NCBI RefSeq assembly: GCF_000009045.1 | Contig: NC_000964.3 | Coordinates: 4,080,001 to 4,112,000, forward strand | Length of the DNA: 32,000 nt | Reading direction: 5' to 3' | Origin: Bacillus subtilis subsp. subtilis str. 168 | GTDB taxonomy: Bacteria > Bacillota > Bacilli > Bacillales > Bacillaceae | Part shown: positions 1 through 32,000 of the stretch, one piece after another | Position numbering within the stretch: the first letter of the stretch is position 1 | Layout of the letters: every line of letters starts with the position of its first letter | Notes under the pieces: model-generated | The model's database searches: none | Told to the model about the DNA's origin: nothing | The model's input: only the letters and a program-made list of their open reading frames with translations | Made by a program: the position numbers and the translations under genes

Positions 1-996
1 TCGGCTGACGTTAATGTTCAAAAACTTCGCTTTATCAAAATCAAAAGCGGTCTTAGAGGATGTCGCAAAATCTGTATACCTTGTGCCGATGCCGATAATC
101 AAATCAGCTTGGCGGGCCGCTTTGTTTGCCGCAAGTGTACCTGTGATGCCCATTCCGCCAAGGTTGTTCGCAAAATCTGCCTCAACGGTAGACTTTCCTG
201 CCTGCGTTTCAACTAACGGAATGTTATAGGCTTCAGAAATGGCAACCAATTCATCGCGCGCACCGGAATATTTTGCGCCTCCGCCGACGAGAATCACAGG
301 TTTTTTGCTGGATTTAATCAGCTCCGCCGCACCTTGAAGCTCGCGCTCGCTCGGCTGCATGCGATCAATATAGTGAACCCGTTTGACGAAGAAACTTTCA
401 TCAAAATCGTATGCTTCCCCTTCAACATCCTGAGAAATACAAATCGTTGCCGGACCTGCTTTTGCCGGATCAGTCATGACTTCAAACGCGCGCAGCAAAC
501 TGCTCATCAGCTGCTCAGGGCGCGTAATGCGGTCCCAGTATCTCGATACAGGCTTCAATGCATCGTTTGTCGTAATCGCCGCACTGTATTCTTGCTCCAT
601 TTGCTGCAGTACAGGGTCTGGCTGTCTTGTCGCAAATGTGTCTGCCGGAATCAAGAGAACTGGGATATTATTTGCCAATGCAGTGCCGGCTGCCGCCACC
701 AAGTTAGCCGCTCCAGGTCCGACGGATGTAGACACCGCATATATTTTTCTTCTCAGCATTTGCTTGCTGTACGCCATGGCCGCATGCGCCATTCCTTGTT
801 CATTTTTCCCTTGATAGACTTTCAAATGGCCTGCATCCTGCTCAAGCGCCTGCCCGATCCCTAATACGTTTCCATGACCGAAAATCGTGAAGATCCCTTC
901 GACAAAAGGCTCTTCCTTTCCATCTACATGGATGTACTGCTGGTTTAAGAATTTAATCAGCGCCTGCGCAGTTGTTAAGCGAATTTTCTTACCCAC
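1..996 (-). CDS. iolD: IolD, 3D-(3,5/4)-trihydroxycyclohexane-1,2-dione hydrolase (ThDP-dependent); N-terminal 332 codons, 3' end lies beyond the window edge
   Basis: The minus-strand frame is open from the GTG at 996-994, preceded by AAAGGTGGGA, to position 1. It translates [79 protein letters not shown]..., a ThDP-enzyme N-terminal domain. It lies directly downstream of iolC as in the iolABCD order. It is absent from the ORF track because it is truncated. Confidence 0.9.
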
Positions 997-1028
997 AAAC
1001 GATCCCACCTTTACTCGATCTTTTTCAA

Positions 1029-2006
1029 TTATGACTGTGCTTCAATAAGCTGTTCGATTTCTTCCGCAGTCGGCATCGCTTCTGACGAACTGTGCTTGCT
1101 CACCACAATGGAGGCTGAAGCACTGCCGTATTTCAATGCCGTTTCAATGTCTTTTCCGCTGACAAGGCCATAGATAAAGGCTGACGCATAGGAGTCACCG
1201 GCCCCAAAGGTTTTCAGCACTTTTGTCTTGTACGCTTGAGCGCGGAATACCTCGCCGGATTTGCTGTATGCGTAAGAGCCTTCGACGCCGTGTTTGATGA
1301 CAACGAGGTCGGCTGAATGGCCAAATAAATGATTGACGGATTCTTCATTGCTTCCGCCTGTGCGGTTTTCCATCACATCAAATTCATCGCGTGTGCCGAT
1401 GACGATATCAGACTGCTCGGCAACCAAAGAATAATAAACGGCTGTTTCATCTGATGACTGCCACGTATATGGCCGGTAATCCAGTTCGAATACCACCTTA
1501 ACCTGATGCTTTTTCGCGTATTGAACAGCTTTTAACACCGCTTCCCGTGACGGGCTTTTGGCGAGCGCTGTCCCGGAGACAAGCAGCATTTTCGCATTTG
1601 CGATATAGTCCTCACTTACCTCTGAAGGCTCAAGATAAAGATCCGCCACATCATCGCGATACATTAAGATGCTGCATTCTTCAGGGCTGAGGATTTCTGT
1701 AAATGCAAGGCCTGCTTTGTGTCCATCTTGATCAACAATCATCTGTGTAGTATCCACGCCGGTCTTTCTCATATAGGACTCTATGAATCTTCCATGCTGG
1801 TCATCCGGAATTTTGCCGATGAAGCCCGCTTTTAAGCCAAGCTTCGCGCTGCCGATCGCGATATTCGCAGGTGAACCGCCGACATATTTCGAAAATGTCA
1901 TCGTTTCTTCCATTGGGCGGTTGTATTCGACTGCGTTCAGATCAATACATGCCCGGCCGATGGCAACAATATCAAAAGCCTTCTCTTCATTGAATGTATA
2001 CTTCAT
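1029..2006 (-). CDS. iolC: IolC, 5-dehydro-2-deoxygluconokinase (PfkB/ribokinase family)
   Basis: This is track ORF 1029..2048 trimmed to the ATG at 2006 ([24 protein letters not shown]...), which is preceded by GAGGAGTGG. It has the PfkB motifs GGSPANIA and the C-terminal [10 protein letters not shown]. The resulting length is 325 aa. Confidence 0.93.
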
Positions 2007-2029
2007 CGTAAACAGCCACTCCTCACTTG

Positions 2030-2845
2030 TTAGCGTTCTAAAATCCATTCATGCGCCGGGTCGTTATAAAACTTCCATTTTCGCGTCGGCCCTGCCATGA
2101 CATTTAAATAGTAGGATGTGTATCCGTCCGGAACGCCTACCGGGTGGTATCCCGCAGGAACGATGACAACGTTTTCATTTCCCACAGTCATTGTCTCGTC
2201 AATAGAACGGTCATCTGTGTATACGCGCTGAAACACAAAGCCCTGTCCCGGGTCTAACTCATGGTAGTACGTTTCTTCTAAGAAAGATTCTTCCGGCAAG
2301 TTGTCTTGGTCATGTTTGTGAGGCGGGTAGCTGGACCAGTTGCCGCTGTCTGTATAGACTTCAACTACTAATAGACTGTTAGCTGAAGGGTCTGAATCCG
2401 GAAGAATGTTATGAACAGTACGTTTGTTTGAAAATTGCCCGCGATGCTCAATTCCGTTGTCTTCCGCTTTGATCAGCTTTGTCGGAAGCTGCTTTTCCGA
2501 TGGAGAATAGCAAAGCGCCACTCTTGCGTCGCTGACCGCTGTGATCTCAAATGCACGGTCATTTGAAATATAGACGCTGTCTGTCGGTTTTCGTTCAAAT
2601 ACGCTTTCGCGCGTGCCGATATTCTCAAAAGTCGACTCATGATCTGTCACTGTAATTTTCCCCGTTACCGCCACAATACAGATTTCTTGTTTTTTCAATT
2701 CTTCTGTATAGCTTGAACCTGATGCAAGATCTAACACTTTAAACTCTACATAAGTGAGATCAGAGTTGGATGTCGTTACTTCGTGCACGAGTTTGACCCC
2801 ATTAGACACTTCATGCGACTGCGGCTTACGCAACAAATAACTCAT
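2030..2845 (-). CDS. iolB: IolB, 5-deoxy-glucuronate isomerase
   Basis: A 271-aa ORF (MSYLLRKPQSHEVSNGVKLVHEV...) lies between iolA and iolC in the operon order, with a GGAGGG-type SD upstream. Confidence 0.93.
   Translation of the reverse strand: MSYLLRKPQSHEVSNGVKLVHEVTTSNSDLTYVEFKVLDLASGSSYTEELKKQEICIVAVTGKITVTDHESTFENIGTRESVFERKPTDSVYISNDRAFEITAVSDARVALCYSPSEKQLPTKLIKAEDNGIEHRGQFSNKRTVHNILPDSDPSANSLLVVEVYTDSGNWSSYPPHKHDQDNLPEESFLEETYYHELDPGQGFVFQRVYTDDRSIDETMTVGNENVVIVPAGYHPVGVPDGYTSYYLNVMAGPTRKWKFYNDPAHEWILER
2164..2177 (-). promoter_or_regulatory. Catabolite-responsive element (cre, CcpA site) inside the iolB coding sequence
   Basis: The minus strand reads TGAAAACGTTGTCA, a full match to the cre consensus TGWAANCGNTNWCA. 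An intragenic cre in iolB is known for the B. subtilis iol operon. Confidence 0.75.
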
Positions 2846-2919
2846 AGAGAAGCCCTCCTCTTTCTATTGGCAGAATGAGTCCGAACAGCGCACATGGACG
2901 CCGTTCGGCTGTTCGTCGT

Positions 2920-4383
2920 TTAGTTGAAATCAGGTGCCGGATATCTTGCCGTCACCACTTTTTTACGTGTATAGAAGTCGACGCTGTCTTTTCCGTTCGC
3001 ATGCAGCGTTCCAAAGAATGAAGATTTCCAGCCTGAGAATGGGAAGAACGCCATTGGAGCCGGCACACCAAGGTTGATGCCTAGCATTCCCGCATCAATG
3101 TTTTCACGGAAGTAGCGGATTGCGTTTGAGTTGGATGTGAACAAGCAGGCGCCGTTCGCAAACTCAGACTTATTGGCGATTTCAATCGCTTCTTTCAGGT
3201 TTTTCACACGGATGACAGATAAGACCGGAGCGAAAATTTCATCTTTCCAGATCGTCATTTCTGTTGTGACATTGTCAAAGATCGTCGGGCCGACAAAGTA
3301 GCCGTCGTCAGACACATTTTCACGTCCGTCACATACGAGTCTGGCACCTTCTTCAAGACCTTTTTCGATATAGCTGAGCGTGCGCTTCTTGTTGTCTTCG
3401 CGAATCACCGGTCCTAAGAACACGCCGTCATCAAGGCCGTTACCGATTTTAATGTCCGCCACTTTTTCCTGCAGCTTCGCCATAAATTCATCGGCGATTC
3501 CTTCTTCAACTGTCACAACCGCACAAGCCATGCAGCGTTCACCGGCAGAACCGAAGGCAGCTCCAACGATGTTTGTAACCGTGTCTTCAAGATTCGCATC
3601 GTTCAAGACAATCGTATGGTTTTTCGCGCCAGTCAGAGATTGAACGCGTTTTAAGTTTTCGCTTCCTTTTTTGTAGACGTATTCGCCTACTGGCTTGGAG
3701 CCTACAAATGAAATCGCTTTAATTTCGGGATGCTCGAGGATGCCGTTCACAACGTCATGCGCACCGTATACGACGTTGAACACCCCTTTCGGAAGGCCCG
3801 CTTTTTCAAAAAGCTCAACCAATTTCTCTGTTAACAGCGGAGTCCGCTCAGATGGCTTTAAAATAAATGTGTTGCCGAGCGCGATCGCCATCGGGAACAT
3901 CCAGCAAGGAACCATCATCGGGAAGTTGAATGGCGCGATTCCGCCGACAACTCCGATTGGGTAACGGTAGTTCGCCGCTTCAACGTCCGTTGCGATGGAA
4001 GCAAGTGAGTCACCCATCATCAGGGAAGGTGCTCCAGCGGCGAACTCTACGTTTTCAATCCCGCGTCCCACTTCACCTAAAGCTTCTTTCGTGTTTTTTC
4101 CGTTTTCAATGGTAATTAGATGAGCAAGTTCTTCTTTATGCTGAGACAGCAGCTGCTGGAAGTTAAATAGAATTCTGGCGCGGCGAGGAACCGCCACCTT
4201 TGACCATGTTTTAAATGCTTCAGCCGCTGTTTGCGCTGCGTAATCAATATCCTCTTTTGTAGAAATCGGCACTTGGCATAGCACTTCTTTCGTCGCCGGA
4301 TTGACGACATCTTCATATTGATCTGTTTTGCTTTCAACCCATTCACCGTTGATGTAGTTTTTTAATTTTCTGATTTCTGCCAT
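2920..4383 (-). CDS. iolA: IolA/MmsA, (methyl)malonate-semialdehyde dehydrogenase (CoA-acylating)
   Basis: This is track ORF 2920..4413 trimmed to the ATG at 4383 ([33 protein letters not shown]...), which is preceded by AAGGAGGCAA. It is an aldehyde dehydrogenase superfamily protein with a catalytic Cys context (GERCMA). The length is 487 aa. Confidence 0.94.
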
Positions 4384-4474
4384 TCTTATTGCCTCCTTCA
4401 TTAGTAAACACATACACTTGTATGGATGGTTCCGGATAGATTCATATCAATATCCACTTTTCAGCAAGCCAAGA

Positions 4475-4488
4475 ATTAAACGCTTTCA
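4475..4488 (-). promoter_or_regulatory. cre-like element in the iol leader
   Basis: The minus strand reads TGAAAGCGTTTAAT, matching 12 of 14 positions of TGWAANCGNTNWCA. It lies between the iol promoter and the iolA start, where a promoter-proximal cre is described for this operon. Confidence 0.55.
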
Positions 4489-4580
4489 AAAACACCAAAA
4501 AAATAAATGGCGGATGCATATTTACATACAAGCAACCATTTCATGCACAACAGGTTACTTTTTGGTCATTTCTTGGTTAT

Positions 4581-4609
4581 ATTCTAATCGCATAATACCC
4601 ATAAGTCAA
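4581..4609 (-). promoter_or_regulatory. Sigma-A promoter of the iol operon
   Basis: The minus strand reads TTGACT (4609-4604), a 17-nt spacer, then TAGAAT (4586-4581). This gives a leader of about 190 nt before iolA. Confidence 0.7.
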
Positions 4610-4691
4610 TCATAAACACTACATTTTTTCATTATTTTTATTATATTAATCTTTTAATCAAGTAAGAGAAGTAAGAGAAGGCCGTCCAATC

Positions 4692-4720
4692 TTGCAAAAG
4701 ATATACACCGATGTTATCAT
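4692..4720 (+). promoter_or_regulatory. Sigma-A promoter of the divergent iolRS operon
   Basis: TTGCAA (4692-4697), a 17-nt spacer, then TATCAT (4715-4720), about 80 nt upstream of the iolR ATG. Confidence 0.6.
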
Positions 4721-4798
4721 TTTTAAGCAACTATTGATTAACTTTTGGTTTTTATTATATATTTATGTTACGTAAAGATTCAAGAAGGAGTTTTTTAT

Positions 4799-5554
4799 AT
4801 GAAACTGATGCGGATTCAGGAAATGGAGGAGTACATTTTATCGCATGGCACTGTTTCCTTAGATGAGCTGTGCCAGGTGTTCAATGTCTCCAAAAACACA
4901 GTCAGACGTGATATCAACAAGCTAACAGAAAAGGGTGCGATTGAAAAAGTATACGGCGGCGTAACATCTATTGAAAAAACCGCATTAGTTCCTTTTGAAA
5001 ATCGCACCATTCAGCACCAGGATGAAAAAACAAAAATCGCCCATTATGCTTCCCGATTTATTGAAGATCACGATTTGGTCTTCATTGATTCAGGAACGAC
5101 GACAAAGTCTATTCTTGATACGCTTGATCCAGCCAAAAATGTCACCATCTTAACCAACAGTTTAGACATTATCAATGCGGCGTCAGCTTTGAAGAATATC
5201 AACTTAATCATTATCGGAAACAACTATAAGAGAAAAACCCGCTCCTTTGTCGGCATGGACGACCCGGCTATGCTTGATAAGTACAATATCAACAAAGCCT
5301 TTATGTCCGCTACCGGAACGACGCTGACTCACGGATTGACCAATTCGGATCTGCTGGAGTATGAAATTAAAAAGAGGATTTCAGAAAAAGCAAAAGAAGT
5401 GTATCTATTGGCTGACCATTCTAAATTCGGAAAATCAACGCTTCTGACGTATGCACCGTTTGACAGGCTGCATTGCATTGTGACCTCTCAGCCATTAGAC
5501 GACGAGTACACGCAGTACTGCAATGAGCATCAAATCGGCATTCATCTGGCCTAA
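4799..5554 (+). CDS. iolR: IolR, DeoR-family repressor of the iol divergon
   Basis: The track ORF is trimmed to the ATG at 4799 ([42 protein letters not shown]...), with SD AAGGAG at 4783-4788. It has a DeoR HTH followed by a sugar-phosphate-binding domain. The length is 251 aa. Confidence 0.94.
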
Positions 5555-5607
5555 CGTTTACAATAGTGTTGAGAGTCTATCATCCATTTTATTCTAGGAG
5601 GCAGATC

Positions 5608-6540
5608 ATGAAAAAAGCGAAGCTCGGAAAATCAGACTTGCAGGTATTCCCTATCGGATTAGGAACAAATGCTGTCGGAGGACATAACCTCTACCCGAAC
5701 CTAAATGAAGAAACCGGAAAAGAATTGGTGCGCGAGGCGATCCGTAATGGCGTGACAATGTTAGACACCGCTTACATTTACGGGATCGGCCGTTCCGAAG
5801 AATTAATTGGTGAAGTGCTGCGTGAATTCAACCGTGAAGATGTTGTCATCGCGACAAAAGCCGCTCACAGAAAACAAGGCAATGACTTTGTCTTTGATAA
5901 TTCACCAGATTTTCTTAAAAAATCAGTTGATGAAAGCCTGAAGCGCTTGAATACCGATTATATTGATTTGTTCTACATTCACTTCCCTGACGAACATACG
6001 CCTAAGGATGAAGCCGTTAACGCGCTGAATGAGATGAAGAAAGCCGGAAAAATCCGTTCCATCGGTGTATCCAACTTCTCTTTAGAGCAATTGAAAGAAG
6101 CAAACAAAGACGGTTTGGTAGATGTATTGCAAGGCGAATACAACCTGTTAAACCGTGAAGCGGAAAAAACATTCTTCCCGTATACGAAGGAGCATAATAT
6201 TTCATTTATCCCTTACTTCCCTCTCGTATCAGGTTTATTGGCAGGAAAGTATACAGAAGATACAACGTTCCCAGAAGGCGACCTGCGAAACGAACAGGAA
6301 CACTTCAAGGGTGAGCGTTTCAAAGAAAATATCAGAAAGGTCAACAAGCTTGCGCCGATTGCCGAAAAACACAACGTGGATATCCCTCACATCGTATTGG
6401 CCTGGTATTTAGCAAGACCGGAAATTGATATTTTAATCCCAGGAGCAAAACGTGCCGATCAGCTGATTGATAACATCAAAACAGCTGACGTGACGCTTTC
6501 TCAAGAGGATATTTCATTTATTGATAAGCTGTTCGCATAA
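5608..6540 (+). CDS. iolS: IolS, aldo-keto reductase
   Basis: The track ORF is trimmed to the ATG at 5608 ([25 protein letters not shown]...), preceded by TAGGAGG. It carries the AKR signature. The length is 310 aa. Confidence 0.93.
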
Positions 6541-6545
6541 GAAGA

Positions 6546-6581
6546 AAACAGCCTTCTCCAATGGAGAAGGCTGTTTTTTTG
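6546..6581 (+). terminator. Rho-independent terminator after iolS
   Basis: The hairpin is AACAGCCTTCTCC-AATG-GGAGAAGGCTGTT, followed by TTTTTTT. Confidence 0.85.
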
Positions 6582-6801
6582 TGCGATAAATTCCTAAATA
6601 ACTGATTTTGAAGCAAAACCTTACAAAATGAGCCATAAATCCGATAAAATAAAGGTAGTTTATCTCAGAAAGAAAGTGATTGAGAAAGCAAAAGTATGAA
6701 ACGTTCATATCATCTAGCTCATATGAAATAAAGCTGACCCAGCTTCTTTTATTTGCTGGTCAGAATAGCGGACCGTTTCGATGGTCTATGGAGGAAACAG
6801 A

Positions 6802-7452
6802 ATGAAACTTAAATATGTAAAAGCCTTAGTTGCAGTAACCGTTGCTTTAGGTGTACTGCTGCCATCAACGATTTCTCATGCAAAGAGCTTTAGCGGCCGC
6901 TCATCATCTAGTTACAGCAGCCGAAGTTCAAGCTCATCATACAGCGGAAGCTATAAATCAAGCCCGAAATCAAGCTACAGCTCAGGATCAAGCTCTTCTA
7001 GCAAAAAATCCAAGACGTCTGACGATTCATCATCATCGATTTCGCTTAAAAAGAAGCCTTCGGAAAAGGCAAGTTCATCAAGCTCTAAAAAATCGTCAGG
7101 CACCTTTTCCGGCGCTACATCAAAAGTAACCGGAAAGACATACAGCGGAAAAACGTCTAAAGCCTATGTTGGCGGACGTTATGTTTCAGTCAATCATTAC
7201 TATCACGCAGGTTTCGCGCCATCAGGATGGTTTGGATATTATAGCGGATTTACAATGGGTATGTTCATGATCAGCATGATGCACCCATGGGGTTACACCT
7301 ATCATCCAGTCGGAGGCCCCGGTTATGTTTCTTATGGCGCTTCACCCATTGCCTGGATCGTTGATATCATCGCTTTGATTATTATTTTAATCATTGTCAT
7401 CGCATTGATTCGCGCATTTAAAGCACCGAAGACGTACAGAAGGAGATTTTAG
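6802..7452 (+). CDS. yxcE: YxcE, Ser-rich low-complexity exported/membrane-anchored protein
   Basis: The start is the ATG at 6802, after GGAGGAAACAGA. The protein has a signal-like N-terminus (MKLKYVKALVAVTVALGVLLPSTISHA), about 100 aa of Ser/Lys-rich sequence, a Gly/Tyr/aromatic segment, and a C-terminal TM segment (IVDIIALIIILIIVIALI). Confidence 0.85.
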   Translation: MKLKYVKALVAVTVALGVLLPSTISHAKSFSGRSSSSYSSRSSSSSYSGSYKSSPKSSYSSGSSSSSKKSKTSDDSSSSISLKKKPSEKASSSSSKKSSGTFSGATSKVTGKTYSGKTSKAYVGGRYVSVNHYYHAGFAPSGWFGYYSGFTMGMFMISMMHPWGYTYHPVGGPGYVSYGASPIAWIVDIIALIIILIIVIALIRAFKAPKTYRRRF

Positions 7453-7455
7453 GCA

Positions 7456-7764
7456 ATGAGATTAATATTAAATGAGCAAGAAATTGTAGACGGAATTTGC
7501 GTGTATATTTCCAATGAAGAAGATATCTACCCTGAAGACGTTGAAGTAAAAGAACTATCGTACAACAAGCGTACAGGGTTCTTCGCTGAAGCTACATTTG
7601 GCCTGCACCACAAGCAGCTTATGTCAGATGACATTTCAGAAGGCATTATTCAGTTCTTAGAGGAATACCACAACTTCAATCCGGACGTTACCGTCGTTGA
7701 ATTGCAATTTGATAAGAAAAAAGGCTTCTCCGCCTTGGTTTTTGTCAACGAAGCAGAAGAATAA
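7456..7764 (+). CDS. yxcD: YxcD, small acidic protein of unknown function
   Basis: This 102-aa ORF starts 4 nt after the yxcE stop. The GGAG of the yxcE 3' end serves as its SD, which suggests translational coupling. Confidence 0.85.
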   Translation: MRLILNEQEIVDGICVYISNEEDIYPEDVEVKELSYNKRTGFFAEATFGLHHKQLMSDDISEGIIQFLEEYHNFNPDVTVVELQFDKKKGFSALVFVNEAEE

Positions 7765-7777
7765 AAATGTCTTAATC

Positions 7778-7808
7778 AAACCTTACTCCGCGCGGGTAAG
7801 GTTTTTTT
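7778..7808 (+). terminator. Rho-independent terminator after yxcD
   Basis: The hairpin is AACCTTAC-TCCGCGCG-GTAAGGTT, followed by TTTTTT. Confidence 0.8.
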
Positions 7809-7908
7809 AATGGTTTCTCTGAGCATAAAGTTATTTCGTTTTTCCTAAACTCAGCGGATCTGTGATCATCTCTTTTGGCTATAAAGTTTCCGTTTTTTCA
7901 AAACAAAT

Positions 7909-7935
7909 GTTTCAAATGAGATAGGAAATGGGTAC
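7909..7935 (+). promoter_or_regulatory. SigB-type promoter of csbC
   Basis: GTTTCA (7909-7914), a 15-nt spacer, then GGGTAC (7930-7935), compared with the SigB consensus GTTTAA-N12-15-GGGTAT. csbC is a known SigB-controlled gene. Confidence 0.6.
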
Positions 7936-8001
7936 TAATCTATTAACTTTGTTACATATTTTTAGATACTCATTGGCTCAACAACTGAGGAGGAGACATT
8001 T

Positions 8002-9387
8002 GTGAAGAAAGACACAAGGAAATATATGATCTACTTTTTCGGCGCTTTAGGGGGACTGCTATATGGTTACGATACAGGTGTTATCTCCGGAGCACTCCTG
8101 TTTATCAATAACGATATTCCTTTAACGACATTGACAGAAGGATTGGTTGTCAGCATGCTGCTCCTTGGCGCGATTTTCGGTTCTGCCTTGAGCGGCACAT
8201 GCTCAGACCGCTGGGGCAGGAGAAAGGTTGTATTTGTCCTTTCCATCATTTTTATTATCGGTGCGCTCGCTTGCGCATTTTCTCAAACAATCGGCATGCT
8301 GATTGCATCTAGGGTGATACTCGGGTTGGCCGTCGGCGGTTCAACGGCACTTGTGCCCGTGTATCTTTCCGAAATGGCACCGACGAAAATTCGCGGGACA
8401 CTCGGCACAATGAACAACTTAATGATTGTCACCGGGATTTTGCTCGCCTATATCGTTAACTACCTGTTCACACCGTTTGAAGCGTGGCGCTGGATGGTCG
8501 GTCTGGCTGCAGTGCCTGCCGTGCTTCTATTAATCGGCATCGCCTTCATGCCGGAATCGCCAAGATGGCTCGTGAAGCGCGGCAGCGAAGAAGAAGCGAG
8601 ACGCATCATGAACATCACTCATGACCCCAAAGACATCGAAATGGAATTGGCAGAGATGAAGCAAGGGGAAGCGGAGAAAAAAGAAACGACACTTGGCGTG
8701 CTGAAAGCCAAGTGGATTCGCCCTATGCTTCTGATTGGCGTCGGCCTTGCCATTTTCCAGCAGGCAGTCGGCATTAACACGGTCATCTACTACGCGCCAA
8801 CCATTTTTACGAAGGCCGGTCTTGGCACATCAGCTTCGGCGCTCGGCACAATGGGAATCGGCATCCTCAACGTCATCATGTGTATCACTGCCATGATCTT
8901 AATTGACCGTGTCGGCCGCAAAAAACTTCTGATCTGGGGAAGTGTCGGCATCACACTGAGCCTTGCTGCTTTATCAGGCGTGCTCCTGACACTGGGGCTT
9001 TCCGCATCAACAGCGTGGATGACAGTAGTCTTTCTCGGTGTCTATATCGTCTTTTACCAGGCGACATGGGGTCCGGTAGTGTGGGTGCTCATGCCTGAGC
9101 TCTTCCCGTCCAAAGCACGCGGAGCCGCGACAGGGTTCACGACTTTGGTGTTATCGGCGGCTAACCTGATCGTGTCGCTTGTCTTCCCGCTGATGCTAAG
9201 CGCGATGGGCATCGCATGGGTCTTTATGGTTTTCTCAGTCATTTGTCTTCTCTCATTTTTCTTCGCGTTCTACATGGTACCGGAAACCAAAGGGAAAAGC
9301 TTGGAGGAAATTGAAGCAAGCCTGAAAAAACGGTTTAAAAAGAAGAAAAGCACCCAAAACCAAGTGCTGAATGAGCGTACATTATAA
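8002..9387 (+). CDS. csbC: CsbC, MFS sugar:H+ symporter-family transporter (general stress)
   Basis: This 461-aa ORF starts at a GTG after GAGGAGGAG. It carries the sugar-porter motifs GRRK, PESPRWL and PETKG, and has 12 predicted TM segments. Confidence 0.94.
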   Translation: MKKDTRKYMIYFFGALGGLLYGYDTGVISGALLFINNDIPLTTLTEGLVVSMLLLGAIFGSALSGTCSDRWGRRKVVFVLSIIFIIGALACAFSQTIGMLIASRVILGLAVGGSTALVPVYLSEMAPTKIRGTLGTMNNLMIVTGILLAYIVNYLFTPFEAWRWMVGLAAVPAVLLLIGIAFMPESPRWLVKRGSEEEARRIMNITHDPKDIEMELAEMKQGEAEKKETTLGVLKAKWIRPMLLIGVGLAIFQQAVGINTVIYYAPTIFTKAGLGTSASALGTMGIGILNVIMCITAMILIDRVGRKKLLIWGSVGITLSLAALSGVLLTLGLSASTAWMTVVFLGVYIVFYQATWGPVVWVLMPELFPSKARGAATGFTTLVLSAANLIVSLVFPLMLSAMGIAWVFMVFSVICLLSFFFAFYMVPETKGKSLEEIEASLKKRFKKKKSTQNQVLNERTL

Positions 9388-9426
9388 AAAAAGGAATCGT
9401 CTCCTTATGAGACGATTCCTTTTTCT
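9385..9426. terminator. Bidirectional terminator shared by convergent csbC and htpG
   Basis: The hairpin AAGGAATCGTCTC-CTTAT-GAGACGATTCCTT is flanked by an A-run on the left and a T-run on the right. Confidence 0.85.
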
Positions 9427-9428
9427 GT

Positions 9429-11309
9429 TTACACCATGACCTTGCAAATATTGTTCGTAAATTCCACAGGGTCCTGAATCGGCAGGCCTTCGATGAGGAG
9501 CGCCTGATTGTACAGAAGGTTTGTGTACAGGCTCAGCTTCTCTTTATCTTGTTCAAACGCGTCCTGCAGTGTTTGGAATACCTCGTGATTTGGGTTGATT
9601 TCCAGCACTTTTTCCGCCTTCACATTTTGGCTGTCAGGCATCGCATTTAAGATTTTTTCCATCTCAATTGTCACTTCGCCGTCAGCAGCAAGGCAGACTG
9701 GATGTGATTTAAGCCGTTTTGAGATTCTGACGTTTTTCACTTTGTCTGACAGAATGTTTTTCATTTCCTCAAACAGATCCTTATACTTGCTTTCCTCTTC
9801 CTCGGACTGCTTTTGATCCTCATCCGTGTCTATGCCAAGGTCTCCGCTTGATACGGACTTGAATTCTTTTTCCTGATAAGAAGCCAGCATTTTAATTGCA
9901 AACTCATCGATGTCCTCAGTAAAGTAGAGGATTTCATAGCCTTTGTCCGCCACCATTTCCGTTTGCGGCAGTTTCTCAATGCGGTCGTAAGAATCACCGG
10001 TCGCGTAATAAATGAATTTCTGCTCCTCTGGCATTCTGGAAACATACTCGTCTAAGCTGACCAGTTTTTTCTCTTTTGAAGAGTAGAATAAGAGGAGATC
10101 CTTCAATTGATCCTTATTCGCGCCAAAATCATTGTACACGCCGAATTTCAGCTGTCTGCCGAACGACTTGTAGAACGTCTCGTATTTCTCGCGGTCTTTT
10201 TTCAACAGGCTTTGCAGCTCGCTTTTGATTTTCTTGCTGATGTTTTTCGCGATCAGCTTCAGCTGGCGGTCATGCTGCAGCATTTCTCTGGAAATATTCA
10301 GCGACAGATCCTCAGAATCGACCATGCCCTTCACAAAGCTGAAGTGGTCCGGTAGCAGGTCTGCGCACTTATTCATGATCAGCACGCCATTGGAATACAG
10401 CTCCAAGCCTTTCTCATATTCCTTGGAATAGTAGTCAAACGGCATGTTTTCAGGGACGAATAGAATCGCGTTGTAGCGAACCGCTCCATCCACGCTGATA
10501 TGAACGTGTGTCAGCGGTTTATCAAACCCGTAATGCTTTTCAGCATAGAATTTTTCATAATCCTCATCTGTCAGCTCGCTTTTGTTTTTTCTCCAGATCG
10601 GCACCATGCTGTTGACCGTCTGCTCTTCCTGCACCTCTTCAAATTCATTTTCGCTGCCTTCCTTCGGCTTATTAATGGTTGTATCCATTTTGATCGGGTA
10701 GCGAATGAAGTCGGAGTACTTCTTGATGATCGCTTTTAAACGATATTCCTCTAAAAACTCGTCATAGCTGTCATCTTCTGTGTTCTCTTTGATTTTCAGG
10801 ATAATGTCTGTACCGACAGAATCCTTTTCACACGGCTCAATCGTATAGCCGTCTGCACCCGCAGACTCCCATTTATAAGCCTCTTCGCTGCCAAGCGCTT
10901 TACTGATGACTGTCACGACATCGGCAACCATAAATGCCGCGTAAAAACCGACACCGAACTGCCCGATAATGTCATGTCCGTCTTTCAGCTCGTTTTCCTT
11001 TTTAAACGCGAGGGAACCGCTTTTTGCAATTGTTCCAAGATGCTGTTCAAGCTCATCCTTTGTCATTCCGATCCCCGTATCAGAGATGGTTAATGTTCTC
11101 GCATCTTTGTCAGCTGCGACCTTTATGTAGTAACTGTCTTTATCAAACGTAAGCGCATCGTCCGTAAGCGCTTTGTAATAGATTTTGTCAATCGCATCAC
11201 TCGAATTGGAGATTAACTCGCGCAGGAAAATTTCTTTTTGGGTATAAATGGAGTTAATCATCATATCCAGCAAGCGTTTAGACTCTGCTTTAAACTCTTT
11301 TTTCGCCAC
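9429..11309 (-). CDS. htpG: HtpG, Hsp90-family chaperone
   Basis: The track ORF is trimmed to the GTG at 11309 ([42 protein letters not shown]...), preceded by AAAGGAGCG. It has the GHKL ATPase N-terminus. The length is 626 aa. Confidence 0.95.
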
Positions 11310-11339
11310 TCTTGATCGCTCCTTTACCATTATGTAAAC

Positions 11340-11381
11340 CCTTTTCAGCATCTATTTATCACATAAGATGACAATTGTCAA
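11340..11381 (-). promoter_or_regulatory. htpG sigma-A promoter plus downstream GAAAAGG heat-induction element
   Basis: The minus strand reads TTGACA (11381-11376), a 16-17 nt spacer, then ATAAAT/TAAATA (about 11359-11353), then GAAAAGG (11346-11340). The GAAAAGG motif downstream of the htpG promoter has been reported as required for heat induction. Confidence 0.65.
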
Positions 11382-11458
11382 TTAGATTGATAGATGCATA
11401 TATATGTAAATTTAACATTAGTTGGATTTGTTTTCACTCTTTTTCTCACTCATTCTCA

Positions 11459-11493
11459 TAAAAAAGAGAGGCTTCATCATCCTCTCTTTTTTT
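11459..11493 (-). terminator. Terminator of yxcA, overlapping its last codons
   Basis: The hairpin is AAAAAGAGAGG-CTTCATCAT-CCTCTCTTTTT. Read on the minus strand it is followed by a T-run. Confidence 0.7.
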
Positions 11494-11728
11494 CTGTGTC
11501 ATTCCAACGGCCAAACTCCCGCTTCATCCATATATGCACCGGGTAGAAAAACAAACCGAACGGTATCAAAAACAAAAGATTATGCCATGAAGCATTCAGA
11601 AATGCGCTTGCAGTCACCGGGAACGTAATCTCTTGCAATAAAAAAGAGATGACAGTCAGCACAACAAATGCAGATGGAATGGTCACGATGCAATAAAACT
11701 TGAGCTCCTTCTTATGCTGTACCTTCAA
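11477..11728 (-). CDS. yxcA: YxcA, small membrane protein of unknown function
   Basis: This 83-aa ORF starts at a TTG 9 nt after GGGAGG. It has two hydrophobic segments and its own terminator. Confidence 0.6.
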   Translation of the reverse strand: MKVQHKKELKFYCIVTIPSAFVVLTVISFLLQEITFPVTASAFLNASWHNLLFLIPFGLFFYPVHIWMKREFGRWNDTEKKRG

Positions 11729-11792
11729 ACATACAAACCTCCCAACAATTTCTAATTCATCTTAACATATGCTGGCCTTTCTTTTCTCGCAT

Positions 11793-11817
11793 GTTTATCA
11801 CTGCACATAGCGGGAAG
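11793..11817 (+). promoter_or_regulatory. SigB-type promoter upstream of yxbG
   Basis: GTTTAT (11793-11798), a 13-nt spacer, then GGGAAG (11812-11817). This is a good match to GTTTAA-N12-15-GGGWAW. Confidence 0.55.
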
Positions 11818-11844
11818 ACAAATAGAAAAAGGAGGTCTCGTATC

Positions 11845-12666
11845 ATGGGAAGACTTGAAAACAAAACAGCAGTTATCACAGGCGCCGCGACAGGCATTGG
11901 TCAAGCGACGGCGGAGGTTTTTGCCAATGAAGGCGCGCGTGTGATCATCGGAGATATCAATAAAGATCAAATGGAAGAAACAGTTGACGCAATCAGAAAA
12001 AACGGAGGACAGGCCGAATCCTTTCACCTCGATGTGTCAGATGAAAACAGTGTGAAAGCATTTGCTGATCAAATCAAGGATGCATGCGGAACGATTGATA
12101 TTCTGTTTAATAATGCCGGCGTTGATCAGGAAGGCGGAAAGGTGCACGAATATCCGGTTGACCTGTTTGACCGCATTATCGCCGTCGACCTGCGCGGCAC
12201 ATTCCTTTGCAGCAAATATTTGATTCCGCTCATGCTCGAAAATGGAGGCTCCATCATCAACACCTCCTCCATGTCAGGCCGTGCCGCGGACCTTGACCGC
12301 TCCGGCTACAACGCCGCAAAAGGCGGTATCACCAACCTGACAAAGGCAATGGCAATCGACTACGCACGAAACGGCATCCGCGTCAATTCCATTTCACCGG
12401 GCACGATCGAAACACCGCTGATTGACAAATTAGCAGGCACAAAAGAACAGGAAATGGGCGAACAATTCCGCGAAGCCAACAAATGGATCACGCCGCTCGG
12501 ACGTCTTGGCCAGCCCAAAGAAATGGCAACAGTGGCACTGTTCCTCGCATCAGACGACAGCTCATACGTCACAGGAGAAGACATCACCGCAGACGGCGGC
12601 ATCATGGCGTACACATGGCCTGGGAAGATGCTGATTGAGGAGAAATGGAAGGAAGAAACGAAATAA
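11845..12666 (+). CDS. yxbG: YxbG, short-chain dehydrogenase/reductase (glucose 1-dehydrogenase-like)
   Basis: The track ORF is trimmed to the ATG at 11845 (MGRLENKTAVITGAATGIGQ...), after AAGGAGG. It has the SDR motifs TGxxxGIG, NNAG and YxxxK (YNAAKGG). The length is 273 aa. Confidence 0.92.
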   Translation: MGRLENKTAVITGAATGIGQATAEVFANEGARVIIGDINKDQMEETVDAIRKNGGQAESFHLDVSDENSVKAFADQIKDACGTIDILFNNAGVDQEGGKVHEYPVDLFDRIIAVDLRGTFLCSKYLIPLMLENGGSIINTSSMSGRAADLDRSGYNAAKGGITNLTKAMAIDYARNGIRVNSISPGTIETPLIDKLAGTKEQEMGEQFREANKWITPLGRLGQPKEMATVALFLASDDSSYVTGEDITADGGIMAYTWPGKMLIEEKWKEETK

Positions 12667-12690
12667 GAGAGGGAGCCCCCTCTCTTTTTG
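12665..12690. terminator. Bidirectional terminator between convergent yxbG and yxbF
   Basis: The hairpin is AGAGAGGG-AGCC-CCCTCTCT, followed by TTTTG. Confidence 0.7.
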
Positions 12691-12694
12691 TCTT

Positions 12695-13837
12695 TTAAAG
12701 CAATACAACCTTATATTTCTTCACATCCAAAAACTGCAAAAACTCCCTCGCCAGCACTTCAGGCGGATGCGCCTTTCCTTCATCCAGCCGATACAAAAGC
12801 AACCCGATAATCATTGCGGATACATAATGGGCATAAAGCTTTTTCTCTGCGTGAATATCAGTTTGCTGATGCAGATAAAACGATTCCAGCGCTTTGAACA
12901 TATCAGGTATCACATGAGGAACACCCCATTCCCGATTGAGAAAATGGACAATGGGCATGTTTGACAAAGCAGAAAGCAGAATGGCGAGCGCCTTCTCCGC
13001 TTCCTTTAAGGAAAATTCATTCGGGCTGGAGGCAATCGTCAGGTGATCAATGATCTCCGCACATGATCGCTGTATCATGGTTTGGAGCAATTCCTCCTTA
13101 TTGGCATAGTGATCATAAAAGGTTGCACGGCGGATATTGCTTTTACGCGTAATATCTGAAATCGTGATGCCCGCGTAGTCTTGTTTCTCCGCCAATACAT
13201 CCAGAAATGCCTTCTGCAGCGCCTCTCTCGTTCGAACCACCCGCCTGTCGATTTGCTTCTCCTTCTCTCGCTCTCCTGGCACAGCTTTTCCAAACAGCCA
13301 ATAAAACCGCTTTTGAGAAACAAGCTCCCATACCTTCTGGCTGATGGCTTCAGGAGACGCGGCCGCATCCTCATTCAGCCAATACAGGATAATCGCGTAC
13401 GTGTACAAGGCCCGATAATGTCCATAAATGTCCCGTTCAATCGGCGTTAAATTCACATGGATCGGAGCCAGCAGCACATCCTGCTGAAACACATCCTTAA
13501 AAAAACGATGAAAATGTCCTCTGTTCATCATCACAGAAAAAAAGGAACGATGCTCATGAACAAAGGACAGCGTCGGATGCACCGTTTGCCGTTTTTTGTT
13601 CAAATGAAGGGTATCCATATGACTGAAGGCGTCAAAAAGCGCTTTGCCCAGTCCTTCCTTCATGTCTTCGATCACATCCTCAATGATTGAAAACTTATCC
13701 TCATAATAAAGGTAGAGCGATCCGCGGCTCACTTTGGCCTTCTCAGCGATTTCTTTCATTGTGATGTGTTGAATATCTCTATCTTTCAATAAAGCCAGCA
13801 GCGCCTCTTTCACTTGAGCTTCGGCAGATTCCGGCAC
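12695..13837 (-). CDS. yxbF: YxbF, TetR-family regulator made of two tandem TetR modules
   Basis: The track ORF is trimmed to the GTG at 13837, 6 nt after GGAGGTG. The first HTH is ITMKEIAEKAKVSRGSLYLYYEDK and the second is ITISDITRKSNIRRATFYDHYANK, about 190 aa later. The length is 380 aa. Confidence 0.88.
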   Translation of the reverse strand: MPESAEAQVKEALLALLKDRDIQHITMKEIAEKAKVSRGSLYLYYEDKFSIIEDVIEDMKEGLGKALFDAFSHMDTLHLNKKRQTVHPTLSFVHEHRSFFSVMMNRGHFHRFFKDVFQQDVLLAPIHVNLTPIERDIYGHYRALYTYAIILYWLNEDAAASPEAISQKVWELVSQKRFYWLFGKAVPGEREKEKQIDRRVVRTREALQKAFLDVLAEKQDYAGITISDITRKSNIRRATFYDHYANKEELLQTMIQRSCAEIIDHLTIASSPNEFSLKEAEKALAILLSALSNMPIVHFLNREWGVPHVIPDMFKALESFYLHQQTDIHAEKKLYAHYVSAMIIGLLLYRLDEGKAHPPEVLAREFLQFLDVKKYKVVLL

Positions 13838-13979
13838 AAAAGACACCTCCAATCATTAGACAGATCTTAGATATATGTACGGTAACGTATAGATGGTTCA
13901 CCGTTGTCTTTCTTACAGAAAAGGTACCACCTTATAATAGGTCCGAGAAAAGAAGAAAGCAAATGAGGGGGATTTTACA

Positions 13980-15317
13980 ATGGAACAGCAAGTAAAGGAC
14001 GACATCCAGCGTGTCTTTCAGCTTCAGAAAAAACAGCAAAAAGCCTTGCGCGCTTCAACAGCGGAACAGCGGAGAGAAAAGCTTCAACGCTTTTTAGATT
14101 CCGTCATCGCCCATGAAGAAGAAATCATCGAAGCGATCCGCAAAGACGTCCGCAAACCATATCACGAAGTCAAAAAAGCGGAAATCGAAGGAACAAAAAA
14201 AGCGATTAGAGATAATATGAATAACCTGGAACAATGGATGGCGCCTAAAGAAGTCGGTTCATCGTTAAGCCCTGACGCAAACGGAATTCTTATGTACGAG
14301 CCTAAAGGCGTCACACTCATCCTCGGCCCGTGGAACTATCCGTTTATGCTGACGATGGCGCCGCTTGCCGCTTCTCTCGCAGCCGGAAACAGCGCGATTG
14401 TGAAGCTGTCCGATTTCACGATGAACACGAGCAACATTGCTGCTAAAGTAATAAGAGACGCTTTTGATGAAAAAGAAGTCGCGATTTTTGAAGGAGAGGT
14501 TGAGGTGGCAACCGAACTACTTGATCAGCCGTTCGACCATATTTTCTTCACTGGAAGCACAAATGTCGGGAAAATTGTCATGACAGCGGCTGCCAAACAC
14601 TTGGCATCTGTCACACTTGAGCTTGGCGGCAAGAGCCCGACGATCATTGACAGTGAATACGATCTGATGGACGCAGCGAAAAAGATCGCCGTCGGGAAAT
14701 TCGTAAACGCCGGCCAAACCTGCATCGCACCTGATTACCTGTTCATTAAAAAAGACGTTCAGGACAGGTTCGCGGGGATTTTACAAACAGTCGTCAACGC
14801 TGGATTTATGGAGGATGATCATACCCCAGACCGCAGCAAATTTACGCAGATCGTCAATGACCGCAACTTCAACCGCGTCAAAGATCTGTTCGACGATGCC
14901 ATCGAAAGAGGGGCGGAAGTGGTGTTCGGCGGCGTATTCGATGCCAGCGACCGCACGATCTCGCCAACCGTTTTGAAAAACGTCACGCCTGACATGAAAA
15001 TCATGCAGGAGGAAATCTTCGCATCGATCCTGCCAATGATGAACTATGAAGACATCGACGAGGTCATCGATTACGTAAATGACCGCGATAAACCGCTTGC
15101 ACTTTATGTGTTCAGCAAAAACCAAGATCTGATTGACAACGTCCTTCAGCACACGACATCAGGAAATGCCGCCATCAATGATGTCGTCGTCCATTTCAGT
15201 GACGTCAACCTGCCATTCGGCGGCGTCAACACAAGCGGAATCGGCTCCTATCATGGGGTATACGGATTCAAAGAGTTTTCTCATGAGAAGGGTGTATTTA
15301 TTCAGGCCGCTGAATAA
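13980..15317 (+). CDS. aldX: AldX, aldehyde dehydrogenase (class 3-like)
   Basis: This 445-aa ORF has SD GAGGGGG upstream. It carries the motifs ELGGKSP and the catalytic GQTCIAPDY. A TATAAT at 13933-13938 is a candidate -10 element. Confidence 0.93.
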   Translation: MEQQVKDDIQRVFQLQKKQQKALRASTAEQRREKLQRFLDSVIAHEEEIIEAIRKDVRKPYHEVKKAEIEGTKKAIRDNMNNLEQWMAPKEVGSSLSPDANGILMYEPKGVTLILGPWNYPFMLTMAPLAASLAAGNSAIVKLSDFTMNTSNIAAKVIRDAFDEKEVAIFEGEVEVATELLDQPFDHIFFTGSTNVGKIVMTAAAKHLASVTLELGGKSPTIIDSEYDLMDAAKKIAVGKFVNAGQTCIAPDYLFIKKDVQDRFAGILQTVVNAGFMEDDHTPDRSKFTQIVNDRNFNRVKDLFDDAIERGAEVVFGGVFDASDRTISPTVLKNVTPDMKIMQEEIFASILPMMNYEDIDEVIDYVNDRDKPLALYVFSKNQDLIDNVLQHTTSGNAAINDVVVHFSDVNLPFGGVNTSGIGSYHGVYGFKEFSHEKGVFIQAAE

Positions 15318-15327
15318 TCGCATGATC

Positions 15328-15358
15328 AAAAGGCGCTTCCTTAGAGGAGCGCCTTTTA
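15328..15358. terminator. Bidirectional terminator between convergent aldX and yxbD
   Basis: The hairpin is AAAGGCGCTTCC-TTAG-AGGAGCGCCTTTT. Confidence 0.75.
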
Positions 15359-15835
15359 TTGTAACTCCTTGACCAAAAGCAATTCATCACGGATAGGTAT
15401 TTTATTATCTGCCAGTAAAGGAATTTCGGGCTTCATCTTTCTGGCCGTCTCGACTGCATTCACAAATAGTCGATCCAACCGGTACCCTCTCTTCTGATAA
15501 AACGCTAATGCATGAATATTATCATTGGTTGTGATCAGTTTTATTTGTTTGATATTTCTCTCTCTGCATGCTTCCTCGGCTTTCTCTAGCAGAGCTGTTC
15601 CGATCCCTTTATTCTCAATGACACTATCCAGCGAAATGATTTCACAGGCATCTTCTTCAAATATGTATGTAATAAGGCCAACAATCTGGTTATCATCGTT
15701 GAGCATTCCATAACCATCTAATTCATCGCAGTTATAAATACCGCTAGAAATAACCATTTGCGGACTGCCCCAGTGTTTTTGAAAAAACGCGGAAACAAGA
15801 TCTTTAGGTACCTGGCATGTCGGAATAATATTCAT
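15356..15835 (-). CDS. yxbD: YxbD, GNAT-family N-acetyltransferase
   Basis: This 159-aa ORF has the GNAT motif A (ENKGIGTALLEKAE) and the C-terminal AFYQKRGY motif, with SD AAAGGAGGAA upstream. No terminator separates it from the upstream yxbC. Confidence 0.9.
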   Translation of the reverse strand: MNIIPTCQVPKDLVSAFFQKHWGSPQMVISSGIYNCDELDGYGMLNDDNQIVGLITYIFEEDACEIISLDSVIENKGIGTALLEKAEEACRERNIKQIKLITTNDNIHALAFYQKRGYRLDRLFVNAVETARKMKPEIPLLADNKIPIRDELLLVKELQ

Positions 15836-15914
15836 ATTTTCCTCCTTTTAGCTGAACAAAAATAAGAGAATTAACAACCTATTTTATGTCATTAATCCCC
15901 TTATCTAGTATTTA

Positions 15915-16907
15915 CTAGAACTTATAACTTGTCAAAAGCTGTCTGAATACCAATTGCGTGGATTGATAAGGATCAAAATCTGAATCCTGAGATTGGAAGA
16001 TTTGCTCTGGGGTCAATGTCTCTGCGTTCTCTGATAACGTTTGAATCAGACTTTCCAAATATCCATTTAACTCTGATTTGGACGATTCATGTAGGGATTG
16101 ATGATTTACAGCGAGTTCTCTAAATCTGTTATCACTGATTAATTTTTTTCGAAGAGCTGCTAGCATCAAGTCAAGCCATGCAGGCTGGCCAAATGTAATA
16201 TTTAAAGCTAACGTTGCTTGATCAGATTTGGTGGAGTGCCATAAACCTCTTGGCAAATACAGCATGGTTCCCGGTGTTAAATTAACGATTTCTGCATCTG
16301 GCAGATCCTCTTTTGGCGGATCTCCTTTCCAATATGACTGTAAATCATCAGGATAGTAAGGAGCCTCTGATAAATCATAGTGCTGCATTGGATTGCTCAC
16401 ATTTTCATTCTTGGCAAGCTTCCATGTTTTCTCACCTTGAATTTGAAAAATCAAGTTGGTGTAGGCGTCAAAATGGGCTTTGAATCCCCCGCCATTTTTC
16501 GCCGCGTAAACAATGGCTTTGGAAGAAGTACCCGCAGGCAGTCTTAATTCCGCTTTGAGTTTTTCTATCCACCTTCTGACTTGGGGAATAAATAGGTCGG
16601 TGAAATCAAACTCTAATGCAGCCCCTTTTTCATACCACTCTAAAGCCTCTGCAGGTGACACAAGAAATCTGTCTGTGATCCCTTCAGATTCTTCAATCAC
16701 AGCATCACCAACGACCATGACTGGATTATTGTAGATAGCCAATACGTTTTCTAGCGTTCTAACCTTTTCAAACCCCGGTATGCTTGTAAATCTCTCCACT
16801 TCTCCTCTGGCTACCAAAGGTTTTACAGGCCAATATTCTTCTAAAAACTCACTCATCGTTACAGGACTGATGATAGACTCCAAAACCGATTCGGTTACAG
16901 CACTCAT
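15915..16907 (-). CDS. yxbC: YxbC, JmjC/cupin-4-type Fe(II)/2-oxoglutarate oxygenase
   Basis: The track ORF is trimmed to the ATG at 16907 (MSAVTESVLES...), after GGGAGGGA. It has the HxD...H facial triad (FKAHFDAY ... LYLPRGLWHST) typical of JmjC/ribosomal-oxygenase-like cupins. The length is 330 aa. Confidence 0.88.
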   Translation of the reverse strand: MSAVTESVLESIISPVTMSEFLEEYWPVKPLVARGEVERFTSIPGFEKVRTLENVLAIYNNPVMVVGDAVIEESEGITDRFLVSPAEALEWYEKGAALEFDFTDLFIPQVRRWIEKLKAELRLPAGTSSKAIVYAAKNGGGFKAHFDAYTNLIFQIQGEKTWKLAKNENVSNPMQHYDLSEAPYYPDDLQSYWKGDPPKEDLPDAEIVNLTPGTMLYLPRGLWHSTKSDQATLALNITFGQPAWLDLMLAALRKKLISDNRFRELAVNHQSLHESSKSELNGYLESLIQTLSENAETLTPEQIFQSQDSDFDPYQSTQLVFRQLLTSYKF

Positions 16908-16971
16908 ATTATCCCTCCCAAAAAAAGTAACTTCACCACAAAGATATAACATTTTTTTCTAAAAGTAAATA

Positions 16972-17000
16972 TTGACAGAATTATCAGAGGATTATAATAT
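16972..17000 (+). promoter_or_regulatory. Sigma-A promoter of the peptide/yxbB-asnH operon
   Basis: A perfect TTGACA lies at 16972-16977. The -10 is either TATAAT at 16993-16998 (15-nt spacer) or TAATAT at 16995-17000 (17-nt spacer). The predicted transcription start is about 17005-17008. Confidence 0.6.
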
Positions 17001-17048
17001 TTAGTTGTGCGTGATAGCCTATTTTTTTACAAGGAAGGAGGGAAAAGG

Positions 17049-17117
17049 ATGAAAAAGGCTTATAAGAAACCTCGTCTTTTTGAACTGCGCCGTGCTGTAG
17101 CAGCTGGCGGCCATTAA
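17049..17117 (+). CDS. 22-aa peptide MKKAYKKPRLFELRRAVAAGGH, copy 1 (candidate RiPP/scaffold precursor)
   Basis: The ATG lies 6 nt after GGAGGG and the stop is TAA. It is too short for the ORF track. It is identical at the peptide level to copies 2 and 3, and differs from copy 2 only at wobble positions. Confidence 0.7.
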   Translation: MKKAYKKPRLFELRRAVAAGGH

Positions 17118-17166
17118 TCTCATATAGCATTTGACATCTAGTACTCTATTTTAGGAGGGATGCTCA

Positions 17167-17235
17167 ATGAAAAAAGCTTATAAGAAACCTCGCCTTTTTG
17201 AACTGCGCCGTGCTGTAGCAGCTGGCGGCCATTAA
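17167..17235 (+). CDS. 22-aa peptide MKKAYKKPRLFELRRAVAAGGH, copy 2
   Basis: The ATG lies 8 nt after AGGAGG (17153-17158) and the stop is TAA. The peptide is the same as copy 1. Confidence 0.7.
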   Translation: MKKAYKKPRLFELRRAVAAGGH

Positions 17236-17284
17236 TCTCATATAGCATTTGACATCTAGTACTCTATTTTAGGAGGGATGCTCA

Positions 17285-17353
17285 ATGAAAAAAGCTTATA
17301 AGAAACCTCGCCTTTTTGAATTGCGCCGCGCTGTAGCAGCTGGCGGTCATTAA
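17285..17353 (+). CDS. 22-aa peptide MKKAYKKPRLFELRRAVAAGGH, copy 3
   Basis: The ATG lies 8 nt after AGGAGG (17271-17276) and the stop is TAA. It has three synonymous changes relative to copy 2 (CTG>TTG, CGT>CGC, GGC>GGT). Confidence 0.7.
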   Translation: MKKAYKKPRLFELRRAVAAGGH

Positions 17354-17415
17354 TCTTATCCAAAACGATTAACGTTTGAGGCTATCACGCCAACTTGATA
17401 AGGAGGATGCTGAAG

Positions 17416-18150
17416 ATGATTACGGCTGAAGAATGCAGAACGTACAAAGAATTTGTTGATCTTTACCAATCCTATCTTTACCCCTTGCTTGGCGCCAGAC
17501 TGTCCCGGATGTATTCCCCCAAAAACAAAGTCATTATCGATATGGGCACAGGTCCAGGTTATTTAAGCATTCAGTTGGCTAAAAGAACAAATGCGCACGT
17601 GCATGCTGTCGATATTAACCCGGCCATGCATGAAATCGCTCAAGAAGAAGCTAAAAAAAGCGGAGTAAGCAGCCTGATTTCATTTGATTTGGAAGATGTC
17701 CACCATTTATCTTACGCTGACCAATATGCTGACTTCATCGTCTCCTACTCTTGCCTGCATCATTGGGAAGACGTTGTTAAAGGACTTAAAGAGTGCTATA
17801 GAGTTCTGGCTCCGGGCGGAAAAATTGTCATTTTGGATACATTTAATCCCCAAGGAAGCCATTTAGAGATTATGCGAAAACAAATCAAAGAACCGGAATA
17901 CTTCAGGTTTGTAAGAGAGGCATTTGAAGAAAGTTATTCCTTTGAAGACATTCACCAGTTTGTTCAGGATGCCGGCATTCCCAATTATTCATTAGAAACC
18001 TTTCACTTTTTACCGGAGGATTTTATAGAAAGCTTAGATGAGCTGGAGGATGCTCCCCTGTGGGAACAAAATGATCAAAGTACTGATCATGAAATTGAGT
18101 CTGTCACATGGATGTTAACGATAGAAAAAGAAAAGGAAGGTGCATTGTAA
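17416..18150 (+). CDS. yxbB: YxbB, class I SAM-dependent methyltransferase
   Basis: The track ORF is trimmed to the ATG at 17416 ([13 protein letters not shown]...), 9 nt after AAGGAGG. It has SAM motif I ([12 protein letters not shown]) and the post-I/II motifs ([23 protein letters not shown]). The length is 244 aa. Confidence 0.9.
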
Positions 18151-18419
18151 TGATCAATGAATCAACTGTTTTATCCAAAAATCCAGAAATGCCATCAAGA
18201 AAATATTTGAAAAGCATTATTATAGAGCCGGGCATCACTTTAAATGAAATGGCATCAGATATTTATAACCATATCGACGGCAAGGTCAGCATACATGATA
18301 TTTGCTCAAAAATCGTCAATGAATATGATGTTGATTATCAAACCTGCTTAGAAGATTGTATGGAGCTGTTTGAGTTGCTTATTGATCATGAAGCAATCAA
18401 AGTTAAGCAGGGGGCATGA
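18150..18419 (+). CDS. yxbA: YxbA, PqqD-like small protein (candidate RiPP recognition element)
   Basis: The ATG overlaps the yxbB stop (TAATG) and SD AAGGAAGGTG lies upstream. The 89-aa sequence ...[58 protein letters not shown] follows the PqqD pattern: a beta-strand, then x-W/Y-xxxDG-x-xxxxxI, then helices. Confidence 0.85.
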
Positions 18420-18422
18420 GAA

Positions 18423-18905
18423 TTGGAAAAACAAAAAGTGCTTGCTTTACCAGACGATGTACATGAGCTGAGTACACACCGTTCTAAATCAATCGTAAAT
18501 TACATCATCACTCTGCTTGCCTTTGCCAAAAAACAAGGATTGACTCATCAAGATATTGTAAGCTGGATTCACGAGCAATATGAGGAAAGAGGATATTATG
18601 ATGAGTGGAGACACATTAACAGCCAACAACCAGTTGGATCATTTGTGGAACTCTTTATAAAAGGAAGACGTTTACTTTATGACAAAATTGAATTGTTTGA
18701 AACAGAAGATAAATATGTCGTAAATACCCACACTTGGTATGAAAAAGAACCTAGTGAGGCCTTTTTTTATTTTGAAATTGATCCCGAAGAATTTTCTGCG
18801 TACGCTTCCATTCTCGCAATCGAAAACGCAAAACGTCTCGGAATTAAAATCGATATTGTAAAAGAAACAGATGTAGAGACAGCTTATATCTATAAACATC
18901 AATAA
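18423..18905 (+). CDS. yxnB: YxnB, 160-aa acidic protein with no recognisable family
   Basis: The ORF starts at a TTG 3 nt after the yxbA stop, so the exact start is uncertain. The codon usage is coherent and the gene is tightly packed in the operon. Confidence 0.8.
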   Translation: MEKQKVLALPDDVHELSTHRSKSIVNYIITLLAFAKKQGLTHQDIVSWIHEQYEERGYYDEWRHINSQQPVGSFVELFIKGRRLLYDKIELFETEDKYVVNTHTWYEKEPSEAFFYFEIDPEEFSAYASILAIENAKRLGIKIDIVKETDVETAYIYKHQ

Positions 18906-18925
18906 CGCTATTGGGAGGGAGACAT

Positions 18926-21169
18926 ATGTGCGGGCTCGCGGGTATTATAAATCTGGCTGCTCCCCGTTCTCAGGAATGTACCTTTCATATATTGAAAGGC
19001 ATGGCAGATGCCATCAGCTATAGGGGACCGGATGATGAACAATATCATATTGATTCCAAAGTCGGCTTTGCATTTCGGCGATTGTCCATTCTTGACCTTG
19101 TAAATGGACAGCAGCCCTTTTTAAATGAGGATGGATCAATCGTCGTTATGGTAAATGGAGAAATTTATAACTATAAAGAACTGAAGGCTTCTTTACACAA
19201 TCATATGTTTAAAACGACATCTGATTGTGAAGTAATTGTTCATTTATATGAAGAAAAAGGGATTGGATTTGTAGACGACATCATCGGAATGTTTTCAATA
19301 GCCATTTGGGACAAAAATAAAAACAAAGTATTTTTAGTTCGTGACCGCTTTGGGATTAAACCGCTTTTTTACACAGAGCTAAAACACGAGCTTATATTTG
19401 CCTCTGAAATAAAATCCCTATTTTCTCATCCTCACTGTCCCCGCCAATTTAATTGGAAAGAAGCACTCTCAGACATTTGGCTAAGCGGGGAAGCAGCCAG
19501 TAATCATAAAGAAACCACTTCCTTTTTTGTAAACATCCAAAATCTCGATGCTGGCCATTATCTCGAAATTAATTTGACAACAAATGAACGAAAAACAGCA
19601 AGCTATTGGTCTTTACAGGATATTTTGCTCAGGCAAGGCTATCGTGAGAATCTCCATCCCGATGACCTGATTGAAGGATATAGAGAACTGCTGGCAGATT
19701 CAGTCCATAGATGTTTACAAAGCGACGTTGAAGTCGGGTTGTTTCTTAGCGGTGGCATTGATTCAGCTGCAGTCGCACATTTTGCTGCAGAAAAACAGGA
19801 TCTCCATACGTTTACAGTATTAAGCCAAAGTACATTTACAAATGAAGATGCAAAATATGCCCATTGGCTGGCTAAAGATTTACACCTTCCAAATCATCAG
19901 GTTCTCTATCAATTAGGGAACGATGAGTTATTACAACCAGAGTCATATAAACATTTGTTATGGATCTGTGAAACACCGTTTTGCGGACCGGAACAATTAT
20001 ATAAGTTTCATTTACATAAGTATGCCAAAGCGATAAGGCCAAACCTGAAAGTCATGCTGACCGGCCAGGGCAGCGACGAATTTAACGGCGGTTACAGCAC
20101 GACACTTTCACCAGCCGAGAACCCAAGTTGGGAAGGATTTATTGAATCGGTCAATACGATGGAGATGAACCGGCTGCATCGGCTGCAGGGAAATATCTTT
20201 AGAGTGTGGGAGGAGCATTTTGGACTTTCTCCTATAAACCTTTCTTATTTAAAGAGCAATGATTCCAGCCAAGCAGATCCTTGGCAATCGTATGTCCTGA
20301 CAAAATACCGTGATCTGCAAATGTATAATTGCTGGCATGAAGATCGGATCGCCGCGGCTAATCATATCGAAAACCGTGTACCGTTCTTGGACCATCGGCT
20401 TGTTGAATGGGTTTGCGGAATACCTGATGGACTCCGTAAAGACTTGTTATGGGATAAGTCGGTATTGCGAAAATCATTAACAAATGAGCTGCATACAAGC
20501 TATACCCACCGGCCAAAGGTTCCTTTTTTCTATGGTAAGGACGTGAGATATACACATAAAATGATGTTTCATCTTCTGAAGAAAAACAATTATCAGCTTA
20601 TAGAGGAGGCCTTCTCTCACAGCGATGCCTCCAGCATAATACAGGTTGAACACATTCATGCCATCATGACATATTTGGAGGATGATCCTGAGTTTACAAA
20701 TTTTGAATTTTTATTAAGACTGGTGAACATGGGACTTTTATCAAAAATGACTAAAGAAACCCCTTCTGTTCAATTAGACATAACCAGCCATTTAGAATCG
20801 ATAACAATAAAAGACTGGCACTCACAGGAAGGTGATATTGCCAGTCGTTTAAATATCTCAGCCAATAAGTGTGAAGGACAAGATATTTTGGCGCTAAACC
20901 CTGGCGTCACTCTGTTAAGGCCGGAAAGCGATAGTGAGCATTGCATCTACATTGCGGAAGAAGGATTTATTCAGTTTATTGTTTCGGAGGAAGACGTCGG
21001 AGCTTGGCTGCATATTCTCTGCGATATTAATGGAAAAGACACACTTCATACGATTTTAGACAGACATGGTGTCAGCCTTGAAGAAGTGGCCAAATATATT
21101 CAAGAAGCCATCGAACACAATATCATTTTGATCAAACAAAAAAATCTGCCAGAAGGAGCATATAGATGA
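18926..21169 (+). CDS. asnH: AsnH, asparagine synthetase (glutamine-hydrolysing)-type amidotransferase with a C-terminal extension of about 120 aa
   Basis: The track ORF is trimmed to the ATG at 18926, giving MCGLAG with the Ntn Cys2 nucleophile, after GGGAGGGAG. The PP-loop SGGIDS is at 19748-19765. The length is 747 aa, against about 615-630 aa for the housekeeping AsnB/AsnO. Confidence 0.94.
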   Translation: MCGLAGIINLAAPRSQECTFHILKGMADAISYRGPDDEQYHIDSKVGFAFRRLSILDLVNGQQPFLNEDGSIVVMVNGEIYNYKELKASLHNHMFKTTSDCEVIVHLYEEKGIGFVDDIIGMFSIAIWDKNKNKVFLVRDRFGIKPLFYTELKHELIFASEIKSLFSHPHCPRQFNWKEALSDIWLSGEAASNHKETTSFFVNIQNLDAGHYLEINLTTNERKTASYWSLQDILLRQGYRENLHPDDLIEGYRELLADSVHRCLQSDVEVGLFLSGGIDSAAVAHFAAEKQDLHTFTVLSQSTFTNEDAKYAHWLAKDLHLPNHQVLYQLGNDELLQPESYKHLLWICETPFCGPEQLYKFHLHKYAKAIRPNLKVMLTGQGSDEFNGGYSTTLSPAENPSWEGFIESVNTMEMNRLHRLQGNIFRVWEEHFGLSPINLSYLKSNDSSQADPWQSYVLTKYRDLQMYNCWHEDRIAAANHIENRVPFLDHRLVEWVCGIPDGLRKDLLWDKSVLRKSLTNELHTSYTHRPKVPFFYGKDVRYTHKMMFHLLKKNNYQLIEEAFSHSDASSIIQVEHIHAIMTYLEDDPEFTNFEFLLRLVNMGLLSKMTKETPSVQLDITSHLESITIKDWHSQEGDIASRLNISANKCEGQDILALNPGVTLLRPESDSEHCIYIAEEGFIQFIVSEEDVGAWLHILCDINGKDTLHTILDRHGVSLEEVAKYIQEAIEHNIILIKQKNLPEGAYR

Positions 21170-22365
21170 GCATCTTTTATTCGTTTTCCGCACTTAGGGG
21201 ATTAGCAATGGGGATTTTTTCGCCTATTTGGATTCTTTATCTGATATCTAAAGATTATGATTTCCTTCAGATTGGATTAATGGGAGCGGTACTTGAAATT
21301 GCTAAGCTTATATTTGAAGTTCCTTCCGGCGTTTTTGCTGATCGTTATGGAATTAAAATTTCAATTGCCAGTTCATTCTTTTTCTCCATCCTTACATGGG
21401 CCTTCTTCCCTTTTATCGATTCAGCTGCTATTTGCATACTGGCTATGATCATATGGGCTTTATCAGATTCCTTAATTTCCGGTTCTTTTGAAACTTGGAT
21501 GAGCCGTGTCGCAGGGGAAGATCGATTCGGCAAAGAAATGATGAAAAACACACAATTGCTAATCACTTTTTTAATTATTGGAAGTATTGCCAGCGGGTAT
21601 TTGTATTCATTAAATATCTATTTTCCTTTCCTGCTCGTTATGGTGATCTACTTATTACTATTTATTTGGATGTCTGTATTTATTAAAGTCCCTTCTGTTT
21701 CCGAAACAAATCATGGGGATCAGAACCAACATGATTCGATAAAGATTATCAAAGAAAGTTTAAAAATTATCTTTAACAAAAAAAGGGTTCTTTTAATCGT
21801 CATAGCCGGTTTCTTTACAGCCACAGCCTATGACACAATTTCCCGTTACTGGCAGCCTTTTTTGAGTGATTTAGGCTTTTCAGAAAAGTCACTGGGATAT
21901 ATTTTTGCCCTAGGAGGGTTTACCGCTCTCGTTCTTTTGACATTAACCATCAGGTTCGAAAAGAAGATCGAAAAAAATCCATATCTCGCTTTAACCTCAT
22001 TGGATTCCATGGGCATGGTCATGACTTTTCTATTGTCTAGAGCATTCAGGCCGCTGGGCATTCCATGTACAGCGTTTTTGCTTGCAATTGAAGATATTCA
22101 TCATCCGATCGTAACAAGTTACTTAAATAAGTTTTTCCCCGATTCATACAAGAACACACTTTTCTCGTTAAACTCAGGGGTAGGAGCAATTGGAGAAATT
22201 CTTTCCGGTGTCATTTTCGGCATCATTTCCGCAGCCTTTGGGCTCTCTGCCATGTTTGTTGTTGTAGCTGTATTTCTATTAATCCCTATTATCCTTTATA
22301 CGATAGTGCCTAAGATTAAAGACAATGATATGAAAGTTCAGATTGAAAAATCCCAGCAAGTGTAA
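21166..22365 (+). CDS. yxaM: YxaM, MFS transporter (candidate exporter)
   Basis: This 399-aa ORF has its ATG overlapping the asnH stop (ATGA). It has about 12 hydrophobic segments, with a central loop around aa 185-200. Confidence 0.9.
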   Translation: MSIFYSFSALRGLAMGIFSPIWILYLISKDYDFLQIGLMGAVLEIAKLIFEVPSGVFADRYGIKISIASSFFFSILTWAFFPFIDSAAICILAMIIWALSDSLISGSFETWMSRVAGEDRFGKEMMKNTQLLITFLIIGSIASGYLYSLNIYFPFLLVMVIYLLLFIWMSVFIKVPSVSETNHGDQNQHDSIKIIKESLKIIFNKKRVLLIVIAGFFTATAYDTISRYWQPFLSDLGFSEKSLGYIFALGGFTALVLLTLTIRFEKKIEKNPYLALTSLDSMGMVMTFLLSRAFRPLGIPCTAFLLAIEDIHHPIVTSYLNKFFPDSYKNTLFSLNSGVGAIGEILSGVIFGIISAAFGLSAMFVVVAVFLLIPIILYTIVPKIKDNDMKVQIEKSQQV

Positions 22366-22382
22366 ATGTTTTGTATCACAGT

Positions 22383-22413
22383 AAGAAGACCTTCTTATTA
22401 AAAGAAGGTCTTC
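22383..22413. terminator. Hairpin between convergent yxaM and yxaL
   Basis: A perfect 13-bp stem, AGAAGACCTTCTT-ATTAA-AAGAAGGTCTTCT. The T-tracts are weak on both sides. Confidence 0.6.
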
Positions 22414-22428
22414 TGCTATTCTATTCAG

Positions 22429-23661
22429 TTATTTCCCAAAAGCCATCAGCTTCGTATAACTTCCAATATAAAGTGTTCCGTCCTCAGCGAGCTGAGGAGA
22501 AGACACGACGTTGCTGTCGGTTTGATAGCTCCATAATTCATTGCCGTTTGCGTCTGCCGCATAAACCTTCATATCATCTGACCCGAAATAAACCGTTCCC
22601 TTCGCGTCAATCAGCGGCGCCGTTCTGACAGGGCCGTCTGTGTAGAATGACCAGTTCATATCCCCGTTTTTGCTGATGGAAAACAGCTCGCCGCTTCCTG
22701 AGCCGATGTAGATATTGCCATTATGATCAATCGCAGGAGATGAGCTGGAGAACCCGTTTAGCGGGAATGTCCATTTCAAACTGCCTGTTGATGTATAAGC
22801 ATACAGCTGTCCATCTTGGTTGCCGGCATAAATGTTTCCGTCCTTATCAATCACCGGATATCCTTTAAACGCATTTGACGTCGTTCTGGACCATTTCACC
22901 TGTCCGGTTCCGGAGTTGATCGCATAAAACACGTAATTATATGTGCCGACATACACGGTGCCGTTTTTGGCAAGCACCGGCACAGAGCTGACGACCCCAT
23001 TTGTTTTCAACTTCCAGCGCTCTGTCCAGGTTGATTTTGACGTCGGTTTGATCGCGTGAACATAATTATCAAGTGTTGAGAAATACAACGTCCCGTCTGA
23101 ACCGATCACCGTTTCAGAGCTTGGCCCGCCGCTTAACGGAACCGTTGTTAAAATTTCTCCCGTTTCTTTGTCAATAAAATAAATCTTTTTGTCATAGGAT
23201 GCCAAATAGATAACGCCGTTGGTCCCAAGTACAGGAGATTGCGTATATGTTTTTCCAAGATTGCCCGTCACCCATTTGACTGAGCCGTCTGGATTAAAGG
23301 CTTTCATTTCCCCGTCTCTGGAATGAAGATATACTGTGCCGTCTCCGTCAATCACAGCCCCCGCTCCATTTTGCGGAGTCGTTCTGATGTCGTTTTGCCA
23401 TTTCAGCGTCCCGTCTGTATTTCCGGCGAACCGGCTTTCGCGTGACCAGTTAAACATGGCAGGCGCCATCGCTTGTACATCATATCTTCCTGGCAAAAAG
23501 CCAGATGCTCCATTATTTTGAGAAAACACCGTTTCCGCCGCATAAGCAGCTGTCGGCTGAAGCACTTTGGCAGCGGGCACATCAGAAACAGCGCCGGCCG
23601 AAACAGCCGCCGCCACCGCAGCTCCCGCAATCAAAGCTTTCATACGAAATGACTTGACCAT
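22429..23661 (-). CDS. yxaL: YxaL, secreted PQQ-like repeat beta-propeller protein
   Basis: The track ORF is trimmed to MVKSFRMKALIAGAAVAAAV... (410 aa). It has a signal peptide followed by repeated G-x-hydrophobic-Y-hydrophobic-G/S...W blades (GTVYLHS, GVIYLAS, GTLYFST, GTVYVGT, GNIYAGN, GNIYIGS, GTVYFGS, GTLYIGS). Confidence 0.9.
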   Translation of the reverse strand: MVKSFRMKALIAGAAVAAAVSAGAVSDVPAAKVLQPTAAYAAETVFSQNNGASGFLPGRYDVQAMAPAMFNWSRESRFAGNTDGTLKWQNDIRTTPQNGAGAVIDGDGTVYLHSRDGEMKAFNPDGSVKWVTGNLGKTYTQSPVLGTNGVIYLASYDKKIYFIDKETGEILTTVPLSGGPSSETVIGSDGTLYFSTLDNYVHAIKPTSKSTWTERWKLKTNGVVSSVPVLAKNGTVYVGTYNYVFYAINSGTGQVKWSRTTSNAFKGYPVIDKDGNIYAGNQDGQLYAYTSTGSLKWTFPLNGFSSSSPAIDHNGNIYIGSGSGELFSISKNGDMNWSFYTDGPVRTAPLIDAKGTVYFGSDDMKVYAADANGNELWSYQTDSNVVSSPQLAEDGTLYIGSYTKLMAFGK

Positions 23662-23761
23662 CATTGAGACCCCCATTATATGTAACTTCTAATTTGTGAC
23701 CATCATAACATATTCATCCATTTTATAAATCTATTTCACAAAAACATCACAAACTAGAAAA

Positions 23762-24187
23762 CTATGTAAGAGTATTCACGGACGTTTTTTCAGCACCCGA
23801 TCGAAATGCAGCCACAAACCAAATGACGTTGACAGCAGCCGCAGCGAGACTAACTCCCAAAACAAAGATCACCTCAGAAAGCAGATGGTCACTAAAGAAA
23901 CTAAACATCAAGATAAAACCGGCCGAAGACAAATGAATCAAAAGCCCGAAGCCGCAAAGCACCGCCATGACATACCTCATTGCATCGACTCCGAGCATAT
24001 AAACGAGAAATGGAATGAAATACAAGACAAGGATCATACCGACAGCTGACCACATGCCAGCTGAATTAAACTGATTGGCCGCCGCTCCCGTTCCGGCCAG
24101 CGGCGAAAGTGAAGCCGCCACAATCACGGCGCAAAAAAGAAACGCAGAAATGGTTGTCATGATCGCCACGCTATTTTTTTTTGACAT
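23762..24187 (-). CDS. yxaJ: YxaJ, small integral membrane protein
   Basis: The start is the ATG at 24187, after GGAGGAG. The protein has four hydrophobic segments. The length is 141 aa. Confidence 0.8.
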   Translation of the reverse strand: MSKKNSVAIMTTISAFLFCAVIVAASLSPLAGTGAAANQFNSAGMWSAVGMILVLYFIPFLVYMLGVDAMRYVMAVLCGFGLLIHLSSAGFILMFSFFSDHLLSEVIFVLGVSLAAAAVNVIWFVAAFRSGAEKTSVNTLT

Positions 24188-24380
24188 CAAACTCCTCCTT
24201 TAATAGAAATATTAACCTTTTTTATTATAAGTAAGTTGAATGTTATATTCATTATATTTTTAAAAAATTCCAGAATACATACACAAATGCTATGCTTCTT
24301 TCTAGTATATTTATATAGTAAAAAACAAAGGATAAAAGACTCATTTTTCTGTAATATCAGGATTTTATCACCATACCATA

Positions 24381-24409
24381 TTGCATGTACATGTTTTTCA
24401 AAGTATACT
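24381..24409 (+). promoter_or_regulatory. Candidate sigma-A promoter of yxaI
   Basis: TTGCAT (24381-24386), a 17-nt spacer, then TATACT (24404-24409), 35 nt upstream of the yxaI ATG. Confidence 0.5.
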
Positions 24410-24443
24410 ATTCCAGATTAATTCAGAGGAGAGAGAAAAATAC

Positions 24444-24899
24444 ATGGAAAAACCAGCAGGATTTTGGATTCGTTTTTTAGCTTATTTTATTGACGGCATT
24501 ATTGTATCTGTTCCTAGTTATATTATTCTATTTATTATCAATTCTGTGTTTGTAGCTGGGGCTGTGGCAACAAACCCTTACATGACGGAAGAAGAGTATT
24601 TAGTGAAATACATGACGCTTGCATTTTTGCCTACTATGCTGATCATGATCGTCATCAGCGTGTTATATTACGGGCTGCTCACAGCTTCTAAAATGCAAGG
24701 CACACTTGGCAAAAAAATTCTTGGCCTGAAAGTGGTCAATGAACAAGGTGAACGGGTTTCTGTCGGACAGGGAATTGGCCGTTACTTTGCCTATATCTTA
24801 TCTGGAATCATCTTTTATATCGGGTTTATCATGATCGCCTTTGGAGAGAAAAAAGGCCTGCATGACATCATTTGCAAAACACGTGTCGTGTATAAATAA
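24444..24899 (+). CDS. yxaI: YxaI, RDD-family membrane protein
   Basis: The track ORF is trimmed to the ATG at 24444 (MEKPAGFWIRFLAYFIDGIIV...), after GAGGAGAG. It shows the RDD-domain pattern (R..A..ID ... HD). The length is 151 aa. Confidence 0.88.
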   Translation: MEKPAGFWIRFLAYFIDGIIVSVPSYIILFIINSVFVAGAVATNPYMTEEEYLVKYMTLAFLPTMLIMIVISVLYYGLLTASKMQGTLGKKILGLKVVNEQGERVSVGQGIGRYFAYILSGIIFYIGFIMIAFGEKKGLHDIICKTRVVYK

Positions 24900-24902
24900 T
24901 AG

Positions 24903-24942
24903 AAAAAAGTCTAGACGCCAATAGGCATCTAGACTTTTGTTT
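24903..24942. terminator. Bidirectional terminator between convergent yxaI and yxaH
   Basis: The hairpin AAAAGTCTAGA-CGCCAATAGGCA-TCTAGACTTTT has flanking A and T runs. It overlaps the yxaH stop. Confidence 0.8.
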
Positions 24943-26137
24943 TCTTTGCAATAGGCTGCCACGACAGATACGTAGCGCTTCTCCACAACCACTCAAACGG
25001 CCCCATCCGAAAGACACGAAGCCAAAGGTGGCTGAAGACCATTTGAACGGCACAAACAGCAATTGTAATGAGCACACCGGCAGCAGGGTACACTTTTCCA
25101 TACAGGCCCAAGCCGTAATGATAAAAAATCCAAGTACACACAATAGACTGCATCAAATAATTGGTAAATGCCATCCTCCCAACAGCGGAGAATGATTGCA
25201 GCACTGTTCTCACTCTTGTTTTATGATAAAGATAGACAACCGTTGTAACATAGAAAAACATGAGGAAAGGCGCGCCAATCAGCAAACATATTTCTTTATC
25301 CGTTACACTGTACAGCACCTGGGCGCCGATGCCGATGACAAGCCCAGCCATCCATAATCGTTTTAATCCTTTGCGATGCTTTTCCGGTTCATGCAAATAC
25401 CGTGATTTTGCTGCCGCAGCTCCCAGCAAAAACATGCTGAAATATGGAATGGATGCAAAGAAGTAGTTGAGCGGATTATACGTAAGCATGCCATTCGAAG
25501 ACATGTAAACAAGACGGTCGTGGATCCGCTGTTCTGCAATATCCTTCAGGCTGCCGCTTCCATAAACATGAATCGCTTGTTTTGCCTGCTGTGTTACCGC
25601 TTGTACCCATTCCTGTCCGTTTGATTGATCAAAACTTGTCAACATGAACGGAATGGAAAACAGAAGATACAAAGAGACCGCCCATATCAGCAGTGTTTTC
25701 GGCTTTGCTTTTCGAAACAAGAGCAGGACAAATCCGAGCAGGGCATATTCTGTTAAAATATCCCCGTCCCATATCAAAAAGGCATGAATCGTTCCAAACA
25801 AGAGAAGCGCCATTAACCTTCTCACATATAACGGAACAAACCGTTTCCCTTTGTTTTCTGCTCTCTCCATCATGACAACCATGCCAAATCCAAATAAAAA
25901 GGAAAACAATAAAATACATTTTGTTTGAATGAAGAATTTCAGTATGTCTGCGGCGGCAAAATCAGCTTCAGACCACTTATCCATGAAAAAATTCTCTTTT
26001 CCAAGCATAGACAAATACATATCCGGATAACTGAAATGTGCCAGATTGACAAATAAGATGCCGAAAATCGCCATTCCTCTCAGCACATCAAGCACACCGA
26101 TCCGCTCATTTGTTAAAGTCGGCTGTAATGAAGACAT
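24929..26137 (-). CDS. yxaH: YxaH, DUF418-type polytopic membrane protein (second gene of the qdoI-yxaH operon)
   Basis: The track ORF is trimmed to the ATG at 26137 (MSSLQPTLTNERIGVLDVLRG...), 10 nt after AAGGAG. The length is 402 aa, with many TM segments. Confidence 0.88.
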   Translation of the reverse strand: MSSLQPTLTNERIGVLDVLRGMAIFGILFVNLAHFSYPDMYLSMLGKENFFMDKWSEADFAAADILKFFIQTKCILLFSFLFGFGMVVMMERAENKGKRFVPLYVRRLMALLLFGTIHAFLIWDGDILTEYALLGFVLLLFRKAKPKTLLIWAVSLYLLFSIPFMLTSFDQSNGQEWVQAVTQQAKQAIHVYGSGSLKDIAEQRIHDRLVYMSSNGMLTYNPLNYFFASIPYFSMFLLGAAAAKSRYLHEPEKHRKGLKRLWMAGLVIGIGAQVLYSVTDKEICLLIGAPFLMFFYVTTVVYLYHKTRVRTVLQSFSAVGRMAFTNYLMQSIVCTWIFYHYGLGLYGKVYPAAGVLITIAVCAVQMVFSHLWLRVFRMGPFEWLWRSATYLSWQPIAKKTKV

Positions 26138-26244
26138 AGCCATCACGCTCCTTTTTTCTGTACCTTAAGGGTAGGAAAAAATGAAGCGCGGTAACATCGA
26201 TTTAGGTGTCAGGCCGGCATGAAAACCTTACAATCTTGTCATCT

Positions 26245-27258
26245 TTATGGTTTCATCACCTTTAAATCTAATGCTTCGATATTCTGCAAAATGCGATCAA
26301 AGCGCAAAGCCTGAGGCTCACATGGGAAGATGTGGCCTTCATACGGGTCGCCTAACGTCCGGAAAAACGGTTCAAATAAACCAGGAACCAATACGCCCAC
26401 CATCTTTGTATAGTGAGAATCAAGGCGATAGGAGTGAACGGTATTTGCAGGGACATGCAGGAAATCTCCCGGATTCAGCTGAATTTCCTGGCCATCTGTC
26501 CACATCGTCATCTGGCCTTCAAGGCAATAAAATGTTTCTGTATGATATTCATGGTAGTGATCAACGATTCGGTCACCTTTAGGGCCTTCAGATGATACGA
26601 CGATAAACTGGCCATCTGTATTTTTTTGTGCAGCCACAATGCGGTGAAGCTGATCTCCAGTCAACAGACGATCTCCTTCTCCAGATTCAAGAACGTATGG
26701 AACCGCTCCATCTGGCAGCTCTGTAAGTTCCGCTAATTTGGCCGAACATGCAGGCTTTGCTTCATCTAGAAATACAATGTCCGCTACAGCGGCTGCTTCT
26801 GCAAATCGCTCGTTTGAGACTTCTTCGCTTGCGTACGGCGGATGTTCAGCGTGATCATACGGATTCCCAATAACGGAATACAAGTGCGCTACGTTTCCTT
26901 TCATCGTGTAAGACACCAGTCTTGTTCTGTGGCTCTGCATCCGGTAGCTGTGCGGTGTTCCCGCCGGAATGTTGGCATAATCACCTGATATTAATAAATA
27001 GCGTTCACCATCAAGTGTCAGTTCCAGTTTCCCGTCCAAAACGAGAATTCCTTCATGTGTGTCCTTGTGGACGTGAAGCGGAAAGGCATCTCCTTTTCCC
27101 CCGGAAAGAAGCACGATCTCAAACAAATCACCTGTGCTCCTCCCATTCGCCATCACCGTGGCAACCTGTCTGCCGAACAGATAGCGCTCGCCTTCTCCGC
27201 TCCGGAGCAAATAAGGCATTTTTTCTTTAGGCAATGAATGTGTACATAATGTTTTCAT
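26245..27258 (-). CDS. qdoI: QdoI (YxaG), quercetin 2,3-dioxygenase, bicupin
   Basis: This 337-aa ORF has two cupin modules with metal-binding motifs (HVHKDTHEG...H and HYHEYHTE...H), and SD GGAGGAAG upstream. Confidence 0.94.
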   Translation of the reverse strand: MKTLCTHSLPKEKMPYLLRSGEGERYLFGRQVATVMANGRSTGDLFEIVLLSGGKGDAFPLHVHKDTHEGILVLDGKLELTLDGERYLLISGDYANIPAGTPHSYRMQSHRTRLVSYTMKGNVAHLYSVIGNPYDHAEHPPYASEEVSNERFAEAAAVADIVFLDEAKPACSAKLAELTELPDGAVPYVLESGEGDRLLTGDQLHRIVAAQKNTDGQFIVVSSEGPKGDRIVDHYHEYHTETFYCLEGQMTMWTDGQEIQLNPGDFLHVPANTVHSYRLDSHYTKMVGVLVPGLFEPFFRTLGDPYEGHIFPCEPQALRFDRILQNIEALDLKVMKP

Positions 27259-27277
27259 ATTATCGCTTCCTCCAATT

Positions 27278-27295
27278 TAGACCAGTCTATATATT
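27278..27295 (-). promoter_or_regulatory. LmrA/QdoR operator box 1 upstream of qdoI
   Basis: The minus strand reads AATATATAGACTGGTCTA, matching the published LmrA/YxaF box AWTATAtagaNYGgTCTA. Confidence 0.75.
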
Positions 27296-27309
27296 ATCAT
27301 TCATTTGTC

Positions 27310-27327
27310 TAGACCGTTCTATATAAT
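27310..27327 (-). promoter_or_regulatory. LmrA/QdoR operator box 2 upstream of qdoI
   Basis: The minus strand reads ATTATATAGAACGGTCTA, matching the same consensus. It lies in tandem with box 1, 32 nt away. Confidence 0.75.
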
Positions 27328-27351
27328 TGTAGGAGAAAGGATAACAAAATG

Positions 27352-27927
27352 CTACCCTTTTTTTCTCACCAGCACTGGTATTTGTTCGGCAATGAGAAGA
27401 AGAGGCGTTTTGTCTTTATTCGTTAACGAAAGCATGATGCCGCCCTCAATCATCGAATTAATCAGCGTTCCAAGCTGATTTGCTTCTTCTTCTGCAAATC
27501 CGTTTTCCATTAATTTTCTGGCAAAAACCGCTTCCCAGCTTTTAAACACCTTCATGCAAACCGTCCGCAGCGGTTCACTGATTAACGCTGTCTCACTCGC
27601 CAGCAAACCGACTGGAATACCTTTAATGCTTTCTGTGTTGTCAAATTGGCTGGCTGTTTTTTTGATAAAAAGCTGAATCGCTTCAACAGGATCAGAGGAT
27701 TCATCCATGCTTTGCTGTATCAGATGTTCAACGATCTTACCTGTATATGTAACCGCTTCAATTGCTAGTTCTTCTTTGCCATTCGGAAAAAAGTGATAAA
27801 GCGATCCTTTTGGAGCACCGCTTTCTTTTACAATCTGGTTCAAACCTGTCGCGTGATATCCTTGCAGCTGGAACAGACGTGACGCCGTGTGAAGGATTTT
27901 TTCACGTGAATCTCCTCTGCTAGTCAT
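27352..27927 (-). CDS. qdoR: QdoR (YxaF), TetR-family flavonoid-responsive repressor
   Basis: This 191-aa ORF has a TetR HTH (REKILHTASRLFQLQGYHATGLNQIVKESGAPKGSLYHFF), with SD GGAGGGA upstream. Confidence 0.93.
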   Translation of the reverse strand: MTSRGDSREKILHTASRLFQLQGYHATGLNQIVKESGAPKGSLYHFFPNGKEELAIEAVTYTGKIVEHLIQQSMDESSDPVEAIQLFIKKTASQFDNTESIKGIPVGLLASETALISEPLRTVCMKVFKSWEAVFARKLMENGFAEEEANQLGTLINSMIEGGIMLSLTNKDKTPLLLIAEQIPVLVRKKG

Positions 27928-27951
27928 TAAAACATTCCCTCCTAGGTATGG

Positions 27952-27995
27952 TAGAGCGACTTATATAATATAAAAAAGAACCCTGTGATTGTCAA
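27952..27995 (-). promoter_or_regulatory. qdoR promoter with an overlapping LmrA/QdoR-like box
   Basis: The minus strand reads TTGACA (27995-27990), a 17-nt spacer, then TATATT (27972-27967). The box ATTATATAAGTCGCTCTA (27969-27952) is a partial match to the operator consensus. Confidence 0.55.
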
Positions 27996-28057
27996 AAGGG
28001 GTAAGACCCTTCCGGATGGGGTAATGTACAAAAACAGCGTCTAGGAGGGATCTCTCA

Positions 28058-29128
28058 ATGACAATCGATCATTCAGTCACAAATACAGAGCAGCTTGAAC
28101 AACAGAACCCCGCCATAAAAACAAAGCTCAAACTGAAAAAGCTTAAGGATCAGGTGATCGTCATTACCGGCGCTTCAAGCGGTATCGGACTTGTCACGGC
28201 GAGAATGGCAGCTGAAAAAGGCGCAAAGGTCGTGGCAGCAGCGCGAAATGAAGAGGCGCTGAAGGAGCTCACTGATGAACTTAAGGAAAAAGGGCACGAC
28301 GCCATATGGGTAAAGGCGGATGTCGGAAAAGAAGAGGACGTCAACCGCATCGCAGAAACCGCGATCAGCACATTCGGCCGCTTTGATACATGGGTCAACA
28401 ATGCGGCCGTCTCGACTTTCGGACACGCCATGGACGTCACCGTCGAAGACATGAAGCGCATGTTCGACACAAATTTCTGGGGACCTGTTTACGGAACAAG
28501 AGCGGCTGTCAAACACTACACCGGCAGAGGTGTGCCGGGCGCACTCATTAATGTAGGAAGCCTGTTCGGAGACAGGGGAACGGTCATTCAATCCACATAT
28601 GCATCTGCCAAATTTGCGCTTCACGGCTGGACGGAAAGCATCCGAATGGAGCTTGAAAAGGAACAGGCGCCCGTCTCGGTAACGCTCATCCACCCGGGCA
28701 GAATTGACACACCATATAACGAGCATGCGCACAGCTACCTCGACAAACAGCCGGCTCATTACCGCTCCATGATCTATCCGCCGGAAGCGGTCGCCGAAGC
28801 GATCCTGTTTGCCGCCGAACACCCTAAGCGCGACATGTACATCGGCTCACAGGCCAAAGCCATCGCCATGCTGGGCGCGCTTTTTCCTCGTCTGACCGAC
28901 AGACTGATGGAAAAAATCATGTATCACAGCCAGCATGCCGAAAGACCGTCCAATCCGAGAGAAGAAAGCGCTCTTTATGATGCTGGCTGCGGTATGCATG
29001 ACAGAGGCACAAATAAAGGATGGATGAGGTCAAGAAGCTACTACACAAAAGCGACGAAGCGCCCAATTGTATCGGCGGCTGTTGTTGCCGGACTAGTGGC
29101 TTGGGCTGCCGCCAAACGATGCAGATAA
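28058..29128 (+). CDS. yxnA: YxnA, short-chain dehydrogenase/reductase with a C-terminal hydrophobic tail
   Basis: This 356-aa ORF has SD AGGAGGG upstream. It has the SDR motifs TGASSGIG, NNAA and YxxxK (YASAKFA), and a C-terminal segment VSAAVVAGLVAWAAA. Confidence 0.9.
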   Translation: MTIDHSVTNTEQLEQQNPAIKTKLKLKKLKDQVIVITGASSGIGLVTARMAAEKGAKVVAAARNEEALKELTDELKEKGHDAIWVKADVGKEEDVNRIAETAISTFGRFDTWVNNAAVSTFGHAMDVTVEDMKRMFDTNFWGPVYGTRAAVKHYTGRGVPGALINVGSLFGDRGTVIQSTYASAKFALHGWTESIRMELEKEQAPVSVTLIHPGRIDTPYNEHAHSYLDKQPAHYRSMIYPPEAVAEAILFAAEHPKRDMYIGSQAKAIAMLGALFPRLTDRLMEKIMYHSQHAERPSNPREESALYDAGCGMHDRGTNKGWMRSRSYYTKATKRPIVSAAVVAGLVAWAAAKRCR

Positions 29129-29142
29129 TCTCTGACCATAAG

Positions 29143-29179
29143 AAAAACCCATGCTGTTCCAGCGAACCATGGGTTTTTC
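29143..29179. terminator. Bidirectional terminator between convergent yxnA and yxaD
   Basis: The hairpin is AAAAACCCATG-CTGTTCCAGCGAAC-CATGGGTTTTT. Confidence 0.8.
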
Positions 29180-29184
29180 AGCTG

Positions 29185-29616
29185 TTAATCGATAAAAGCC
29201 TTGTTCATACGCTGCAGCAGCTCGCCGAACATCTCTTTTTCCTGTGTTGACCATTCTTTCAGCATCTGTTCATAACGTTCAAGGCGCTTTTGCTGATCGG
29301 CTTTTAATAGTTGTTTGCCGAGTTTTGTAATGGTAAACAGGCTGACTCTCCCATCAGACGGGTCTGAGAAACGATAGATGAGCTCCTTTGCCTCTAATGC
29401 AGCTGCTTGTCTTGAAAGAGTAGAAATATCAAGCTTAAACGATTCAGCCAATTCCTTAACACGAGCAGGCCCAAACTCATCCAATTGTCTCAGTAATAAG
29501 TACGAAGATCTCTCCAAATTCCCTGTTCTTTTCTCCGATTGATCCAGATAAACAGCTCTCCTGATAAAAGTCGTCAGCTCATATTCAATTAATTCAACTG
29601 GATTTTGATTTTGCAA
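29185..29616 (-). CDS. yxaD: YxaD, MarR-family transcriptional regulator
   Basis: It has a winged-helix MarR core (LLRQLDEFGPARVKELAESFKLDISTLSRQAAALEAKELIYR). There is no in-frame ATG near the 5' end. I chose the TTG at 29616 after GGGAGCGAGAG (143 aa). The track start at 29679 would place operator-like palindromes inside the CDS. The start is uncertain. Confidence 0.75.
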   Translation of the reverse strand: MQNQNPVELIEYELTTFIRRAVYLDQSEKRTGNLERSSYLLLRQLDEFGPARVKELAESFKLDISTLSRQAAALEAKELIYRFSDPSDGRVSLFTITKLGKQLLKADQQKRLERYEQMLKEWSTQEKEMFGELLQRMNKAFID

Positions 29617-29660
29617 TCGCTCTCGCTCCCTATTCCAATCTCCGGCATTGACAACATCAT

Positions 29661-29747
29661 ATATACTTGTATAATACAAATGTACATTAACTGAATAAAT
29701 ACAAGTCGTTATATGACTAAATCAATTATTATACTTGTATAGTACAA
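29661..29747. promoter_or_regulatory. Repeated palindromic operator-like boxes in the yxaD/lrgA-like intergenic region
   Basis: ATACTTGTATAATACAA (29663-29679, palindrome TTGTAT-A-ATACAA) and ATACTTGTATAGTACAA (29731-29747) match at 16 of 17 positions. An inverted copy of the ACTTGTAT core lies at 29699-29706. Confidence 0.5.
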
Positions 29748-29842
29748 TCATATAAAAAGAAAGTAAAGCGATTCCTCAGAACCATCCTAGAAGCAAGCAC
29801 CAGAAAGGAGGAAGCTGTTCTGATTGGAGAGCAGCACTTGAT

Positions 29843-30247
29843 GTGAAAGTCATACGAATTATTTTGCAAGTGTTGATATTATATGTATTTTTTATGATCG
29901 GGGAAGCCATTCAGCATCTGTTTCATTTACCCGTGTCAGGAAGCATCGTTGGATTGGTATTGCTTCTGATCTGCTTGGGCCTCCGTATTGTTCCCGTCTC
30001 CATCATTGAAGACGGAGCAGGGTTTTTATTATCCTTCCTTCCATTGTTGTTCATCCCGGCAATGACAGGAGTGATAAACTATCCGTCTCTCATTTCATTC
30101 AATGGCCTGATGCTGCTGATTACAGTCGTTCTCAGCACCATCGTCACGATCATTGCGGCTGGATTCGCCAGCCAGCTATTAGAGAAAAAAGCAAAAAAAC
30201 GGGAGGAGAAAGAGAAATGCAGCAAGCATGTATCGCGATCATTATAA
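29843..30247 (+). CDS. LrgA/CidA-family small membrane protein (holin-like / carboxylate-transporter subunit)
   Basis: This 134-aa ORF starts at a GTG and has four TM segments. The pattern ...GSIVGLVLLLICLGLRIV...FLPLLFIPA... is typical of LrgA/CidA. It overlaps the downstream LrgB-like gene by 31 nt. Confidence 0.8.
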   Translation: MKVIRIILQVLILYVFFMIGEAIQHLFHLPVSGSIVGLVLLLICLGLRIVPVSIIEDGAGFLLSFLPLLFIPAMTGVINYPSLISFNGLMLLITVVLSTIVTIIAAGFASQLLEKKAKKREEKEKCSKHVSRSL

Positions 30248-30909
30248 TTCTTTTAACAGTTGCCGCTTATTTAGCGATGGTCAAACTCTATAAGCGATTC
30301 CCGCTTCCATTTCTGATCCCTGTTCTGACAACGACAATTTTGATTGTAGCGGCTTTGATGATGTTTCATGTTTCCTATGAAGGCTATATGATCGGGGGGA
30401 AATGGATCAATTCTTTGCTTGGGCCGGCTGTTGTGGCGCTGGCCTATCCGCTTTATAAGCAATGGCATATCATTGTCAAACATTGTGTTCCCATTTTAGG
30501 CGGCGTCCTGGTCGGCTTATGCATGGGAATGATCAGCGGGCTGATCTTCGCAGAAGCATTCGGGATTGATCATGATCTCTTATTATCCATTCTGCCAAAA
30601 TCGATCACAACCCCTGTCGCTATTCAGATCGCCGCCGGTCTTGGCGGCGTCCCTTCCATGACAGTCGTATTTGTCATGATTGCGGGCTTTTCAGGCGTCA
30701 TCCTCGGGCCGCTTTTCCTAAAATGGCTTCGCATACGCAGCTCCCTAGGACAAGGCATTGCATTAGGCAGCGCCTCCCATGCACTGGGTACCTCCAAAGC
30801 GTTGGAATATGGGGAATTGGCCGTATCCATGAGTTCCGTCTCCATGACGCTTTGTGCGGTGCTCGGCTCATTCTTCGGCCCGCTCGTCGTCTGGCTGTTT
30901 CATATTTAA
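30217..30909 (+). CDS. yxaC: YxaC, LrgB/CidB-family membrane protein
   Basis: This 230-aa ORF has SD GGGAGGAG upstream. It has the LrgB-like motifs (LGPAVVALAYPLY, SILPKSITTPVAI, GSASHALGT). Confidence 0.9.
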   Translation: MQQACIAIIIILLTVAAYLAMVKLYKRFPLPFLIPVLTTTILIVAALMMFHVSYEGYMIGGKWINSLLGPAVVALAYPLYKQWHIIVKHCVPILGGVLVGLCMGMISGLIFAEAFGIDHDLLLSILPKSITTPVAIQIAAGLGGVPSMTVVFVMIAGFSGVILGPLFLKWLRIRSSLGQGIALGSASHALGTSKALEYGELAVSMSSVSMTLCAVLGSFFGPLVVWLFHI

Positions 30910-30913
30910 CAAA

Positions 30914-30946
30914 GAAAGACTGCCCCGGGGGAGGGCAGTCTTTTTC
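30914..30946. terminator. Bidirectional terminator between convergent yxaC and yxaB
   Basis: The hairpin is AAAGACTGCCC-CGGGGGA-GGGCAGTCTTT, followed by TT. Confidence 0.8.
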
Positions 30947-30948
30947 GT

Positions 30949-31980
30949 TTAAGAAGCAAAAAAATCAATCAACGGCTGAAAGTCCTTAGATAAATCAACG
31001 TCATTCGGTTCTGCTTGAAGCAGGCGGTCAATCATACGCTCCAGCTCCTCAACATCATTCTTATCCGTATATTCAATGAAGTTTAAGCTTTCAAGCCAAT
31101 CCCGATATGAATGTTTGGCTTTGCCATAGCTGTTTCCAAAGACAAGGCAAGGTGTTTTGGTGATAATCGAGAAAATCATCGCGTGAAGGCGGTCGGTAAT
31201 CACCAATTTACTGGAGCCGATGCGGTCCAGCATCTCCATAAAATGCTTTTCACGATCAGCGTAATCGATGGTGTCTACCGTATCCAGCACCGTATCGGTA
31301 CGCTCTGTGTAAGTTGTTTTTTCTGCCCATTGCTTCATCTGTGAAATAAAATCTTCGTCAGTCACTTTCTCCTTATCCGCTCTTAAAATAAAGAGAACGC
31401 CGTCCCGCTCGAGCTCTCGCGGCACAATATCCAAGGAAAGCACCATGTCCGGTGTAAAGATCACATTGGAGTTGAAGGTCTCTTTCACAACATCCAGTGT
31501 TTGCGTCTCACGCGCAGCAATCGTTAAGTTTGTATTTTGATGGTACGCATCCTGTGTTTTTTTCTTTTCCTTCTGTCCTTCCTCTGTATCCTCAAAATAA
31601 ACGGATTGTGGCAGAGAAATTGATTTGTAGTCTTTAAACGCCGAAAAGACCTTTCTTCTGTCTTCCTCAATATCGAGATAAAGGTTTCCTAAATTCCCTC
31701 CGCCTGTAAAGCAGACAATATCGTCTTCACGAATGATCTCCTTCACCAGTTCAATGCCCTCATCCGTCGCATAATCCATAATCTCAATGTATTCATAATA
31801 CGGAAAATGATTTTTGATAAATTTCTCTTCCGCATACGCAATCGCTTGGTCGCCAATGTTTGTGTAGCTAGGGGAACCAAACAAAAATACTTTTCGTTTA
31901 TCATTTAACAGAGCTTCCGGCTCCACATTTGGCGCAATGCCTTTTACTAGTTTTTTGCCTTTGATTTCTTGTACAGTCAT
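30949..31980 (-). CDS. yxaB: YxaB, polysaccharide pyruvyl transferase family protein
   Basis: This 343-aa ORF has SD GGAGGACG upstream. It has the N-terminal NIGDQAI and C-terminal TDRLHAMIF motifs characteristic of the PS_pyruv_trans (CsaB-like) family. Confidence 0.9.
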   Translation of the reverse strand: MTVQEIKGKKLVKGIAPNVEPEALLNDKRKVFLFGSPSYTNIGDQAIAYAEEKFIKNHFPYYEYIEIMDYATDEGIELVKEIIREDDIVCFTGGGNLGNLYLDIEEDRRKVFSAFKDYKSISLPQSVYFEDTEEGQKEKKKTQDAYHQNTNLTIAARETQTLDVVKETFNSNVIFTPDMVLSLDIVPRELERDGVLFILRADKEKVTDEDFISQMKQWAEKTTYTERTDTVLDTVDTIDYADREKHFMEMLDRIGSSKLVITDRLHAMIFSIITKTPCLVFGNSYGKAKHSYRDWLESLNFIEYTDKNDVEELERMIDRLLQAEPNDVDLSKDFQPLIDFFAS

Positions 31981-32000
31981 ATCTGCGTCCTCCTTCTGGG

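What the first reader, a model, noticed from the sequence alone, without database searches (positions are those of the whole stretch)
16972..22413. Operon with the layout of a RiPP/peptide-scaffold pathway: 3 precursors, methyltransferase, PqqD-like RRE, orphan protein, AsnB-type amidotransferase, MFS exporter
One promoter (TTGACA/TATAAT at 16972-17000) precedes the three peptide ORFs, and one strong hairpin (22383-22413) follows yxaM. Between them the genes are tightly coupled. The yxbB/yxbA junction is a TAATG overlap, yxbA/yxnB has a 3-nt gap, yxnB/asnH has a 20-nt gap containing the SD, and asnH/yxaM is an ATGA overlap. The parts list is a short precursor in multiple copies, a PqqD-family recognition protein, an ATP-dependent AsnB-superfamily enzyme, a SAM methyltransferase and an exporter. 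This is what defines ribosomally synthesised, post-translationally modified peptide clusters. Lasso peptides pair an AsnB-like cyclase with a PqqD RRE. PQQ and mycofactocin pair a PqqD-like chaperone with 20-30 aa scaffold peptides. To my knowledge the locus is treated in the literature as the 'asnH operon', with asnH regarded as a dispensable third asparagine synthetase, and no natural product is assigned to it.
Basis: partly seen in the sequence, partly recalled or inferred. Interest (0 to 1): 0.93.

Follow-up and report, generated by a model that had tools for sequence, protein, structure and literature searches.

The report
Cryptic peptide-modification cluster around asnH
The Bacillus subtilis "asnH operon", long read as a spare asparagine synthetase with a repeated RNA leader, looks like a gene cluster that chemically modifies a tiny 22-residue peptide encoded three times in that leader, but its product is still unknown.

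Summary
Three identical 22-aa ORFs (MKKAYKKPRLFELRRAVAAGGH), each with its own Shine-Dalgarno site, precede tightly coupled yxbB (methyltransferase), yxbA (PqqD/RRE), yxnB, asnH and yxaM (MFS), ending at a strong hairpin.

The peptides are real genes. All 28 Firmicute copies are 22 aa (one 23-aa myxobacterial copy) and all 29 end in GGH. They occur in 1-5 copies next to the same enzymes in ten other loci from Bacillus, Halobacillus, Anoxybacillus, Paenibacillus, Alicyclobacillus, an unidentified metagenome organism and a Myxococcota MAG. Synonymous sites are near saturation while replacements are rare (pN/pS 0.03-0.07 against the closest relatives).

The cluster is larger than reported. The divergent yxbC (JmjC dioxygenase, nearest characterised relatives are histidyl hydroxylases) and yxbD (GNAT) belong to it. 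YxnB is fused to a YxbD-type GNAT in other species.

AsnH keeps an intact glutaminase and adenylation site and carries a conserved C-terminal RRE-like domain.

The closest known system is the FzmA/FzmZ pathway (2026 preprint). There, an asparagine-synthetase-like enzyme with a fused RRE modifies the C-terminal carboxylate of a 22-mer YxxP peptide.

My best reading is C-terminal His amidation plus hydroxylation, methylation and acetylation, followed by export. This is a new variant of a recently described kind. The chemistry is inferred, not shown.

The parts
15356..15835 (-). yxbD, GNAT acetyltransferase belonging to the cluster
   Evidence: Acetyltransf_1 1e-14. 51-52% identical to the GNAT that ends the operon in Halobacillus and B. 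thuringiensis. 32-36% identical to the GNAT domain fused to YxnB in A. suci, B. xiamenensis and Halalkalibacter.
15915..16907 (-). yxbC, JmjC/cupin Fe(II)/2-oxoglutarate dioxygenase, divergent from the peptide operon
   Evidence: JmjC_2 1e-15. Identical to PDB 1VRB and 7ZCC. The next-best solved relatives are the histidyl hydroxylases MINA53 and NO66. Placed in the MINA/NO66/YcfD clade. Adjacent to the peptides in 8 other loci (L001, L003, L004, L005, L009, L015, L016 and, further downstream, L007).
16972..17000 (+). sigma-A-type promoter of the peptide/asnH operon
   Evidence: TTGACA, 17 nt, TAATAT. Position fits the published 420-nt leader upstream of yxbB. The match alone is not above chance.
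17049..17117 (+). precursor/scaffold peptide copy 1, MKKAYKKPRLFELRRAVAAGGH
   Evidence: SD AAGGAGGG lies 7 nt upstream. Differs from copy 2 only by synonymous changes. Annotated in strain 168 as 'small expressed protein of unknown function'.
17167..17235 (+). precursor/scaffold peptide copy 2 (identical peptide)
17285..17353 (+). precursor/scaffold peptide copy 3 (identical peptide)
   Evidence: Three synonymous differences from copy 2.
17416..18150 (+). yxbB, class I SAM-dependent methyltransferase
   Evidence: Methyltransf_11 8e-25. No equivalog in NCBIfam. Conserved next to the PqqD gene in all related loci.
18150..18419 (+). yxbA, discrete PqqD-family RiPP recognition element
   Evidence: PF05402 at 42 bits. 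Best NCBIfam hit is lasso_PqqD_Bac, below its cutoff. The family profile hits PqqD, a lasso PqqD chaperone, TfuB1 and TbiB1 structures.
18423..18905 (+). yxnB, conserved helical/beta-hairpin protein that partners with the GNAT
   Evidence: No Pfam or NCBIfam hit. Family of about 50 clusters, many fused to a YxbD-like GNAT. AF2 pLDDT 94, with no convincing PDB fold match.
18926..21169 (+). asnH, glutamine-dependent asparagine-synthetase-like amidotransferase
   Evidence: TIGR01536 at 361 bits. Cys2, R52, N77, E79, D100, the PP-loop S275GGxDS280, E385, Y390 and K531 are conserved in the family. Best PDB relative is TsnB9.
20885..21136 (+). C-terminal RRE-like winged-helix domain of AsnH (residues about 654-737)
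   Evidence: The AF2 model (pLDDT 90.9) shows four strands, three to four helices and a final strand. hhalign against the YxbA family gives E 2e-4 at probability 45%. Family members give sporadic winged-helix Pfam hits. The domain is conserved in more than 100 homologues.
21166..22365 (+). yxaM, MFS exporter
   Evidence: MFS_1 8e-26. An MFS gene is present in seven related loci (L003, L004, L005, L009, L010, L015, L016), though of a different MFS type in B. xiamenensis.
22384..22414 (+). intrinsic terminator hairpin between convergent yxaM and yxaL
   Evidence: 13-bp stem with 5 GC pairs.

Best explanation
The region 15356-22414 is one biosynthetic gene cluster of the RiPP or scaffold-peptide type.

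Proposed pathway (inferred unless marked otherwise):
1. The three tandem genes supply large amounts of a 22-residue peptide. Its N-terminal part (MKKxYxxP) is a leader bound by the PqqD-type protein YxbA and probably by the RRE-like C-terminal domain of AsnH. Its invariant C-terminal Gly-Gly-His is the site of chemistry.
2. AsnH adenylates the C-terminal carboxylate of His22 and transfers ammonia from glutamine, giving a C-terminal amide. A nitrile or another nitrogen nucleophile is possible.
3. YxbC hydroxylates a side chain, most likely the beta-carbon of His22. YxbB adds a methyl group. YxnB together with the GNAT YxbD acetylates an amine.
4. Housekeeping peptidases may then trim the leader, and YxaM exports the small product.

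What is shown: the peptides are conserved coding genes, the eight-part gene set is conserved, and the catalytic residues are intact. What is inferred: substrate binding, the site and order of every reaction, and the nature of the product.
For: Peptides are genes.
- All 28 Firmicute copies and the single Kofleriaceae copy, from eleven loci in all (the window plus ten others), end in GGH.
- pS is 0.73 and pN 0.022 between the window and L001. All five differences among the three window copies are synonymous.
- Copy number varies from 1 to 5. Each copy has its own SD.
- Strain 168 annotates the peptide as a small expressed protein.

Conserved set.
- JmjC, peptides, methyltransferase, PqqD, YxnB, GNAT, AsnH and MFS recur in shuffled order.
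- YxnB-GNAT fusions tie yxbD into the cluster.

RRE.
- PqqD domain, with solved lasso RRE relatives.
- The peptide carries Y5-x-x-P8. This motif is required for RRE binding in Bacillota and in the FzmZ-type 21/22-mers.

AsnH.
- Glutaminase and adenylation residues are intact.
- The Glu-Tyr dyad shared by peptide-amidating AS-like enzymes is present as E385/Y390.
- The C-terminal domain has an RRE-like topology.
- Homologues at 38-46% identity sit in other RiPP-like clusters in all five sampled cases (L011, L012, L013, L017 and the GGH-type loci). One is a Streptomyces locus with a 22-mer MKKYIKP... peptide, a PqqD gene, an NTP-transferase and an MFS.

Precedents: FzmA, PesC, TsrC and ScdTA all modify peptide C-terminal carboxylates.

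Phenotype: delta-asnH has no growth or peptidoglycan phenotype.
Against: - No product, mass shift or binding has been measured.
- AsnH complemented an E. coli asparagine auxotroph, so it can act on free aspartate (Yoshida 1999, as cited).
- It scores above the NCBIfam cutoff for true asparagine synthase.
- Sequence evidence that the AsnH C-terminal domain is an RRE is weak: hhalign probability 45%, no Pfam PqqD hit, and non-significant PDB profile hits.
- The cluster encodes no protease, so release of a small product is conjecture.
- The target of the JmjC enzyme is guessed from distant relatives (E about 1e-7).
- The leader repeat was reported to stabilise the mRNA (title cited). That role may coexist with coding.
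Confidence: 0.7

Rival explanations
1. Same cluster, different end point. The modified full-length 22-mer (net charge about +6 to +7, capped at its termini) is itself the product, for example a cationic antimicrobial or signalling peptide. It is not a scaffold from which a small C-terminal fragment is released.
For: No protease is encoded in the cluster. The whole peptide, not only GGH, is highly conserved among close relatives. RNPP-type peptide-sensing regulators lie next to the cluster in two species.
Against: The peptide is only as long as a typical leader, and its N-terminal half is the RRE-binding motif. The exporter is a 12-TM MFS rather than a peptide ABC transporter. In the closest precedent the 22-mer is a scaffold trimmed by housekeeping peptidases. 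Positions -4 to -7 vary freely (AVAA, VVVA, MTID) while GGH never does.
Confidence: 0.2
2. AsnH does not make a simple amide. It may install a nitrile (as PesC does), a hydroxamate or hydrazide from a glutamine analogue (as TsnB9 and FzmA do), or act on Glu12 or another carboxylate.
For: The best PDB relative is the hydroxyamidotransferase TsnB9. FzmA accepts Gln, Glu-NHOH and glutamylhydrazide. PesC goes on from amide to nitrile. Firmicute peptides carry E or D at position 12.
Against: No N-oxygenase or hydrazine-forming gene is in the cluster. The Kofleriaceae peptide has no acidic side chain at all, so the C-terminus is the only universal carboxylate. However, the presence of asnH in that locus is unknown.
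Confidence: 0.2
3. The repeats are only an RNA-stabilising leader, or regulatory upstream ORFs. On this view asnH is a redundant housekeeping asparagine synthetase and its neighbours are unrelated.
For: A published study attributes RNA stabilisation to the 'long sequence triplication' (title cited). AsnH complements an E. coli asn mutant. TIGR01536 scores above its cutoff.
Against: The amino-acid sequence is conserved while synonymous sites and spacers diverge. Copy number ranges from 1 to 5. In the Myxococcota locus the ORF lies between the methyltransferase and PqqD genes, not in a leader. Rfam finds nothing, and there is no significant structure before yxbB. AsnH homologues are embedded in RiPP-like clusters everywhere sampled.
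Confidence: 0.05
4. A degenerate or atypical lasso-peptide cluster: B1-type RRE plus C-type cyclase.
For: The best NCBIfam hit of YxbA is the lasso PqqD chaperone family, and AsnH hits the lasso cyclase model. The peptide carries the YxxPxL leader motif.
Against: Both hits are far below cutoff (29.7 against 80, and 190 against 525). No B2 transglutaminase-type protease was found among the proteins scanned at about 8.0-27.3 kb of the window. No core peptide follows the leader. AsnH keeps Cys2 and all glutamine-binding residues.
Confidence: 0.02

Closest known systems
FzmA/FzmZ/FzmT/FzmH late steps of fosfazinomycin biosynthesis, 'cluster 58' AS-like enzymes (bioRxiv 2026, PMC13622209)
   Same: AS-like enzyme with a C-terminal fused RRE, a discrete PF05402 RRE, an MFS transporter, a SAM methyltransferase, and a previously overlooked 21/22-residue precursor with an N-terminal YxxP motif whose C-terminal carboxylate is modified. 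No dedicated protease.
   Different: This cluster has no nucleotidyltransferase, AurF-like oxygenase, hydrazine genes or phosphonate genes. The C-terminal residue is His after an invariant Gly-Gly, not Val-Arg. It adds a JmjC dioxygenase and a YxnB/GNAT pair. The precursor is present in 1-5 tandem copies. Membership of AsnH in the same SSN cluster was not tested; it is about 40% identical to a Streptomyces enzyme from a locus of that type.
Peptide C-terminal amidating and nitrile-forming AS-like enzymes TsrC, ScdTA and PesC (PMC13060819)
   Same: Glutamine-dependent, ATP-adenylating AS-like enzymes acting on the C-terminal carboxylate of a ribosomal peptide. They share the Glu-Tyr dyad. In nitrilobacillins the reaction is combined with non-haem iron hydroxylases.
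   Different: Different precursor families, accessory enzymes (MNIO, HExxH, M16 peptidases) and leaders. A BLAST search with PesC found no relatives outside its own cluster type.
Lasso peptide biosynthesis (B1 RRE + B2 protease + C cyclase)
   Same: A PqqD-type RRE recognising a YxxP(xL) leader motif, paired with an AsnB-superfamily adenylating enzyme.
   Different: No B2 protease, no core peptide, and an intact glutaminase domain. Model scores are far below the family cutoffs.
N-acetylglutaminylglutamine amide pathway (AsnO + Ngg)
   Same: It pairs an AS-like amidotransferase that amidates a peptide C-terminus with a GNAT that acetylates the N-terminus (TIGR03104 hit).
   Different: The substrate is a non-ribosomally made dipeptide. 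There is no RRE, precursor gene, oxygenase or methyltransferase.
Ribosomal oxygenases MINA53, NO66 and YcfD, and the RiPP hydroxylase CzlI
   Same: YxbC shares the JmjC_2 fold and the metal-binding triad with these enzymes. Its nearest characterised relatives hydroxylate the beta-carbon of protein histidines. CzlI, a structural neighbour of YxbC, hydroxylates a RiPP precursor.
   Different: Sequence similarity is low (E about 1e-7). The substrate of YxbC has never been determined.

Membership tests
FzmA-type AS-like / 22-mer scaffold-peptide systems | Short (21/22-aa) ribosomal precursor with an N-terminal YxxP motif encoded beside the AS-like gene | tested here: met
   Peptide is 22 aa with Y5-K-K-P8. 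This is conserved in all 28 Firmicute copies. The motif is absent from the single Kofleriaceae copy.
FzmA-type AS-like / 22-mer scaffold-peptide systems | AS-like enzyme carrying a fused C-terminal RRE | tested here: inconclusive
   The AF2 topology (beta-sheet plus three helices, residues 654-737) is consistent. hhalign against the YxbA family gives E 2e-4 but only 45% probability. There is no PqqD Pfam hit. The best PqqD structure hit has E 0.55.
FzmA-type AS-like / 22-mer scaffold-peptide systems | Discrete PF05402 RRE and an MFS transporter in the neighbourhood | tested here: met
   YxbA and YxaM.
FzmA-type AS-like / 22-mer scaffold-peptide systems | Enzymatic modification of the precursor's C-terminal carboxylate | not testable with these tools
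   Needs in vitro reconstitution. The only support is the invariant C-terminal GGH and the intact adenylation and glutaminase sites.
FzmA-type AS-like / 22-mer scaffold-peptide systems | Same SSN cluster as FzmA (more than about 40% identity) | not tested
AsnH is 39-41% identical over its full length to Streptomyces homologues. One of them (L012) has a neighbourhood of the published type.
Lasso peptide BGC | B2 transglutaminase-like leader protease | tested here: not met
   No such domain in any of the 17 window proteins scanned against Pfam, covering about 8.0-27.3 kb, nor among the Pfam-annotated genes of L009, L010, L015 and L016.
Lasso peptide BGC | Core peptide with an Asp/Glu acceptor at position 7-9 after a leader | tested here: not met
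   The peptide ends 12 residues after the YxxPxL motif. No core is present.
Lasso peptide BGC | Cyclase and B1 proteins reach the curated family scores | tested here: not met
   NF033535 scores 190 bits against a cutoff of 525. NF033536 scores 29.7 against 80.
PQQ / mycofactocin-type pathways | Radical SAM enzyme (PqqE/MftC) partnered with the PqqD-like protein | tested here: not met
   No Radical_SAM domain in the cluster.
Housekeeping glutamine-dependent asparagine synthetase | Curated equivalog score and catalytic residues | tested here: met
   TIGR01536 scores 361 bits against a cutoff of 267. Genetic complementation has been reported.
Housekeeping glutamine-dependent asparagine synthetase | Aspartate-binding Asp-Arg pair (E. 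coli D384/R387, positions from my own recollection) and a stand-alone genomic context | tested here: not met
   These positions align to N468 and H471, which are near-invariant in the AsnH family. The gene is always embedded in peptide-modification clusters. The mutant has no phenotype.

The most novel reading that the evidence does not exclude
B. subtilis and scattered other bacteria use RiPP logic to make a previously unknown small histidine-derived metabolite. The candidate is an end-capped Gly-Gly-His-amide-type fragment, hydroxylated and methylated, cut from a consumable 22-mer. Free Gly-Gly-His-amide is the textbook copper/nickel-binding (ATCUN) motif, so the product could be a ribosomally derived metallophore, or a signal sensed by the neighbouring RNPP regulators. 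The tandem gene copies would exist because each peptide molecule yields only one product molecule.
Probability: 0.2. Interest if true: 0.88.

Novelty: new variant of a known kind. Interest (0 to 1): 0.72.

Why it matters
- B. subtilis 168 is the best-studied Gram-positive model, and its natural-product clusters are thought to be fully catalogued. This result would reassign a textbook "third asparagine synthetase" and a "long 5' leader of unknown function" to one biosynthetic pathway.
- It would give candidate substrates to two structurally solved or modelled proteins of unknown function, YxbC (PDB 1VRB/7ZCC) and YxnB.
- It would extend the newly described chemistry of asparagine-synthetase-like enzymes on peptide C-termini to a genetically tractable host.
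- It also offers a simple explanation for the reported RNA-stabilising effect of the repeat: three strongly translated small genes.

Tried and rejected
- Searching the word-indexed protein database with only the AsnH C-terminal 189 residues found nothing and cost one search.
- My metagenome scan for the peptide used a pattern with one N too many (70 nt instead of 69 nt). The corrected pattern recovers all 28 Firmicute peptide genes in the loci held. The unbiased peptide-to-enzyme test across a whole collection therefore remains undone.
- Foldseek of YxnB against the PDB gave only weak matches with TM below 0.5: de novo designs, Bet3/TPC6, H-NOX and BcsD.
- Foldseek of full-length AsnH is dominated by the catalytic domains and says nothing about the C-terminal domain.
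- Rfam finds no family in the leader. The segment between peptide 3 and yxbB does not fold better than shuffles, z = -0.6.
- The primary papers of Morinaga 2010 and Yoshida 1999 are not held, so I rely on how other papers cite them.
- Literature searches for yxbA, yxbB, yxnB, yxbC and asnH+RiPP found no paper linking this locus to a peptide natural product. The two 2026 preprints do not mention it in their text or in the one supplement held.
- Lasso, PQQ and mycofactocin membership was rejected on defining features.

Full report
**Observation.** The window is the B. subtilis yxbD-yxaL region.

- Three ORFs at 17049-17117, 17167-17235 and 17285-17353 encode the identical peptide MKKAYKKPRLFELRRAVAAGGH. 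Each lies 7 nt downstream of an AGGAGGG-type Shine-Dalgarno site.
- They lie in a 118-nt tandem repeat of 2.6 copies.
  - TAATG between yxbB and yxbA.
  - A 3-nt gap before the TTG start of yxnB.
  - A 20-nt gap holding GGGAGGGAG before asnH, whose product starts MCGLAG.
  - ATGA between asnH and yxaM.
  - A 13-bp hairpin at 22384-22414.
- Pfam confirms the methyltransferase, PqqD, Asn_synthase with GATase_7, and MFS_1 assignments.
- The promoter claim needs a correction. The perfect TATAAT has a 15-nt spacer, and the 17-nt spacing gives TAATAT. Promoter-like matches are no commoner here than in shuffled sequence.
- Independent support for the promoter is a published 420-nt leader upstream of yxbB with the highest cDNA count in that study's table.

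**The peptide ORFs are genes.** Starting from YxnB and AsnH homologues, I recovered related loci from public genomes and metagenomes.

| Source | Locus | Copies | Peptide |
|---|---|---|---|
| Unidentified metagenome organism | L001 | 3 | MKKAYKKPRLFELRRAVVAGGH |
| Halobacillus trueperi | L009 | 3 | MKKAYKKPRVFELRRA[VI]VAGGH |
| Anoxybacillus mongoliensis | L003 | 2 | MKKEYKKPRAFELRRAVIAGGH |
| Alicyclobacillus suci | L004 | 1 | MKKVYKAPRIVEIERAAVVGGH |
| Bacillus xiamenensis | L005 | 5 | MKKVY[KR][TN]PRLV[ED]IRNVVVAGGH |
| Bacillus sp. 28A-2 | L006 | 1 | MKKVYKTPRLVEIRNVVVAGGH |
| Paenibacillus wenxiniae | L015 | 5 | MKKVYKKPRALELRRMTIDGGH |
| Paenibacillus sp. EKM208P | L016 | 2 | MKKVYKKPRALELRRMTMDGGH |
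| Kofleriaceae MAG (Myxococcota, GC-rich) | L007 | 1 | MQKKKYVQAKVYRLRRAVMAGGH |

- All Firmicute copies are exactly 22 residues. All 29 copies end in Gly-Gly-His followed by a stop codon.
- Between the window and L001, synonymous sites are close to saturation (pS 0.73) while pN is 0.022. Against Halobacillus the ratio is 0.066.
- The five nucleotide differences among the three window copies are all synonymous.
- The inter-ORF spacers differ in length and sequence between species.
- The neighbouring enzymes are only 53-68% identical in the closest loci, L001, L003 and L009, so the peptide is the most conserved product of the locus.
- The current strain 168 annotation already lists the peptide as a "small expressed protein of unknown function". 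The ORFs themselves are therefore not new; the link to the enzymes is.

**The cluster is larger than reported.**

- YxnB was called unique in a 2025 preprint, and a word-indexed search found only two clusters. An exhaustive HMMER search found about 50 clusters at 50% identity.
- Many of these are 310-345 residues long because they carry a C-terminal GNAT domain. That domain is homologous to YxbD, the gene downstream of yxbC on the opposite strand of the window (15356-15835).
- YxbD is 51-52% identical to the stand-alone GNAT that closes the operon in Halobacillus and B. thuringiensis. It is 32-36% identical to the fused versions.
- The JmjC gene yxbC sits next to the peptide genes in seven other loci (L001, L003, L004, L005, L009, L015, L016) and about 2 kb downstream of yxnB in L007.
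- Gene order is shuffled between genera. In Paenibacillus the divergent operon is JmjC-MFS-GNAT. In B. xiamenensis the order is YxnB/GNAT fusion, MFS, AsnH.
- A set of eight parts that stays together while its order changes is good evidence for one functional unit.
- AsnH is present in every locus whose contig reaches far enough, with one exception. Bacillus sp. 28A-2 is a visibly decayed copy that has also lost the JmjC gene.
- The cluster is somewhat AT-richer than its flanks, and its phylogenetic distribution is patchy.

**The enzymes.**

*AsnH*
- It has the catalytic Cys after the initiator Met, and the glutamine-binding residues R52, N77, E79 and D100.
- It has the PP-loop S275-G-G-x-D-S280, plus K531 and the E385/Y390 pair. 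All are invariant or nearly so in an alignment of 44 homologues.
- It is therefore an active glutamine-dependent, adenylating amidotransferase, unlike a lasso cyclase.
[quoted passage not shown] These align to N468 and H471 in AsnH.
- Its best solved relative is TsnB9, which transfers hydroxylamine to a polyketide acid.

*AsnH C-terminal extension*
- About 150 residues extend beyond the Asn_synthase domain. They are conserved in more than 100 homologues from Firmicutes, Actinobacteria, Proteobacteria and Chloroflexota.
- In a confident AF2 model (pLDDT 90.9, pTM 0.90), residues 654-737 form a small beta-sheet followed by three to four helices. This is the topology of a RiPP recognition element.
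- Sequence support is weak. hhalign against the YxbA family gives E 2e-4 at 45% probability, and there are only sporadic winged-helix hits. I call this feature likely but not established.

*YxbA, YxbC, YxnB*
- YxbA is a clear PqqD-family protein whose profile finds PqqD and the lasso leader-binding proteins TfuB1 and TbiB1.
- YxbC is the solved protein 1VRB/7ZCC. Its nearest characterised relatives are the ribosomal histidyl hydroxylases MINA53 and NO66. A structural neighbour, CzlI, hydroxylates a RiPP precursor.
- YxnB folds confidently (pLDDT 94) into a helical bundle with two beta-hairpins. It has no convincing solved relative and no obvious catalytic residues. I read it as an adaptor for the GNAT.

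**Context of AsnH relatives.** AsnH-like enzymes at 38-46% identity were sampled in four contexts outside the GGH type, and each lies in a peptide-modification setting.

- Brevibacillus has a 19-aa ORF, MKKIVVKKGSTVARINEGY, with a TPR protein, an O-methyltransferase and an MFS.
- Streptomyces has a 22-aa ORF, MKKYIKPQVKKVSFGSVLSNVA, with a radical SAM enzyme, an NTP-transferase, an MFS, an Rce1-like protease and a PqqD gene.
- Bradyrhizobium has a PatG-like protease and four 47-53-aa precursors.
- Thiomargarita has a C39-ABC exporter.

**What is known.**

- Papers treat the locus as the asnH operon. AsnH complemented an E. coli asparagine auxotroph, but its deletion has no growth phenotype and does not affect peptidoglycan amidation.
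- The repeat is described as an RNA-stabilising "long sequence triplication" or as a long leader of unknown function.
- I found no paper linking the locus to a peptide natural product.
- Two 2026 preprints from one laboratory define the relevant chemistry.
  - PesC converts a peptide C-terminal carboxylate to an amide and then a nitrile. TsrC and ScdTA amidate C-termini. About 300 RiPP-associated AS-like enzymes remain uncharacterised.
  - FzmA is an AS-like enzyme with a fused C-terminal RRE. It often occurs beside a discrete PqqD protein and an MFS.
  - FzmA attaches hydrazine, or ammonia from glutamine, to the C-terminal Arg of a 22-residue precursor. That precursor had been overlooked because of its size, and it carries an N-terminal YxxP motif.
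  - A methyltransferase then acts, and housekeeping aminopeptidases release the small product.
- The YxxP motif is also required for RRE binding in another Bacillota family.
- The B. subtilis locus matches this pattern point by point. It differs in its C-terminal residue, its tailoring enzymes (JmjC, YxnB/GNAT) and its multi-copy precursor.

**Mechanism proposed (inferred).**

1. YxbA and the AsnH C-terminal domain bind the MKKxYxxP region.
2. AsnH adenylates the carboxylate of His22 and amidates it with glutamine-derived ammonia.
3. YxbC hydroxylates, most plausibly at His22. YxbB methylates. YxnB/YxbD acetylates.
4. Cellular peptidases may trim the leader, and YxaM exports the product.

The C-terminus is the only carboxylate common to all peptide variants; the Kofleriaceae peptide has no Asp or Glu. 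Strong translation of three small genes would also account for the reported stabilisation of the 5' part of the mRNA.

**Rivals.**

- The 22-mer may itself be the end product.
- AsnH may install something other than an amide.
- An RNA-only role for the repeat and a lasso-peptide reading are both contradicted by the evidence above.

**Verdict.** It is a new variant of a kind described only in 2026. Its product and every reaction step remain untested. My attempt at an unbiased collection-wide peptide scan failed through my own pattern error.

Noticed in passing
L009 3911-4879; L010 7666-8559: RNPP-type regulators (HTH_3 + RNPP_C, the family that senses small imported peptides) lie next to the cluster in Halobacillus trueperi and B. 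thuringiensis. This hints at a link to peptide signalling.
   Followed up: no
L009 1905-3158; L011 12550-13662: A Peptidase_M29 aminopeptidase gene lies within 5 kb of the AsnH-type gene in Halobacillus and in Brevibacillus. It is a possible leader-trimming enzyme, or a coincidence. None is near the cluster in the window.
   Followed up: partly
L012 5853-5921: A Streptomyces locus with an AsnH homologue (41% identity) encodes an unannotated 22-aa peptide MKKYIKPQVKKVSFGSVLSNVA with a strong SD and a YxxP motif. It sits beside an MFS, a PqqD gene, an NTP-transferase, an Rce1-like protease and a B12-radical SAM enzyme.
   Followed up: partly
L011 3874-3933: A Brevibacillus sp. Leaf182 locus with an AsnH homologue has a candidate 19-aa ORF MKKIVVKKGSTVARINEGY (SD AAAGGAG). 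It lies upstream of a TPR protein, a 76-aa protein, an O-methyltransferase and an MFS. There is no YxxP motif.
   Followed up: partly
L013 1679-10301; L017 1506-8659: AsnH-like enzymes also sit beside a PatG-like S8 protease with four 47-53-aa precursors and an S9 peptidase (Bradyrhizobium), and beside a C39-peptidase ABC exporter with small ORFs (Thiomargarita).
   Followed up: no
L006 8400-11600; L008 3600-5110: Two decayed copies of the cluster. Bacillus sp. 28A-2 keeps one peptide gene, the methyltransferase, PqqD and YxnB-GNAT, but has only a JmjC remnant, a truncated MFS and no AsnH. Halalkalibacter oceani has a frameshifted YxnB-GNAT and a truncated peptide-like ORF MKTLYMKPGVFIRARD.
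   Followed up: partly
window 15001-22000: The cluster is AT-richer (GC 0.365-0.42 per kb) than most of the flanking sequence (about 0.43-0.49, with one lower kb at 24-25 kb). Together with its patchy taxonomic distribution, this is compatible with horizontal acquisition.
   Followed up: no
window 17125-17130 and 17243-17248: Each inter-ORF spacer of the repeat contains a perfect TTGACA hexamer. No matching -10 element at proper spacing was seen, so it is probably not an internal promoter.
   Followed up: no
window 22384-22429: The terminator hairpin lies between the convergent yxaM and yxaL genes (yxaL ends at 22429), so it probably terminates both.
   Followed up: no

What the first reader, a model, noticed from the sequence alone, without database searches (positions are those of the whole stretch)
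17036..17357. The 118-bp triplication encodes three copies of one 22-aa peptide, and every difference between copies is synonymous
Three ATG...TAA mini-ORFs (17049-17117, 17167-17235, 17285-17353) are spaced exactly 118 nt apart. Each lies 6-8 nt downstream of an AGGAGGG Shine-Dalgarno, and all translate to MKKAYKKPRLFELRRAVAAGGH. The copies differ at five nucleotide positions: codon 3 AAG/AAA, codon 9 CGT/CGC, codon 13 CTG/TTG, codon 15 CGT/CGC and codon 21 GGC/GGT. All five are third- or first-position synonymous changes. The two 49-nt inter-ORF spacers are identical. Roughly a quarter of random substitutions in coding DNA are synonymous, so five of five by chance is on the order of 1 in 1000. 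That is the signature of selection on the peptide, not only on an RNA element. As far as I recall, this triplication upstream of yxbB has been discussed only as an mRNA-stabilising leader, not as coding. The ORFs are missing from the six-frame track because they are under 60 aa.
Basis: seen in the sequence. Interest (0 to 1): 0.92.

Follow-up and report, generated by a model that had tools for sequence, protein, structure and literature searches.

The report
Triplicated precursor peptide genes of asnH operon
The three repeats in front of the Bacillus subtilis yxbB-asnH operon are three copies of a real 22-residue peptide gene. The peptide is most likely the substrate that the neighbouring "asparagine synthetase" AsnH and its partner enzymes modify at its C-terminal histidine, so the operon is an overlooked peptide natural-product cluster.

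Summary
Three ATG...TAA mini-ORFs lie 118 nt apart, each behind an AGGAGGG Shine-Dalgarno. All encode MKKAYKKPRLFELRRAVAAGGH. The five differences between copies are all synonymous, and the two inter-ORF spacers are identical.

The coding interpretation holds. The same 22-23-residue peptide (consensus MKK.Y.KPR......V.AGGH, GGH end invariant) occurs in 1-3 tandem copies, or as the tail of a 66-residue precursor, in eleven loci. These include Anoxybacillus, Halobacillus, Bacillus altitudinis and Rahnella. Spacers there have diverged beyond recognition. dN/dS against B. subtilis is 0.01-0.17 with synonymous sites saturated.

The peptide always travels with a PqqD-type peptide-recognition protein, the orphan protein YxnB and an AsnH-like amidotransferase wherever the contig extends that far. 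A methyltransferase, a JmjC hydroxylase, a GNAT and an MFS exporter accompany it in most loci.

My reading is that it is a ribosomal precursor or scaffold peptide, and that AsnH modifies its C-terminal carboxylate. The closest characterised system is FzmA/FzmZ of fosfazinomycin (2026 preprint). It is not a lasso peptide.

The exact peptide is already deposited as a "small expressed protein of unknown function" of strain 168, so only its role is new. A covarying long-range stem brackets the gene array and may underlie the reported mRNA stabilisation. The chemistry and the product are inferred, not shown.

The parts
15356..15835 (-). yxbD, a GNAT acetyltransferase and probable tailoring enzyme of the cluster
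   Evidence: Pfam Acetyltransf_1. It is 52% identical to the GNAT in the Halobacillus cluster, and 36-38% identical to the GNAT domain fused to YxnB homologues.
15915..16907 (-). yxbC, a JmjC/cupin Fe(II)/2-oxoglutarate oxygenase transcribed divergently from the peptide array
   Evidence: Pfam JmjC_2 and Cupin_8. It matches PDB 1VRB and 7ZCC, and its nearest characterised relatives are the histidyl hydroxylases MINA53 and NO66. A JmjC gene is present in 8 of the 9 related loci long enough to show it. The start at 16907 is inferred from the GGGAGGG SD in the sequence.
16972..17000 (+). Sigma-A-type promoter of the operon: TTGACA, 17 nt, TAATAT. A TATAAT overlaps at 16993-16998.
   Evidence: and the sequence. 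The transcription start is inferred at about 17006-17008 and was not mapped here.
17009..17020 (+). 5' arm (GCGTGATAGCCT) of a long-range stem that brackets the peptide array
   Evidence: The minimum-free-energy fold pairs it with 17379-17390, and the 12/12 inverted repeat is found. Equivalent brackets with different sequences occur in L001, L003 and L011, and weaker ones in L009 and L006.
17036..17117 (+). Precursor peptide gene copy 1: SD 17036-17042, ORF 17049-17117
17153..17235 (+). Precursor peptide gene copy 2: SD 17153-17159, ORF 17167-17235
17271..17353 (+). Precursor peptide gene copy 3: SD 17271-17277, ORF 17285-17353
17379..17390 (+). 3' arm (AGGCTATCACGC) of the bracketing stem, just upstream of the yxbB SD
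17416..18150 (+). yxbB, a class I SAM-dependent methyltransferase
   Evidence: Pfam Methyltransf_11/25. A methyltransferase is present in 8 of the 9 related loci that cover that position.
18150..18419 (+). yxbA, a stand-alone PqqD-family RiPP recognition element (RRE)
   Evidence: Pfam PqqD at 1e-10. It scores below the lasso-specific NCBIfam cut-off (29.7 versus 80). An ortholog is present in every related locus that covers the position.
18423..18905 (+). yxnB, an orphan protein found with every GGH-terminated peptide locus examined, directly after the RRE in the Bacillota and metagenome loci, and fused to a GNAT in 9 of the 10 longest homologues tested
   Evidence: No Pfam or NCBIfam match. 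The family has 48 representatives at 50% identity. GNAT fusions are shown. The AlphaFold2 model has pLDDT 92.8 and no meaningful PDB fold match.
18926..21169 (+). asnH, an asparagine-synthetase-like amidotransferase with an RRE-like C-terminal domain (residues about 654-737)
   Evidence: Pfam and NCBIfam. The invariant residues C2, R52, N77, G78, D100 and the SGGxDS loop are shown. AlphaFold2 pLDDT is 90.6, with four strands followed by three helices at the C-terminus. hhalign against the YxbA family gives probability 77%, E 2e-5. The best PDB folds are TsnB9, AsnB and ASNS.
21166..22365 (+). yxaM, an MFS transporter and presumed exporter
   Evidence: Pfam MFS_1. An MFS gene is present in L003, L006, L009, L010, L011 and L016.

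Best explanation
The three mini-ORFs are paralogous genes for a 22-residue ribosomal precursor or scaffold peptide. [quoted passage not shown]

Shown here: the peptide is under strong purifying selection across genera and across two phyla. It co-occurs with an RRE protein and YxnB wherever the contig covers those positions, and with an AsnH-like enzyme in every locus that reaches that far. A methyltransferase, a JmjC oxygenase, a GNAT and an MFS pump accompany it in most loci. AsnH keeps every catalytic residue of a glutamine-dependent, adenylating amidotransferase.

Inferred: the N-terminal half (MKK.YxxP...) is the handle bound by the RRE of YxbA and by the RRE-like C-terminal domain of AsnH. 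AsnH adenylates the C-terminal carboxylate of His22 and replaces it with nitrogen from glutamine, giving at least a C-terminal amide. That carboxylate is the only one conserved in the family, and the only one at all in two homologues. YxbC hydroxylates, YxbB methylates, and YxnB with YxbD acylates the peptide at or near the invariant Gly-Gly-His end. YxaM exports the product, which is either the modified peptide or a small C-terminal fragment released by housekeeping peptidases.

Tandem gene copies, strong Shine-Dalgarno sites and a 5'-end-sequestering long-range stem together raise precursor supply. They probably also account for the mRNA stabilisation earlier ascribed to the triplication.
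For: 1. Coding. The peptides are identical despite five substitutions. Orthologous 22-23-mers were found in L001/L002, Anoxybacillus mongoliensis, L006, Halobacillus trueperi, Bacillus altitudinis, L007, L008 and a Rahnella aquatilis plasmid, plus a 66-residue variant in L004. dN/dS is 0.01-0.17 with dS 1.2-2, and variable sites by codon position number 8, 7 and 20. The exact peptide is deposited as a 'small expressed protein' of strain 168.

2. Context. The peptide keeps the same enzyme neighbours across loci. YxnB-GNAT fusions and the orthology of YxbD tie the divergent genes into the cluster.

3. AsnH. It has the invariant Cys2 glutaminase triad and PP-loop and a TsnB9/AsnB-like fold. Its C-terminal domain is RRE-like. 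About 120 homologues of roughly 740 residues share 38-59% identity over the full length.

4. Target site. The peptides of L007 and Rahnella contain no Asp or Glu, so the C-terminus is their only carboxylate.

5. Precedent. [quoted passage not shown] FzmA also accepts Gln and then makes the amide. Its relatives co-occur with discrete RREs and MFS pumps, and their 21/22-mers were missed by RODEO (PMC13622209). PesC, TsrC and ScdTA amidate or nitrilate peptide C-termini (PMC13060819). A Streptomyces AsnH homologue has an adjacent 22-mer, MKKYIKPQVKKVSFGSVLSNVA.
Against: 'Small expressed protein' is a database label whose evidence I could not read.

The RRE assignment of the AsnH C-terminus rests on predicted topology and a 77% hhalign probability. 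Pfam does not call it, and the Rahnella homologue lacks that domain.

The cluster lacks the nucleotidyltransferase and AurF-like partners typical of FzmA relatives. YxnB is unrelated to the protein next to the RRE in Streptomyces.

From memory, not checked here: Yoshida et al. 1999 reported that asnH complements an E. coli asparagine auxotroph, so AsnH retains at least some free-aspartate activity.

An MFS pump is an unusual exporter for a 22-mer.

The family is rare. YxnB has 48 representatives at 50% identity, and the genome and metagenome scans returned few loci.
Confidence: 0.8

Rival explanations
1. The triplication is essentially an RNA element that stabilises the operon mRNA. Ribosomes load on the strong SDs and protect the 5' region. 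The peptide is an inert by-product.
For: Morinaga et al. 2010 attribute RNA stabilisation to the triplication. I know this only from the title and from citations in PMC9319509 and the bioRxiv paper. Three consensus SDs lie close to the 5' end. A conserved stem sequesters the 5' end.
Against: An inert peptide would not keep its sequence while synonymous sites saturate and spacers are replaced. It would not be kept as a single copy on a proteobacterial plasmid with the same enzymes. It would not sit between the AS-like gene and the RRE gene, as in L007. It would not be fused behind a Gly-Gly secretion leader, as in L004. RNA stabilisation is compatible with the main explanation and is not an alternative to it.
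Confidence: 0.05
2. The mini-ORFs are cis-regulatory leader peptides. Attenuation or ribosome stalling on them senses amino-acid or tRNA supply and tunes the downstream genes.
For: They lie in the 5' leader of the operon. The operon responds to nutritional regulators: CodY and AbrB are listed for YxbA in PMC11426337, and CodY binding is stated in PMC6200986. The peptide has an Arg-Arg pair, a Gly-Gly pair and a His codon.
Against: There is no terminator or antiterminator between the ORFs and yxbB (0 found). The whole region folds no better than shuffled sequence (z = -0.63). Conservation covers the entire peptide, including the RRE-type YxxP motif. The position relative to the enzyme genes is not fixed (L007). 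A 66-residue variant has an export leader.
Confidence: 0.05
3. The peptide is a stand-alone small protein, such as a signal, a toxin or a membrane-active peptide. It acts unmodified and merely shares a promoter with unrelated metabolic genes.
For: It is deposited as a small expressed protein of unknown function. It is a basic peptide with a strong SD. RNPP-type peptide-sensing regulators sit beside the cluster in two genomes.
Against: It co-occurs with an RRE, YxnB and, where the contig reaches it, an AS-like enzyme across Bacillota and Enterobacterales, with shuffled gene orders. It has no signal peptide and no hydrophobic segment.
Confidence: 0.07
4. It is a lasso-peptide cluster: precursor, B1 RRE, B2 protease, and C cyclase related to asparagine synthetase.
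For: The gene order (peptide, PqqD protein, small protein, Asn-synthase homologue, transporter) resembles A-B1-B2-C-D. The peptide carries a lasso-like YxxPxL motif.
Against: YxnB has no cysteine and no transglutaminase fold. AsnH keeps the glutaminase Cys2 and scores 190 against the 525 cut-off of the lasso cyclase model. Only one residue would follow a leader of lasso-like length. There is no Thr at position -2 and no acceptor Asp or Glu in several homologues.
Confidence: 0.02

Closest known systems
FzmA/FzmZ/FzmT late steps of fosfazinomycin biosynthesis, and the FzmA-like group of AS-like enzymes ('cluster 58') (Cha et al., bioRxiv 2026, PMC13622209)
   Same: An asparagine-synthetase-like enzyme with intact glutaminase and adenylation sites and a fused C-terminal RRE. 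A separate PqqD-type RRE. An MFS pump. A 21/22-residue ribosomal peptide with an N-terminal YxxP motif that gene finders miss. A SAM methyltransferase in the pathway. No dedicated protease. AsnH is 39-42% identical over its full length to Streptomyces and Kitasatospora homologues, and one of these has such a 22-mer beside it.
   Different: The C-terminus is an invariant Gly-Gly-His rather than Val-Arg. There are no hydrazine, phosphonate, nucleotidyltransferase or AurF-like genes. Instead the cluster has a JmjC oxygenase, the orphan YxnB and a GNAT. The precursor gene is present in 2-3 tandem copies in six of the loci examined. The product is unknown.
Peptide C-terminal amidating and nitrile-forming AS-like enzymes: PesC (nitrilobacillins), TsrC (thiostrepton) and ScdTA (PMC13060819)
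   Same: ATP- and glutamine-dependent conversion of a ribosomal peptide's C-terminal carboxylate. In the PesC case, prior hydroxylation of a nearby residue by an oxygenase is needed.
   Different: The partner enzymes differ (MNIO and HExxH oxygenases, M16 peptidases). The precursors are longer, with an R(V/T)DN end. According to that paper, PesC homologues are confined to pes-type clusters.
Lasso peptide biosynthesis (A, B1, B2, C, D)
   Same: A PqqD-type RRE reading a YxxP(xL) motif, an asparagine-synthetase homologue and a gene order that look alike.
   Different: There is no B2 protease, no cyclase-type enzyme, and no core peptide that could form a ring. See the membership test.
5'-proximal mRNA stabilisers of Bacillus subtilis (ribosome-binding STAB-SD elements and 5'-terminal stems; general knowledge) and the asnH triplication report (Morinaga et al. 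2010, Microbiology 156:1632)
   Same: Consensus SDs lie close to the 5' end, and a stem begins within a few nucleotides of the predicted transcription start.
   Different: Here the SDs serve real, conserved genes. The stem is long-range (about 360 nt) and encloses the whole gene array. The 2010 paper was not available to read, so I do not know which of these features its deletions removed.

Membership tests
FzmA-type AS-like/RRE systems acting on 21/22-mer scaffold peptides | Asparagine-synthetase-like enzyme with competent glutaminase and adenylation sites | tested here: met
   TIGR01536 scores 361 bits against a cut-off of 267. C2, R52, N77, G78, D100 and SGGxDS are invariant in 40 homologues. 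The fold matches TsnB9 and AsnB.
FzmA-type AS-like/RRE systems acting on 21/22-mer scaffold peptides | RRE fused to the C-terminus of the AS-like enzyme | tested here: met
   AlphaFold2 residues 654-737 form four strands followed by three helices at pLDDT 83-93. hhalign against the YxbA-family RRE profile gives probability 77%, E 2e-5. Support is moderate: Pfam gives only weak winged-helix and PaaA_N hits.
FzmA-type AS-like/RRE systems acting on 21/22-mer scaffold peptides | Adjacent 21/22-residue peptide gene with an N-terminal YxxP motif | tested here: met
   The peptide has 22 residues with Y5-K-K-P8. The motif is conserved in orthologues, with Pro replaced by Ala in two.
FzmA-type AS-like/RRE systems acting on 21/22-mer scaffold peptides | Discrete PqqD-family RRE and an MFS transporter in the neighbourhood | tested here: met
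   YxbA matches PF05402 and YxaM matches PF07690.
FzmA-type AS-like/RRE systems acting on 21/22-mer scaffold peptides | Nucleotidyltransferase (FzmU-like) and AurF-like oxygenase neighbours, present in about 60% of members | tested here: not met
   Neither is found in the window. YxnB shows no similarity to the protein next to the RRE in the Streptomyces locus and has no nucleotidyltransferase-like fold match.
FzmA-type AS-like/RRE systems acting on 21/22-mer scaffold peptides | Sequence-network membership (>40% identity to FzmA) and demonstrated C-terminal carboxylate modification | not testable with these tools
   The FzmA sequence and the paper's supplements are not held, and no biochemistry is possible. 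The only indirect evidence is 39-42% identity to actinobacterial homologues.
Lasso peptides | Leader peptidase B2 (transglutaminase-like Cys protease) | tested here: not met
   YxnB has no cysteine, no Pfam or NCBIfam match, and an unrelated predicted fold.
Lasso peptides | Lasso cyclase (an AS homologue without glutaminase function) | tested here: not met
   NF033535 scores 190 bits against a cut-off of 525. The Cys2 nucleophile is invariant.
Lasso peptides | Core peptide with an N-terminal Gly/Ala/Ser/Cys, an Asp or Glu acceptor at position 7-9, and Thr at position -2 of the leader | tested here: not met
   The 22-mer has no such core. Some homologues have no acidic residue at all.
Cis-regulatory leader peptide (attenuator) | Alternative terminator and antiterminator structures between the leader ORF and the first structural gene | tested here: not met
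   The scan of 16850-17450 found 0 terminator-like sites. The fold z-score is -0.63. Rfam gives no match.
5' mRNA stabiliser elements of Bacillus | SD-like ribosome-binding site and/or a stem at the extreme 5' end, with a measured effect on half-life | tested here: inconclusive
   The sequence features are present. The half-life effect is reported in Morinaga 2010, which I could not read. The transcription start was not mapped here.

The most novel reading that the evidence does not exclude
The B. subtilis 168 asnH operon makes a previously unseen natural product built on the invariant Gly-Gly-His end of a ribosomal scaffold. One candidate is a hydroxylated, methylated His-amide, or a Gly-Gly-His-amide-type fragment released by housekeeping peptidases and exported by YxaM. 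From general chemistry, free Gly-Gly-His is the classical Cu(II)/Ni(II)-binding ATCUN motif, so the product could be a ribosomally derived metallophore or signal. The orphan YxnB would be a new kind of tailoring or adaptor protein working with a GNAT. In addition, the covarying long-range stem would be a dedicated RNA device that protects or excises the precursor-gene segment of the transcript to set the ratio of precursor to enzyme.
Probability: 0.2. Interest if true: 0.88.

Novelty: new variant of a known kind. Interest (0 to 1): 0.7.

Why it matters
It changes how four items in the best-studied Gram-positive genome are read.

- A published "RNA-stabilising triplication" becomes three precursor genes.
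- A textbook "third asparagine synthetase" becomes a probable peptide C-terminal amidotransferase.
- The solved but function-less YxbC structure (1VRB, 7ZCC) gains a candidate substrate.
- YxnB, described in 2025 as unique in the databases, gains a family and a context.

The work also adds a distinct, horizontally mobile branch to the very recently recognised class of pathways that build chemistry on the C-terminus of 21/22-residue scaffold peptides. This branch has a GGH terminus and JmjC, methyltransferase and YxnB/GNAT tailoring enzymes. It sits in a genetically tractable host where the product, its timing at the onset of stationary phase and its role can be tested directly.

Tried and rejected
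- **Lasso-peptide reading.** This was my first impression from the PqqD and Asn-synthase gene order. It was rejected on the B2, cyclase and core-peptide tests.
- **YxnB as the FzmU-like nucleotidyltransferase.** hhalign against the Streptomyces neighbour gave nothing. Foldseek against the PDB returned only designed proteins at TM < 0.5.
- **Protein search with the AsnH C-terminal 228 residues.** It returned no significant hit. The cause is unclear, since the full-length query worked.
- **Genome scan with the YxnB alignments A1 and A2.** The three-sequence alignment found only Anoxybacillus, and B. subtilis itself was not returned.
- **Metagenome scan with a degenerate MKK.Y...GGH-TAA pattern.** It re-found only L001 and a B. 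subtilis contig.
- **Rfam.** No family matched in 16900-17500.
- **Papers not held.** These were Morinaga 2010, the JACS version of the nitrilobacillin paper, and the supplements of the fosfazinomycin preprint.
- **Full-text searches.** Searches for the peptide sequence, for 'small expressed protein', and for asnH with 'precursor peptide' found nothing.
- **tmRNA link.** I looked at it and left it as unexplained background.
Full report
**1. The observation**

The window carries the Bacillus subtilis yxbC/yxbB-asnH region. YxbC matches the PDB entries 1VRB and 7ZCC, the latter deposited as 'Uncharacterized protein YxbC'.

Each has 22 codons plus TAA and encodes MKKAYKKPRLFELRRAVAAGGH. Tandem Repeats Finder reports a 118-nt period with 97% matches.

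The five variable bases are all synonymous. The two inter-ORF spacers are identical. AGGAGGG sits 6, 7 and 7 nt upstream of the three ATGs.

For this ORF, 25% of random substitutions and 35% of transitions are synonymous. All five differences are transitions. Five of five therefore has p of about 0.001-0.005. That is suggestive on its own but not decisive, because tandem copies evolve in concert.

**2. Cross-species test of coding**

I followed the orphan gene yxnB. It has only two close clusters in the word-indexed search and 48 representatives at 50% identity in the exhaustive search. I also followed full-length AsnH homologues. Their genomic contexts are as follows.

| Locus | Source | Peptide | Copies |
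|---|---|---|---|
| window | B. subtilis | MKKAYKKPRLFELRRAVAAGGH | 3 |
| L001/L002 | metagenome contigs (YxnB 56% identical) | MKKAYKKPRLFELRRAVVAGGH | 3 |
| L003 | Anoxybacillus mongoliensis | MKKEYKKPRAFELRRAVIAGGH | 2 |
| L006 | metagenome | MKKAYKKARMFELRRLVVDGGH | 2 |
| L009 | Halobacillus trueperi | MKKAYKKPRVFELRRA(V/I)VAGGH | 3 |
| L011 | Bacillus altitudinis | MKKVYKTPRLVEIRNVVVAGGH | 3 |
| L007 | metagenome | MQKKKYVKAKVYRLRRAVMAGGH | 1 |
| L008 | metagenome | MEAKKYVAPKMYRLRRAYAAGGH | 1 |
| L016 | Rahnella aquatilis plasmid | MKKTYAKPRLVQIRRSVSAGGH | 1 |
| L004 | metagenome | 66-residue precursor: Gly-Gly-type leader (…ELTDKEMEVISGG), then …LYRKPRLVAISSDLAVGGH | 1 |

In L001 the copy periods are 113 and 112 nt, and the spacers are unrelated to those of B. 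subtilis.

- Against B. subtilis, the ORFs differ at 8-13 codons synonymously and at 1-3 codons non-synonymously for L001 and Anoxybacillus.
- Nei-Gojobori dN/dS is 0.01-0.17 with dS of 1.3-2.0.
- Across six loci, the third codon position varies in 20 of 21 codons, against 8 and 7 for positions 1 and 2.
- Within-locus paralogues differ almost only synonymously.
- No copy carries a frameshift or an internal stop.

The peptide is a gene product under purifying selection.

**3. Already on record as coding**

The exact 22-residue sequence is in NCBI and UniRef as 'small expressed protein of unknown function [Bacillus subtilis subsp. subtilis str. 168]' (CAK9899883.1, CAL5236817.1, UniRef100_A0AAT9J3U9). 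None of the orthologues from other species is deposited.

No paper in the searchable library contains the sequence or links asnH to a precursor peptide. Papers that discuss the operon treat it as a stationary-phase or nutrient-regulated operon of unknown function. They cite Morinaga et al. 2010 for RNA stabilisation by the triplication. One 2025 preprint calls yxnB 'unique in databases'.

**4. What surrounds the peptide**

- Downstream genes:
 - yxbB, a class I SAM methyltransferase.
 - yxbA, a PqqD-family RRE.
 - yxnB, with no family match.
 - asnH, with glutamine amidotransferase and Asn_synthase domains plus about 200 extra C-terminal residues.
 - yxaM, an MFS transporter.
- Divergent genes:
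 - yxbC, a JmjC oxygenase whose nearest characterised relatives are the histidyl hydroxylases MINA53 and NO66.
 - yxbD, a GNAT.
- The RRE and YxnB are present in every related locus that covers those positions. An AS-like gene is present in every locus whose contig reaches that far.
- A methyltransferase, a JmjC oxygenase, a GNAT and an MFS pump recur in most loci, in varying order.
- Nine of the ten longest YxnB homologues tested are fused to a GNAT domain. YxbD is 52% identical to the Halobacillus cluster GNAT and 36-38% identical to the fused domains. yxbD and yxbC therefore belong to the unit.
- YxnB models confidently (pLDDT 92.8) as four helices packed on two beta-hairpins, with no meaningful PDB neighbour.

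**5. AsnH**

Forty homologues of about 740 residues were aligned. They come from Bacillota, Actinomycetota, Pseudomonadota and Chloroflexota and share 38-58% identity over the full length. In all of them the Ntn nucleophile Cys2, R52, N77-G78, D100 and the SGGxDS PP-loop are invariant.

The AlphaFold2 model (pLDDT 90.6) resembles the hydroxyamidotransferase TsnB9, E. coli AsnB and human ASNS. Residues 654-737 form four strands followed by three helices, which is the RRE topology. A profile of this region matches the YxbA-family RRE profile with probability 77% and E 2e-5. Pfam gives only weak winged-helix hits.

AsnH is therefore a competent adenylating, glutamine-dependent amidotransferase with its own probable peptide-binding domain. 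It is not a lasso cyclase: NF033535 scores 190 bits against a 525 cut-off.

**6. Mechanism**

*Shown:* co-inheritance of the peptide with the RRE, YxnB and the AS-like enzyme, the conserved YxxP and GGH ends, and intact catalytic residues.

*Inferred:*
- The N-terminal MKK.YxxP segment is the recognition handle.
- AsnH activates the C-terminal carboxylate of His22 and transfers nitrogen from glutamine.

The basis for the target site is that the L007 and Rahnella peptides contain no Asp or Glu, so the C-terminus is their only carboxylate. Glu12 is not conserved across the family.

The JmjC enzyme, the methyltransferase and YxnB/GNAT probably decorate the invariant Gly-Gly-His end. YxnB was found with every GGH-terminated peptide locus examined. 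It is absent from a Streptomyces AsnH-homologue locus whose 22-mer ends in NVA.

It is open whether the exported product is the whole modified peptide or a small C-terminal fragment. The first is favoured by the L004 variant with an export leader. The second is favoured by the MFS pump and by the fosfazinomycin precedent.

**7. Comparison with known systems**

The closest characterised system is the late fosfazinomycin pathway (PMC13622209).

- FzmA is an AS-like enzyme with a fused C-terminal RRE. It installs hydrazine on the C-terminal Arg carboxylate of the 22-mer FzmZ, or ammonia when given glutamine.
- FzmZ carries an N-terminal YxxP motif.
- FzmA's 89 relatives co-occur with discrete RREs (79%), nucleotidyltransferases (62%), AurF-like oxygenases (60%) and MFS pumps (54%).
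- Each relative has a 21/22-mer that RODEO missed.
- No dedicated protease is encoded.

PesC, TsrC and ScdTA are further AS-like enzymes that amidate or nitrilate peptide C-termini (PMC13060819).

The B. subtilis cluster meets the AS-like, fused-RRE, discrete-RRE, 22-mer/YxxP and MFS criteria. It lacks the nucleotidyltransferase and AurF partners and has its own tailoring set and terminus. Neither paper mentions B. subtilis asnH in the text held. The relevant supplements were not available, so I cannot exclude that the peptide is listed there. I therefore file it as a new variant of a known kind, not as a proven member.

**8. The RNA side**

The promoter is TTGACA, 17 nt, TAATAT at 16972-17000. 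This places the transcript start at about 17006-17008.

The first paired bases of the minimum-free-energy fold are 17009-17020 (GCGTGATAGCCT) with 17379-17390 (AGGCTATCACGC). The stem thus encloses all three genes and ends just before the yxbB SD.

Brackets in the same position but with different sequences exist in other loci:

| Locus | Stem | Shuffle p (G-U allowed) |
|---|---|---|
| window | 12/12 | 0.027 |
| L001 | 13/13 | 0.011 |
| Anoxybacillus | 14/15 Watson-Crick (15 bp with one G-U) | 0.0055 |
| B. altitudinis | 14/14 | 0.0035 |
| Halobacillus | 10 bp with one G-U | 0.086 |
| L006 | weak, 10 bp | 0.30 |

The shuffles allowed G-U pairs, whereas the observed stems are almost all Watson-Crick. 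Combining the six values by Fisher's method, a hand calculation rather than a tool result, gives p of about 1e-5.

I infer that this stem, together with the three strong ribosome-binding sites, is what stabilises the mRNA. Likely routes are protection of the 5' end or definition of a processing site that uncouples precursor and enzyme mRNA levels. That fits the 2010 report rather than competing with it. It remains untested here, and the 2010 paper could not be read.

**9. Limits**

- Nothing here demonstrates translation, binding or chemistry.
- The RRE call for the AsnH C-terminus is moderate.
- The family is rare, so sampling is thin.
- From memory, asnH complements an E. coli asparagine auxotroph (Yoshida et al. 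1999). AsnH may therefore retain activity on free aspartate.
- Copy-number variation within the B. subtilis group could not be surveyed, because the genome scan did not return B. subtilis-group genomes.

**10. Verdict**

The element is three genes for a RiPP-type precursor or scaffold peptide of an overlooked cluster in B. subtilis 168. It works most like the FzmA/FzmZ system and has a distinct tailoring set. Coding status is already in the databases. The functional assignment, the family and the bracketing stem appear to be new.

Noticed in passing
window 17009-17020 and 17379-17390; L001 3304-3316/3667-3679; L003 6654-6668/6927-6941; L011 3256-3269/3610-3623; L009 5123-5132/5474-5483: A 10-15 bp long-range stem pairs the extreme 5' end of the transcript with the segment just after the last peptide gene. 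Its position is conserved but its sequence differs completely between loci, which is covariation. It is a candidate for the real RNA stabiliser or for a processing site.
   Followed up: partly
L009 2911-3879 (Halobacillus trueperi); L010 7666-8559 (Bacillus thuringiensis): HTH_3 plus RNPP_C regulators lie beside the cluster in two genomes. These belong to the Rap/NprR/PlcR/PrgX family of peptide-sensing quorum regulators. This hints that the product or its regulation is tied to peptide signalling.
   Followed up: no
P0006, P0007, P0013, P0014, P0018, P0023, P0027, P0041, P0045; L011 4620-5609; window 15356-15835 and 18423-18905: Nine of the ten longest YxnB homologues tested carry a C-terminal GNAT domain orthologous to the separate YxbD of B. 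subtilis. This is a Rosetta-stone link implying that YxnB and YxbD act together.
   Followed up: yes
L004 65-265: A 66-residue precursor variant joins a Gly-Gly-type export leader (…ELTDKEMEVISGG) to the same YRKPRL…AVGGH module. This suggests that in some organisms the whole modified peptide is the secreted product.
   Followed up: partly
L016 (Rahnella aquatilis plasmid CP042360.1, 37.9-44.2 kb); L017 (Cronobacter sakazakii pCsaCS09b); L003 3606-4861; L001 1478-1948: The full cluster occurs on enterobacterial plasmids flanked by IS26. In Bacillota it lies next to IS66 or integrase fragments, which points to horizontal mobility. In the Cronobacter copy, the methyltransferase and JmjC genes appear split into fragments in the annotation.
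   Followed up: partly
window 18926-21169: asnH is annotated everywhere as 'asparagine synthase (glutamine-hydrolyzing)' and passes the TIGR01536 equivalog cut-off. Yet its context and its extra C-terminal domain indicate a peptide substrate, so this is a likely systematic misannotation of about 740-residue homologues across several phyla.
   Followed up: partly
window 17160-17183 and 17278-17301: Each repeat spacer contains a second ATG directly after the SD (AGGAGGGATGCTCAATG). It opens a 7-codon out-of-frame ORF. With zero spacing from the SD it is probably not used.
   Followed up: no
literature: PMC9319509, PMC11426337: yxbB transcription and the YxbA protein are reported as strongly affected in tmRNA (ssrA) mutants of B. 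subtilis. I found no explanation, and it may relate to heavy translation of the three mini-ORFs.
   Followed up: no

What the first reader, a model, noticed from the sequence alone, without database searches (positions are those of the whole stretch)
17049..17353. The precursor sequence fits no established RiPP class and ends in Gly-Gly-His, suggesting C-terminal chemistry
MKKAYKKPRLFELRRAVAAGGH contains no Cys, Ser, Thr or Asp. That excludes lanthipeptide, thiopeptide/azoline, sactipeptide and aspartimide logic. It has a single carboxylate side chain (Glu12) plus the C-terminal carboxylate of His22. A canonical lasso fold would need a leader of about 3 aa and a B2 protease, and neither is present. 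The basic N-terminal two thirds (7 K/R in 15 residues, helix-prone LFELRRAV) looks like an RRE-binding leader. The small-residue tail AVAAGG followed by one terminal His resembles a double-glycine junction. It also resembles scaffold peptides whose last residues are the actual substrate (PqqA, MftA, pearlin-type scaffolds). In thiostrepton maturation, a methyltransferase and an Asn-synthetase-like amidotransferase act successively on the peptide C-terminal carboxylate. The same enzyme pair (YxbB and AsnH) is present here. A modified C-terminal histidine (ester, amide, hydroxylated or methylated), or a His-derived small molecule released from the scaffold, is therefore a concrete hypothesis.
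Basis: inference. Interest (0 to 1): 0.8.

Follow-up and report, generated by a model that had tools for sequence, protein, structure and literature searches.

The report
Histidine-ended scaffold peptides, asnH operon
[quoted passage not shown] This resembles the way the antifungal fosfazinomycin was recently shown to be built, but with a different end residue and a different, uncharacterised enzyme set.

Summary
Three tandem ORFs (17049-17117, 17167-17235, 17285-17353) each encode MKKAYKKPRLFELRRAVAAGGH. Each has a strong Shine-Dalgarno site, and the copies differ only by synonymous changes.

Relatives in at least seven other lineages carry 1-5 copies of a 21-23-residue peptide with the motif MKKxYKxPR...GGH. 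The peptide is more conserved than any neighbouring enzyme. The terminal His is invariant. Glu12 is not conserved, so the only carboxylate present in every peptide is the C-terminal one.

The conserved gene set is:
- JmjC oxygenase YxbC
- GNAT YxbD (often fused to YxnB)
- methyltransferase YxbB
- PqqD-type peptide-recognition protein (RRE) YxbA
- YxnB (no solved-structure match)
- AsnH
- MFS exporter YxaM

AsnH has an intact glutaminase site, an intact adenylation site and a C-terminal PqqD-like domain.

The closest known system is FzmA/FzmZ of fosfazinomycin (preprint, September 2026). There an asparagine-synthetase-like enzyme with a fused RRE modifies the C-terminal carboxylate of a 22-mer YxxP peptide. 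Actinobacterial AsnH homologues (39-41% identity, full length) lie in exactly such neighbourhoods.

Verdict: a new, His-terminated variant of that kind. The product is unknown. The "no established class" claim and the double-glycine analogy are not.

The parts
15356..15835 (-). yxbD, a GNAT N-acetyltransferase and part of the system
   Evidence: Pfam Acetyltransf_1, E 1e-14. The best NCBIfam match is RimI-like and below its cut-off. Homologous GNAT domains are fused to the C-terminus of YxnB in many relatives (P0006-8, P0012, P0019, P0026-27, P0041-42). They are encoded separately in L007 and L009.
15915..16907 (-). yxbC, a JmjC/cupin Fe(II)/2-oxoglutarate oxygenase, divergently transcribed
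   Evidence: Pfam JmjC_2 and Cupin_8. Identical to PDB 1VRB/7ZCC. The next-best solved relatives are the histidyl hydroxylases MINA53 and NO66 (E 1e-7 to 1e-6), ahead of the arginyl hydroxylase YcfD (E 0.01). It is conserved next to the peptide array in L001-L005 and L007.
16972..17000 (+). sigma-A-type promoter of the operon
   Evidence: TTGACA plus a -10 hexamer, 10 of 12 matches. It lies upstream of the first peptide ORF.
17003..17020 (+). 5' arm of a long-range RNA helix that brackets the peptide array
   Evidence: A 12-nt perfect inverted repeat with 17379-17390, extended to about 17 bp in the minimum-free-energy fold. Equivalent brackets with different sequences occur in L001, L003, L004 and L005.
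17049..17117 (+). precursor/scaffold peptide gene, copy 1 (MKKAYKKPRLFELRRAVAAGGH)
17167..17235 (+). precursor/scaffold peptide gene, copy 2
17285..17353 (+). precursor/scaffold peptide gene, copy 3
17379..17395 (+). 3' arm of the bracketing RNA helix
17416..18150 (+). yxbB, a class I SAM-dependent methyltransferase (UbiE/Methyltransf_11 type)
   Evidence: Pfam E 8e-25. Solved relatives are generic N- and O-methyltransferases. Conserved in every related locus.
18150..18419 (+). yxbA, a stand-alone PqqD-type RiPP recognition element (RRE)
   Evidence: Pfam PqqD E 1e-10. NCBIfam lasso_PqqD_Bac E 4e-7, below its cut-off. A profile search hits PqqD and the lasso-pathway chaperones TbiB1 and TfuB1.
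18423..18905 (+). yxnB, a family-specific protein of unknown function and the fusion partner of the GNAT
   Evidence: No Pfam or NCBIfam hit. About 50 clusters at 50% identity. AlphaFold2 model with pLDDT 95. No convincing Foldseek match in the PDB: TM below 0.5, and the top hits are designed proteins.
18926..21169 (+). asnH, an asparagine-synthetase-like amidotransferase with a C-terminal PqqD-like domain
   Evidence: GATase_7 plus Asn_synthase. Cys2, R52, N77-G78-E79, D100 and the SGGIDS loop are invariant in 4 orthologues. The lasso-cyclase model scores 190 bits against a cut-off of 525. The C-terminal domain of 117 homologues compared with discrete PqqD proteins gives hhalign probability 91.6%, E 8e-7. 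Full-length homologues occur in FzmA-type neighbourhoods.
21166..22365 (+). yxaM, an MFS exporter
   Evidence: Pfam MFS_1. An MFS gene is present in L003, L005, L007 and L009.
22384..22414 (+). intrinsic terminator closing the operon
   Evidence: 13-bp stem followed by a T-rich tail.

Best explanation
The three ORFs encode a FzmZ-like ribosomal scaffold (precursor) peptide. Residues 1-19 act as a handle. The YxxP(R) motif is bound by the PqqD-type RREs: stand-alone YxbA and the domain fused to the C-terminus of AsnH.

The invariant Gly-Gly-His end is delivered to the enzymes. AsnH adenylates the alpha-carboxylate of His22 and transfers nitrogen released in its own glutaminase site. The most likely donor is ammonia from glutamine, which would give a C-terminal histidine amide. 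A nitrile is a less likely further step.

The other enzymes tailor the same end:
- YxbC (JmjC) adds a hydroxyl group, perhaps at the beta-carbon of His as in its closest relatives MINA53 and NO66.
- YxbB adds a methyl group.
- The YxnB+YxbD (GNAT) module acetylates an amine, either for maturation or for self-protection.

The product is either a small His-derived fragment released by general peptidases or the whole modified peptide. It leaves the cell through YxaM.

Shown here by sequence analysis: the gene set, its conservation, the peptide family, the intact catalytic motifs, and the homology to FzmA-type loci. Inferred: every chemical step and the nature of the final product.
For: 1. The ORFs are real coding sequence under purifying selection. 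Differences between copies are synonymous only, and each copy has a Shine-Dalgarno site.
2. The peptide is more conserved than every enzyme: 95% against 58-68%, 86% against 53-64%, and 68% against 24-58%.
3. Ten distinct precursors from YxnB-linked loci all end in His. Nine end in GGH and one in GAH. Y-x-x-P is invariant. Glu12 is not, and L019's peptide has no acidic residue although an MCG...-type AsnH gene follows.
4. AsnH keeps its glutaminase and adenylation motifs. It fails the lasso-cyclase model. It carries a PqqD-like C-terminal domain.
5. Full-length AsnH homologues (39-41% identity) in Streptomyces and Kitasatospora sit beside PqqD, nucleotidyltransferase, AurF, MFS or PepM genes and 22-mers of the form MKKYxKP... 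that end in A, P or C. This is the neighbourhood described for SSN cluster 58, which contains FzmA.
6. FzmA was shown in vitro to add hydrazine to the C-terminal Arg carboxylate of 22-mer FzmZ. It can also add ammonia from Gln or hydroxylamine. A SAM methyltransferase acts next, and general aminopeptidases release the product.
7. PesC, TsrC and ScdTA are further AS-like enzymes that act on peptide C-termini.
8. A JmjC enzyme whose top structural neighbour is YxbC hydroxylates a RiPP precursor (CzlI).
Against: - There are no biochemical data for this system.
- TIGR01536 (genuine asparagine synthase) scores above its cut-off for AsnH. From memory, Yoshida et al. 1999 reported that plasmid-borne asnH complemented an E. 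coli asparagine auxotroph, so AsnH can apparently amidate free aspartate.
- The triplication was previously explained as an RNA-stabilising 5' element (Morinaga et al. 2010, cited).
- The hhalign match to PqqD covers only the helical half of the domain.
- Conservation along the whole peptide is stronger than mere RRE binding would seem to need. That could mean the whole peptide is the product.
- The nucleotidyltransferase and AurF genes typical of FzmA's SSN cluster are absent here.
Confidence: 0.72

Rival explanations
1. The enzymology is the same, but the whole 22-mer (or nearly all of it) is the mature product: a cationic peptide, amidated and tailored at its C-terminus, that is exported intact. 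It would not be a scaffold for a small molecule.
For: The peptide is conserved along its whole length, more than any enzyme. No dedicated protease gene lies in any locus. The peptide carries a net charge of about +6 and has a helix-prone middle (read from the sequence).
Against: The N-terminal MKK-Y-x-K-P handle and the 21-23-residue length are shared with actinobacterial peptides that have quite different C-termini and different chemistry. In fosfazinomycin that part is discarded by housekeeping aminopeptidases. Positions 16-19 vary freely (AVAA, AVVA, AVIA, AAVV, VVVA, MTID, SILA). The exporter is an MFS pump. Judging from general knowledge, such pumps usually move small molecules.
Confidence: 0.18
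2. The triplication is only an RNA element (the 'long sequence triplication' 5' stabiliser). AsnH is an ordinary third asparagine synthetase, and the ORFs have no peptide function beyond loading ribosomes.
For: Morinaga et al. 2010 assigned RNA stabilisation to the triplication (cited). AsnH passes TIGR01536. The operon is controlled by CodY and induced at the transition to stationary phase. A conserved long-range helix brackets the array. From memory: asnH complemented an E. coli auxotroph (Yoshida 1999).
Against: Conservation is at the amino-acid level with synonymous drift, while spacer sequences and copy number (1-5) vary. Two PqqD-type peptide-binding domains always co-occur with the ORFs. 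AsnH is homologous to FzmA-type loci that have the same kind of 22-mer. RNA stabilisation and peptide coding are compatible.
Confidence: 0.05
3. It is a cryptic lasso peptide cluster, with PqqD as B1, YxnB as B2 and AsnH as the cyclase.
For: The gene order resembles A-B1-B2-C-transporter. The leader carries a lasso-type YxxP motif. There are weak hits to lasso PqqD and lasso cyclase models.
Against: Both lasso models score far below their cut-offs: 30 bits against 80, and 190 against 525. AsnH keeps the catalytic Cys2 glutaminase site. YxnB has no transglutaminase hit, no conserved Cys or His, and a different fold. In several family members no acidic residue is available to close a ring. With Glu12 as acceptor the leader would be only 3-5 residues long.
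Confidence: 0.02
4. The small ORFs are regulatory leader peptides, sensing through attenuation or ribosome stalling to control the downstream genes.
For: They sit in the 5' leader of the operon. From memory, asnH expression is partly repressed by asparagine. The operon's expression changes in tmRNA mutants.
Against: There are no runs of a regulatory codon and no terminator/antiterminator pair between the ORFs and yxbB. Tandem identical copies and the invariant YxxP...GGH end are unexplained by attenuation. The ORFs are linked to RRE proteins.
Confidence: 0.03

Closest known systems
FzmA/FzmZ (with FzmH and FzmT) of fosfazinomycin biosynthesis, and the 'SSN cluster 58' family of AS-like enzymes with a fused RRE (Cha et al., bioRxiv 2026-09-24, PMC13622209)
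   Same: - A glutamine-amidotransferase-type AS-like enzyme of about 740 residues with a C-terminal RRE.
- A stand-alone PqqD RRE, a SAM methyltransferase and an MFS gene.
- A 21/22-residue peptide that starts MKK/MRK and carries YxxP.
- The important residue is the last one.
- No dedicated protease.
- The peptide genes were missed by annotation because they are so short.
- AsnH is 39-41% identical over its full length to enzymes in such neighbourhoods.
   Different: - The terminal residue is His after Gly-Gly, not Val-Arg.
- There are no genes for phosphonate, hydrazine, nucleotidyltransferase, kinase or AurF chemistry.
- Instead the locus has a JmjC oxygenase, a GNAT and the family-specific YxnB.
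- The peptide gene is present in 1-5 tandem copies.
- The host is Bacillales rather than Actinobacteria.
- The nitrogen donor and the product are unknown.
- Direct comparison with FzmA's sequence was not possible.
PesC and the nitrilobacillins ('nitrilotides'; Cha et al., bioRxiv 2026, PMC13060819)
   Same: An AS-like enzyme of Bacillus relatives uses ATP and glutamine on the C-terminal carboxylate of a ribosomal peptide. The reaction goes through the amide. Prior hydroxylation by an iron enzyme gates the reaction.
   Different: That system has an MNIO plus partner protein, an HExxH oxygenase and M16 peptidases. Its precursors are about 47 residues long and end in R(V/T)DN. The published BLAST search with PesC recovered only pes orthologues. 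None of those genes is present here.
TsrC (thiostrepton) and ScdTA C-terminal amidation
   Same: An AS-like amidotransferase converts a peptide's C-terminal carboxylate to an amide.
   Different: Those are tailoring steps on large thiopeptide or other cores made by YcaO and related enzymes. There is no azole or pyridine machinery here. The esterase needed for a de-esterification route is absent.
Lasso peptide B1/leader recognition
   Same: A PqqD-type RRE, with a profile hit to TbiB1 and TfuB1, together with a YxxP leader motif. Tyr5 lies 17 residues before His22. From memory, that is the distance between the leader Tyr and core residue 1 in the lasso YxxPxLx3Gx5Tx consensus.
   Different: There is no B2 protease. 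The AS-like enzyme keeps its glutaminase site, and no macrolactam is possible in several family members.
Ribosomal oxygenases MINA53/NO66/YcfD, and the RiPP hydroxylase CzlI
   Same: YxbC is a JmjC_2-type oxygenase. Its closest solved relatives hydroxylate His in ribosomal proteins. From memory, those sites are Gly-rich. CzlI, whose top structural neighbour is YxbC, hydroxylates a RiPP precursor.
   Different: The similarity is low (E about 1e-7). YxbC's substrate and regiochemistry are unknown. CzlI makes Tyr from Phe, not a beta-hydroxy residue.

Membership tests
FzmA/FzmZ-type systems (AS-like enzyme with fused RRE plus short YxxP scaffold peptide) | AS-like enzyme with functional glutaminase and adenylation (PP-loop) sites | tested here: met
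   GATase_7 and Asn_synthase domains. Cys2, R52, NGE77-79, D100 and SGGIDS are invariant.
FzmA/FzmZ-type systems (AS-like enzyme with fused RRE plus short YxxP scaffold peptide) | RRE fused to the C-terminus of the AS-like enzyme | tested here: met
   Extra domain of about 95 residues. hhalign against discrete PqqD proteins gives probability 53% with 4 sequences and 91.6%, E 8e-7, with 117. One homologue (P0170) has a precomputed PF05402 hit. Only the helical half aligns, and Pfam itself does not call the domain.
FzmA/FzmZ-type systems (AS-like enzyme with fused RRE plus short YxxP scaffold peptide) | 21/22-residue precursor with an N-terminal YxxP motif encoded next to the enzyme | tested here: met
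   22-mer with Y5-K-K-P8 in three copies. The family is conserved. Actinobacterial counterparts are listed.
FzmA/FzmZ-type systems (AS-like enzyme with fused RRE plus short YxxP scaffold peptide) | Discrete PF05402 RRE and an MFS transporter in the neighbourhood | tested here: met
   YxbA and YxaM.
FzmA/FzmZ-type systems (AS-like enzyme with fused RRE plus short YxxP scaffold peptide) | Sequence relationship to FzmA itself (same SSN cluster, about 40% identity or more) | tested here: inconclusive
   FzmA's sequence was not obtainable. Identity is 39-41% over 99-100% of the length to Streptomyces and Kitasatospora enzymes whose neighbourhoods match the published description of cluster 58.
FzmA/FzmZ-type systems (AS-like enzyme with fused RRE plus short YxxP scaffold peptide) | Nucleotidyltransferase or AurF-like partner genes (present in about 60% of cluster 58) | tested here: not met
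   Absent from the window and from all Bacillales loci.
FzmA/FzmZ-type systems (AS-like enzyme with fused RRE plus short YxxP scaffold peptide) | The enzyme modifies the C-terminal alpha-carboxylate of the peptide | not testable with these tools
   Supported indirectly. The C-terminus is the only carboxylate common to all precursors.
Lasso peptides | Leader peptidase B2 (transglutaminase-like, Cys-His-Asp triad) | tested here: not met
   YxnB has no family hit, no conserved Cys or His and an unrelated fold.
Lasso peptides | Macrolactam cyclase family membership | tested here: not met
   NF033535 scores 190 bits against a cut-off of 525, and NF033561 scores 47 against 300. The catalytic Cys2 is retained.
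Lasso peptides | Core peptide with Asp or Glu at position 7-9 after a leader of normal length | tested here: not met
   Glu12 would leave a leader of only 3-5 residues. The acidic residue is absent in L019, L020 and L021.
Nitrilotides (PesC type) | MNIO plus partner protein, and a precursor ending in R(V/T)DN | tested here: not met
   No such genes or motif. The features are as defined.
Pearlins / PEARL-dependent scaffold peptides | LanB-like peptide aminoacyl-tRNA ligase | tested here: not met
   No LanB-type domain in any protein of the locus.
Genuine asparagine synthetase (AsnB type) | TIGR01536 score above its cut-off, and stand-alone function on free aspartate | tested here: inconclusive
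   Scores 361 bits against a cut-off of 267. However, the protein carries an extra RRE-like domain and sits in a RiPP-type operon. Complementation of E. coli is recalled from Yoshida 1999 and was not checked here.

The most novel reading that the evidence does not exclude
Bacillus subtilis 168 and scattered Bacillales, together with some high-GC relatives, make a previously unseen natural product from the C-terminal histidine of a ribosomal scaffold peptide. It could be a hydroxylated and/or methylated histidine amide (or nitrile) released as an antimetabolite. It could also be a Gly-Gly-His-amide fragment, which is the textbook Cu(II)/Ni(II)-binding ATCUN sequence. Production would use a new enzyme combination that includes YxnB, a protein with no structural relative in the PDB that works with a GNAT. 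The 'RNA-stabilising triplication' known since 2010 would then be a triple precursor gene.
Probability: 0.4. Interest if true: 0.8.

Novelty: new variant of a known kind. Interest (0 to 1): 0.68.

Why it matters
It would assign a function to a whole operon of y-genes, and to the solved but unexplained YxbC structure, in the best-studied Gram-positive model organism. It would turn a known '5' UTR triplication' into three precursor genes.

It would also extend the newly described logic of building a product on the C-terminal carboxylate of a 22-mer carrier from actinobacterial phosphonates to Firmicutes. The Firmicute version has a new terminal residue (His), a new tailoring set (JmjC, methyltransferase, GNAT-YxnB) and an unknown, possibly bioactive or metal-binding product.

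AS-like enzymes that amidate peptide C-termini are also of biocatalytic interest. The system is directly testable because B. subtilis genetics and the YxbC crystal structures already exist.

Tried and rejected
- A word-index search with the AsnH C-terminal 209 residues found nothing, not even AsnH itself, and cost one of three searches.
- A degenerate DNA pattern for KKPRLFELRRAV found no match in the species-representative genomes. The source region may be masked there.
- My metagenome pattern had one N too many, so the stop codon was out of frame.
- The full 43-sequence YxnB alignment was too divergent for the search for related loci. A 12-sequence subset worked.
- The single-sequence AlphaFold model of YxnB was poor, pLDDT 49. 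The alignment-based model was good, pLDDT 95, but Foldseek against the PDB gave only designed proteins with TM below 0.5.
- Pfam and NCBIfam do not call an RRE in the AsnH C-terminus. They give only weak winged-helix-like hits such as DnaD_N and FecI.
- Rfam finds no known RNA family in the leader.
- Literature searches for the peptide sequence and for yxb gene names found no paper describing these ORFs as peptides. Morinaga 2010 is not held.
- The Brevibacillus AsnH homologue locus L010 gave no clear precursor.
- Rejected: the lasso, double-glycine/C39 and PEARL readings, and Glu12 as the AsnH target.
Full report
**What is in the window.** The region is the Bacillus subtilis yxb/asnH locus. 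This identification rests on the gene content, the 100% match of the JmjC protein to PDB entries named YxbC, and operon descriptions in the literature.

A sigma-A-type promoter lies at 16972-17000. Three ORFs follow at 17049-17117, 17167-17235 and 17285-17353. Each encodes MKKAYKKPRLFELRRAVAAGGH and lies in a 118-nt direct repeat. The downstream genes are:
- yxbB (17416-18150): SAM methyltransferase
- yxbA (18150-18419): PqqD
- yxnB (18423-18905): no family
- asnH (18926-21169): glutaminase + Asn_synthase + an extra C-terminal domain
- yxaM (21166-22365): MFS

A terminator follows at 22384-22414. Transcribed divergently are yxbC (15915-16907, JmjC) and yxbD (15356-15835, GNAT).

**Is the observation more than chance?** Yes.
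- Each ORF has GGAGG 7-9 nt upstream of the ATG.
- The three copies differ at 10 codon positions summed over pairs, and all differences are synonymous.
- A metagenomic relative (L001/L002) has enzymes only 58-68% identical, yet carries three copies of MKKAYKKPRLFELRRAVVAGGH. These show 18 synonymous and 0 non-synonymous differences among themselves, and 10/1 against the window.

**The family.** A profile of YxnB finds about 50 clusters at 50% identity. Tandem 21-23-residue ORFs lie in front of the same genes at loci from:
- Anoxybacillus mongoliensis
- Alicyclobacillus suci
- Bacillus xiamenensis
- Bacillus sp. 28A-2
- Paenibacillus wenxiniae
- three metagenomic lineages, one of them high-GC

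The B. thuringiensis locus L009 begins at the methyltransferase gene, so any upstream peptide ORFs are cut off by the contig end.

| Locus | Peptide | Copies |
|---|---|---|
| L003 | MKKEYKKPRAFELRRAVIAGGH | 2 |
| L004 | MKKVYKAPRIVEIERAAVVGGH | 1 |
| L005 | MKKVYKTPRLVEIRNVVVAGGH and close variants | 5 |
| L007 | MKKVYKKPRALELRRMTIDGGH | 5 |
| L019 | MKTYKPPRVFAMRRSILAGGH | 1 |
| L021 | MEAKKYVAPKMYRLRRAYAAGGH | 1 |
| L020 | MKRLYKKPKAVAVGLTVAAGAH | 1 |

In every comparison the peptide is more conserved than any enzyme. The Y-x-x-P motif and the terminal His are invariant. Gly-Gly before the His is nearly invariant. Positions 16-19 vary freely.

Glu12 is replaced by Ala, Arg or Val in L019, L021 and L020. 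L019's peptide contains no Asp or Glu at all. Even so, its locus encodes a methyltransferase, a PqqD protein, a YxnB-GNAT fusion and an AsnH-like protein beginning MCGFAG. The only carboxylate common to all precursors is therefore the alpha-carboxylate of the terminal His. This is the strongest argument obtainable by sequence for where an adenylating AS-like enzyme must act.

**The enzymes.**
- *AsnH.* It keeps the N-terminal nucleophile Cys2 and the R52, N77-G78-E79 and D100 glutaminase residues, plus the SGGIDS pyrophosphate loop, in all four orthologues aligned. It is therefore an amidotransferase, not a lasso cyclase: the lasso models score far below their cut-offs. Its last ~95 residues align with stand-alone PqqD proteins. 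hhalign probability is 53% with four sequences and 91.6% (E 8e-7) with 117 homologues.
- *YxbA.* It is a PqqD-type RRE related to the lasso chaperones TbiB1 and TfuB1.
- *YxbC.* It is a structurally solved JmjC oxygenase (1VRB, 7ZCC). Its nearest solved relatives are the histidyl hydroxylases MINA53 and NO66, ahead of the arginyl hydroxylase YcfD. The RiPP hydroxylase CzlI has YxbC as its top structural neighbour.
- *YxnB.* It gives a confident AlphaFold2 model (pLDDT 95) with no meaningful PDB match by Foldseek. It has no conserved Cys or His, so it is not a B2-type protease.
- *YxbD.* In many relatives YxnB is fused to a GNAT domain homologous to YxbD. This ties yxbD, and with it the divergent yxbCD pair, to the system. 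The GNAT is most similar to N-alpha-acetyltransferases (RimI) and to resistance acetyltransferases, all below their cut-offs.

**Comparison with what is known.** A preprint of 24 September 2026 (PMC13622209) reports the following:
- FzmA is an AS-like enzyme with a fused C-terminal RRE.
- It transfers hydrazine to the C-terminal Arg carboxylate of FzmZ. In vitro it can also transfer ammonia from Gln or hydroxylamine.
- FzmZ is a 22-residue ribosomal peptide with an N-terminal YxxP motif that had escaped annotation.
- A SAM methyltransferase acts next. A discrete RRE and an MFS gene are nearby. General aminopeptidases release the product.
- The authors describe an SSN cluster (58) of such enzymes whose neighbourhoods contain discrete RREs, nucleotidyltransferases, AurF-like oxygenases, MFS genes and 21/22-mer YxxP peptides.

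AsnH has full-length homologues at 39-41% identity in Streptomyces and Kitasatospora. Their loci contain exactly these genes, and one also has PepM and phosphonopyruvate decarboxylase. They carry 22-mers MKKYIKPQVKKVSFGSVLSNVA, MKKYIKPSAKKVGFGTVLSVSP and MRKYTKPVAKKVVFGTVLTNVC. The handle is shared and the last residue differs (A, P, C; R in FzmZ; H here). This fits a carrier whose terminal residue defines the product.

A second paper (PMC13060819) shows that PesC, an AS-like enzyme from Peribacillus, converts a peptide C-terminus through the amide to a nitrile. It lists TsrC and ScdTA as C-terminal amidases, and it counts about 300 uncharacterised RiPP-associated AS-like enzymes. Neither paper's main text mentions B. 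subtilis AsnH; the one supplementary file held, for the nitrilobacillin paper, does not either, and none is held for the fosfazinomycin paper. Searches for the peptide sequence and for the gene names found no paper that treats these ORFs as peptides.

What is on record is Morinaga et al. 2010. That paper called the repeat a '5'-proximal long sequence triplication' that stabilises the operon RNA (cited; the paper itself is not held).

**Most likely mechanism.**
1. The RREs bind the YxxP handle.
2. AsnH adenylates the His22 carboxylate and amidates it with glutamine-derived ammonia. No hydrazine or hydroxylamine machinery is present in any Bacillales locus.
3. YxbC hydroxylates, YxbB methylates and YxnB-YxbD acetylates at or near the Gly-Gly-His end.
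4. Housekeeping peptidases may release a small product, which YxaM exports.

The gene set, motifs and homologies are shown by sequence analysis. All the chemistry is inferred.

Two points argue for caution. First, AsnH passes the model for genuine asparagine synthases, and from memory it complemented an E. coli auxotroph. Second, the unusually strong conservation of the whole peptide leaves open that the entire modified 22-mer is the product.

**Verdict.** Its claim that no class fits is out of date, and its double-glycine analogy is unsupported.

I rate the finding a new variant of a known kind. The FzmA/FzmZ logic is the same. The terminal residue, the tailoring enzymes (including a protein with no solved-structure match fused to a GNAT), the tandem gene amplification and the host clade are new, and the product is unknown. 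Interest is fairly high because it sits in B. subtilis 168 and is immediately testable.

Noticed in passing
window 17003-17020 and 17379-17395; L001 3304-3316/3667-3679; L003 8654-8668/8927-8941; L004 1499-1511/1638-1650; L005 8401-8414/8993-9006: A long-range inverted repeat encloses the whole precursor-ORF array in 5 of 6 loci. It is present whether the array has 1, 2, 3 or 5 copies, and its sequence differs in each species, which looks like covariation. In the window's minimum-free-energy fold it forms a closing helix of about 17 bp. It may be the physical basis of the published 'LST' RNA stabiliser, or a processing site that separates peptide mRNA from enzyme mRNA. L007 lacks it and has a local hairpin at 8912-8940 instead.
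   Followed up: partly
window 18423-18905 (yxnB) and 15356-15835 (yxbD); P0006-P0008, P0012, P0019, P0026, P0027, P0041, P0042; L004 2655-3677; L005 10004-10993: YxnB and the GNAT YxbD are encoded on opposite strands about 2.6 kb apart in B. subtilis, but they are one fused polypeptide in many relatives. This predicts that they work together. The YxnB model (pLDDT 95) has no Foldseek match in the PDB. A 2025 preprint lists YxnB among RNA-binding-proteome candidates in sporulating cells.
   Followed up: partly
L008 7853-7921; L011 9782-9850; L012 9788-9856: Unannotated 22-mers (MKKYIKPQVKKVSFGSVLSNVA, MKKYIKPSAKKVGFGTVLSVSP, MRKYTKPVAKKVVFGTVLTNVC) lie next to actinobacterial AsnH homologues. 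Their neighbours include Rce1-like, nucleotidyltransferase, PqqD, AurF and, in L008, PepM/TPP-decarboxylase/radical-SAM genes. They end in Ala, Pro or Cys, which suggests further products built on the same carrier.
   Followed up: partly
L005 8449-8977: The five tandem copies in Bacillus xiamenensis are not identical. They include T7N, K6R and E12D variants, giving 12 non-synonymous pair differences. This is a small natural variant set, and all the changes are outside the Y, P and GGH positions.
   Followed up: no
L006 8909-11567; L020 6932-9619: These look like decayed versions of the cluster. Bacillus sp. 28A-2 keeps one peptide gene, the methyltransferase, PqqD and YxnB-GNAT, but has lost the JmjC and AsnH genes and has a truncated MFS gene. 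L020 keeps a peptide ending in GAH, the methyltransferase, YxnB-GNAT and a short MFS gene. Retention of YxnB-GNAT after loss of AsnH would fit an immunity role.
   Followed up: no
window 15915-16907 (yxbC): The crystal structures 1VRB ('putative asparaginyl hydroxylase') and 7ZCC ('uncharacterized protein YxbC') exist without a known substrate. The adjacent 22-mer is an obvious candidate substrate.
   Followed up: no
window 16984-17130, 17138-17248, 17256-17363 (minus strand): Antisense ORFs of 35-48 codons overlap each peptide gene, and L001 has the same arrangement. They are most simply a by-product of the repeat and were not examined further.
   Followed up: no

Follow-up and report, generated by a model that had tools for sequence, protein, structure and literature searches.

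As described in a September 2026 preprint (PMC13622209), FzmA is an AS-like enzyme whose C-terminus carries a fused RRE and which targets the carboxylate at the C-terminus of the 22-mer YxxP peptide FzmZ and turns it into a hydrazide or, given L-Gln, into an amide. Its natural donor is glutamylhydrazine (Glu-NHNH2), with Glu-NHOH and Gln also being accepted, and a model for the recognition between FzmA and FzmZ is given in the same work (PMC13622209). According to this preprint, free arginine formed no hydrazide in an earlier FzmA-related test; its main text mentions neither Bacillus nor AsnH. Other AS-like enzymes, PesC, TsrC and ScdTA, amidate or nitrilate the C-termini of RiPPs through the ATP-dependent adenylation of the peptide C-terminal carboxylate and with glutamine-derived nitrogen; PesC proceeds from the amide on to the nitrile and still accepts leader-less truncated peptides, less efficiently (PMC13060819). 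Lasso systems also combine an AsnB-superfamily enzyme, the C protein, with the PqqD-type RRE B1 and a YxxP leader motif. Finally, the asparagine synthetases, such as AsnB from E. coli (1ct9) and AsnB/AsnO from B. subtilis, possess the same two-domain catalytic core and motifs as AsnH, which was itself still listed as an asparagine synthetase in 2024.

In the window, that is, the whole stretch of 32,000 nucleotides of Bacillus subtilis 168 that was analysed, asnH occupies 18926-21169 on the + strand and is read from its ORF, Pfam matches, AlphaFold model and homology to FzmA as encoding an AS-like amidotransferase of 747 aa to whose C-terminus an RRE is fused. The translation begins with MCGLAG, confirming the start and the Cys2 nucleophile claimed in an earlier note on this DNA, where the intact SGGIDS motif had also been located exactly. 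The codon of Cys2, the Ntn glutaminase nucleophile, lies at 18929-18931 (+), and the SGGIDS PP-loop, an ATP pyrophosphatase motif formed by residues 275-280, at 19748-19765 (+). Regarding conservation, M1, C2, G3, R52, N77, G78 and D100 are invariant among 101 full-length homologues from four phyla, as are L274, S275, G276, G277, D279 and S280 in the PP-loop region, and W631, W694, L698 and G703 of the tail are at least 90 % conserved; judged from this alignment, the core motifs and the tail residues are not chance features. Pfam recognizes GATase_7/GATase_6 at residues 35-166 and Asn_synthase at residues 252-586, with no significant match beyond residue 586. The AlphaFold model of the full-length protein has a pLDDT of 94.1, and in it residues 590-650 form a helical linker. 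The domain architecture and the fold of AsnH are shown by the analysis. The same note had considered AsnH about 120 aa longer than the housekeeping Asn synthetases, which is roughly right: AsnH measures 747 aa, E. coli AsnB (1ct9) has 553 aa, and 7ylz, the nearest solved structure by sequence and a hydroxyamidotransferase, has 623. Compared to 1ct9, AsnH possesses an additional helical linker and RRE, amounting to ~190 aa.

The conserved C-terminal domain of ~90 aa appears as an RRE-like winged helix at about residues 654-740 (20885-21145, + strand), based on Foldseek, hhalign and the conserved W694, L698 and G703. The extension that had been quoted from about nt 20880 is present, with LALNPGV beginning at nt 20888. 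Modelled alone (pLDDT 92.4), the tail consists of strands at 16-19, 28-33 and 36-42, followed by helices at 43-55, 62-69 and 73-85, and its secondary structure is the same in the full-length model. The best Foldseek matches in the PDB are RREs or peptide clamps, namely the PbtF RRE with its peptide (8t19, probability 0.96), MccB, TbiB1 with its leader (5v1v, TM 0.57/0.64) and McbB, although the E-values are modest, all being at least 0.044 and none reaching 0.001 or less. When 52 tails were compared with discrete PqqD RREs, including YxbA, by hhalign, the probability was 90.5 % (E 1.4e-6) over 85 columns spanning the whole domain, where homology of the HH type to PqqD is taken from at least 90 %. 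Meanwhile, the PF05402 and NCBIfam PqqD HMMs matched neither the AsnH tail nor any of the 52 tails, the scans giving weak HTH, MarR and PaaA-like_N matches. A tail profile searched against PDB sequences found sub-threshold winged-helix matches, with PqqD 5sxy at E 0.21, and a word-index protein search with the AsnH tail alone as query found no match. Exhaustive phmmer detected the domain exclusively on AS-like proteins. Thus, the view that the tail is RRE-like is supported by its fold matches and by hhalign, though the fold matches carry modest E-values and the PqqD HMMs miss it. Compared to the discrete RREs (PqqD, TbiB1, PbtF), its alpha2-alpha3 segment is shorter, and it additionally has a hairpin strand on the N-terminal side as well as a strand on the C-terminal side. 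The suggestion that this would be a second RRE also stands, as YxbA passes the Pfam PqqD cutoff and in the relative P0118 the tail is followed in tandem by a separate PqqD domain; more distant tail-bearing relatives adjoin leader/core-type precursors and have no separate PqqD gene there. The structural model supports an RRE-type domain, which, judged by the YxxP peptides encoded nearby and by analogy to FzmA, would bind the precursor peptide.

A candidate substrate is encoded at the head of the asnH operon, where three RBS-preceded ORFs at 17049-17117, 17167-17235 and 17285-17353 (all + strand) form a tandem 118-bp repeat and encode the identical peptide MKKAYKKPRLFELRRAVAAGGH. Upstream of this array, a site resembling a sigma-A-type promoter, TTGACA-17-TAATAT, was found at 16972-17000 (+) in a consensus scan (10/12, a pattern match only). 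The operon is induced in the transition phase in rich sporulation medium. The three copies differ at five nucleotide sites, all five synonymous, and 12 codons differ between the window and the Halobacillus peptide genes, 2 of them non-synonymously; by these counts the YxxP...GGH 22-mer is under purifying selection. YxxP 21- or 22-mers adjoin an AS-like gene in 13 loci, including the window, and a further locus, L083, starts at the contig edge with ...GGH and a stop. The distance from the Tyr to the C-terminus is constant within each peptide type, at 17 or 18 residues, and from Bacillus to Micromonospora and Streptantibioticus GGH-type peptides are conserved along with the complete set of genes. 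The conservation of the peptide and the selection on it are established directly, and the small ORFs are putative precursor genes of the 22-mer. In published work, the triplication at the operon 5' end was previously explained only as an RNA stabiliser. The presence of three 22-mer genes, conserved across phyla, supports the earlier claim of a peptide substrate, which had been made from the enzyme and its tail.

Following the array, yxbB (17416-18150, +), which starts with ATG after an AAGGAGG RBS, encodes a class I SAM methyltransferase (Pfam Methyltransf_11/25), with orthologues in L083, L084, L085, L011 and L019. Next to it, yxbA (18150-18419, +) encodes a discrete PqqD-family RRE (PF05402, 42.2 bits, cutoff 23.4) and is kept beside the methyltransferase gene in all GGH-type clusters. 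The gene yxnB (18423-18905, +) encodes a conserved 160-aa protein whose homologues occur only in GGH-type clusters and for which neither Pfam nor NCBIfam nor a profile search of the PDB gave a match; a single weak match to Transglut_core (E 0.04, in one of eight members) was set aside for lack of an invariant Cys or His in YxnB. Downstream of asnH, yxaM (21166-22365, +) encodes an MFS transporter (PF07690) and putative exporter, an MFS gene being found in all GGH-type clusters. Two genes on the - strand are divergent or co-conserved: yxbC (15915-16952), divergent and co-conserved, encodes a JmjC Fe/2OG oxygenase (PF08007), solved as PDB 1vrb and 7zcc, with the MINA53/NO66 histidyl hydroxylases as nearest characterised relatives and homologues that immediately follow the AS-like gene in L011 and L019; and the co-conserved yxbD (15356-15835) encodes a GNAT acetyltransferase with 51-52 % identity to the GNATs of L083 and L084, which come after the MFS gene in these loci.

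A direct comparison with the described system is possible through L004 (Streptomyces sp. NRRL F-2747), which carries the fzm cluster: its AS-like gene product is FzmA, which shares 37 % identity with AsnH across residues 1-743, and upstream of this gene lies MKVYVKPEAKKVDQGTIVAAVR, which is FzmZ. The homology to FzmA is thus a direct observation. Like AsnH, FzmA is a full-length homologue of ~745 aa with the Cys nucleophile, the PP-loop and a fused C-terminal RRE; likewise, the adjoining precursor is a 22-mer with YxxP as its N-terminal motif, and both enzymes co-occur with an MFS transporter, a SAM methyltransferase and a discrete RRE of PF05402. Besides these similarities, the peptide of AsnH ends in an invariant GGH and that of FzmA in VR, and the spacer from the Tyr to the C-terminus measures 17 residues compared to 18. 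Moreover, the AsnH cluster lacks the phosphonate, hydrazine, nucleotidyltransferase and AurF genes of fzm and instead contains the JmjC protein YxbC, YxnB, a GNAT and the precursor in triplicate. Several features of 'cluster 58', namely a fused-RRE core, an adjoining 21- or 22-mer YxxP precursor and a discrete PF05402 RRE with an MFS protein, are found for AsnH, which shares 35-39 % identity with the Streptomyces members, its 37 % to FzmA lying slightly below the preprint's SSN threshold of ~40 %. In this group, ATP-dependent transfer of nitrogen to a peptide C-terminus is documented biochemically for FzmA alone. By this analogy, AsnH is best read as a further member of the just-described FzmA kind of enzyme. 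For PesC, TsrC and ScdTA, in contrast, no fused RRE is described, and their precursors and clusters are different (PMC13060819); the locus was also rejected as a nitrilobacillin pes cluster, since pes has MNIO and HExxH enzymes and other precursors.

Taken together, AsnH is probably not primarily an asparagine synthetase but the enzyme that modifies the peptide in a cryptic pathway of the RiPP type; its built-in docking domain and the conserved operon with three 22-mer genes make it most likely that the peptide end is modified. As regards peptide binding to the tail, the position and kind of modification, the sequence of steps and the end product, we infer the following. The three leader ORFs would be translated into the 22-mer, which would dock to the AsnH tail as proposed for the homologous pair, and the fixed 17-residue spacer would let the C-terminal His carboxylate reach the PP-loop site, where ATP would serve to adenylate it. 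Glutamine would be hydrolysed by the Cys2 glutaminase domain, and attack of the ammonia on the acyl-adenylate would yield a carboxamide at the C-terminus; an additional ATP-dependent step, leading to the nitrile, or a glutamine analogue as donor, may be involved. YxbA probably presents the same 22-mer to the YxbB methyltransferase, the YxbC JmjC oxygenase, YxnB and the YxbD GNAT, and YxaM would export the pathway product. The earlier expectation of nitrogen transfer rather than lactam formation is supported by the invariant Cys2 and by FzmA, which makes a C-terminal hydrazide, amide or hydroxamate on its own 22-mer.

The nucleophile and the product of AsnH are deduced rather than read directly, because the identity to FzmA is only 37 % and the FzmA donor is glutamylhydrazine. 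A C-terminal product other than the simple amide, either a nitrile as with PesC or one formed with another nitrogen nucleophile as with FzmA or TsnB9, is in keeping with the use of Glu-NHNH2 by FzmA and its acceptance of Glu-NHOH and Gln (PMC13622209), with the passage from amide to nitrile by PesC (PMC13060819) and with the hydroxyamidotransferase 7ylz as closest solved structure. However, the GGH-type clusters showed no genes that would form hydrazine or hydroxylamine, and glutamine is the default donor for a glutaminase domain, for which reason such a product appears rather unlikely.

Considerably less probable is that AsnH acts as a genuine, conditionally expressed asparagine synthetase, with the tail as a regulatory or oligomerisation winged helix unrelated to peptides. 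In agreement with this idea and with its 2024 listing, AsnH keeps the full set of glutaminase and synthetase residues and passes the NCBIfam equivalog TIGR01536 (asn_synth_AEB) with 361.1 bits (curated cutoff 267.1). As cited in PMC5485061 from Yoshida 1999, AsnH reportedly rescues an Asn auxotroph of E. coli, and therefore some Asp-to-Asn activity exists; this and the TIGR01536 score also weigh against the peptide reading. On the other hand, both the YxxP...GGH peptide and the partner genes of the operon have been kept across phyla, the tail shows homology to PqqD RREs, and FzmA acts on a peptide, the test with free arginine having given no hydrazide (PMC13622209). In addition, asnH deletion in B. 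subtilis caused neither a growth nor a muropeptide phenotype (PMC5485061), and AsnH, dispensable for growth and placed in a peptide-encoding operon, differs in this from AsnB; a role in mDAP amidation was also rejected from the literature (PMC5485061).

The RRE of AsnH is fused to the enzyme itself, unlike in lasso cyclases, and the Cys nucleophile has usually been lost in those cyclases and in beta-lactam synthetase. A lasso-type cyclase, forming an isopeptide or lactam in the small peptide with YxbA as its B1 RRE, would likewise join an AS-like enzyme, a PqqD protein and a YxxPxL-type leader motif, and AsnH is partially similar to the lasso cyclase model NF033535, but its score of 190 bits is far under the cutoff of 525, Cys2 is retained and invariant, no B2 or transglutaminase-like protease is found in the window cluster or in the other GGH-type clusters checked (YxnB being without an invariant Cys or His), and the precursor is only 22 aa with the C-terminal GGH as its conserved feature, so that this reading was rejected as extremely improbable.

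If AsnH is the peptide-modifying enzyme proposed here, B. subtilis 168, its relatives and some actinomycetes could make an undiscovered product from the Gly-Gly-His end of a ribosomal scaffold peptide by means of AsnH with YxbC, YxbB, YxbD and YxnB, a suggestion that we put forward tentatively and at less than even confidence. AsnH would turn the His carboxylate into an amide or other nitrogen function, and YxbC, YxbB, YxbD and YxnB would tailor it further; the exported compound may be, similarly to fosfazinomycin, a small histidine-derived molecule freed by proteolysis and not a classical peptide. The 'RNA-stabilising sequence triplication' would then be, if this is true, a three-gene precursor array within a conserved RNA helix formed by 17009-17020 and 17379-17390, in an operon of the best-studied Gram-positive bacterium, where AsnH has been catalogued for 25 years as one of three asparagine synthetases. 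The RiPP-type reading would explain why asnH mutants show no asparagine phenotype, would provide six genes of poorly understood role (yxbD, yxbC, yxbB, yxbA, yxnB and yxaM) with functions open to test and would point to a metabolite yet to be discovered in a host amenable to genetics. Moreover, it would carry the FzmA class, with its AS-like core, fused RRE and 22-mer 'ruler' peptide, into the Bacillota and outside the phosphonate pathways; this class is of interest for modifying peptide C-termini enzymatically.

The ORF at 18926-21169 (+) encodes AsnH, a protein of 747 aa with the N-terminus MCGLAG, in which a class-II glutamine amidotransferase domain (GATase_7/6, residues 35-166) is followed by an Asn_synthase domain (residues 252-586), with no significant match beyond residue 586 in the Pfam scan. 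The SGGIDS PP-loop corresponds to residues 275-280 (nt 19748-19765); translation thus bears out the earlier note, which had claimed that Cys2 and this loop are intact. A search of 5.8 billion proteins returned thousands of relatives, and the best 120, which were inspected, come from Bacillota, Actinomycetota, Pseudomonadota and Chloroflexota and are nearly all 720-770 aa long, covering 95-100 % of the query and therefore including the tail. In an alignment of 101 of these 120, the residues M1, C2, G3, R52, N77, G78 and D100 are invariant, as are L274, S275, G276, G277, D279 and S280 of the PP-loop, and the tail positions W631, W694, L698 and G703 are conserved at 90 % or more. Consequently, the architecture of glutaminase, PP-loop and tail is real and under selection. 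The nearest solved catalytic core is 7ylz, a hydroxyamidotransferase.

Regarding the tail (about residues 654-740), a PqqD-like RiPP recognition element (RRE) fold had been proposed, to be checked by HMM scan and structure prediction. The Pfam and NCBIfam scans gave no match to PqqD models for AsnH or any of 52 tails, and only weak winged-helix matches (DnaD_N, MarR_2, HTH_47 and PaaA-like_N); when the tail profile was run against PDB sequences, the PqqD structure 5sxy reached E 0.21. By exhaustive phmmer over 1.84 billion representatives, the tail is confined to the C-termini of asparagine synthetase-like (AS-like) proteins or their fragments. Structure prediction is decisive for a predicted RRE fold: the full-length model (pLDDT 94.1, pTM 0.93) and the tail-only model from 52 tails (pLDDT 92.4) share strands 661-664, 673-678 and 681-687, then three helices. 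The top Foldseek matches in the PDB include two peptide-bound RREs, the PbtF RRE (8t19, prob 0.96) and TbiB1 in complex with its leader (5v1v, TM 0.57/0.64); they also include the MccB peptide clamp, McbB, the C-terminal domain of GdmN, and winged-helix domains from NO66 and MINA53. When the profile of the 52 tails was aligned with that of seven discrete PqqD-type RREs (YxbA, five actinomycete proteins and the additional PqqD domain found in P0118, a tail-bearing relative), the probability was 90.5 % (E 1.4e-6), and the 85 aligned columns spanned the whole domain. In P0118 an AsnH-type tail is followed in tandem by a PqqD domain that Pfam recognises; the AsnH tail is therefore a distinct, divergent RRE and not a mis-annotated YxbA.

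More distant tail-bearing enzymes, from Thiomargarita, Thiotrichaceae, Electrothrix and Bradyrhizobium, adjoin one to four longer precursors of 41-62 aa having a conserved leader and a hypervariable C-terminal core (loci L002 7350-7893, L001 7689-7835, L082 4910-5098 and L086 3272-4292), and among the partner genes are those for a C39-ABC exporter, or for a PatG-like protease together with a prolyl oligopeptidase. Since these four clusters contain no separate PqqD gene, the tail is the sole candidate RRE there, and the organisation of the precursors suggests leader-guided modification of variable C-termini. P0118 itself (L081 4301-14959, Logan contig SRR15183925) is a triple fusion of AS-like core, tail RRE and PqqD domain. 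A YxxP 22-mer, MKRYSKPTAKKVDFGAVIKGNA, lies ahead of it, and genes of the AurF-like, NDK-like, PhyH, YcaO and TfuA types come after it; the locus represents a different, uncharacterised pathway.

The asnH operon leader includes 2.6 repeats of a 118-bp unit, and a near-consensus promoter-like site lies upstream of the array. What has been published as a "5'-proximal long sequence triplication" codes for three identical peptides of 22 aa and of the YxxP...GGH type, MKKAYKKPRLFELRRAVAAGGH, at 17049-17117, 17167-17235 and 17285-17353 (all +), each with its own RBS. Five nucleotide positions vary between the copies, all of them synonymous. Three copies are also found in Halobacillus (MKKAYKKPRVFELRRA[V/I]VAGGH) and B. 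altitudinis (MKKVYKTPRLVEIRNVVVAGGH), and related peptides occur in Micromonospora (MKKVYRKPVALELRRMVVDGGH) and Streptantibioticus (MKKYVAPRVVEVRQATVLGGH); between Bacillus and Halobacillus 12 codons differ, two of them non-synonymously. The synonymous differences and the conservation across genera are evidence for selection on the peptide. The 420-nt yxbB leader yielded 617 cDNAs (Irnov 2010, Table 1). A perfect long-range inverted repeat of 11-14 nt flanks the three-gene array in Bacillus (17009-17020 and 17379-17390), Halobacillus (L084 5078-5088/5445-5455) and B. altitudinis (L085 3256-3269/3610-3623); its sequence is wholly different between the three genera, and this retention of structure without sequence suggests a functional RNA helix around the precursor genes, which may correspond to the "RNA-stabilising" element of Morinaga 2010.

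In a preprint dated 24 September 2026, AS-like enzymes that carry an RRE fused at the C-terminus are described as a group co-occurring with discrete PF05402 RREs (79 %), MFS transporters (54 %) and 21/22-mer precursors with an N-terminal YxxP motif (PMC13622209). Its peptidyl-hydrazide synthetase FzmA, from fosfazinomycin biosynthesis, loads ammonia when L-Gln is the donor and hydroxylamine when Glu-NHOH is, and a methyltransferase is the next enzyme (PMC13622209). Locus L004 comes from the same strain as that fzm cluster and contains the fzm genes, a methyltransferase and PEP mutase among them; its AS-like gene product is 37 % identical to AsnH across AsnH residues 1-743, and the peptide directly upstream, MKVYVKPEAKKVDQGTIVAAVR, matches the description of the 22-mer FzmZ in its YxxP motif and VR end. 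A YxxP 22-mer also precedes the AS-like gene in nine further actinomycete loci. The distance from Tyr to the C-terminus, 18 residues in all FzmZ-type and 17 in all GGH-type peptides, fits a tether model in which the RRE would hold the N-terminus while the C-terminus reaches the adenylation site.

For the mechanism, the analysis shows the architecture and homology of AsnH, and from FzmA, PesC and TsrC we infer the steps by analogy. Most likely, the tail would dock the YxxP motif, the His22 carboxylate would be adenylated at the PP-loop, and ammonia freed from glutamine by Cys2 would form a C-terminal amide. Glutamine is the parsimonious nitrogen donor, because GGH-type clusters contain no hydrazine- or hydroxylamine-forming genes; a nitrile product, or the use of another nucleophile, is possible.

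GGH-type loci also share the methyltransferase, PqqD, YxnB, MFS, AS-like and JmjC genes, with a GNAT in Bacillota. YxbC (15915-16952, -), a JmjC Fe/2OG oxygenase, is conserved together with the AS-like gene and lies directly downstream of it in actinomycetes. Structures of YxbC have been solved (1vrb, which bears the label "putative asparaginyl hydroxylase", and 7zcc), and among characterised proteins the histidyl hydroxylases MINA53 and NO66 are closest to it. CzlI, a JmjC enzyme resembling YxbC, has a RiPP precursor as its hydroxylation substrate (PMC11575548). It is a reasonable guess that the conserved His is hydroxylated and/or methylated, and YxbC may hydroxylate this C-terminal residue. 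The GNAT YxbD (15356-15835, -) is probably part of the pathway. In the clusters of B. thuringiensis and Halobacillus, the MFS gene is immediately followed by a YxbD orthologue (51-52 % identity), and B. altitudinis has a 329-aa GNAT in place of YxnB. YxnB (18423-18905), termed unique in the B. subtilis literature, had no match in Pfam, NCBIfam or PDB searches, and its homologues occur solely within GGH-type clusters, including those of Micromonospora and Streptantibioticus; R19, Y26, W47, Y52 and R81 are among its invariant residues, none of which is a Cys or His. Regulators of the RNPP family (HTH_3 and RNPP_C), a family of quorum regulators that sense peptides, are encoded near the clusters of B. 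thuringiensis (L083 7666-8559, -) and Halobacillus (L084 2911-3879, +). The convergent downstream gene (22429-23676, -) encodes a secreted beta-propeller with PQQ_2/BamB-like repeats; other genomes do not retain it alongside the cluster, and it is probably unrelated.

That AsnH is a genuine asparagine synthetase is favoured by its score of 361 bits against the NCBIfam asparagine synthase equivalog TIGR01536 (cutoff 267) and by the reported complementation of an E. coli Asn auxotroph (Yoshida 1999, cited in PMC5485061); however, asnH deletion gave no growth or cell-wall phenotype (PMC5485061), and this reading does not readily account for the conserved peptide context. A lasso cyclase is disfavoured by the NCBIfam HMM score (190 bits, far below the cutoff of 525), by the invariant Cys, by a cluster that lacks a B2 protease and by the very small size of the precursor. 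In the B. subtilis literature AsnH is still named an asparagine synthetase and the triplication is taken as an RNA stabiliser, and the fosfazinomycin preprint mentions neither AsnH nor Bacillus (PMC13622209). AsnH is thus a new member of an already described class, the RRE-fused AS-like enzymes, to which it adds a distinct GGH sub-family.
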